From a virus, in UHGV virus genome UHGV-0324630: a stretch of 37,666 nucleotides of DNA; one strand, given 5' to 3'. Both the position numbers and the translations under genes were made by a program. Position 1 is the first letter of the stretch. The number at the start of each line of letters is the position of its first letter. Below, in pieces: positions 1 through 37,666 of this stretch. The notes under the pieces were generated by a model. It did no database searches. It was not told where the DNA came from and saw only the letters and a list, made by a program, of their open reading frames with translations.

Positions 1-44
1 TCACGACACTGCTTATTGCTTTGATTTTATTCTTATCTTTCCCA

Positions 45-99
45 TGGTACCCGGAGCGGGACTTGAACCCGCACAGCGCGAACGCCGAGGGATTTTAAA
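45..99 (-). tRNA. Partial tRNA-Leu (UAA-type) 3' fragment, about 55 nt; probable prophage att core, not an intact tRNA gene
   Basis: Minus-strand reading gives ...TTTAAAATCCCTCGGCGTTCGCGCTGTGCGGGTTCAAGTCCCGCTCCGGGTACCA: long class-II variable arm, T-arm GGTTCAAGTCC, acceptor 3' strand and CCA. Matches my memory of E. coli leuZ from the anticodon loop to the CCA end. The 5' half (acceptor 5' strand, D-arm) is absent; sequence diverges at position 100. Confidence 0.7.
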
Positions 100-119
100 A
101 ACTATCAACCACCATTTAT

Positions 120-139
120 AAATCATAACCTTATGATTT
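120..139. repeat. Perfect inverted repeat AAATCATAA-cc-TTATGATTT between att core and int 3' end
   Basis: Read directly: 9-bp arms, 2-bp spacer. Could be an int terminator hairpin or an arm-type protein-binding site. Confidence 0.4.
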
Positions 140-205
140 TATTAACTTTGAAAATGGCTCTATACAACGCCATTTGAATCTATTGTCACTTTTTATCGCC
201 ACTTT

Positions 206-1207
206 TTACCCTCTATTGTCAAAAGGGTTCAATTCAACAGCAGCCTCTAAATGACCTGGAGCAAAATGCGCATAACGCATAGTCATTTTTATATCGCTAT
301 GCCCCAGTATTTTTTGCAACACAAGAATATTTCCGCCCCGCATCATAAAATGACTGGCAAACGTGTGACGTAGCACATGAGTTAATTGCCCATCAGGAAG
401 CTCGATCTTCGCTCTCTTAATTGCAGCGTCAAAAGCCTCATAACATGGTGAAAATAGCGCTCCTCGTTTTTTAGGAAGCATAGCTTGCAATTGAGGTGAA
501 ATCGGTACAGTGCGGTTCTTCTTTCCTTTAGTTTTAACAAATGTGATTCGACCGGGCAGTACTTGAGATTGCTTTAATCCTTCTGCTTCACTCCACCGAG
601 CACCAGTCGCAAGCCCAATACGGACAACAACCCCCAAATCTTTATTCCGTGACTCATCACACGCAATCAGAAGGCGTTCAATCTCATCTACATACAGAAA
701 CGCCAGTTCCTTTTCTTCCTCACGAAACTTGCGAATACCAGTCAGGGGGTTTTCACCAGACCACTCCCCAAGGCGCTTCAGTTCGGCAAAAACAGCATGT
801 AGATATGACTGCTCGCGATTAACGGTTGCTTCACTAAGTTTTTTCTTCCCCTTGGGATTCCATTCTCCTGATAGCCTTCTTTCCCGATAAGTAGCAAACA
901 TATTTTTGTCAAACTGAGAAGCAAATGGATCTCCCAGCCTGGAACAAATCGCCTCAAGTTTGACTTTGCGCTCTGCACCAGAGGACAAGGTTTTACCGTA
1001 CATCTCAAACCAACGAGCAATCAACTCAGAAAGACGAGGACCAGAACCATCTTGAAACTCGTCTCCAACTCTACTATTCATTAAACGGCGCTCATAAGAG
1101 AGCGCCTCACTTTTTGTCGCAAACTGTTTACGAATGCGTTTTCCCGATGCCCCGTAGGGATAACATTCGCAAAGCCATTTACCTGATGGAATCTTACGAA
1201 CCGACAT
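206..1207 (-). CDS. int: Tyrosine-type site-specific integrase (P2/P4 phage integrase family)
   Basis: 333-aa ORF; C-terminal catalytic region ...LRHTFASHFMMRGGNILVLQKILGHSDIKMTMRYAHF with the R..H..R..Y pattern typical of phage tyrosine recombinases; lies next to the tRNA-derived att core. Confidence 0.92.
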   Translation of the reverse strand: MSVRKIPSGKWLCECYPYGASGKRIRKQFATKSEALSYERRLMNSRVGDEFQDGSGPRLSELIARWFEMYGKTLSSGAERKVKLEAICSRLGDPFASQFDKNMFATYRERRLSGEWNPKGKKKLSEATVNREQSYLHAVFAELKRLGEWSGENPLTGIRKFREEEKELAFLYVDEIERLLIACDESRNKDLGVVVRIGLATGARWSEAEGLKQSQVLPGRITFVKTKGKKNRTVPISPQLQAMLPKKRGALFSPCYEAFDAAIKRAKIELPDGQLTHVLRHTFASHFMMRGGNILVLQKILGHSDIKMTMRYAHFAPGHLEAAVELNPFDNRG

Positions 1208-1212
1208 TTTAG

Positions 1213-1560
1213 TTACTTATCACATAAATCAAATGCAGCCTTAGTGACATCCCCCAGACTCTTTTTTAACCCTGGGGCGGCATCATTATCTAGCCAAAAT
1301 GGATTATTGTTATCTAACGGTAACGCACCAAATGTTTTACCTTTTATTCGAGCCAAACCTGTAAGTGCATATAACTTATTATCGTCAAAATTCATCACAT
1401 AAGGATTACCATCAAGACACTGTAATTGAACCTCATCAGTATTAAATGGCCATACCCCATTGAAACTCTCACGTTCAATAGTTTTAAAAGGCATTGCGAC
1501 GGCGGAAAAAGAAAACATAGATAAAAAAGTAACTAATAGTTGAACCTTTTTTACTTTCAT
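1213..1560 (-). CDS. Small secreted protein with N-terminal signal peptide, function unknown (cargo gene 5 nt upstream of int)
   Basis: 115-aa ORF; N-terminus MKVKKVQLLVTFLSMFSFSAVAMP is signal-peptide-like; two Cys in the mature part; GAGGT RBS 6 nt upstream; stop is 5 nt from the int start codon. Confidence 0.6.
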   Translation of the reverse strand: MKVKKVQLLVTFLSMFSFSAVAMPFKTIERESFNGVWPFNTDEVQLQCLDGNPYVMNFDDNKLYALTGLARIKGKTFGALPLDNNNPFWLDNDAAPGLKKSLGDVTKAAFDLCDK

Positions 1561-1589
1561 ATCATTACCTCAATTTAGCTCAAGTAAGA

Positions 1590-2240
1590 TTACAAATTAA
1601 AAAACGCCCTAGAAATGACACCGCCTACCAAAACCCCTACGCAGATAAAGAATATTATTTCTTTTGGATAAAGTCGGATTAATTCTGAAGCACGAAGTCG
1701 GACTTCTGGTAAGGTCGAACTCTCTGTGTGGCTTGATGCCGATTGTTGCTCTAACCACGACAATGCAGACTGTAACTGAGAACGAGTAAGATCGTTTAAA
1801 CGTCCTGTACCGAAATTGATATGGCAATACCGCAGAAGTTTTTGTCGAAGTCCACAGTCTTCACTGTTACGTAGTAATAAACTTACAAGAGCCTTACAGG
1901 CATCATGATCTTTACATCGCTCAAGCATTGCATGCAGAAAACTCTCCGCTGTTTTATATTGATTTACTGTCATATCATCAATACCAGCTACACCAATCTC
2001 CGCATGTACTTTTTGCCAAATAATAAACGCTTCAGTATTGCTAGCTTCTGCAATAGCAGCAACCAAGCTATTTAGCTCCTTACGCTGAGCCTTAAGCAAA
2101 GGGCGATCGTCATCATCATTATTCGAAGGGATTGCGATATTGACGGTATGAGAACCATCATATCGCTCTATCTGAATATTCTTTTCGTGAAAATCACGCC
2201 CAGCAACGCGATTGTTTGAACCGTTTGAGTTGACGGCCAT
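1590..2240 (-). CDS. Hypothetical protein with C-terminal transmembrane anchor; N-terminus shares an NNR[IV]AGRD[YF] motif with the upstream HTH protein
   Basis: 216-aa ORF; GGAGGTGA RBS; C-terminal hydrophobic stretch IIFFICVGVLVGGVISRAFF; N-terminal NSNGSNNRVAGRDFHE resembles the C-terminal ISGGNNRIAGRDYNE of the ORF at 2256..2660. Confidence 0.6.
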   Translation of the reverse strand: MAVNSNGSNNRVAGRDFHEKNIQIERYDGSHTVNIAIPSNNDDDDRPLLKAQRKELNSLVAAIAEASNTEAFIIWQKVHAEIGVAGIDDMTVNQYKTAESFLHAMLERCKDHDACKALVSLLLRNSEDCGLRQKLLRYCHINFGTGRLNDLTRSQLQSALSWLEQQSASSHTESSTLPEVRLRASELIRLYPKEIIFFICVGVLVGGVISRAFFNL

Positions 2241-2255
2241 GTCACCTCCCTACTA

Positions 2256-2660
2256 TCACCTACCCTTAGTTTCGTTATAGTCACGACCAGCGATACGGTT
2301 ATTACCACCAGAAATATTTAACTCACGTCCTGATGGCTGAGTTTCCTTTTCACTGATCGCACCTTTTAAAGCCCCAATCACCGCGTTTTTCACATCTAAC
2401 GAAGCTGCTCGAAAGCGAGTAATCAATTCCTGCTCATCATCGTTATAAGTTTCAGGTGAGTGAATTCCCAACACAACATACTGAACATCAAGGCCAAAAC
2501 GAGACAGCGCTGCCAAATACGCAGCATCAGGAAAGCTATCTCCTTTCTCATATCTAAGCTGAGTTAGCTTTTTGACTCCACCAATGTCGCTCATGGCAAC
2601 TTGACTAAGTCCCAATCTTTCCCTTTCCTCACGCAACCGCTGACCAATATCATTTTTCAT
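2256..2660 (-). CDS. XRE-family helix-turn-helix transcriptional regulator; probable lysogeny repressor (P2 C / 186 CI functional analogue)
   Basis: 134-aa ORF; N-terminal IGQRLREERERLGLSQVAMSDIGGVKKLTQLRYEKG is a typical XRE HTH; transcribed divergently from the RHH/Cox-like genes and toward int, as in P2-like immunity regions. Confidence 0.8.
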   Translation of the reverse strand: MKNDIGQRLREERERLGLSQVAMSDIGGVKKLTQLRYEKGDSFPDAAYLAALSRFGLDVQYVVLGIHSPETYNDDEQELITRFRAASLDVKNAVIGALKGAISEKETQPSGRELNISGGNNRIAGRDYNETKGR

Positions 2661-2669
2661 ACAAAAACC

Positions 2670-2698
2670 TTGACAGGTATCTTTTTTGATACCAAAAT
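2670..2698 (+). promoter_or_regulatory. Candidate rightward early promoter (TTGACA, 17-bp spacer, CAAAAT) with embedded operator-like inverted repeat GGTATC-tttttt-GATACC (2676..2693)
   Basis: Perfect -35 hexamer TTGACA at 2670-2675; weak -10 at 2693-2698; perfect 6-bp inverted repeat occupies the spacer; sits in the 75-bp repressor/RHH intergenic region. Confidence 0.35.
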
Positions 2699-2735
2699 GA
2701 TTTCACGAGCTATTAGATGATCACAATATACCACT

Positions 2736-2942
2736 ATGAAACAAGTTCTTCACGATACCAGATCACGCATTCCGCGTAACACCGCCACAGGTCCAAGACT
2801 GGCACTTCGGCTGTCCCTCGAGGAGCGAGCCGTCATTGATGAAATGGCAGCTAAAGAACAACGCTCATCCTCTAACATGGCGCGCATGATCTTCCTTCGC
2901 GGCCTAGAGCTAACCCAGAAAGAACAAAACAAATCTTCCTGA
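2736..2942 (+). CDS. Ribbon-helix-helix (CopG/Arc-like) small DNA-binding protein, first gene of the rightward early operon
   Basis: 68-aa ORF; RLALRLSLEERAVIDEMAAKEQRSSSNMARMIFLRGLE fits a beta-strand/helix/helix RHH pattern. Confidence 0.65.
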   Translation: MKQVLHDTRSRIPRNTATGPRLALRLSLEERAVIDEMAAKEQRSSSNMARMIFLRGLELTQKEQNKSS

Positions 2943-2958
2943 TCAGGAGGCTAGTGGG

Positions 2959-3162
2959 ATGTCAGGTATAACCATCAATATCAATGTGAATGCCCCCTAT
3001 GTATCCCTGCAGAAATATGCAGAGATAACAGGTATCCCTCTTAATACATGCAAAAAGATGTTGGCTGACGGTCGAATTATTATCCGCCCCAAACGCGCCA
3101 AAATGGAAAAGCCTGAAGTAAACCTTGTGGCGATGTTAAAAGACGCTTTGGCTAACAGCTAA
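2959..3162 (+). CDS. Cox/excisionase-like small HTH DNA-binding protein
   Basis: 67-aa ORF with strong AGGAGG RBS; YVSLQKYAEITGIPLNTCKKMLADGRI resembles the P2 Cox / AlpA-Xis HTH region (from memory). Confidence 0.65.
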   Translation: MSGITININVNAPYVSLQKYAEITGIPLNTCKKMLADGRIIIRPKRAKMEKPEVNLVAMLKDALANS

Positions 3163-3183
3163 AACAATGAACAGAGCACCATC

Positions 3184-3534
3184 ATGAAAAAAAACGCTAA
3201 TAATCCATACTCCAAATTTCGTAATGGCGTAGAACGCCATGTACACCACGTCGCTACCAGTGCATCACGTAGTAACAGTCGCTATAACCTGAACGAGACG
3301 CACGCAACACCGGATGGCCACGCTGTAAAACAAATCGGCGAACATGCCTGGCTGATTGAGAAAGCTGGAATCGTGGTCCACAAATGCCCACACAATCCGT
3401 TTACCGGAAACCGCATTTTTGCATTGAACTGCGGCGACAATCACTTCGGGCAGGATTTCACATTATACGAAGCACTTCGCACGGTTGATCGTCTGCTTCG
3501 CGGGCAAAGTTTTATTAAACAGGCTGATTTATAA
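3184..3534 (+). CDS. Hypothetical early protein
   Basis: 116-aa ORF in the early operon; no motif recognised. Confidence 0.55.
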   Translation: MKKNANNPYSKFRNGVERHVHHVATSASRSNSRYNLNETHATPDGHAVKQIGEHAWLIEKAGIVVHKCPHNPFTGNRIFALNCGDNHFGQDFTLYEALRTVDRLLRGQSFIKQADL

Positions 3535-3544
3535 CAGGTGCTTT

Positions 3545-3824
3545 ATGACCAAAGAGCATGCACAAGGTGTATTTATCCGTTTTATTGATTTTCGCGGTGA
3601 ACTGTTATTACGCGCATCAGCCATTGACGGAGTTGTTCCATCCGAAAAAAAACGCAGCTACTTACGTTTATCTGAACGGTACGCGCCTGACTGTGGAGCT
3701 TCCGTACCAGACCGTACGAGAAATCATTAGCGAAGCTGAAAAGGCACGTCAGGTTAATGGCGATGAACCCTATATCGAAATTATTTGTATGGATTCAGAA
3801 GCTGAAATTCAGAAAGCAGATTAA
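3545..3824 (+). CDS. Hypothetical early protein split between two frames at an A8 homopolymer (3645..3652); frameshifted gene or homopolymer sequencing error
   Basis: Frame A (ATG 3545, RBS AGGTG) reads MTKEHAQGVFIRFIDFRGELLLRASAIDGVVPSEKK then ends at 3730; the +1 frame continues ...NAATYVYLNGTRLTVELPYQTVREIISEAEKARQVNGDEPYIEIICMDSEAEIQKAD to 3824. Removing one A from the A8 run fuses them into a single ~91-aa ORF that fills the gap between flanking genes. Confidence 0.45.
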
Positions 3825-3835
3825 AGGGCGTTGCG

Positions 3836-4078
3836 ATGGGCAAAGAATATAAAACTCTCATTAACAAAGCACTTGAACGATTTTATTTTCGCTTAAGTGC
3901 ATCAGGCGCTCATGCTGAACGTGCAGCCCGTGACTCATTGACCAGGGCAATCCGGAGTTTGTATGACGTTGCTTTTTACGCTGATGATCTGGATGCACTT
4001 AACGAACTTTCCGAGCTGATCTGTGCCGCAGAATGCGGGGAACACATTGAACCATATAAGCTGGGGAATATCGCATGA
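3836..4078 (+). CDS. Hypothetical early protein
   Basis: 80-aa ORF; its stop overlaps the next start (ATGA). Confidence 0.55.
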   Translation: MGKEYKTLINKALERFYFRLSASGAHAERAARDSLTRAIRSLYDVAFYADDLDALNELSELICAAECGEHIEPYKLGNIA

Positions 4079-4188
4079 GTATATTTATCTCATGGCTTGT
4101 TCTGATTATTTCGGTGGCCTGCGCCATTGGGATTATGCGAATTATTCATTCAGTAAAAAAGATTGAACGCTTTTTCACTGACAAATAA
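4075..4188 (+). CDS. Small hydrophobic peptide (37 aa, single predicted TM helix); not in the supplied ORF track
   Basis: ATG at 4075 overlaps the preceding stop (ATGA); translation MSIFISWLVLIISVACAIGIMRIIHSVKKIERFFTDK, stop TAA 4186-4188. Confidence 0.4.
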   Translation: MSIFISWLVLIISVACAIGIMRIIHSVKKIERFFTDK

Positions 4189-4280
4189 CAGCTTAAACAA
4201 AACACCAGATTAAACCCGAAAACCTGAAAACTATCCGCATTCGCGGAGGTATTCGCACACGTAAATAACGGAGATATAAA

Positions 4281-4697
4281 ATGAACGCAAAAGAAAAAAA
4301 TATTATCAATACATTAAAAATAGTGTCAGCAGAGCAAGACAAGCTGTCCAGGGCAGCCCAGAAAGATAATCAACATATGGCAGCGCTTTACGCACTGACC
4401 ATCGCAATAGCCACCTCTGAAGCAGCCAAAGTTATTGAGGAACAGAGCAAAGAAATCGACACTCTTAAAACACAGTCAACAGTTGCAGCCATGAATCCGT
4501 CCAGCATTGGACGCTGCATTTATATTCTTGGTTCAGCAATGATGCTGCAATACACCATTATTGCCGAACTGCACGGCAAATACCTGATAACGCCTTACCA
4601 CACAAAAGAGTCAGAGCTTCTGACAAATCTCCGCCTGATAGAACGCTCTCAAGCTGTATTCATTGATGACGCGCAACGTGCCGTATTTAACGCATAG
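4281..4697 (+). CDS. Hypothetical early protein
   Basis: 138-aa ORF with GGAG RBS. Confidence 0.6.
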   Translation: MNAKEKNIINTLKIVSAEQDKLSRAAQKDNQHMAALYALTIAIATSEAAKVIEEQSKEIDTLKTQSTVAAMNPSSIGRCIYILGSAMMLQYTIIAELHGKYLITPYHTKESELLTNLRLIERSQAVFIDDAQRAVFNA

Positions 4698-4720
4698 GGT
4701 TACTGGACAAAGGGGGCGCA

Positions 4721-4924
4721 ATGGCAATTAAGCATTTTCCCGTCGTTCGCTTTACCTCCAGAGGGCGCGAATACGAGGTCGACGAACGCCTGATTACCAC
4801 TATCGACAAACATCGTTCGGAAAAGGATGCACACCACATCTACCTCACTGACGGCACTTACTTCTGCGCCACCAACGTGGCGCGAGTAAATCTTATCCGA
4901 CAGGTACAGGAGCCACGCAGATGA
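4721..4924 (+). CDS. Hypothetical small protein
   Basis: 67-aa ORF, AAGGGGG RBS, translationally coupled (ATGA) to the next gene. Confidence 0.55.
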   Translation: MAIKHFPVVRFTSRGREYEVDERLITTIDKHRSEKDAHHIYLTDGTYFCATNVARVNLIRQVQEPRR

Positions 4925-5187
4925 CCATTCTGGACTACATCGCTACTCATCCGGGGTGTAGCGGCGGAGAGATCGCCGCAGCACTGAATACCCCAACCAC
5001 AGCCATTAATGCTGAGTTACGCCGACTTTGGCGCGGCGGCTTAGTCATCAGAACAAACCGCAGCACAGGTGGTCGCGCTCGCAAAACAGGAGGCAAGGCT
5101 TCTTACCACGTAAACCCGATGCCGTTCGGGTGTAGCAATCCACTTACTCACATGTTTAACCAGCTACTGAAGGAAGCCAGAGCATGA
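4921..5187 (+). CDS. Small winged-helix-like DNA-binding protein (putative)
   Basis: 88-aa ORF; ILDYIATHPGCSGGEIAAALNTPTTAINAELRRLWRGGLVIR resembles a winged-helix recognition unit; ATGA coupling on both sides. Confidence 0.55.
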   Translation: MTILDYIATHPGCSGGEIAAALNTPTTAINAELRRLWRGGLVIRTNRSTGGRARKTGGKASYHVNPMPFGCSNPLTHMFNQLLKEARA

Positions 5188-5483
5188 GCACCATCAACCA
5201 CCAGAAGCTACGCGAACTGGCATTTGCCCTGCAACGAATGGCAACGCCTCAAAAATTACTGGCATTTCGCGCAATGCTCTCGCCGTCTGCTGTGCTGGCA
5301 CTGCTGGATCAGCTGGAGCACGCCAGAACCACGGCTCCAGCCATTCGCCTCACGCTCCATCATGAAATCGCTGATTTCTGCGCAACGCTGGGGGCACCTG
5401 GCGAACCGGAAACGCCGGAAGCAATGCAGCAAGAGCTGCTGCAACGCATCGATAACGTTTTTGATTTTTTTCTGAACCAGTAA
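5184..5483 (+). CDS. Hypothetical early protein
   Basis: 99-aa ORF, ATGA-coupled to the upstream gene. Confidence 0.55.
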   Translation: MSTINHQKLRELAFALQRMATPQKLLAFRAMLSPSAVLALLDQLEHARTTAPAIRLTLHHEIADFCATLGAPGEPETPEAMQQELLQRIDNVFDFFLNQ

Positions 5484-5605
5484 GAAACCAGAACATGCAC
5501 ACACAAAAAAACCGCTTGCCATGCCGCAATCGGTCAGGTTACATTTCCGCTGCACCTCATAAAACGGGTGCCGGGATTCTCAACCCGATACAGAGCAAAG
5601 CGCAT

Positions 5606-5626
5606 AACCGCGCTAGCGGTTTTTTT
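5606..5626 (+). terminator. Intrinsic terminator-like hairpin (AACCGC-gcta-GCGGTT followed by a T-run)
   Basis: GC-rich 6-bp stem, 4-nt loop, then about 7 T; 123 nt downstream of the stop at 5483. Confidence 0.5.
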
Positions 5627-5805
5627 GTGCGTACTGTATTGCCACGTCTTTTTCGCGTCAGAATTATGGCGGGGCGTACGGGGCCGACTTCGGTCGGGCC
5701 GGATTCTTTGCTCTCCGGTGTTGAGAACCCTGTACGTCTCGCCACCCCGAGATTCTCAACTCTGGATGGTGAGTTATTTCTATCACCGAGCAAAGAGGCC
5801 ACACC

Positions 5806-6036
5806 ATGGCAGACCGCAAACAGCACCGCGCTATCGCGGAGCGTCGTCACATCCAGACTGAAATCAACCGCAGACTTTCCCGCGCATCACGCGTCGCGCA
5901 AATCATGCACATCAATATGCTGCATGAGCGCAGCCACGCACTATCAAACATTTATTCCGCCTCTGTTTTCAGCTATCTGGCGGATGATCTGCACGAGTTT
6001 CAACAGCTCATCCAGCAGCAAAACAAACTCCATTAA
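5806..6036 (+). CDS. Hypothetical small basic protein upstream of the replication genes
   Basis: 76-aa ORF with AAGAGG RBS 7 nt upstream. Confidence 0.55.
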   Translation: MADRKQHRAIAERRHIQTEINRRLSRASRVAQIMHINMLHERSHALSNIYSASVFSYLADDLHEFQQLIQQQNKLH

Positions 6037-6108
6037 TTCCTGTTCCGGGCCTTTCCTGCACCTTGCGGCGGGAGGCCTTCGCACATCTGTAACAAGAGGA
6101 TTGCCGCA

Positions 6109-6474
6109 ATGATTCTCGCCAACGACTTTCTTGAATACCTGCTCAACACAGAACGTGATCTTGCCGCTCGCGTGCGTGATCGTTATGACATGTACCTGAA
6201 ATCCCTGCCTGTACCGCAGCTCGCTGACGGAAAGATTGTTATTGATGGTCGCTACATGATTGACAGCCACGAGGGAAATTACAGGCTTTACCGCATTGAA
6301 GGTGGCACCCCGACCGTTATTGGCATTTACCAGCGCCCATCCTCTGCAATCGTCGATGTGATTGCCGACAGCATCCGCATCACACATCGCCATGCCGACA
6401 CAGAAGACACCGTGCTGGAAATTCAGCGGCTGGCTACAGCCTGCCGCGACACCCTGAATGGCATGACGAAGTAA
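6109..6474 (+). CDS. Hypothetical protein preceding gpA
   Basis: 121-aa ORF with AGAGGA RBS. Confidence 0.6.
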   Translation: MILANDFLEYLLNTERDLAARVRDRYDMYLKSLPVPQLADGKIVIDGRYMIDSHEGNYRLYRIEGGTPTVIGIYQRPSSAIVDVIADSIRITHRHADTEDTVLEIQRLATACRDTLNGMTK

Positions 6475-6480
6475 ATCACT

Positions 6481-9303
6481 ATGACGGCAGAGTACATCAG
6501 GGACTGGCAACAACCGCGCCACGCAGTGGGGCGTGAAGGAACGGGGATCCCCGCTCCTGAATCTGCGCTTTCCTCCTGGCTGGATGCCTACCGGGCAGAG
6601 AACGAGCGCCGCCAGGAAATGGCTGATGCGGCGTTCTCCGCCACACCGCTGGGCAACCTGATTAATAAAAGCCTGGACGCACAGGAAAAACAGGACAAAG
6701 CCATCACACTGGCAGGAGACGCCAGAAAACAGGCACGCGGCGCGGTGGATGAAGCCATGGCCTCGCTGCGCCTGCTGCCGTCCTATTTGCGCGATCCACT
6801 TATTCGTCACCTCTCCTTCCTGCGCAAAAAACAGGAAGCCGATCGCCGGAAAGGCAAAAAGAGCTGGCAGGCAGAACGCTATGCACGCGGAACCCTGCGC
6901 AAGATATTCGATCGCATAAACCGCACCGACAGCCGCTGGCTGACACCGGGTTATCGCTCCCTTGCCGGACGCGAACGCCTGGACGATTTGCTTTACCTGC
7001 CGCAGCTCAACAAGCACCAGATACAGACGCTGGCTACCATGACGGCGGCGATGTTCAGCAGCACCTTCGAAAAACTCTGCGATGGTTTTGGCGCGACCGA
7101 TGGCGAGCTGACCATGGATGTAACCCTGAAGGCGTATCAGATGCTGGCCCGCATGGCGTTACACCTGCACGCCATGCCTCCACATTATGACGCACTGACA
7201 ACAGACAAAGACCGGAGGAACGAACCGGACACGGAGCTGCTGCCAGGCGCAATCCTTCGCCTGACCTGTGCGGAATGGTGGAAACGCAAACTGTGGCTGT
7301 TACGTTGTGAGTGGCGGGAAGAACAACTTCGCGCCGCCTGTCTGGTTTCCAGAAAAACATCGCCCTATCTGAGCCAGGACGCGTTAAGCGAGTTTCGCGC
7401 ACAGCGCGAGAAAACACGCGATTTCCTGAAAAGTTTCATGCTGGAAAACGAAGACGGGTTCACGATTGATCTCGAGACAGTGTATTACGCGGGAGTAAGT
7501 AACCCGGTTCACCGTAAGGCAGAAATGATGGCCACCATGAAGGGGCTGGAACTTCTGGCCGAAGCCCGTGGCGACAAAGCGGTGTTTCTGACTGTCACCT
7601 GCCCGTCAAAATACCACGCCACAACAGAGAACGGTCATCCGAATCCCAAATGGAACGGGGCCACCATGCGCGACTCCAGCGATTACCTGGTTAACACGTT
7701 TTTTGCGGCGGTCCGCAAGAAACTGAACCGCGACGGCCTGCGCTGGTATGGCATCCGCACGGTGGAGCCTCACCATGACGGCACCGTGCACTGGCATATG
7801 ATGGTCTTTGCTCATCCGGAAGAAATCGACACCATTGTGTCCCACACCCGTGATATTGCCATTCAGGAAGATCGTCACGAGCTGGGTGATGATATTACCC
7901 CACGCTTTAAGGCGGAGTACGTCGACGGCTCAAAAGGCACACCGACCAGCTACATCGCCACCTACATCGGGAAAAACCTGGACAGCCGTGCCGTGGATGG
8001 CATCGACCCGAAAACGGGCAAGCCACGCGTTGACCACGAAACCGGAAAATCAATGGCCGAGAGCGTGGAACGCGCCATCGGCTGGGCGCGCCTTCACCGG
8101 GTCCGCCAGTTCCAGTTTTTTGGTATCCCCTCCCGTCAGGTGTGGCGTGAGCTGCGTCGCCTTGCCAGCCAGATGGCACGCAACCCGGAAGGCCCACAAC
8201 GGCTGAAGGATGACGCAATGGATGCGGTTCTTGCTGCCGCTGATGCCGGATGTTTTGCCACCTACATAGAGAAACAGGGCGGCGTACTTGTTCCACGCAA
8301 GGACTACCTGGTTCGCACCGCCTACGACCTCGCAGATGAACTGAATGATTACGGCGAACAGAGCGTACAGATTTACGGGATCTGGTCACCACTCATCGGG
8401 GAATCCTCTCGTGTGTGCACGCATCCGGATAACTGGAAGCTGGTAAGACGTAAACCGGAAACGGAAGACAGCGCCCGCGAAAATGGTTTTGACCTTCAGG
8501 GCGGCCCTGCCGCCCCTTGGACTCGTGGCAATAACTGTCCCCGTGTACAGGAAACGGACAACAACGGGACAGAACAGCCGGAAGAACGGCCAGCACCGTG
8601 GCCGCAGCTCCCTGACGGCGTTGAAGTGAACGAATGGATGCGCTCACTGAAACGGCACGAACGCCGGGCGCTGATGCGTTCGCTTCGTGACAAACAGGCA
8701 AAAAACAGCAGTGATGAAATGCAGAGCTGGACACAGAGCCGCAAACAGCAGCGGCCTTTGCCTGATAACCACGAATTACTCGCTAAAGAATGGCGGGAGT
8801 CTGCTGAATCTCTCGGCCTGCATATCGGTGAACAACAGATGCAGCACCTGTTACGGGGCGGCAGTCTGTACGTTGACGGCAGCATCATTGCACCGCAGGG
8901 ATTTGAAATTATACGCAAACCGGATACCCGCCCGGACAGCCGAATCACGCAGCTCTGGCAGCGCCTGAGCCGTAATCACGGCGTAAGCAGCACGGAGATC
9001 CGCCATAACCCGGTCGCCAGCTATCTGGCACAGCTGGGGGCATCAGCCCCTGAAGCCGCCGCACGCCTGGCATCCACACTTCAGCAGGACCAGAACACCA
9101 TGAAAACACCCGTTACCGTGCTTTCTGACATGCTGCGCGCCATCCGCGACGCAGAGCACGCACAGAGAATCAGTGAAACCACTGAACGCGCCCGCCGCAA
9201 AGCAGACCTGCTGCGGGGTGGCCTGACCAGTGGAAACAATAAACAGACAGAAACGGGACTCACGAATCCCGTAAATGAGCAAAAAACGCGCAGCGATATA
9301 TGA
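6481..9303 (+). CDS. A: Rolling-circle replication initiation endonuclease (P2 gpA family), with a long C-terminal extension
   Basis: 940-aa ORF; HUH-type motif GTVHWHMMVFAHP and paired-tyrosine motif TSYIATYIGKN typical of P2 A-type Rep proteins. Longer than P2 gpA (about 760 aa by my memory). Confidence 0.9.
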   Translation: MTAEYIRDWQQPRHAVGREGTGIPAPESALSSWLDAYRAENERRQEMADAAFSATPLGNLINKSLDAQEKQDKAITLAGDARKQARGAVDEAMASLRLLPSYLRDPLIRHLSFLRKKQEADRRKGKKSWQAERYARGTLRKIFDRINRTDSRWLTPGYRSLAGRERLDDLLYLPQLNKHQIQTLATMTAAMFSSTFEKLCDGFGATDGELTMDVTLKAYQMLARMALHLHAMPPHYDALTTDKDRRNEPDTELLPGAILRLTCAEWWKRKLWLLRCEWREEQLRAACLVSRKTSPYLSQDALSEFRAQREKTRDFLKSFMLENEDGFTIDLETVYYAGVSNPVHRKAEMMATMKGLELLAEARGDKAVFLTVTCPSKYHATTENGHPNPKWNGATMRDSSDYLVNTFFAAVRKKLNRDGLRWYGIRTVEPHHDGTVHWHMMVFAHPEEIDTIVSHTRDIAIQEDRHELGDDITPRFKAEYVDGSKGTPTSYIATYIGKNLDSRAVDGIDPKTGKPRVDHETGKSMAESVERAIGWARLHRVRQFQFFGIPSRQVWRELRRLASQMARNPEGPQRLKDDAMDAVLAAADAGCFATYIEKQGGVLVPRKDYLVRTAYDLADELNDYGEQSVQIYGIWSPLIGESSRVCTHPDNWKLVRRKPETEDSARENGFDLQGGPAAPWTRGNNCPRVQETDNNGTEQPEERPAPWPQLPDGVEVNEWMRSLKRHERRALMRSLRDKQAKNSSDEMQSWTQSRKQQRPLPDNHELLAKEWRESAESLGLHIGEQQMQHLLRGGSLYVDGSIIAPQGFEIIRKPDTRPDSRITQLWQRLSRNHGVSSTEIRHNPVASYLAQLGASAPEAAARLASTLQQDQNTMKTPVTVLSDMLRAIRDAEHAQRISETTERARRKADLLRGGLTSGNNKQTETGLTNPVNEQKTRSDI

Positions 9304-9348
9304 AGCGCGCACAAAACAGGCAAAAACGGGATTTCAGAATCCCGTAAA
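9251..9348. repeat. Two copies of a ~25-bp dyad-containing repeat (AAACGGGA-N8-GAATCCCGTAAA); candidate parC-like centromere/operator
   Basis: Copy 1 at 9251..9275 (inside the gpA 3' end), copy 2 at 9324..9348 (parM upstream region); each holds an inverted repeat GGGAyT-N4-AATCCC; flanking A-rich context is also similar. Confidence 0.4.
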
Positions 9349-9379
9349 CGATTAATTAATCAACATAAGGAAAAGCGAC

Positions 9380-10339
9380 ATGAAAATTTGTATCGACGAC
9401 GGCTCCACCAACATCAAGCTGGCATGGACTGAGAACGGCGAACGCCGCAACGCCATCAGCCCGAACAGCTTCAAGTCGGAATGGTCTGCGCCGTTCGGTG
9501 GCACGCAGCCCGCGAACTACATGCTTGATGGCGTGCGCTATGGTTTTGATCCTGTCAGCGATCGCTTTGTCCAGACGACCGACACGCAATACCAATACAG
9601 CGATGTGAATGTCATTGCCATTCATCACGCGCTGGTCAAATCAGGCATCACGCCACAGGAGGTGGATGTGGTTGTCACCCTGCCACTGAGCGAGTATTTC
9701 GACACAAACGCACAGCCGGACATGGCCAACATCAACCGCAAAAAAGCGAACGTTATGCGCCCGGTGGAGTACCAGAACGGCAAAGCATTCACTATCCGTA
9801 ACGTACGGGTTATGCCTGAATCTATTCCGGCTGGCTTTAAAGCACTGGCTGACATGAGTCCGTTTGAATCCCTGCTGATTGTGGATTTAGGCGGAACCAC
9901 GCTGGATGTGGCAAAGGTTCAGGGACAACTGGCAGGTATCAGCCAGGTGTTTTGCGATCCACACGTAGGCGTTTCCCTGATGGCCGATGCAGTACTGTCG
10001 GTGATGGCCACTAACGGTATGCGTACCAGTCACCACATCGCCAATACCATTATCGAACATCGCCATGATGAAGCTTGGCTGCGCCAGCACATCCACAATG
10101 ACGCGCATTACGCCAGCCTGATGGCGGTTATTCGTGAAAAGGAAGAAACACTGAAACAACGCGTGATCCGCGCGCTGGCGGGTTTTTCGGGTTACGGGCG
10201 GGTGATGGTTGTCGGTGGCGGAGCGGAGATTGTGGCACCCGCTATCCGCGAAGCCTGCGGGGTTAATGCGACTTTCATCGCGGACGGGGTGCCACAGTTT
10301 GCTCTGGTTAATGGGCTGTACGCAATGGACAAGGAGTAA
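9380..10339 (+). CDS. parM: ParM/StbA-family actin-like ATPase (type II partition NTPase)
   Basis: 319-aa ORF; N-terminus MKICIDDGSTNIKLAW...ISPNSFKSEW...YQYSDVNVIAIHHAL and later PESIPAGF, IVDLGGTTLD, FSGY..VMVVGGGAE align closely with my memory of plasmid R1 ParM (MLVFIDDGSTNIKLQW...ISPNSFKREW...). Confidence 0.9.
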   Translation: MKICIDDGSTNIKLAWTENGERRNAISPNSFKSEWSAPFGGTQPANYMLDGVRYGFDPVSDRFVQTTDTQYQYSDVNVIAIHHALVKSGITPQEVDVVVTLPLSEYFDTNAQPDMANINRKKANVMRPVEYQNGKAFTIRNVRVMPESIPAGFKALADMSPFESLLIVDLGGTTLDVAKVQGQLAGISQVFCDPHVGVSLMADAVLSVMATNGMRTSHHIANTIIEHRHDEAWLRQHIHNDAHYASLMAVIREKEETLKQRVIRALAGFSGYGRVMVVGGGAEIVAPAIREACGVNATFIADGVPQFALVNGLYAMDKE

Positions 10340-10343
10340 ACCA

Positions 10344-10655
10344 ATGACGACACCAACCAGACGGATAAGTTTCTATCTGAAGCCCGCCGCCGTCAAGAAC
10401 GAAGGCGAAGCATGCGCCTGGCTGGACAGCCTTACACCAGAAGCCCGTAAAAACGGCCAACGCGTGGCTTTTCTGGCCGGGCTGGCGCTTCTGAAAATGA
10501 ATCCGGCAGAGGCTTACCGACTGGCAGCATGGGCTGACGATGAGGCGTTATCAGTGACACAAACCAGGACAGAACGCCCCCTGTCACAGCCAGTACCAAC
10601 CGCACAGATAACCAGTCAGATGGCCGGAAATATCAGGGCGTTATTTCCTGAATAA
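10344..10655 (+). CDS. parR: ParR-like centromere-binding adaptor (RHH family)
   Basis: 103-aa ORF from ATG 10344 (AAGGAG RBS); RISFYLKPAAVKNEGEACAWLDSLTPEARKNGQRVAFLAGLALLKMNP and C-terminal IRALFPE resemble R1 ParR (IAFKLNPDV...DSIPQGERSRLNRAALTAGLALYRQDP, LRSLFPKE) from memory. The longer track ORF from 10209 overlaps parM and is probably not the true start. Confidence 0.8.
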   Translation: MTTPTRRISFYLKPAAVKNEGEACAWLDSLTPEARKNGQRVAFLAGLALLKMNPAEAYRLAAWADDEALSVTQTRTERPLSQPVPTAQITSQMAGNIRALFPE

Positions 10656-10663
10656 CACAACGT

Positions 10664-10681
10664 CAGGGCGAGTTCGCCCTG
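10664..10681 (+). terminator. Stem-loop (CAGGGCG-agtt-CGCCCTG) just downstream of parR; possible terminator or stabiliser, no U-tract
   Basis: Perfect 7-bp GC-rich stem read directly from the sequence. Confidence 0.3.
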
Positions 10682-10718
10682 ATCTCCATCTCAGAACATA
10701 AACAAGAAGAGCGACTTA

Positions 10719-11102
10719 ATGAGCAAAATCAACTATCAGGCATTACGTGAACGTTATTCACCTGCACCAGTACCAAAATGCCCTATTTGCGGCGAAGAAA
10801 TGTCAATTCAGCGAATATCTGGAGCACAGGTTGTTTATGCCTGCTCCAGTTATGGTGATGATGGAGATTTCAAAGTTGGTCGAACTCTTGTCGACGAACA
10901 TTATGAAAAATCACGCGTAACAGTGTTGGATGTCGGGGCCCCTGAAGTATTGGCGCTACTTGATTGACTGGAAACCAAAGACAACCGAATCACTGAACTG
11001 GAAAAAATCGCCACTGACTATGCACTTAAATTCCAGAAAGCACAGGACGCATTAAAGTACGCCGCTTTGCTGCATAGCAGGACAGCGCAGCTAAAATACT
11101 AA
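10719..11102 (+). pseudogene. Zn-ribbon/coiled-coil small protein interrupted by an in-frame TGA at 10965..10967 (probable TGG to TGA nonsense change); 82-aa product if terminated
   Basis: ORF 10719..10967 (CPICGEEM...YACSS) stops at TGA, but the same frame continues protein-like for 44 more codons (LETKDNRITELEKIATDYALKFQKAQDALKYAALLHSRTAQLKY) to TAA at 11100-11102. Reading TGA as Trp gives a seamless ...LALLDWLETKDN... junction. Confidence 0.4.
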
Positions 11103-11192
11103 CTTAAAGCGGAAGATTAATACATGGTGAGTCGGGGTAATTTGTTTTTATCCCGACAAATAAACAAAAAAGTGGACTATCTCTGTAGTATC

Positions 11193-11723
11193 TTATTCAG
11201 CATCGTCTCGTGCAGTCTGTGCATACGTCACAACAACGCCCAATGCATTAGTTTTCTTTTCAACATAGATAATATTGTCATATTCATAGTTACCATACGG
11301 ATAGCAAATAAGAATATTTTTATGCAGTTCGGGATCATCAACAAACGCTCCGGAACAGCTTCTTGAACTACCAGATGTATACTCATACGGTGCAACATAT
11401 GATGATGTTACTCCTGGTAAAAAATAAGTCACCATCATAAGAGGGATAATCAGGAATATCCCTGTAAGAATGCAAGAGCCAGCATAAACCTTCAGGTATT
11501 CCGACAGTCCTTTCCAGCCACTTTGCTTCACTACCCCCCTCTTCACCAGAAACAAGGAGAAGAAAAAGGACATACCCATACTACACAAGATGTAATAATT
11601 GGATATACGCGAATTAAGATATGTAATCCTGTAGATATCTGCCCTCCACCAGTAAAAGAGGAAAATAATCCCTAGCACTGAAACAGTCATGCAAATCAAA
11701 TAAGGATATGAATCTTTCTTCAT
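11193..11723 (-). CDS. Integral membrane protein (about 4 TM helices plus a C-terminal soluble region), unknown function; AT-rich cargo gene at the position of the P2 tin/old accessory locus
   Basis: 176-aa ORF; hydrophobic segments LICMTVSVLGIIFLFYWW, YILCSMGMSFFFSLFLV, VYAGSCILTGIFLIIPLMMVTYFL; markedly AT-rich relative to the phage backbone. Confidence 0.65.
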   Translation of the reverse strand: MKKDSYPYLICMTVSVLGIIFLFYWWRADIYRITYLNSRISNYYILCSMGMSFFFSLFLVKRGVVKQSGWKGLSEYLKVYAGSCILTGIFLIIPLMMVTYFLPGVTSSYVAPYEYTSGSSRSCSGAFVDDPELHKNILICYPYGNYEYDNIIYVEKKTNALGVVVTYAQTARDDAE

Positions 11724-11795
11724 GTCTTGCGCTCATTAAAATTTCCCTGCTACGAACAAATTTACCATCCGTTTTTTGCGCAGAAAACAGCACGA

Positions 11796-11828
11796 TGCAC
11801 ACTGCACGATAGTGCACAAATTTGCACA
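11796..11828. repeat. Four helically phased TGCAC(A) repeats in the non-coding region between the cargo gene and portal gene (probable cos/packaging region)
   Basis: TGCAC at 11796, 11803, 11813, 11823, with a fifth at 11895; flanked by TTTTYTGCGC motifs at about 11773 and 11913. Confidence 0.3.
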
Positions 11829-12253
11829 ATTTTTTTGAACGACTTTTTACCCTTCCGCCCCGCATGGCGGCTGGATCCGTCAAGGATCCGTGCGTGCACA
11901 AAAAAAAGCGTTTTTTCTGCGCGCAGGTGACGGGGGAACAGCCCGCGTTTCAGGGGGTAAATAGCATTCCCTGAGCGATGTCGCAGCGACACAACAGAAT
12001 GGCTGTATTTCTCACGCTGAGCGTGAAAAAGACGTGAGGGCTTTTGATTTGATGGGGTAACAGATAAGGCCGCCAAAATCGCACTGAGGCGGCAGGAACA
12101 TGCAGTCAACGCGGTGGGATTGCGTAAGAGTCTGACCGTCGATGATGGCAATAAGCTGGAAGGCGTCGTGAAATTATCTGATTGATACAGGAGCTGGAGA
12201 GTCGGGGCATAAATTTTTTATGCCCCGGCGAAGCAGCAGACAAGCGAAGCGCG

Positions 12254-13300
12254 TCAGGCTGTGGGCTGAGTGTCTAACAGTGCGTAAGGGTTAAAGCGGA
12301 TCACCTCTTCGCCCAGCCAGTCATTGATGTGCTTCATGGCCTCCATGACGGGCATCAGCTCATTAATTGCGTAAACCCGCGCGGCCTTCTCCACATCACC
12401 AAACGCACTTTTTTCGCCCGGCATCGCCCCCATCAGTTGCGGTGGAACGCGGTGCGCAGCCAGCACATCATCACGGGATGCCGCCTTAACATTCATGAAC
12501 TCATCCTTTGCGGTGATCTGCTGGAACGGCAAAATTTGCACCCCTTCTTTGCCCCCGTTGGGCGCATGAATGAGCACGTTTTTAAACGCACCACCACCAC
12601 GTGCCCCCTGTAGCGTTTCTTTCAGTGAGTCCATGCTTTCGCGGTTTACCTGCGCTGCACCGATGTAGATGATGCACCCGGCGTGGGAGCCGTTGTCGTA
12701 GTACAGTTTTCTGAACATGTCCGCCGAATGAGACAGGCTGGCCGAGAGTAATGCACCAAGATATTCCGGCATGCCGTAGATTTCCTGGTTAATATCCGGA
12801 TTCATCAGGTGGCACACTTTGCCAGGGCGAAACTGAAACGCGTCCTTACCATCCTGCACATACCACCATGATTCAAGATCGCTTCCGCGTCGCATGTATT
12901 TCGCCAGGGCGTGCCGTAATTTAAGCGGTTCGCCGAGCATATTGCTTCGAAGCTCAAGGAATGCGTTACCGAACACAAACCAGTCCAGCGCCAGCGCCGA
13001 GAAATCCTGCCGGGAAAGCAGCGGGTGCGGGATGTAGCAACCGAGTAATACATTGCGCTTAAAGTAAAGCGCAGATTGATGCCAGGACGTTTGCCGGGCA
13101 GCTCTTGCCAGACCGTACCAGTCCACCGGGGTTTCATACCACCGCCCGTTATCAGCACAGTACATATTGTCCAGCAGGTCATGCCCGGTCAGGCGGTAAG
13201 GACCATCAAATGTGAATGCACTGAGCGATGATTCTTTCCTGAGCGCATCAGCGAGATCAATGCGTGAACTCATGCGCACTTTTTTATTTTTTCTGCTCAT
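12254..13300 (-). CDS. Q: Portal protein (P2 gpQ-like, PBSX-type portal family)
   Basis: 348-aa ORF directly downstream of and overlapping (TGATG) the large terminase gene on the minus strand; size and position match P2 Q. Confidence 0.88.
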   Translation of the reverse strand: MSRKNKKVRMSSRIDLADALRKESSLSAFTFDGPYRLTGHDLLDNMYCADNGRWYETPVDWYGLARAARQTSWHQSALYFKRNVLLGCYIPHPLLSRQDFSALALDWFVFGNAFLELRSNMLGEPLKLRHALAKYMRRGSDLESWWYVQDGKDAFQFRPGKVCHLMNPDINQEIYGMPEYLGALLSASLSHSADMFRKLYYDNGSHAGCIIYIGAAQVNRESMDSLKETLQGARGGGAFKNVLIHAPNGGKEGVQILPFQQITAKDEFMNVKAASRDDVLAAHRVPPQLMGAMPGEKSAFGDVEKAARVYAINELMPVMEAMKHINDWLGEEVIRFNPYALLDTQPTA

Positions 13301-15051
13301 CAGAACTCCATAACCGTGAAACGCTCGTTTTCTCCTTCGCCGCCAATCGGTTCGTTAATGACAGCAAGCATGGTTGCCCACGCAAGGTCGCCGTGGCTAA
13401 TCCCCCTCGCGCGGTCCGTTTCGTAAGTGATAAAGCCGCCCGGTGTTTTCACCTTACGCACGGCGTTAAAGGCCGCGACCAGCTCGCGTTCGGCGCGATC
13501 GTATTCCCACCGCCCGGCACGCATTATTTGCAGCATTTTCAGTACCAGCGACCGTTTTGATGACAGCGTGAAGGTGTACGGAATAGCTGCAGGGAAAAAC
13601 CGTTTCACTATCTGATAAACAGCCTCCCCGTTCCCGCCCGTCACATCAATGCCGATGTGTTCCACGTTGTAGCGATACGTGAACTCTTCAATGACTCTGG
13701 CCTGTTCTTCAAACTCCAGCCCCTGAACGCGTCGCGTCTCCACCGTTCGAAAACGGCCACCAGGAACAGCCGGAGGAACCACCACGGACACTGCACCGCT
13801 GTCGCCGTTTCCACTGCTGCCGTTTGCGTCATACCCAATCCATACCGGACGATTCCCCATCGGGCGGGGAGCAAAAGGTTTCCAGTCTTTCCAGTCGTCG
13901 TATCCGTCAACACCGCAGCCAATCAGGATATTCAGGTTAAATGCCGATTCCCCTTCGCGAACAAACTCACACATATAGAGATTGAGGAACTCGTCTTCGG
14001 TGTTTTCATCACGGATTTCGTCAATATCGGTGTGTTTCCAGCCGTGATTAACCACATCTTCCAGCGTGACAATTTGCCGCCACGTCCGGTCAGGGCAGAT
14101 AAGCCCGTTATGCAGCGTTTTCCAGTCCACAGAAAAACGCTGGCGTTTATGCGAGGCCTTTTTCTCGTTCCAGCGGTCGCCGTTCCAGTAGGCGTATGCC
14201 TCGTGCGTTTCGGTGGATGGCGTGGAGAAGTAGGTGCGCCGCAGTCCGCTGAGGGTTGCCATAGCGCCAGCCACCTTGCGCAGTTCAGCAAAGCGACTGA
14301 CCCAGAAAAATTCATCAAAATAAAAATTGCCCGTATAGGACTGTGCCGACGCAGCAGAAGTGCCGAGAAAATGCAGCTCTGCGCCGTTGGAGAGGATGAT
14401 TTTATCGCCCCCTTTCAGCTCCACATCAACTTCAGCCGCGGCCTTCTGAATAATGCTTTTAAACTGGAACGCCTGACGACGCGACGCAGACAAAAAAATC
14501 TGGTTACGCTGGTAAGGTTGCGCCACATCGTCACGCAGCGCCATCAGCAGTGCTTCCTGTGCAAAATACCAGGTCGCCCCAATCTGTCGGGATTTCAGGA
14601 TCATCCTGTTACGTATCCCGGCTTCCCTGCAAAGAGTCAGGGAGTCAAACCAGCCCCGCTGATGCCACTCCAGCCTGCTGATGATTTTTTCCCGCAGTGC
14701 GGCAATCTGTTCCGGCGTGAAATGATTTTTAAGTTTTTTCGCCCGGCCTTTCTTTCCTGTGGCCGTCGCATCCGGCTGGCCATCATGCATTTTTTTAAGC
14801 TGCCGGGTCAGCAGGTCTATTTCCTTGAAGTCACCACCTGTTTTATTCTGTTTTTCAGTAAGCTGGATGAGGCGCGCATCGATGGACTGCGTGACACGCT
14901 GCACGGGTGGCGTTTCATCCCACTGGTCGCGTTTTTTCCACGCATAAATCGTGTTCGGGTTTATTCCCATCAGACGTGAGATTTCTGCGGGCGGATAACC
15001 CTGCCAGTAAAGTTGCCGCGCACGCTGGCGCACAAAAGCGTCCTGAATCAT
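13300..15051 (-). CDS. P: Terminase large (ATPase) subunit, P2 gpP-like
   Basis: 583-aa ORF; N-terminal HTH-like segment (RARQLYWQGYPPAEISRLMGINPNTIYAWKKR) followed by an ATPase/nuclease-sized body; divergent from the scaffold/capsid operon as in P2. Confidence 0.9.
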   Translation of the reverse strand: MIQDAFVRQRARQLYWQGYPPAEISRLMGINPNTIYAWKKRDQWDETPPVQRVTQSIDARLIQLTEKQNKTGGDFKEIDLLTRQLKKMHDGQPDATATGKKGRAKKLKNHFTPEQIAALREKIISRLEWHQRGWFDSLTLCREAGIRNRMILKSRQIGATWYFAQEALLMALRDDVAQPYQRNQIFLSASRRQAFQFKSIIQKAAAEVDVELKGGDKIILSNGAELHFLGTSAASAQSYTGNFYFDEFFWVSRFAELRKVAGAMATLSGLRRTYFSTPSTETHEAYAYWNGDRWNEKKASHKRQRFSVDWKTLHNGLICPDRTWRQIVTLEDVVNHGWKHTDIDEIRDENTEDEFLNLYMCEFVREGESAFNLNILIGCGVDGYDDWKDWKPFAPRPMGNRPVWIGYDANGSSGNGDSGAVSVVVPPAVPGGRFRTVETRRVQGLEFEEQARVIEEFTYRYNVEHIGIDVTGGNGEAVYQIVKRFFPAAIPYTFTLSSKRSLVLKMLQIMRAGRWEYDRAERELVAAFNAVRKVKTPGGFITYETDRARGISHGDLAWATMLAVINEPIGGEGENERFTVMEF

Positions 15052-15205
15052 TGCTCCCCCTGAGTAATTACAGGAAGATTACCCGCGCGCGAAACCGTTC
15101 TCCTTAACCCCCTGTTCTGGCCGTTTTCTTACAACAAAAGGCCTTTGTATCAGCCTGTTACGCTTTGCCATCATGACTGAAGAACCAGTCAGAGGGGCAA
15201 AAACT

Positions 15206-16042
15206 ATGGCTAATGAAAAAAAGACATCCCGCAAAAAGTTTCGCGTGGCTGTCTCCGGATCAACTGTTGATGGCCGCGAAATCAGTCCGGTGCATCTGCG
15301 TGAAGCCGCCGAGAACTTCAACCCGGATGTTTACGCCGCCCGCGTGAACGTTGAGCACTATCTCTCGCCATGCCCGTCAAGCGAATTTTCCGCAATGGGC
15401 GATGTCACCGCGCTGAGTACGGAAGACATTACGGAAGGTCCGCTGGCCGGACGTACTGCGCTGTATGCAGAAATCGAACCGACCGAGCGCATGAAGCAGC
15501 TTGTCGCGGACGGCAAGAAAATCTATTCCAGTATCGAACTGCACCCGCAGTTCTCCGTTAACGGGCGCGCCTATCTGGTTGGGCTGGCGATGACCGACAC
15601 CCCGGCAAGCCTGGGCACTGAACGCCTGAAATTCACGGCACAGCAACGTCAGGCGGTGATGACGTTCAACAGTGTCCAGGGTGAAGCACCGCTTATCTCC
15701 GAAGCCATCGAGTCTGAAATCATCGAAATGGCAGAACAATGCCAGGAAGAAGGCACCCAGTGGTTTAACCGCGTAATGGGGATTATTGGCCGTGGCCGCA
15801 AAGCGGATGACGCCAGTTTCTCCCGTATTCAGGAAGCGGTGGAAGGCGTCGCAACGTCACAGGCCGACATTATCGACCGTTTTAATACGCTGGAAACCCG
15901 CCATCAGCAGGACAGCCAGAAAATCACGTCACTGACCACAGAGCTGACAGCACTGAAGGAGAAACTGCGCACGCAGGACGGCGATCCGCAGAACCGGTTC
16001 ACCGCAACGGGCGCAGCCTCCGACCAGCTGGCTGACTTCTGA
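15206..16042 (+). CDS. O: Capsid scaffolding protein, P2 gpO-like
   Basis: Start taken at ATG 15206 (MANEKKTSRKKFRVAVSGSTVDGREIS), preceded by a GAGGGG RBS; resembles the P2 gpO N-terminus (from memory). The track start at 15173 is probably upstream of the true start. Confidence 0.85.
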   Translation: MANEKKTSRKKFRVAVSGSTVDGREISPVHLREAAENFNPDVYAARVNVEHYLSPCPSSEFSAMGDVTALSTEDITEGPLAGRTALYAEIEPTERMKQLVADGKKIYSSIELHPQFSVNGRAYLVGLAMTDTPASLGTERLKFTAQQRQAVMTFNSVQGEAPLISEAIESEIIEMAEQCQEEGTQWFNRVMGIIGRGRKADDASFSRIQEAVEGVATSQADIIDRFNTLETRHQQDSQKITSLTTELTALKEKLRTQDGDPQNRFTATGAASDQLADF

Positions 16043-16064
16043 TAAGACAAAGGAGCAAATTTTT

Positions 16065-17117
16065 ATGAATCTGGTGATGTCAGATATTACCCGCAACAAG
16101 CTGGGTTGCTATATGGCGCAGCAGGCGTCGCTTAACAATATCCCGGTTTCTGCGCTGGTATCGAGATTTACCGTGGAACCCGCGGTGCAGCAGCGTTTTG
16201 AAAACGCCTCAAAGGACAGCACAGAATTAACGAAAAGAATTAACGTGATCGGCGTGACCGACCAGAAAGGCGAAAAAATCCTCCTGGACACCACAGGACC
16301 GATTGCGCGCACGAATACCAGTTATGACGGCACAAAACGCCGTAACCCGAATAACGTGGTTAATCTGAAAAACCGCAAATACCAGTGCGAACAGGTGAAC
16401 TACGACACGTTTATTTCGTATCCGCAGCTTGATGCCTGGTCGGCACACCCTGATTTTCAGTCCCGCATCAGCGCACAGATTGCCCGACAGGTGGCGCTTG
16501 ACCGCATCATGATCGGTTTCAACGGCACGTCTCACGCGGATGAGTCCAACTTCAGCACCAACAAGCTGCTTCAGGACGTTAACGTGGGCTGGCTGGAGCA
16601 CATCAGAACCGACGCCAGCGAACGCGTTATGAATGACGTGACGCTGACCTCCCGCAACATGGACAACACCGTGGCGCACGTGGGTAAGTATGCGAACGCT
16701 GATGCACTGGTACAGGACGCGCGTTCATCCCTGCTGGATGAATGGCACAAGGAAGCTGACGACCTCGTGGTGATTATGGGGCGCAACCTGTTTAACTCGC
16801 TGCGTCTGCCCGTGCTGAACAGCATCAGCGGCCAGAATCCCAATGCGGAATTACTTGCCGGGCAGCTCATCCTGTCATCGCGCACCATTGGCGGGCTGGG
16901 CGTGTTCCTTGCGCCGTTCTTCCCGGATGCAACGATGCTGATCACCTCGTTCAACAACCTGTCGATTTACTGGCAGAAAGGTTCAATGCGTCGTCTGATG
17001 AAAGACGAACCGGAATACAACCGTATCGCCACCTACCAGTCCATCAATGACGCTTATGTCGTTGAAGACTATGGCAAGTGCGCGATGGTCACTGGCCTGA
17101 AGTTCGCCGACAGCTAA
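16065..17117 (+). CDS. N: Major capsid protein, P2 gpN-like
   Basis: 350-aa ORF; motifs FTVEP, QKGEKI, KYQCEQVN, GFNGTS, VGWLE, LSIYW, DAYVVEDYG align with my memory of P2 gpN. Confidence 0.92.
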   Translation: MNLVMSDITRNKLGCYMAQQASLNNIPVSALVSRFTVEPAVQQRFENASKDSTELTKRINVIGVTDQKGEKILLDTTGPIARTNTSYDGTKRRNPNNVVNLKNRKYQCEQVNYDTFISYPQLDAWSAHPDFQSRISAQIARQVALDRIMIGFNGTSHADESNFSTNKLLQDVNVGWLEHIRTDASERVMNDVTLTSRNMDNTVAHVGKYANADALVQDARSSLLDEWHKEADDLVVIMGRNLFNSLRLPVLNSISGQNPNAELLAGQLILSSRTIGGLGVFLAPFFPDATMLITSFNNLSIYWQKGSMRRLMKDEPEYNRIATYQSINDAYVVEDYGKCAMVTGLKFADS

Positions 17118-17162
17118 TCAACTCACGGCGGGCATCATGCCCGCCTGTAACGGAGAGAAAAA

Positions 17163-17963
17163 ATGATTACTCCTGCACAGCAACACTGGCAGAACGTGAT
17201 GGCACAGCGCGCAGGCCGGGCGAATGAAGGCGTGGACCACGCCGCGCGTACCGCGCATGAAGAGGTGCTGTATCGTCTGCGTCTGGCACAGGCCCGGCTT
17301 AAGGGCGTACAGGCCAGAAGCGCGAAAGCCGCCATCAAAAAAGAGTTGTTGCCGGACTTTTCCGGCTGGATTGAGGGAACGCTGGAGGCTGACGGCGGGC
17401 AGCAGGACGAAGTGATTGCCACGCTGATGGTGTGGGCGATTGACTGCGGCGATCTTCCGCTTGCGCTGCGTATTGGCGCGTATGTGGTCCGTCACAACCT
17501 CATCATGCCGGATAACTTTGGCCGTACTGCTGCCACAGTGCTGACCGAAGAAATCTGCAACCCGGTACTGACGCAGGCCGGGACGGATGCCGACGCGGAT
17601 TTGTCCGCCTTTATCGAACCACTGGATACCCTCCGGGAGATTGTCACCGACCAGGACATGCCGGACGAAGTGCGCGCCAAATTATGCAAGGCGTGCGCCT
17701 TTGCCCGCCGTGGCCTGAGCGATGCGGACAGCATGGCCCTGTCACTGAAGCTGCTGCGCGAAGCAATGCACCTGAACCCGAACGCAGGTGTGAAACGCGA
17801 GATTGCAACCCTTTCCCGCGCCCTGAAAAAAGCCGATTCCGCAGCCGCACCAGAAGATGCCAGCACACCGCAGGCGCAGGACGAAAGCAGCAAAAGTAAA
17901 AAGACAACGCGGAAGCCTGCAACACGAAAAACCACCGCGACGCAGAAGGCGAAGCGCGGTTAA
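17163..17963 (+). CDS. M: Terminase small (endonuclease) subunit, P2 gpM-like
   Basis: 266-aa ORF following the capsid gene, with a basic C-terminal tail; position and size match gpM. Confidence 0.85.
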   Translation: MITPAQQHWQNVMAQRAGRANEGVDHAARTAHEEVLYRLRLAQARLKGVQARSAKAAIKKELLPDFSGWIEGTLEADGGQQDEVIATLMVWAIDCGDLPLALRIGAYVVRHNLIMPDNFGRTAATVLTEEICNPVLTQAGTDADADLSAFIEPLDTLREIVTDQDMPDEVRAKLCKACAFARRGLSDADSMALSLKLLREAMHLNPNAGVKREIATLSRALKKADSAAAPEDASTPQAQDESSKSKKTTRKPATRKTTATQKAKRG

Positions 17964-18064
17964 CGACTGACCCCGTCAGCGGGCGGCGTACGCGGTGTTC
18001 CGGTTTGACTCCGTGACCGTTTACACCGCGCACCCACCGCCCGATTTTTTCAGGAGTGAACCCC

Positions 18065-18559
18065 ATGAGTATGGTTGCCAGAACCAACCCCGGACCCGCA
18101 GAGGACGACATCACCGATACCGATGATGGTGATACCCGTATTTCAGCGGGTGCATTCTGGCCGGATATTGTGCTGCGTGAACTGCGTCTGGCGGTACGAC
18201 TGCCGGGCCGTGTGACCACCTCCCGCCTGCTGCATACCGCCACCGGGGCCGTGGCACACGTTACCCGCGAGCTGGAAGCGTGGCAGCAGGAACAGCAGGC
18301 GGCTGGCCATCAGACGCTGGCCGATGTTCCGGCACCCGTAATTAACGGAGAAAGCGTCAATCTCTGGCACTGGCGCAATGCGGTTTACACCGCCACACGC
18401 GCCCTGATTCTGGAGCGTTACCGCGATGCGGACACAACGGACAAGGGCGACCGCCGGGCGGACGCACTGGATATACAGACATCGGATTTGTGGCGCGATA
18501 TGAGCTGGGCCATCTCTGACATTCTGTGCCGCCCGCGAATCTTTGCGGAGTTGTGCTGA
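18065..18559 (+). CDS. L: Head completion/stabilisation protein, P2 gpL-like
   Basis: Start taken at ATG 18065 (AGGAG RBS 9 nt upstream); about 164 aa; position after gpM. Confidence 0.8.
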   Translation: MSMVARTNPGPAEDDITDTDDGDTRISAGAFWPDIVLRELRLAVRLPGRVTTSRLLHTATGAVAHVTRELEAWQQEQQAAGHQTLADVPAPVINGESVNLWHWRNAVYTATRALILERYRDADTTDKGDRRADALDIQTSDLWRDMSWAISDILCRPRIFAELC

Positions 18560-18759
18560 TGAAAGTGAAGGCACTGGAAGGCGACACCGTGGATTCGCTC
18601 TGTTTCCGGTACTACGGCACGACGCAGGGCGTCACCGAAAAGGTGCTGGATGCCAACCCCGGACTCTGTCAGCAGGTATTTCTGGACGCCGGGCAGGAAG
18701 TGGAGATGCCGGAGCCGGAGAAGAAGAAACGAGAAATGATTCAGTTGTGGGGGGAGTAG
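18559..18759 (+). CDS. X: Tail protein X (P2 gpX-like, LysM-like small protein)
   Basis: ATG at 18559 overlaps the gpL stop; MKVKALEGDTVDSLCFRYYGTTQGVTEKVLDANPGL resembles P2 gpX (MKTFALQGDTLDAICVRYYGRTEGVVETVLAANPGL, from memory). Confidence 0.8.
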   Translation: MKVKALEGDTVDSLCFRYYGTTQGVTEKVLDANPGLCQQVFLDAGQEVEMPEPEKKKREMIQLWGE

Positions 18760-18761
18760 CA

Positions 18762-19085
18762 GTGAGCACCATTCAAACAGGGATCACAGAGCAGGTTATT
18801 GCGTGGCTCTTTGACCACCTGCCAACGGTGTATGCAGTAGGCGCGGCGGTCAGCATTTCCGCGCTGATGAGTCTTTATGACGGACGAACTCTGGTTCAGA
18901 CCGTAACGGGATCGCTGGCGTGCGGCGTTCTTGCCATGGCCGTGGCCGGGTCGTTGCGCTTCTTCGGTTTTCCTGAAGATGCCGTGACGTTTATCGGCGC
19001 ATCAATCGGTTTTATGGGTGCAGAGAAAGCACGCGACAAGGTTATTGCGGCCTTTAATCGCAGGGTGAAGGAGAAGGACGAATGA
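18762..19085 (+). CDS. Holin (P2 gpY-like position)
   Basis: GTG start with GGGGGA RBS; about 107 aa with hydrophobic helices (VIAWLFDHLPTVYAVGAAVSISALM; GSLACGVLAMAVAGSL) and a charged C-terminus; the long N-terminal extension in the track (from 18543) overlaps gpL/gpX and is rejected. Confidence 0.7.
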   Translation: MSTIQTGITEQVIAWLFDHLPTVYAVGAAVSISALMSLYDGRTLVQTVTGSLACGVLAMAVAGSLRFFGFPEDAVTFIGASIGFMGAEKARDKVIAAFNRRVKEKDE

Positions 19086-19474
19086 GCAACACATTTAAAT
19101 TCAGCAGCCGGAGCGAAAAGAATTTGCAGGGCGTAAATCCTGATCTGGTGAAAGTGACCCGACGGGCACTGGAAATCTCGGAAGTGGATTTTGGTATCAC
19201 CGAAGGGTTGCGCAGCCGTTACCGCCAGAAGCAACTGGTGGCCACGGGTAAGAGCCAGACCATGAACAGCCGCCACCTTACGGGGCATGCCGTGGATGTT
19301 GTGGCTTATATCGGCAGCCAGGTGTCATGGGAATGGCCGCTGTACGAAAAAATCGCAGCAGCATTCAGACAGGCCAGCCGGGAACTGAATATTCCGGTGG
19401 AATGGGGCGGCGACTGGAAGACCCTGAAAGACGGACCGCATTTTCAGTTACCACACGGAGCCTATCCGGCATGA
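19082..19474 (+). CDS. Endolysin, L-alanyl-D-glutamate peptidase (M15/VanY-like zinc peptidase)
   Basis: 130-aa ORF; HLTGHAVDVVAY ... WGGDW ... DGPHFQL fits the H-x6-D ... H zinc-binding pattern of M15 peptidase endolysins. Confidence 0.8.
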   Translation: MSNTFKFSSRSEKNLQGVNPDLVKVTRRALEISEVDFGITEGLRSRYRQKQLVATGKSQTMNSRHLTGHAVDVVAYIGSQVSWEWPLYEKIAAAFRQASRELNIPVEWGGDWKTLKDGPHFQLPHGAYPA

Positions 19475-19878
19475 AGCTCTGGCCCACGCTGGGCGTCGCT
19501 TTCCTTCTGATTGCCGCATGGGGAACATCCATGCGTCTGTCGTGGTCGCTGGGCCGGGAGAACGCCAGAAACGAAGCGCAGGCCAGCACCCTGAAAAGTA
19601 CCGTCGACACCCTGAATATCATCAGCGCCGGGGTACAGGATATGCAGCAGGTGCTGGCACAACTCCGCGTGGAAAATCAGCAACGCAATCAGGACGGAGA
19701 GGCCAGACGTGAACAGCTACGCAACGATATTGCAAAAGATGAATGCGCCCACGCTTTGCCTGATGCTCGTTTTACTGACAGGTTGCGCAGGCACGCTGAA
19801 CGCGCCACGGCCAGCGCCGTCAGTCCGGCTTATACCGCAGACGCTGACCATACCGGTAACGCCGCCCCCCTTCCCTGA
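19471..19878 (+). CDS. i-spanin (Rz/LysB-like): N-terminal TM anchor plus coiled-coil periplasmic domain
   Basis: ATG 19471 overlaps the endolysin stop (ATGA); MKLWPTLGVAFLLIAAWGTS then a charged, Q/R-rich helical region. Confidence 0.7.
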   Translation: MKLWPTLGVAFLLIAAWGTSMRLSWSLGRENARNEAQASTLKSTVDTLNIISAGVQDMQQVLAQLRVENQQRNQDGEARREQLRNDIAKDECAHALPDARFTDRLRRHAERATASAVSPAYTADADHTGNAAPLP

Positions 19879-20029
19879 CACTCCCACATGGGGAAATCTC
19901 GGTATATGGGGCGACCGCCTTCTGGATGCACTGGAAACCTGTAACGCGGATAAACGGGCCATTGAATTACTGGAGCAGCGCAGACTGCAACGACTGAACA
20001 ACGAGGACAACAGCCATGCTGAAAACTGA
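19739..20029 (+). CDS. o-spanin (Rz1/LysC-like outer-membrane lipoprotein) in the +1 frame, overlapping the i-spanin 3' end and the gpR start
   Basis: MNAPTLCLMLVLLTGCAG has a lipobox (LLTGC); proline-rich mature region; starts inside the i-spanin gene. Confidence 0.65.
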   Translation: MNAPTLCLMLVLLTGCAGTLNAPRPAPSVRLIPQTLTIPVTPPPFPDTPTWGNLGIWGDRLLDALETCNADKRAIELLEQRRLQRLNNEDNSHAEN

Positions 20030-20483
20030 TTCCCTGCGTGAAGCCATGACCCGTTCATGTCGATGGTGTCACGCCAACCCGGAGAAATTCACCATTTTCG
20101 TGGAGAGCGGCAACATTGAAACGACCGGAGAAACTCCCTCGTTTGTTTACCGCTATCAGATGGTGATGTTTGTCATGGATTACGCCGGGGAGCTGGACGA
20201 CCTCACGCTGCCGCTGCTGGCGTGGTTATCCGAAAATCAGCCACAGTTGTTGCTCAACCCTGAGCGTAATCAGGACATCAAATTCTCCGCCGTTATCAAT
20301 GACGATGACAGCGCCGATCTCCTGTTTACGCTCCCCCTGCGGGAACGCGTTCGCATCACGCGCAGCAGTCAGGGCACACCGCAGGCAGAACACCTGCCGG
20401 AGCCAAAACCCCGTCTGCCCTCTTCCGAAGGCGACTGGTCGCATGTATTCCAGGATGTGACGTGGGGTGAAAGCGATGGATAA
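20016..20483 (+). CDS. R: Tail completion protein, P2 gpR-like
   Basis: 155-aa ORF, same length and position as P2 gpR. Confidence 0.8.
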   Translation: MLKTDSLREAMTRSCRWCHANPEKFTIFVESGNIETTGETPSFVYRYQMVMFVMDYAGELDDLTLPLLAWLSENQPQLLLNPERNQDIKFSAVINDDDSADLLFTLPLRERVRITRSSQGTPQAEHLPEPKPRLPSSEGDWSHVFQDVTWGESDG

Positions 20484-21111
20484 GGCATTCACCCGCGTGG
20501 ATGAAACCTTTGAGGCCATCCGCGACAGCCTGAATCAGCAGGCCATCAATAACATCGCCAGAAAGCTGGCACAGGATTTACGTCGCGCCCAGCAGGCACG
20601 TATCCGGTCACAGAAAGCGCCGGACGGGACCGCATGGACACCACGCAAACGCCGTGTAACCCGGATACAGGAACGCATTCGCTTTATCTGGAATAACGAA
20701 GCACGCACGCTGAAAAACTGGCATCACGACACGGGGAAATACGGGCGAACCATCACCGGGTGGGATGAGGATAAAAACAACATCCGCACGTTTTACCGGG
20801 ATGACATCGACCGCTTTCTGGAAATACGCACCCGGCGCATCAACCAGGACAGCACAAAGCGCGTCCCCATGTTCGTAAAACTGCGCACCGCCCGCTACCT
20901 GAAAGCCCGTGCAGATGCTTCCGGTGTGACGGTGGGTTACAGCGGCGTGGCCGCACGTATTGCCCGCGTTCATCAGTTCGGTGAGCGCGATCAGGTTGCG
21001 CCGGGCATTTTCACCGATTACCCGGTACGTGAGTTGCTGGGTATCAGCCAGGCAGATGAGCGCCTGATTTATAACACGGTGCTGGGCCGGATTGCGGAGG
21101 CTGTACGGTGA
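20476..21111 (+). CDS. S: Tail completion / virion morphogenesis protein, P2 gpS-like, apparently with a ~60-aa central insertion
   Basis: N-terminal ...QQARIRSQKAPDGTAWTPRKR and C-terminal MFVKLRTARYLKARAD...ARIARVHQFGERD resemble the gpS family; 211 aa from ATG 20476 versus about 150 aa for P2 gpS (from memory). Confidence 0.75.
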   Translation: MDKAFTRVDETFEAIRDSLNQQAINNIARKLAQDLRRAQQARIRSQKAPDGTAWTPRKRRVTRIQERIRFIWNNEARTLKNWHHDTGKYGRTITGWDEDKNNIRTFYRDDIDRFLEIRTRRINQDSTKRVPMFVKLRTARYLKARADASGVTVGYSGVAARIARVHQFGERDQVAPGIFTDYPVRELLGISQADERLIYNTVLGRIAEAVR

Positions 21112-21689
21112 GCGCAGAACTCATGCGACTGCTGAGCAATATCATCCGCACCGGGATCATCTCTGAAGTTGATGAGAAGTCCTGGCGCGTGCGCGTTCGC
21201 AGCGGCGAACTGGAAACAGGCTGGTTGCGCTGGAACACCACGCGCGCGGGAGCCTTCAATGTGTGGCTGCCGCCATCACCAGGCGAACAGGTGGCAATTG
21301 CCTGCATTGGCGGCAACCCGGAAACCGCCATGATAATTGGCAGCCTGTGGAGTGATGCCAATCCGGCCCCCGGCAAAAGCCTGAAAGAAATCGTGGTCAG
21401 CGCGCCGGACGGCGCGGTGTTCCGCTACGACGCGGACGCAGGCGCACTGAGTGCCAGCGGCATGAAAACGGCCACTTTGCAGGCATCCGTCAGCGTGAAA
21501 CTGGATACGCCCGTCGTGGAATGCACAAACCTTCTGAAAACAGCCGAGATTGACGTCACAAAAGGGGGAAAGATGAGCGGCAATATCACGCACAGTGGCG
21601 GCGATTTCACCTCAAACGGCATCACAGTGCATACGCATAAGCACGGTGGCGTTAAAGGTGGCAGCGATTCGACAGGAGGCCCGCAGTGA
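21108..21689 (+). CDS. V: Baseplate assembly protein V (spike), P2 gpV-like
   Basis: GTG start with GGAGG RBS; IIRTGIISEVDEKSWRVRV...GEQVAIACIGG...VECTNLLKTAEIDVTKGGKMSGNITHSGGDFTSNGITVHTHKHGG aligns with P2 gpV from memory. Confidence 0.88.
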   Translation: MSAELMRLLSNIIRTGIISEVDEKSWRVRVRSGELETGWLRWNTTRAGAFNVWLPPSPGEQVAIACIGGNPETAMIIGSLWSDANPAPGKSLKEIVVSAPDGAVFRYDADAGALSASGMKTATLQASVSVKLDTPVVECTNLLKTAEIDVTKGGKMSGNITHSGGDFTSNGITVHTHKHGGVKGGSDSTGGPQ

Positions 21690-22036
21690 CAACCCGCTAC
21701 ACAGGAATGAACCAGGACGGAACGGGAAACCTGAACGATATGGAGCACCTGAAACAGTCAGTCAGGGACATCCTGACCACCCCGCTGGCAAGCCGGGTTA
21801 TGCGACGGGAATATGGCAGCCTTGTGCCTGATTTGATTGACGAACCCATGAATAACACCACGCGTCTGCAATGCATGAGTGCTGCCGTGATTGCACTGAC
21901 ACGATGGGAACCCCGCATTGCCCTGGATGCCATCGACGTTGTCTGGAAAGCGGGAGGCCGCGCCGGGGTGACGCTGTCGGGCACTGTCATGCAGACCATG
22001 CAGAATGTTGAATTAACCATCACGCTGAGGGAGTAA
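21686..22036 (+). CDS. W: Baseplate wedge protein W, P2 gpW-like (gp25-like)
   Basis: MTTRYTGMNQDG...SRVMRREYGSLVPDLIDEP resembles P2 gpW (MTARYLGMNRSDG...SRVMRRDYGSL) from memory. Confidence 0.88.
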   Translation: MTTRYTGMNQDGTGNLNDMEHLKQSVRDILTTPLASRVMRREYGSLVPDLIDEPMNNTTRLQCMSAAVIALTRWEPRIALDAIDVVWKAGGRAGVTLSGTVMQTMQNVELTITLRE

Positions 22037-22039
22037 ATC

Positions 22040-22936
22040 ATGCCCGCCGTTGACCTTTCACAGTTACCGGAACCCGCCATCATCGCGGAGCCTGACTTTG
22101 AAGCAATTCTGGCTGACACAAAGGCCATGATGATTGCGGCTTATCCCGCCGAACAGCGTGAAGCCGTCTCCGCCGCGCTGGAACTGGAATCAGAACCACT
22201 GAACGTTATCGCTCAAACCATGTCTTTTCGTGAAATGCTGTTACGCCAGCGGGTCAATGAGGGTGCACGCGCCTGCATGTTAAGCCACAGCGTCGGGACA
22301 GACCTGGACAACCTCGCGGGCAATATGAACACAAAGCGCCTGGTTATCACTCCGGCAACGGATACCACCGACGCGGTGATGGAAAGCGACACCTCGCTGA
22401 GACTGCGGGCGCAACGGGCGTATGACGGTCTGAGTGTTGCTGGCCCGTCAGGCGCATACGAGTATTTTGCACGCAGCGCCAGCGGTCTGGTACGCGACGC
22501 GCGAGCCATCAGCCCGTCTCCGGCCAACGTGACGGTTTCCATTCTGTCCACTGAAGGCGACGGCACAGCAACGGAGGCGTTGCTTAATACCGTTCGCGCC
22601 GTTCTGAATGCAGAGGATACCCGCCCGGTGGCCGACCGCCTGACGGTACAGAGCGCCAGAATCGTGACATGGCGGCTGAATGCAAAACTGTTCTTTTACC
22701 CCGGCCCGGAATCCGAACCTATTCTGGCTGCGGCGGAATCGTCGTTCAGGAAGTGGCTGGCTGAGCAGGGGCTTATCGGTCAGGACGTGGCGCTGTCAGC
22801 CATTGCTGCCGCACTGCATGTGCACGGCGTGCAACGCGTGGAGATAATCGAACCCACACAGAATATGGCCATCAGCGACATACAGGCGGCGCGCTGTGAG
22901 TCATTCACCATCAGCGAAGGTGGGCGTAATGAGTAA
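22040..22936 (+). CDS. J: Baseplate protein J, P2 gpJ-like
   Basis: 298-aa ORF with GAGGGAG RBS; position and length match gpJ. Confidence 0.88.
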   Translation: MPAVDLSQLPEPAIIAEPDFEAILADTKAMMIAAYPAEQREAVSAALELESEPLNVIAQTMSFREMLLRQRVNEGARACMLSHSVGTDLDNLAGNMNTKRLVITPATDTTDAVMESDTSLRLRAQRAYDGLSVAGPSGAYEYFARSASGLVRDARAISPSPANVTVSILSTEGDGTATEALLNTVRAVLNAEDTRPVADRLTVQSARIVTWRLNAKLFFYPGPESEPILAAAESSFRKWLAEQGLIGQDVALSAIAAALHVHGVQRVEIIEPTQNMAISDIQAARCESFTISEGGRNE

Positions 22937-23456
22937 TTCACTGTTACCGCCATCAGCCAGCAGTTTCATGCGTTGTGCCGAAGCCGTCGGGACACGCATT
23001 ACAGACATTCCGGTAGACCTCAACACGCTGTGGTCGCCGGATACCTGCCCGGTGCATCTGCTGCCTTATCTCGCCTGGGCATTTTCCGTTGACCGCTGGG
23101 ATCGCAACTGGCCGGAAGAGACAAAGCGACAGGTGATTCGTGATGCATGGCTGATACACCGACACAAGGGAACCATCAGCGCACTGCGCCGGGCCATTGA
23201 GCCGCTGGGATATCTCATTCGTGTGTCTGAGTGGTGGGAGTTCGACGGCGAACCCGGAACATTCAAGGTTGATGTTGGCACGCTGGACAGTGGTGTGACC
23301 GAGGAAATGTATCTGGAAATGGAACGGCTGATTGCCGATGCCAAACCCGCAAGTCGCCACCTTATCGGCCTGAACATTATCCAGGACATTCCTGGCTATC
23401 TGTATACAGGCGGTGTGGTCTGTGATGGTGATGTTATTACTGTTTATCCCGGATAA
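22929..23456 (+). CDS. I: Baseplate/tail protein I, P2 gpI-like
   Basis: Start taken at ATG 22929; ...LWSPDTCPVHLLPYLAWAFSVDRWDRNWPEETKRQVIRDAWLIHRHKGTISALRRAIEPLGYLIRVSEWWE closely resembles P2 gpI from memory. Confidence 0.85.
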   Translation: MSNSLLPPSASSFMRCAEAVGTRITDIPVDLNTLWSPDTCPVHLLPYLAWAFSVDRWDRNWPEETKRQVIRDAWLIHRHKGTISALRRAIEPLGYLIRVSEWWEFDGEPGTFKVDVGTLDSGVTEEMYLEMERLIADAKPASRHLIGLNIIQDIPGYLYTGGVVCDGDVITVYPG

Positions 23457-23466
23457 GTGAGAAACA

Positions 23467-26124
23467 ATGAGCACGAAATTTAAAACCGTTATCACTACTG
23501 CCGGAGCCGCGAAGCTGGCAGCCGCCACTGTCCCCGGCGGGAAAAAAGTAACTCTGTCTGCAATGGCCGTGGGTGACGGTAATGGCAAATTGCCGGTGCC
23601 GGATGCCGGTCAGACGAAACTGGTGCATGAGGTCTGGCGTCACGCTCTGAATAAAGTCAGCGTGGATAACAAGAATAAAAACTATATCGTGGCTGAACTG
23701 GTTGTACCGCCAGAAGTGGGCGGCTTCTGGATGCGTGAGCTGGGTCTGTATGACGATGCCGGAACACTGATTGCGGTCGCTAACATGGCGGAAAGCTATA
23801 AACCTGAACTCGCTGAAGGCTCCGGGCGCGCGCAGACCTGCCGCATGGTTATTATTGTCAGCAACGTGGCGTCCGTTGAGCTGAGTATTGATGCCAGCAC
23901 AGTGATGGCGACGCAGGATTACGTCGATGACAAAATCGCAGAGCATGAGCAATCCCGCCGCCATCCTGACGCCACGCTGACAGAAAAAGGTTTTACTCAG
24001 TTAAGTAGCGCAACAAACAGCACCAGTGAAGAGCTGGCGGCAACGCCAAAGGCAGTAAAAGCAGCCTATGACAATGCTGAAAAACGTATGCAGAAAGACC
24101 AGAACGGTGACGATATTCCAGATAAGGGCGCTTTTCTGGACAATGTTGGCGTTACCAGCCTGACGTTTATGAAAAACAATGGCGAAATGCCGCTTGATGC
24201 TGACTTGAATACATTTGGTCCCGTTAAGGCTTATCTTGGCATCTGGTCTAAAGCAACATCCACCAACGCAACACTGGAGAAAAATTTCCCGGAAGATAAT
24301 GCTGTCGGTGTGCTTGAGGTTTTTGCAGCTGGCAATTTTGCAGGCACGCAACGTTTTATCACGAGAGACGGCAATGTATACATGCGTAAACTCGCCAATA
24401 AGTGGAATGGCACTGATGGTCCGTGGGGCGTATGGCGTCACACTCAATCAGCTACCCGCCCTTTGAGTACGACTATAGACCTGAATACGCTTGGAGCCGC
24501 TGAGCATCTTGGTTTATGGCGTAACAGTAGCTCGGCTATAGCTTCATATGAACGCAATTATCCAGAGGAAGGCGGCTTTGCTCAGGGGACGCTTGAGATC
24601 CTCGAAGGCGGGAATTATGGAAGAACGCAACGTTATACCACTCGTCGTGGGAATATGTACGTTCGCTGCCTTGCGGCAAGCTGGGATGCATCAAATCCGC
24701 AGTGGGAACCGTGGTTAAGAGTCGGTCATCAGTCAGAGAGCCGTTATTACGAAGGTGATTTGAATGTTCTAACCGACCCCGGTATTTACAGTGTTACAGG
24801 AAAGGCGACAAACGGTCCGATGCTGGACGCTGCTGGGGCGACATTGCTTGGGATACTGGAAGTAATCAGGCGTTTTGATGGTGTATCTGTCTGGCAGCGT
24901 TACACAACCACAGGAAAATCAGAAACCACACAGGGGCGCACTTTTGAGCGCGTCTACGCCGGGAGCACATGGACCGAATGGCGAGAAGTGTATAACTCCT
25001 TTTCGTTGCCCCTGAATATGGGGATCGGTGGCGCAGTGGCAAAACTCACCAGCCTGGACTGGCAGACCTACGATTTTGTGCCGGGCAGTCTGATAACCGT
25101 TCGGCTTGATAACATGACCAATATTCCCGACGGTATGGACTGGGGCGTCATTGATGGCAACCTGATAAACATCGCTGTTGGTCCGAGTGATGATTCCGGT
25201 ACGGGGCGCTCAATGCATGTATGGCGCAGCACTGTAAGTAAAGCGAATTACCGCTTTTTTATGGTTCGCATTTCAGGAAATCCGGGAAGCCGCACGATTA
25301 CGACAAGACGTGTGCCAATTATCGACGAAGCTCAGACATGGGCGGCGAAACAGACATTCAGCGGTGGTCTTTCTGGCGAACTATCCGGCAATGCTGCTAC
25401 AGCAACAAAGCTGAAAACGGCAAGGACAATTAACGGCGTAAAATTTGACGGCTCGGCAAATATTGAAGCGTTTCCGCCAGGTGTTCCGCTGCCGTGGCCA
25501 TCAGATACTGTGCCGTCTGGTTACGCCCTGATGCAGGGACAGACTTTTGATAAATCTGCATACCCGAAACTTGCAGTCGCTTATCCGTCAGGCGTGATCC
25601 CGGATATGCGTGGCTGGACAATCAAGGGCAAACCCGCCAGTGGTCGGGCCGTATTGTCTCTGGAACAGGACGGCATTAAATCGCACACCCACAGTGCCAG
25701 CGCATCCAGTACGGATTTGGGTACGAAAACCACATCGTCGTTTGATTACGGTACTAAATCAACGAATAACACAGGTGCACATACCCACAATGTATCTGGT
25801 ACTGCAAATAGTGCTGGCGCACATACTCATACCGTTCCATTAAGGAGACCAAACAGTGGCGGTATGAATTTCGACTGGCTGGATGGTGCATCAAGTGGCA
25901 CGGTGGTGGGGAATGGAACTGTGCCTTCTTCTGGCGCACATACCCACTCAGTATCAGGTACCGCTACAAGTGCTGGGGCACATGCACACACTGTTGGTAT
26001 TGGCGCTCATACGCACTCTGTTGCGATTGGTTCACATGGACACACCATCACCGTTAACGCTGCTGGTAACGCGGAAAACACCGTTAAAAACATCGCATTT
26101 AATTATATTGTGAGGCTTGCATAA
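23467..26124 (+). CDS. H: Tail fibre protein, P2 gpH-like N-terminus with a divergent C-terminal receptor-binding region carrying His-rich GAHTH repeats
   Basis: 885-aa ORF; conserved N-terminus [40 protein letters not shown]; C-terminal repeats [22 protein letters not shown] / [40 protein letters not shown]. Confidence 0.88.
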
Positions 26125-26741
26125 TGGCATTCAGAATGAGTGAACAATCACGTACTGTAAAAATTTATAACCTGCTGGCCGGAACTAATGAGTTTATTGG
26201 TGAAGGTGACGCATATATTCCACCTCATACAGGGCTGCCAGCCAATTCTACAGATATCGCCCCACCGGAAATTCCTGCTGGCTTTGTGGCAGTTTTTAAC
26301 AGTGAAAATGAATCGTGGAATATTGTTGAAGACCATCGTGGTAAAACGGTCTATGACGTGGCATCGGGGGACGCGTTGTTTATTTCTGAACCCGGACCGC
26401 TACCAGAGAATGTCACCTGGTTGTCGCCAGCAGGGGAGTATCAGAAGTGGGACGGCGTATCCTGGGTGAAGGATGAGGAAGCAGAAAAACTGTTTCGGAT
26501 ACGGGAAGCGGAAGAGAAAAAGGCAAGGTTGATCCAGGAAGCAACAGATAACATCGCAATTCTGCAGGATGCAGTTAATCTTGAAATAGCAACAAACGAG
26601 GAAAATTCACAACTGGATTCCTGGAGAAAATACAGAGTATTAGTGAGTAGAATTGACACCAGTACAGCTCCGGATATCGTATGGCCAGAGCTGATGAATC
26701 AGGGTTATGTGCGGGAGGACGAGCAGATAACTTCAGACTGA
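26124..26741 (+). CDS. G: Tail fibre assembly chaperone (Tfa/gpG-like)
   Basis: 205-aa ORF, ATG overlaps the H stop (TAATG); sits directly after the fibre gene. Confidence 0.8.
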
Positions 26742-27268
26742 AATTTAGTGATGAATGTTGAATCATCTGGAATATCATGCAATACCAATGCATGAGCACC
26801 TATTGTGACATTGTTTCCTATACGCACTTTGCCACCAAGAATGGTGGCATTACAACCAATGGTCACATTATGTCCTATAACAATATCCATATCATTAAAA
26901 TCACCACGCAGCCCAATAGTTACCCCTGGTTTTATTGAACAATTTTCACCGATTGTTACTTTGTGACCGATAACAACACTGTTGAGATAAGAAATATCAA
27001 AGCCTTTCCCTATATTTACAGTTAAAGGGACTGTTACATTATATTTATCAAGAATGAAACGTTCTATTTTCCCCGCAATCTTCCGACAGTATCCGCCTTT
27101 ATCAAAAAGGTATTTGGCTATGCGCCACCAAAATAAATAACGAACTCTTCTATGTTTTATTGCGCGAACAATTGCCTTTCGCCAGGAGAAAGGACGCTCG
27201 CTACCGATTACTTCATAGTGAATACAATCTTTAAGTTCATTAATATTCATATCTCTATTATTCAGCAT
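26705..27268 (-). CDS. Hexapeptide-repeat (left-handed beta-helix) acyl/acetyltransferase; AT-rich cargo gene at the position of the P2 Z/fun locus
   Basis: 187-aa ORF; tandem hexapeptide repeats [21 protein letters not shown]...[34 protein letters not shown] typical of LacA/Maa/WbbJ-type transferases; convergent with and overlapping the tfa 3' end. Confidence 0.8.
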
Positions 27269-27391
27269 AAGATAATCATGTGACCAATTATTGTAATAAT
27301 TTTAATGGTATGTTTCTACTGGCTATCCAGCGTGTCTGATGTCCAGTAACAAATCGTTAACACTGGTGCAATCAAATGGTGAGTGTTAAGA

Positions 27392-27431
27392 CTGGCCACT
27401 TATTACCAGGTATGAGGGTATGAGTGGCCAG
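27392..27431 (-). terminator. Stem-loop (9-bp stem CTGGCCACT/AGTGGCCAG) immediately downstream of gpU on the minus strand; no clear U-tract
   Basis: Perfect 9-bp inverted repeat with about 22-nt loop, read directly. Confidence 0.3.
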
Positions 27432-27438
27432 CATTAAA

Positions 27439-27933
27439 TCAGAACAGCCCTTTAACTGAACTGGCCGCGCTGTTAAGGGATGATGTCACTTTATCTTTGA
27501 AGCCGGACAGCATATCGCTGAACGATGAGGATTGCAGGCGCTCCCGCAAATCCTCATCACAGCGTTCAAGGGTCAGTGAAAATTCTATCTTTTTCGCCTT
27601 ACCGTAGCGATCAAACTCGGAACGGGTCGTATTCGTTTCGGTCAGGACATACATGCCGTAAATCTGCCCGACGCCATCAATAAGAGGCCAGGGGCGTCCT
27701 GTATACGCCTGCGTGGTCAGCAGCGACAGCGACACTTCGCCACCTGTAATTTCAGGATAAAGCACACCAGAAAGAACGATGCGATCATCACCTGCACCGA
27801 TATACTGCCAGCTTGCTGAACGGTTAACGCGTTCATTTTTCACATGCCGCCAGCTTTTGTTTTGCTGTAACTGCTGATGCGGCAGCGTGCGCAGCTCAAA
27901 AACAAACATGCCGTAGATCATCATCATGGCCAT
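27439..27933 (-). CDS. U: Tail protein U, P2 gpU-like
   Basis: MAMMMIYGMFVFELRTLPHQQLQQNKSWRH...VLYPEITGG...WPLIDGVGQIYGMYVLTE resembles P2 gpU from memory. Confidence 0.85.
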   Translation of the reverse strand: MAMMMIYGMFVFELRTLPHQQLQQNKSWRHVKNERVNRSASWQYIGAGDDRIVLSGVLYPEITGGEVSLSLLTTQAYTGRPWPLIDGVGQIYGMYVLTETNTTRSEFDRYGKAKKIEFSLTLERCDEDLRERLQSSSFSDMLSGFKDKVTSSLNSAASSVKGLF

Positions 27934-27939
27934 GACTCC

Positions 27940-30783
27940 TCAATCTTTATCGTAAAAACTGCCACGCCCGGCACGGGCGCGCCGTTCCATTTCTGCCCTG
28001 ACCATTTCACCGACCAGTTTCGCCAGTTCGCGGGGATTCTGCGTAACAACGTTATGCAGATGAACATGAATTTCACCACCAAATCCGGAGGCAACAGGCT
28101 CCCGGTTACGGGAAGTTACAGGAACTGATGCCACTGGAGATCGTATGGCCTCCGCCACCGGGCGGGAGCTGGCCGCAACAACAGGGACCAGCGCCGGAGG
28201 CAGCGGAGCCGGGACCACGGGTGTGATATTAATTGCGGGGGCAGGCTTACTGACCTGCGCAATCTTCCGCTCCTGCCACTCTCCACGAACAGCAAGTGCG
28301 CGGGGCAGGTTCTTAAAGACAATATCGCCGGGGCCAATGCGTTTTTTCGTCTCATCAACCAGCTTACCTGTGTTATCAGCAATTTTGCTGAGTCTGCGTA
28401 GCGTCCCGGTATTGCTGTCTGTGAGCGGTTTGTTGTCTTTGGGTTTATTACCTCCGGTGCCATTGCCATTTTCCACAGGCTTCGGCGGATTGATTTTCGC
28501 CAGGTCACCCTGAAGCAAGGCAACCTTGTCCTGAAGAATGGCCGCACGCTGTGCGTCTTCGATTTTCTTGCGCGCTCTTTCCGCTTCATCCGGAAGGACG
28601 CCAAGTTTTTCAAGTATCCACGCCAGCGTATCCAGTAGCATTTTTGCAGGTGTCAGAACAAGCTGTAACGCACCGCCAAGAACGTTACCGAATATCTCGC
28701 CAGCACTGGTACATTTATCCAGCGTTTCCTTGCTGGACTCCATCGGTGACAGCAGCGATTTAAACCAGTTAAACACCTGGCTGATCCCGCTTCCGATTGT
28801 GTCAAAAACAGGACCAAACCGTTCAAAGGTTTCGCGCAACGGGGTCAGCCTTTCCATAATCCCGCTGAACACCCCGGCAAAAAATGCCCTGATGGGATCC
28901 CAGTATTTCCAGATAAGAACGGCAGCTCCGGCAAGCGCAGCCACGATAAGACCAACCGGACTGAACAGCGCCCCGATAGCGCCTCCCAGTAAAGAAACGG
29001 AACCCGTCACCATTCCCCACAGCGCAGGCAACACCCTGACGACATTCATTGACCGGGTAAGAATGTCAAAACCAAGACGCAGGGTGGCCAGCTTCCCGTA
29101 AAGCACCCCAATAACCAGCGACAACGAGCCAATCGTTGCAGTCATTGCCAGCAACGCACCGCCTGCTATCAGTAGCTGGCGCGTCAGTACCGGATGGGCC
29201 TGCGCCAGCGAGGTGATTTTTTCAAGCACCCGCGTGAGCCACTGCGTGACAGAACGCAGCGGACCGTCAACCAGATCACTGATGCGAATACGAAGACCTT
29301 CCCATGCGCTGTCGAGATTTTTCAGGTCCCCATCAAGATTATCGGCCATTACTTTTGCGACGCGATCGGCCTCTCCCCTTGCCCCCTGCAATTCTCTGGT
29401 CAGTTTTTGCAGCTCTCCTGAACCAGCCGCCGCAACAAGCGTCTGCAAACCAACGAACGCCTCTTCTCCGGCGATGTCCTTGAAGAAGGAAACCTGGTCC
29501 ACCTGTCCGTATTTTTGTGTCGCCTTATAGAGATCAAGCAGCACATCCTCCATCGGGCGCATTTTGCCTCTGGCGTCAGCAACTGACACCCCCAGCTCTT
29601 TCAGTGCATCAGCCGCAGCTTTTGGCGGTGATGCAAGGCGGGACAGACTTGCGCGCATGGCCGTACCAGCATCGCTTCCGCGAAGACCATTATTGGCAAG
29701 CATCCCGGCCATGGCTGCCGCTTCTTCAAGACTGATACCAAGTTTTGCGGCAACCGGACCGGTATACTTCATGGTTTCGCCCAGCGCGCGTAAATCAGTA
29801 TTGGTCCGGGTGAATGCTGCTGTCAGCGTATCGCCAACACGGTCCATTTGATCGGCTGTCAGGTTGAACTGTGTGAGGATATTGGAGCCTATATCAGCCG
29901 TCTCGCCGAGTTCGACGCCACCTGCCAGCGCCATATTAAGAACACCGGGCAATGCGGCCTGAATGGCCTGCGGAGTAAAACCAGCCATTGCCAGAAAGCT
30001 CTGCCCACTGGCGGCATCACTCGCAGTAAACTGTGTTTCAGAGCCAAGTTTTAACGCCTGCTCACGCAGCGCCTTAAACTGCGGGCTGTTTTTGTCGATT
30101 CGCGTCAGTGCCTGAACACGGGACATCTCTTTGCCGAACCCGATCGCAGGCTGCAAAAAACGCCCGGCAGCATAGCCGCCCGCCGTTGCCGCACCAATTG
30201 CCAGCGCACCACCTGTTTTCAGTTTTCCCGCTGTTTCCTGCGCGCGCGAATACCGCTCACGCGCCCGTGTTACACGCGCAAGCGCCTGCCGTTCGCGTTC
30301 AAGCTGGTTGTTGTACTGTTCGGTGCGTCTGATGGCCTGCTGGATGGTGTTATCGCTGCCTGTCAGGGAAATGCCGTGGCGTTTCAGCTCTCCGCCAAGC
30401 TCCCGCATTTTCTGAATTTCCCGTGTGCGCGATTCATTCAGGCGTTCAAGCCGGGTGCTTAACTGCTGCATCAGCTTTTGTTGTTTTTCGCTGAGCACTG
30501 TACCCGTGCGTTGTAACTGATTAAGGGCGTTAAGCTGGCGTCGTGCTTTCAATATGCCAGCATCCGCTTTACTGACAGCGTCACGGGCGCGCTCAAATGA
30601 ACGCGCCTGACGCTCGAGATTTTTGATCGCCCCCTGCGTTCGCTGGATGGAGTCACCAAACTGCCCCATCAGGCGGCGGGCGTTTTCGGCAGGCCGGGTC
30701 AGCCTGTCAACGGCGCTGAAAGCGACCCGGATGTCAAGAGTCTTCATTGTCTGCATTCCCGCTGCGAAGTGCCGCCCGCTCAC
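27940..30783 (-). CDS. T: Tail tape measure protein, P2 gpT-like
   Basis: 947-aa ORF; long coiled-coil N-terminal half, Gly/Ala-rich hydrophobic central segments, position between E/E' and U. Confidence 0.88.
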   Translation of the reverse strand: MSGRHFAAGMQTMKTLDIRVAFSAVDRLTRPAENARRLMGQFGDSIQRTQGAIKNLERQARSFERARDAVSKADAGILKARRQLNALNQLQRTGTVLSEKQQKLMQQLSTRLERLNESRTREIQKMRELGGELKRHGISLTGSDNTIQQAIRRTEQYNNQLERERQALARVTRARERYSRAQETAGKLKTGGALAIGAATAGGYAAGRFLQPAIGFGKEMSRVQALTRIDKNSPQFKALREQALKLGSETQFTASDAASGQSFLAMAGFTPQAIQAALPGVLNMALAGGVELGETADIGSNILTQFNLTADQMDRVGDTLTAAFTRTNTDLRALGETMKYTGPVAAKLGISLEEAAAMAGMLANNGLRGSDAGTAMRASLSRLASPPKAAADALKELGVSVADARGKMRPMEDVLLDLYKATQKYGQVDQVSFFKDIAGEEAFVGLQTLVAAAGSGELQKLTRELQGARGEADRVAKVMADNLDGDLKNLDSAWEGLRIRISDLVDGPLRSVTQWLTRVLEKITSLAQAHPVLTRQLLIAGGALLAMTATIGSLSLVIGVLYGKLATLRLGFDILTRSMNVVRVLPALWGMVTGSVSLLGGAIGALFSPVGLIVAALAGAAVLIWKYWDPIRAFFAGVFSGIMERLTPLRETFERFGPVFDTIGSGISQVFNWFKSLLSPMESSKETLDKCTSAGEIFGNVLGGALQLVLTPAKMLLDTLAWILEKLGVLPDEAERARKKIEDAQRAAILQDKVALLQGDLAKINPPKPVENGNGTGGNKPKDNKPLTDSNTGTLRRLSKIADNTGKLVDETKKRIGPGDIVFKNLPRALAVRGEWQERKIAQVSKPAPAINITPVVPAPLPPALVPVVAASSRPVAEAIRSPVASVPVTSRNREPVASGFGGEIHVHLHNVVTQNPRELAKLVGEMVRAEMERRARAGRGSFYDKD

Positions 30784-31263
30784 GCCAGCTAACCACTTCG
30801 CCGGGCGTCATCATGAAGATTTCGGCGGGCGACCAGTTAAAAATGGCGGCAATATCCGCCACCAGATCTTCGATGTGCTCAAAGCACACCAGGGTGATTA
30901 CGCTGCCGTCTCCTGCACGCTCTTCGCGCCAGAGTCTGGCTCGCTCATAAAATTTACAGCCACAGCGCACAACTGAATAAAATCGCGTGACGACATTTTT
31001 TTAATCATCACTTCATCCAGTCGTGGCGAGGTCACGCGAGGCAACAGCGTGAACATGGTATCCGCTTTCAGATTCAGCACATCAGACAGCGACAGACCAC
31101 GCAGGGATCCAGCCTGCTCAATAGCCCCGGTGATCTCCACATACGTGATTTTTTCGCCACCACGCTCAATTGGTCGGGTCAGTTTTACGCCACGCTCGCT
31201 GGTTTCTTTCACAGTGTCAGCAACGACCGTATTTTCGGTATCGATGTTTTTCGTCACTTTCAT
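30734..31263 (-). CDS. Tail assembly chaperone gpE+E' (predicted -1 programmed frameshift product)
   Basis: The -1 frame is open from inside the A7 run to 30734 and overlaps the tape measure start, the classic G/GT, E/E' arrangement. Confidence 0.6.
30898..31263 (-). CDS. E: Tail assembly chaperone gpE
   Basis: 121-aa ORF downstream of the tube gene; its 3' end holds an A7 slippery run and overlaps a -1-frame ORF (E'). Confidence 0.8.
   Translation of the reverse strand: MKVTKNIDTENTVVADTVKETSERGVKLTRPIERGGEKITYVEITGAIEQAGSLRGLSLSDVLNLKADTMFTLLPRVTSPRLDEVMIKKMSSRDFIQLCAVAVNFMSEPDSGAKSVQETAA
30996..31002 (-). promoter_or_regulatory. Candidate -1 ribosomal frameshift (slippery) site: A7 on the coding strand (AUU AAA AAA AUG)
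   Basis: Seen directly as T7 on the plus strand; the -1 frame carries a TAA just upstream and is open only from within the A-run. Confidence 0.5.
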
Positions 31264-31317
31264 CAGGAAACTCCTTTCAGTCAGAGGCGACGCACTGCGC
31301 CGCCTGCATATTACTTA

Positions 31318-31830
31318 TCAGCCAAGCCCGAGCGCGGAACGGATGCGATCGGGCACAATGTCCTTGCCGTCCTTCCGGTAAATGAAGTTCAGCAGGTCAA
31401 TCTCCCACAACGGGCGATCGTTAACACTCAGCTTGTAGTAGGTGTTTTTAATGGCGTAAGTGTGTGATGTGGCTTCGCCCTGTTTGGCTTCCCCCATATC
31501 AATTTCCGTCACACGTCCGCGCATTTCGACTTCATACAGGTCGCTTTCATCATCGGTGTAGTATTCACCCGCAAAACGCAGTAGCGTGCCGTCAATCGTG
31601 CCGCCATACTTCAGGAACAGCTCACGAACTGCGCCCCCCATGACAAAGCTCGCATCAAGCGCGGAGTCGTCCAGACCGAGATCAATACTTACCGCCCCCA
31701 TCATGCCACCACCCCGGTAGCTGTCGGTTTTGCGCGTCAGTTTAGGCAGGGTGACGGACGTCACCTTACCCACTTCGTTTTCACCATCCACAAACAGCGT
31801 AAAAAAGCGAAGATGTTTTGGTACAGCCAT
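31318..31830 (-). CDS. FII: Tail tube protein, P2 gpFII-like
   Basis: 170-aa ORF immediately downstream of the sheath gene on the minus strand. Confidence 0.88.
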   Translation of the reverse strand: MAVPKHLRFFTLFVDGENEVGKVTSVTLPKLTRKTDSYRGGGMMGAVSIDLGLDDSALDASFVMGGAVRELFLKYGGTIDGTLLRFAGEYYTDDESDLYEVEMRGRVTEIDMGEAKQGEATSHTYAIKNTYYKLSVNDRPLWEIDLLNFIYRKDGKDIVPDRIRSALGLG

Positions 31831-33014
31831 CAGGCACCTCCCAGCACCGCAAATGCGGGACCAAAGAATTCATCAGTAAACGACTGGTAAAGCTCCATGT
31901 CTTCCAGCGGAGGAACGGGCGTATATTTGTAGCGAATACGCACACGCCCCTGACGTAAATTCGTGGTGCTGTTATCCACGATGTCATACCAGCACTCCGC
32001 GCCAATCAGTTTCCCGGCAGTAACCAGTGAATCCAGTTTTGCCCTGATGGCACTGATAACATCCTTCACGTTCGCAGGCGTCAGTGGACTGTCGATGGTT
32101 TCAAACTGCGCTTCCGCAATTGAATCAGCCAGCACCTGTGCAGTTCGGGTATACACCTCAAAGATGTAGGCGTTCGTTTCCGGTGTGCGGTTGCCCCAGA
32201 AGCGGAACCCGTTGCGACGAATAATGGTCGTGATTTCTTTGTTGTTGAGGCTGTTGGCATCGCTGTCTTCGGCCTGCAACGACCAGAACACATGCCTGGA
32301 CATCCCCAGCACATTTTTAACCGGAACATTGGACAGTGATTTGTGCCATCCCTGCTCATGGTCAATGTACGCACGAAGGCCGCACGCATAGGCAGGCGCG
32401 GGGAACGTTTCGTTTTTGCCACTTTTCGGGTTGTAGGCGATGAAGTCCGGCCATAAGAGCATCACCTCACGTTCATTGAATTTCTGGCGGTAGGTAATCG
32501 CCTCAGCCATCGTGTTACAGCCGTGACATGAGGCATACACAAACGCGCGCAGTTTACCCGCAATCACGCACAGGGATTTTGTTACCGCCTCCGTATCCAG
32601 CTCCGGCGCGGCCAGAATACGCGGACGGTATCCGATGCTTTCATCCTGCTCTGCAACAAGCAGCGCATACATCCCCGTATAGCTGCCGTCAGATTCAGAA
32701 CCACCGATAACCAGTTGATCCTGCGTTTTTCCGTCTTCTTCTTTGTGTTCAGCCACGCGAACGACGATCACCTTTGTGCTCACCTGGTCTGCGATGGCCT
32801 TAAGCGCACGATAAAGCGTCCCCGTTGTTCCGCATTTTCCCAGCACGTCATTGACGCGGGTCAGCAGTGTGGGCTTGTTCAGCGGGAACAGCTCCGCGTC
32901 CGCATCATCCGCCATTGCCACGATACCGATAACACTGGAATCAACATCATTAATCGCTGTTACCAGGTCGGTACTTTCCGTAACACGGGCACCATGAAAA
33001 CGAGTTTCACTCAT
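31830..33014 (-). CDS. FI: Contractile tail sheath protein, P2 gpFI-like
   Basis: 394-aa ORF; size and position match P2 FI (about 396 aa). Confidence 0.9.
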   Translation of the reverse strand: MSETRFHGARVTESTDLVTAINDVDSSVIGIVAMADDADAELFPLNKPTLLTRVNDVLGKCGTTGTLYRALKAIADQVSTKVIVVRVAEHKEEDGKTQDQLVIGGSESDGSYTGMYALLVAEQDESIGYRPRILAAPELDTEAVTKSLCVIAGKLRAFVYASCHGCNTMAEAITYRQKFNEREVMLLWPDFIAYNPKSGKNETFPAPAYACGLRAYIDHEQGWHKSLSNVPVKNVLGMSRHVFWSLQAEDSDANSLNNKEITTIIRRNGFRFWGNRTPETNAYIFEVYTRTAQVLADSIAEAQFETIDSPLTPANVKDVISAIRAKLDSLVTAGKLIGAECWYDIVDNSTTNLRQGRVRIRYKYTPVPPLEDMELYQSFTDEFFGPAFAVLGGA

Positions 33015-33171
33015 AGCTTCAGCCCCTTGTATCCGTTAAATGATTCGGCAACAATCATCACCCACCACGCGCGTAATCTCACCCCTGCGCCGTTCTCCCG
33101 ACCCGGCGACAACAAAAAGCAGTAACCCCCTCCGCACGCACATGCGACCATGCCGCACAGGGAGGGAACAG

Positions 33172-34281
33172 ATGACCGATACCACCATGCAATTGCTCAG
33201 TCAGGGCACAGACCCCGTGAAAATGCCGGATTTTGATATTCTCGCGGAGGGTAAAACGCTGTCAGGCGTGGCAGAGCGCCTGATGAGCCTGTCACTGACC
33301 GACAACCGGGGATTTGAGGCGGACCAGCTCACCATCACGCTGGATGATGCGGATGGTCAGTTGCAGCTACCGCCACGGGGCGCGCGCCTGACGGTTCTCA
33401 TTGGCTGGAAAGGAGAACCGCTGACAGAAAAAGGCACTTACATTGTTGATGAAATCGCTCACGAAGGACCGCCGGACAGGCTGACTGTTTCAGCCAGAAG
33501 CGCAGATTTTCGGGATGAATTTAACGTTAAACGTGAAGTGTCCTGGCATGATGTGACCGTTGAGCGCGTGGTATCCGCCATCGCTCATCGGTATGGTCTG
33601 AAACCGCAAATCAGCGAAATGCTGATGGATATCGAAATCGACCACGCCGACCAGACCGAAGAAAGCGACATGTCCTTCCTCACGCGCATGGCGGAAATGC
33701 TGGGCGCAATCACCACGGTAAAAAGCGGTAACCTGTTATTCATCATGCCCGGCGGTGGCGTGAACGCACAGGGCCAGCCGTTGCCCTCGTTCGCCATCAC
33801 ACGCAGCAGCGGCGATCGCCATCAGTTCCGCATTGCTGACCGCGAAGCGTATACGGGGGTACGCGCTTACTGGCTTGATCTTAATTACGGGAAAAAGAAA
33901 AAAGTCAGCGTGAAACGCCGCAAACCGCCAAAACCCAAAAAGGAGAAAAGCAGCAGCCGTGAAGGTGATTATATGGAAGGCGCAGAAGGCAATGTGTTTG
34001 TGTTACGCAAGACTTATCAGAACGAGCAGGCAGCAAGACGCGCAGCGGCGGCAAAGTGGCAGCAGCTACAACGCGGAGCCGCATCATTTTCCATCACGCT
34101 GGCGCGTGGACGTGCAGAACTCTACCCCGAAATGCATGGCACGGTAACAGGATTTAAAAGCGAGATTGATAATCAGGACTGGATTATTGCAAAAGCCGAG
34201 CACACTATTGATGACAGTGGCTTTACCACACAGCTTGAGCTTGAAGCAAAAATCCCGGAATGGATAGCGGAAACAGAATGA
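33172..34281 (+). CDS. D: Tail/late control protein D, P2 gpD-like
   Basis: Start taken at ATG 33172 (GGAGGG RBS); about 369 aa. The track's upstream extension from 33040 overlaps the sheath-gene upstream region and is rejected. Confidence 0.88.
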   Translation: MTDTTMQLLSQGTDPVKMPDFDILAEGKTLSGVAERLMSLSLTDNRGFEADQLTITLDDADGQLQLPPRGARLTVLIGWKGEPLTEKGTYIVDEIAHEGPPDRLTVSARSADFRDEFNVKREVSWHDVTVERVVSAIAHRYGLKPQISEMLMDIEIDHADQTEESDMSFLTRMAEMLGAITTVKSGNLLFIMPGGGVNAQGQPLPSFAITRSSGDRHQFRIADREAYTGVRAYWLDLNYGKKKKVSVKRRKPPKPKKEKSSSREGDYMEGAEGNVFVLRKTYQNEQAARRAAAAKWQQLQRGAASFSITLARGRAELYPEMHGTVTGFKSEIDNQDWIIAKAEHTIDDSGFTTQLELEAKIPEWIAETE

Positions 34282-34680
34282 GCAAATTAGATGTATTGAC
34301 TCAAACCAGAACTGACACACTCACAGCACAGTGCCAGACCCAATCTGGCAGCCCGCTTTGTGCCTAGAGCAGGTGTTGCTTATGTAACAGTTAATCCACG
34401 GATAGTGGTCATGAATGCTGGTTGAAGTTGTATTGCCATGAGTGGTCAATTAGGGACTCACTTATTATCGCGTGCTCACCATTGATGGGTAAGATCATGC
34501 ATTTCGGCTACTGTACTTCGCGAATCCTCCACACACAGGCAACACCTGATTTAAGAACAGAGGGAGATGATGACGCAAGGAAGATTTATTATCGTGCATG
34601 TGGCAGATGATCTTTTAGCTGCCGGAGTGATAAATTACACCTATTTTCGATAAGTGTTTTTGTTATAGAACATTAATTTC

Positions 34681-35820
34681 GTGGGAAACAATAAAGTGAA
34701 ATTAGGAAGAAATGATAAGTGCTGGTGTAATTCAGGACTTAAGTATAAAAAGTGCCATCTTGGTCGAGACCGTGAAACTCCGGTATCCAAAGCCGAGGCA
34801 CTGAAATTTTCAAAGTCTCTCTCGCAGAGAAAGGCATGTTATGCGCCAGCATCCATGCACGAAGATTGTGATAAACGCATCGTTCAGGCGCATACGATAT
34901 CTAAGAGCAGTAGCCTTAAGGCGATCGCCGACTCCAGCAATCACGTCATGGGGGTGATAATGAACTTAGCAAGCCTGATGAGAAACAACGGAAAATGGCT
35001 TCCCGAGAAGATCGGTATCAATCAGGCATCCACTTTTACAGGATTTTGTGCAGTTCATGACAGAATCTTGTTTTCATGCCTAGAGAACGAAAAATTTACA
35101 GGCACGGACGAGCAGTGCTTTGCCTTAATGTTTCGTTCATTGTCTAAAGAAATTTACGCCAAAGAAGGGGGAGTGCTATCTTCCGATTTTGCTAAAAATG
35201 CCGATAAAGGAAAGCTACAAGTTGAACAGTATTATATTCAGAAATTAATCGACCAGCACCAAAGTGGCTTAAATGCAGCAATAATTGAATTAAATAATCT
35301 TAAAACTAGCCTCGACCGCATCCTACTTAGCAGGCAATTTTCAGAAATTGAAAGTGTTATCTTCACTTTTGCAGAGCCTTTACCAATTGTAGTTTCGTCA
35401 ATTCTTTCACCGGAGAGGGATTTCGATGGGACCAAAATTCAGGATTTGAGCGATCTTACAGTGTCGGCGGAACAAGTATGTTTCAATGCTTTTTCCTGCG
35501 GAGGTAAGGGATATGTAGTGTTCAGTTGGCTGAGAACTTCAACAATTATCAGACGTTTTATACGGACACTAATTAAGATCCCGGCTAACAGGATGTTCAA
35601 TACCCTTCTGTATTTTTTCTTCACAAAGGCCGAAAATACATATTCATCCCCTGAGTGGTGGGACAGGCTCAGTGATAAACAGCGAGAGAATATCGGCAAC
35701 ATGATTATGTCAGGGGTTGAATTTTTTGGCAGACCTACATCACAGGTTGATCATTCCGTTGATTATAACGCCGCTGCACTTGAAGAGATAACATGCAGCA
35801 ACAACGAAATTTGCAGCTGA
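34681..35820 (+). CDS. Uncharacterised protein with N-terminal SEC-C-like zinc-binding motif (C-W-C-x8-C-H); AT-rich cargo gene inserted between gpD and ogr
   Basis: 379-aa ORF (GTG start, start uncertain; alternative GTG at 34696); N-terminal KCWCNSGLKYKKCH; rest unrecognised; strongly AT-rich with about 400 bp and about 290 bp non-coding flanks. Confidence 0.65.
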   Translation: MGNNKVKLGRNDKCWCNSGLKYKKCHLGRDRETPVSKAEALKFSKSLSQRKACYAPASMHEDCDKRIVQAHTISKSSSLKAIADSSNHVMGVIMNLASLMRNNGKWLPEKIGINQASTFTGFCAVHDRILFSCLENEKFTGTDEQCFALMFRSLSKEIYAKEGGVLSSDFAKNADKGKLQVEQYYIQKLIDQHQSGLNAAIIELNNLKTSLDRILLSRQFSEIESVIFTFAEPLPIVVSSILSPERDFDGTKIQDLSDLTVSAEQVCFNAFSCGGKGYVVFSWLRTSTIIRRFIRTLIKIPANRMFNTLLYFFFTKAENTYSSPEWWDRLSDKQRENIGNMIMSGVEFFGRPTSQVDHSVDYNAAALEEITCSNNEICS

Positions 35821-36109
35821 ATGTTTACATGCTGTTAGAAAAAGCGGGCTGAACAATCATTTCGGGATTGTAACAGATAAGATGGCACTGCCCGCTTGCT
35901 TCCCGATATGTACCTCAGCCAATAAACTTATGTAAGCAACCGATTTCCATTTATGCGGAGGTTATCAAAGTTGTTGGAGTTGCGAACTTCCGCTCTTCGC
36001 ACAAAGCGTACCGCTAGGTTTGATTGTATTCTGGCTGCGCAAACTGTCAGTTGGAGTCTGAGCTATTACAACTTAGAATAGCGGCAGCACCACGTTAAGG
36101 GAGGTCGCT

Positions 36110-36370
36110 ATGTTCCGTTGTCCGCTTTGTGGCGCATCTGCCCGAATCCGCACCAGTCGTCCGGAAAACGATTCAAACACTGTGCGGCAAAAGTATTACC
36201 AGTGTAACAACCTGGAATGCGGCGTATGCTTCTCAACACTGGAAGCTTTCCATAAATTCACATCAAAACACGCCTCCGGCGTTCACTCTTCGGAAGGTAT
36301 CCCGTGGCATGAGCTGCCAGCTTCACACAGGGGAAACAATCAGATGAGTTTGCCTTTACCTCAGAATTAA
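36110..36370 (+). CDS. ogr: Ogr/Delta-family zinc-finger late-gene transcription activator
   Basis: MFRCPLCGASARIRTSR...QKYYQCNNLECGVCFSTLE matches the P2 Ogr pattern (MFHCPLCQHAAHARTSR...RYHQCQNVNCSATF, from memory): C-x2-C ... C-x4-C zinc finger. Confidence 0.85.
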   Translation: MFRCPLCGASARIRTSRPENDSNTVRQKYYQCNNLECGVCFSTLEAFHKFTSKHASGVHSSEGIPWHELPASHRGNNQMSLPLPQN

Positions 36371-36561
36371 CAGGCAGAATTGCCGGAGTAACAAAAAAAC
36401 GATAGATTACCCGCGGGTGCCTTTCGGCTGATGGTCGGAGGGAATACCCGAAGGCCGGATGTGGAAAGGCCCCGGAAAACATTTCTGTTTAACCGAGGCC
36501 CTAACATATCTACCTTAAGCAAGTGATAGGTTAGCGCCTCTCCAACAAAGGAGCAAGCGCT

Positions 36562-36702
36562 ATGTCGCAAAAATCGCTTACGGCCATCACGTTCTGCGTG
36601 ACGGTAATCCTCATCATCTGGATGCTACACGGTTCGCTGTGTGAAATACGGATGAGCTTCTGGGGAGCGGAGTTTGCGGCGTTCTTACAGTGTAAGCAGT
36701 AA
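36562..36702 (+). CDS. Hok/Gef-family type I toxin (small membrane toxin)
   Basis: 46-aa ORF with AAAGGAG RBS: MSQKSLTAITFCVTVILIIWMLHGSLCEIRMSFWGAEFAAFLQCKQ; N-terminal TM helix then the SLCEIR motif characteristic of Hok/SrnB/PndA; not in the ORF track (below 60 aa). Confidence 0.8.
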   Translation: MSQKSLTAITFCVTVILIIWMLHGSLCEIRMSFWGAEFAAFLQCKQ

Positions 36703-36790
36703 GGAAACCGCGACGGGGGAGCAATCCCCCGTCAATCGGTTGCTAAGGTTGGCTGAAGTGGCACCCTATCTCACAGACATGAACAACAAA

Positions 36791-36822
36791 CCCGCAGCGT
36801 AAGAACTGCGGGTTTTCTTTTT
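36791..36822 (+). terminator. Intrinsic terminator (CCCGCAG-loop-CTGCGGG then TTTTCTTTTT) ending the hok-like transcript
   Basis: 7-bp GC-rich stem followed by a U-rich tract, read directly. Confidence 0.6.
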
Positions 36823-36890
36823 GGAACTATCACTAGCTAGTGTACCGTTAACGGCACATAATGCTCGCACAACAAACCTGTTAAAAGAGA

Positions 36891-37172
36891 TTACTCAGCA
36901 TTCTCCTGCTTCCATTGCCGGATCATTTCATCGGTAACATCACCCTCATAACATACCACGTCATACCCTCCATTACGGCTATATGCACTGCGTCCACCAC
37001 ATCTACTACCATTCCTTGCATGATTAAAAGGACACGCACAATTGCCTGGATAAGATTCAATGGATTCTTTAATTATTTCTTTTTTGATCTGAGCATCAGA
37101 CTTTCCTGTTGCTGCATATCCACTAAAAGATACTAAACAAAGGCAGATTGCCATTAATAAACCACATCGCAT
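36891..37172 (-). CDS. Small secreted cysteine-rich protein (signal peptide), unknown function; AT-rich
   Basis: Start taken at internal ATG (MRCGLLMAICLCLVSFSGYAA signal-like N-terminus); mature part has 5 Cys; true start uncertain (track ORF extends to 37286). Confidence 0.45.
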   Translation of the reverse strand: MRCGLLMAICLCLVSFSGYAATGKSDAQIKKEIIKESIESYPGNCACPFNHARNGSRCGGRSAYSRNGGYDVVCYEGDVTDEMIRQWKQENAE

Positions 37173-37453
37173 ACCGATACACTCTATTACTAACCAATCA
37201 TAGCCCACATCATAAAATCGAGATGAGGAGCACAATACCTTTAACAAGAAGGTGTCATAACGATAATATGTCGTGCAATTCATCAAAAAAAAGATCTATA
37301 TCAAAGAGATAGAACTCTTATCAGTGCTTCAGACATCGGCATTCGAGGCAGCAGAAAAACAGTAAATCTGACGAATTTGCCTTTTCCCAAGATGTTGTCA
37401 GATTAAAAAGATAGATTAGCGCAGGTACCTGTTGGTGGATTGCAGGAGGAAAA

Positions 37454-37558
37454 ATGAAGTCGAGTGGAAAAATCCCAGAAAAATTTTTGTTTAACAGAGG
37501 TCCTGGTTCACTATGCGAAATACGGAGGAGCTGCAGAAGAATTCTGCTTCATCCTTAG
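37454..37558 (+). pseudogene. Degenerate second hok-like copy: retains the GSLCEIR-encoding segment but lacks the hydrophobic N-terminal helix
   Basis: 34-codon ORF MKSSGKIPEKFLFNRGPGSLCEIRRSCRRILLHP; nucleotide similarity to the first hok copy (ggttcactatgcgaaatacgg vs ggttcgctgtgtgaaatacgg) with three synonymous third-position differences. Confidence 0.3.
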
Positions 37559-37644
37559 AGTTTAAACAGCACGTGCACTACCATTGTTTCTGCATATCGC
37601 CACACCATCGCCACTCTACCGCCATTGCACAAAATACAAATACG

Positions 37645-37666
37645 AAAAAACCACCCGAAGGTGGTT
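37645..37666. terminator. Hairpin AACCACC-cgaa-GGTGGTT preceded by A6 at the window edge; terminator-like (U-tract on the minus strand; plus-strand tail cut off by the window)
   Basis: Read directly; window ends inside the 3' arm. Confidence 0.35.

Follow-up and report, generated by a model that had tools for sequence, protein, structure and literature searches.

A second hok/sok module survives as a probable non-functional relic in the right arm of a P88-like prophage at leuZ

We analyzed a stretch of 37,666 nucleotides (UHGV virus genome UHGV-0324630, hereafter the window), which corresponds to an E. coli chromosomal segment with a P2-like prophage of the P88 / Xuanwuvirus type. Near its right end, the segment at ~37326-37570 is very probably, at about 0.9 in our estimate, a non-functional relic of a second "ogr 3' end plus hok/sok" module of the P88-like right arm at leuZ. 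The relic is significantly similar to a genuine hok locus, with which it remains collinear and which likewise follows ogr; since this homology is all that it shares with such a locus and every functional attribute of hok/sok that could be tested has been lost, we propose to file it as a hok/sok-derived pseudogene. The initial annotation had drawn attention to a short ORF in this region and had offered for it a decayed hok paralogue, a regulatory RNA derived from a hok locus, or flanking host sequence; the data below bear out the first of these and speak against the other two. The features to which we refer are the following:

1..99, minus strand: attL part of a 121-bp repeat, with the remainder of 3'ETS-leuZ at 1-44 and, at 45-99, 55 nt from the 3' end of leuZ
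36415..36822, plus strand: intact hok1, the reference copy (copy 1), with leader, 46-aa Hok/Gef CDS (36562-36702), 3' fold-back and terminator (36788-36815)
36891..37172, minus strand: ORF94, a 93-aa Cys-rich secreted-looking protein (YPGNCACPFNHARNGSRCGGRSAYSRNGGYDVVCY) that separates the two hok copies; the longest ORF reaches 37286
37326..37390, plus strand: remains of the final ~55 nt of ogr, interrupted by an insertion of ~20 nt, where the duplicated module begins on its left side
37395..37436, plus strand: what remains of the promoter of hok and of the 5' end of its mRNA (36396-36435 aligned with 37405-37436)
37454..37558, plus strand: 34-aa ORF (MKSSGKIPEKFLFNRGPGSLCEIRRSCRRILLHP), a Mok-like leader, KFLFNRGP, fused in-frame to the hok codons GSLCEIR
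37464..37504, plus strand: relic of the leader segment, a homologue of the hok mRNA stretch that faces the 3' terminator hairpin of Sok
37504..37505, plus strand: deletion junction, at which 128 nt of copy 1 (36503-36630) are absent
37505..37569, plus strand: relic of the C-terminal half of hok, with codons 24-30 (GSLCEIR) intact and then a frameshift
37594..37625, plus strand: three direct repeats, ATCGCCAC, ATCGCCAC and ACCGCCAT, with 11-nt spacing (starts at 37596, 37607 and 37618)
37645..37666, minus strand: attR part of the 121-bp repeat, that is, the repeat start with the terminator at the 3' end of 3'ETS-leuZ / glyW-cysT-leuZ

Pairwise alignment of the two copies, which had been recommended at the outset, revealed a similarity that is significant and wider than first claimed, beginning at ~37326 and relating the segment to the last ~55 nt of ogr and the hok locus (36320-36700). 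A global MAFFT alignment misaligned everything beyond the deletion, and local alignment was used instead. The gapped local alignment of the relic with hok1 scored 123.6, while shuffled sequences scored 54.7 +/- 6.7 and 300 real segments of the window 58.5 +/- 6.5, with a maximum of 77; the combined score is ~10 sd over these controls, and the aligned blocks are collinear across ~240 nt. Within the window, blastn recovered two blocks: 37464-37504 against 36461-36502 at 81% (34/41), which flanks the deletion junction, and 37505-37532 against 36631-36658 at 86% (24/28), which covers hok codons 24-33. In a sister allele, the leader block alone matched copy 1 with E = 9e-9. Overall, the relic is ~77% identical to hok1 over ~140 alignable nt, and its leader reads GTGGRAARATCCCAGAAAAA. 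Past the frameshift, GA.EF..FL can still be recognized in another frame, which stops near the old hok stop. At the left edge, comparison with the intact ogr CDS (36110-36370) gave two further blocks, 36320-36333 with 37326-37339 (11/14) and 36338-36360 with 37365-37387 (19/23). The matches of the relic in the phage database are Xuanwuvirus hok loci, at 72.5% over ~100 nt and at 89% over 28 nt in the hok CDS, the remaining ones being weak and at chance level (E about 1 to 3), and a relaxed phage search with the relic returned only Xuanwuvirus hok leaders at ~73% together with noise.

The deletion removed the elements on which the function of a hok/sok locus depends. Alignment of copy 1 with hokB and hokC of K-12, for which sokB and sokC are annotated, placed both of these RNAs from 36520 (5') to 36459 (3') and the K-12 mok starts at ~36510. 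The 128-nt deletion therefore took the Sok 5' recognition tail and the sok promoter region, which in copy 1 occupies 36521-36560 on the minus strand and in which TTGCTC-17-TAACCT can be read; the relic retains of Sok only the equivalent of 36461-36502, and a Sok gene with its own promoter, 5' recognition tail and terminator hairpin is not found in it. Also deleted were the mok/hok coupling region, the hok SD, the ATG and codons 1-23, which encode the membrane helix. The absence of a hydrophobic helix in every frame, noticed in the initial annotation, was confirmed, the best 17-aa Kyte-Doolittle mean in the relic being <= 1.23 vs 2.58 for the Hok1 helix. Upstream, copy 1 has a hok promoter with TTGCCG (36380-85) and TAGATT (36403-08) separated by 17 nt; in the relic the -10 is kept, TAGATT at 37412-37417, and only 11 nt separate it from the nearest -35-like hexamer, TTGTCA (37395-37400), so that a workable -35/-10 spacing has been lost. 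A degenerate tac-like box, GCAGGTACC, follows the -10 at the relic 5' end. A scan of both strands found no promoter-like site inside the relic.

The structures of the RNA have decayed as well. The Rfam search of the relic gave no match at E <= 1, and a structured leader of the RF01794 type, with tac/ucb boxes and sokT hairpin, was not recognized in it. The Sok-equivalent segment folds at -5.2 kcal/mol (z +1.5) in the relic, where 194 of 200 shuffles fold as well, vs -30 kcal/mol (z -4.4) in copy 1, and the z of the leader fold is 0.0 in the relic vs -3.2 in copy 1. In copy 1, GGCACCC (~36760) is complementary to its own 5' GGGUGCC, as in a fold-back (fbi) element; downstream of 37570, the relic shows only doubtful short matches and no plus-strand terminator. 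Residual read-through or weak transcription of the relic may occur.

The proximal copy presents a different picture. The product of hok1 was recognized by Pfam HOK_GEF with 30.1 bits (cut-off 22), and its leader by the Rfam sok/hok-leader model RF01794 with 44.8 bits (E = 2.9e-8), below the gathering score of 59. Among alleles, the hok1 CDS is 98-99% conserved vs 90% for the leader, the pattern expected of a live toxin gene. The upstream leader ORF of hok1 (MVGGNTRRPDVERPRKTFLFNRGPNISTLSK, 36431-36526) ends 36 nt short of the ATG of hok; in the allele of locus L042 (1331-1543), the same leader ORF continues 70 aa into hok, like classical mok. A K-12-type mok start near 36510 of hok1 is absent. 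As for ORF94, which RefSeq lists as "hypothetical", it is 95-97% conserved among alleles, belongs to no Pfam family and had no tblastn match in phage records. Homologues of 59-71% identity were found in other contexts, at loci L042, L043 and L044, the last from Phytobacter, and the search of genome contigs for ORF94 homologues gave one Phytobacter locus, without hok. At L042, an IS3-family transposase (182-871) cuts ORF94.

The relic is old and widely distributed. We collected 31 copies from E. coli chromosomes and IMG/VR contigs, representing 23 distinct alleles, and found the identical deletion junction in all 23; the deletion is thus older than their divergence. About 640 of 5426 complete E. 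coli genomes (~12%) carry the relic, including the O157:H7 genomes sampled, and RefSeq annotates no feature under the matches. In the five chromosomes whose arm was inspected, the relic always lies beside ogr-hok1-ORF94 and leuZ, and it also adjoins the ogr-hok arm in the IMG/VR loci examined. Its sequence drifts: in p10A, which diverges most among the alleles examined, no segment of the arm has changed more than the relic, at 83% identity vs 95-97% for ORF94 and the flanking spacers, and the GSLCEIR reading is gone. Gene conversion between the relic and hok1 was considered as a source of allele divergence and rejected, as the divergent allele resembles hok1 less, not more. Among alleles, the -10/5' box region is well conserved, and the first 13 codons of the 34-aa ORF, along with its ATG in most alleles, are fairly conserved; this could reflect either recent common ancestry or residual constraint, for example protein binding in the attP arm.

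Insertion sequences have landed in the relic in two strains. In UTAK-4, IS3 splits it (L072 2728-3941, IS3-family), and in EC13 it is truncated by IS1 (L073 1748-2445), which there has replaced the ogr-hok1-ORF94 arm and left the relic as a truncated piece. These two partial E. coli matches had been candidates for intact copies until they proved to be the IS3 and IS1 insertions. An intact orthologue of copy 2 was not found: the 819 bp at 36823-37641 had no match among 50,697 phage records, an E. coli-wide search for distant relatives retrieved nothing but this deleted relic, a 20-mer taken from its sequence had no match in species-representative genomes, and a degenerate 20-mer retrieved from IMG/VR only the same relic loci.

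The position of the relic within the prophage was defined by comparison with P88 and with strain E5. Phage P88 is 97.8% identical to window 36100-36822, and the match stops at 36822. P88 homology also skips window 34292-36069, P88 being without the insert that encodes a 379-aa "YecA family protein" (RefSeq product name), cargo between gpD and ogr in the window (~34681-35820; L001 3832-4971). Strain E5 is 100% identical across the final 6.8 kb of the window, and extension to the right in this strain, as had been suggested in the initial annotation, led to leuZ, cysT, glyW and pgsA, which lie on the minus strand and begin <=45 nt beyond the window end. In E5, attL and attR form a perfect 121-bp direct repeat around the prophage (placed at L001 6796-6916 and L004 4006-4126), and the att repeat is the prophage end. 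Within this repeat are the complete sponge small RNA 3'ETS-leuZ, terminator included, and 55 nt from the 3' end of leuZ. The sequence found just past the window end occurs a second time at window 1-99, and the window length is exactly one att-repeat period. The true right boundary of this prophage family is the leuZ 3'ETS. The relic ends 75 nt inside attR and, lying inside the 121-bp att repeats, is part of the prophage and not of the host flank; in records that keep the arm, it adjoins the ogr-hok arm.

Because the att repeat contains 3'ETS-leuZ, lysogens have two copies of it. One is attached to leuZ and would be supplied by the phage if the crossover falls in the tRNA part; the other is stranded beside int and yecA, without the tRNA promoter. 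In K-12 the whole element is absent and yecA directly abuts the leuZ 3'ETS. The prophage that bears the YecA-family cargo adjoins the host yecA gene. leuZ is a recognized prophage site in STEC genomes (PMC8767318), and the literature on the hok of this prophage, on CP-933T and on leuZ with P2-like phages supplied general context only.

The hairpin at which the ORF had been said to end is real, but it lies 90 nt past the ORF stop, at 37649-37666, and has its T-run on the minus strand. There it terminates the 3'ETS-leuZ / glyW-cysT-leuZ transcript, and it is unrelated to the hok-like ORF; it also falls within the first 22 nt of the att repeat. Window 37642-37666 and K-12 1991746-1991770 are identical in 24 of 25 bases, the sole mismatch being window 37644 (G; A in K-12), 5 nt outside the stem and the first annotated base of the sRNA. 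K-12 identity, the leuZ strand and a location directly 3' of leuZ all identify the hairpin as the 3'ETS-leuZ terminator. Between the relic and this terminator, and outside the relic, lie the direct repeats of 37594..37625. A further ATCGCCAC copy is found at 195-202, on the other side of the att repeat; the window has seven exact ATCGCCAC copies vs 1.6 expected, and three of the seven flank the att repeat (195-202, 37596 and 37607). The ATCGCCAC/ACCGCCAT repeats are probably integrase arm-type sites of attP. The conservation of the 37594..37625 stretch compared with the relic is 94.7% vs 83.3% in p10A and 90.7% vs 93.8% in WP7.

We then considered whether the relic might be something more than a pseudogene. 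The 34-aa ORF is an accidental chimera and not a gene: 128 is not a multiple of three, and the deletion has therefore joined the leader ORF (the KTFLFNRGP frame in copy 1) to the hok frame. The initial annotation was right in that the ORF shares GSLCEIR with the first hok copy at both the nucleotide and the amino-acid level (GGT TCG CTG TGT GAA ATA CGG in copy 1; GGT TCA CTA TGC GAA ATA CGG in copy 2) and that all three differences are synonymous third-position changes; the codon that follows changes non-synonymously, from ATG to AGG. That the ORF is a real small protein, a truncated Hok-derived peptide, is scarcely credible, in spite of an ATG that is preceded by GGAGGAAAAA, a good ribosome site, and opens 34 codons. 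The start is ATA in the O157 allele, ten of the 23 alleles stop at 13 codons and three yield a 36-aa product in another frame, the ORF has no usable promoter and no hydrophobic segment, and Pfam gave no match at E <= 1, Hok/Gef toxin (PF01848) included, while the synonymous pattern is better explained by selection before the deletion. An orphan antitoxin or regulatory RNA, by which the relic would yield a Sok-like antisense or a sense decoy modulating hok1 or an incoming hok, could be read from the homology of 37464-37504 (34/41) to the hok1 segment that faces the 3' hairpin of Sok and from a minus-strand T-run after this block. We consider it highly improbable, because the Sok 5' tail and promoter region fall within the deletion and the hairpin has been lost, with no promoter-like site and no Rfam match; moreover, indels and substitutions among alleles fall in exactly the Sok-equivalent block, IS insertions are tolerated and the alleles drift freely.

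The relic might be retained as DNA, in the form of a functional attP-arm or ORF94-upstream control element, a spacer or protein-binding site, given that ~25 nt separate its end from the three ATCGCCAC-type repeats with their 11-nt spacing and 75 nt from the att repeat, that on the minus strand it is situated upstream of ORF94 and that it persists in all alleles despite its age. This is nevertheless very unlikely: the conserved repeats are outside the relic, which is the least conserved arm segment in p10A, the conserved stretch by ORF94 is 37173-37362 and not the relic, and IS3 and IS1 have inserted in the relic, though those prophages may be immobile. We see a similarly slim chance that the relic has been kept because its ogr-tail/hok-leader repeats act as cargo-swapping recombination handles around ORF94, or because it was co-opted as attP-arm spacer or protein-binding DNA; if either were true, it would account for the survival of an old inactivated locus in every allele. 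Finally, the single blastn blocks are short (42 and 28 nt; E = 0.008 and 0.03), which might be taken for chance similarity or for host flanking DNA unrelated to the phage. This explanation can be dismissed, since the collinear blocks stand far above both sets of controls, P88 and other relatives, aligned with the relic, yield the same two blocks and the identical breakpoint, and the relic lies within the att repeats and is absent from K-12. The non-functional relic of a second module thus remains the reading that we favor.

How this second module arrived and decayed can be proposed as follows. The relic starts within the 3' end of ogr and has hok after ogr, as in the intact arm, and would therefore be what is left of a second "...ogr-hok-attP" right arm. 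Illegitimate recombination between two related phage right arms, or partial duplication of the arm, may have brought the modules together, and the ORF94 cargo would have ended up between the two hok copies. The proximal copy, hok1, presumably stayed working, and the distal copy would have been disarmed by a single deletion in which the antitoxin promoter, the toxin start and the membrane helix were lost together. Loss of sok alone would release Hok, so that such a joint deletion is among the few viable routes to losing hok/sok. Since then, the distal copy may have drifted as a passenger between the cargo ORF and the attP arm. The ~77% identity over ~140 nt and the three GSLCEIR changes, all synonymous, suggest, from a very small sample of seven codons only, that both hok genes were still functional, in different phages, as they diverged. 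We infer this order of events, be it by a xenologous join or by in-situ duplication. Simple tandem integration without later deletion finds no support, no residual att core being present between hok1 and the relic.

Most hok/sok loci of K-12 have been inactivated by IS elements or rearrangements. Degenerate hok/sok loci in E. coli are exemplified by hokA-E of K-12 (Pedersen & Gerdes 1999, as cited in PMC2887945), and O157:H7 Sakai has 14 Hok/Gef genes, degenerate and tandem type I loci being well documented in E. coli (PMC2887945). As in the degenerate K-12 loci, function was lost in the relic by rearrangement while leader and CDS fragments remain recognizable; unlike them, the relic owes its loss to one internal 128-nt deletion, resides in a prophage arm and not in the core chromosome, and is unannotated in RefSeq. 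The nearest characterized working relative is hokW-sokW of the Stx prophage Sp5 / 933W, a working type I toxin-antitoxin pair (Takada et al. 2021, PMC8621323). The hok1 locus is 84% identical to the Stx phages and 97.8% to P88, whose hok is "MokW-like", and the sole meaningful matches of the relic, ~77% over the ~140 alignable nt, are to this subgroup; unlike hokW-sokW, however, the relic is without toxin start, membrane helix, sok promoter and folded leader. The neighboring 3'ETS-leuZ of K-12 (b4759), which window 37645-37666 plus 1-44 match exactly, is on the opposite strand, unrelated to hok, and duplicated here in the att repeat.

A related P2-like arm, L043 (IMGVR_UViG_2757320577_000005, 1-1500), has three hok modules beside an ORF94 homologue: a full hok (662-802, minus strand), a leader-only copy (289-464) and a third hok in the ORF at 1150-1452. 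L043 differs from our arm in both order and breakpoints: its shortened copy has the full hok on one side and ORF94 on the other, and it breaks off at the hok start codon instead of carrying an internal deletion. Hok modules therefore seem to accumulate and decay repeatedly in this arm. The relic raises no new biological question, and its value is mainly for annotation and natural history, as an unannotated hok/sok pseudogene in ~12% of complete E. coli genomes. It is also a clean example of the safe loss of a type I toxin-antitoxin locus, with the antitoxin promoter and the toxin start gone in one deletion. Set beside the systems described above, the relic is of a kind already known, and what is new is its identification at this locus.
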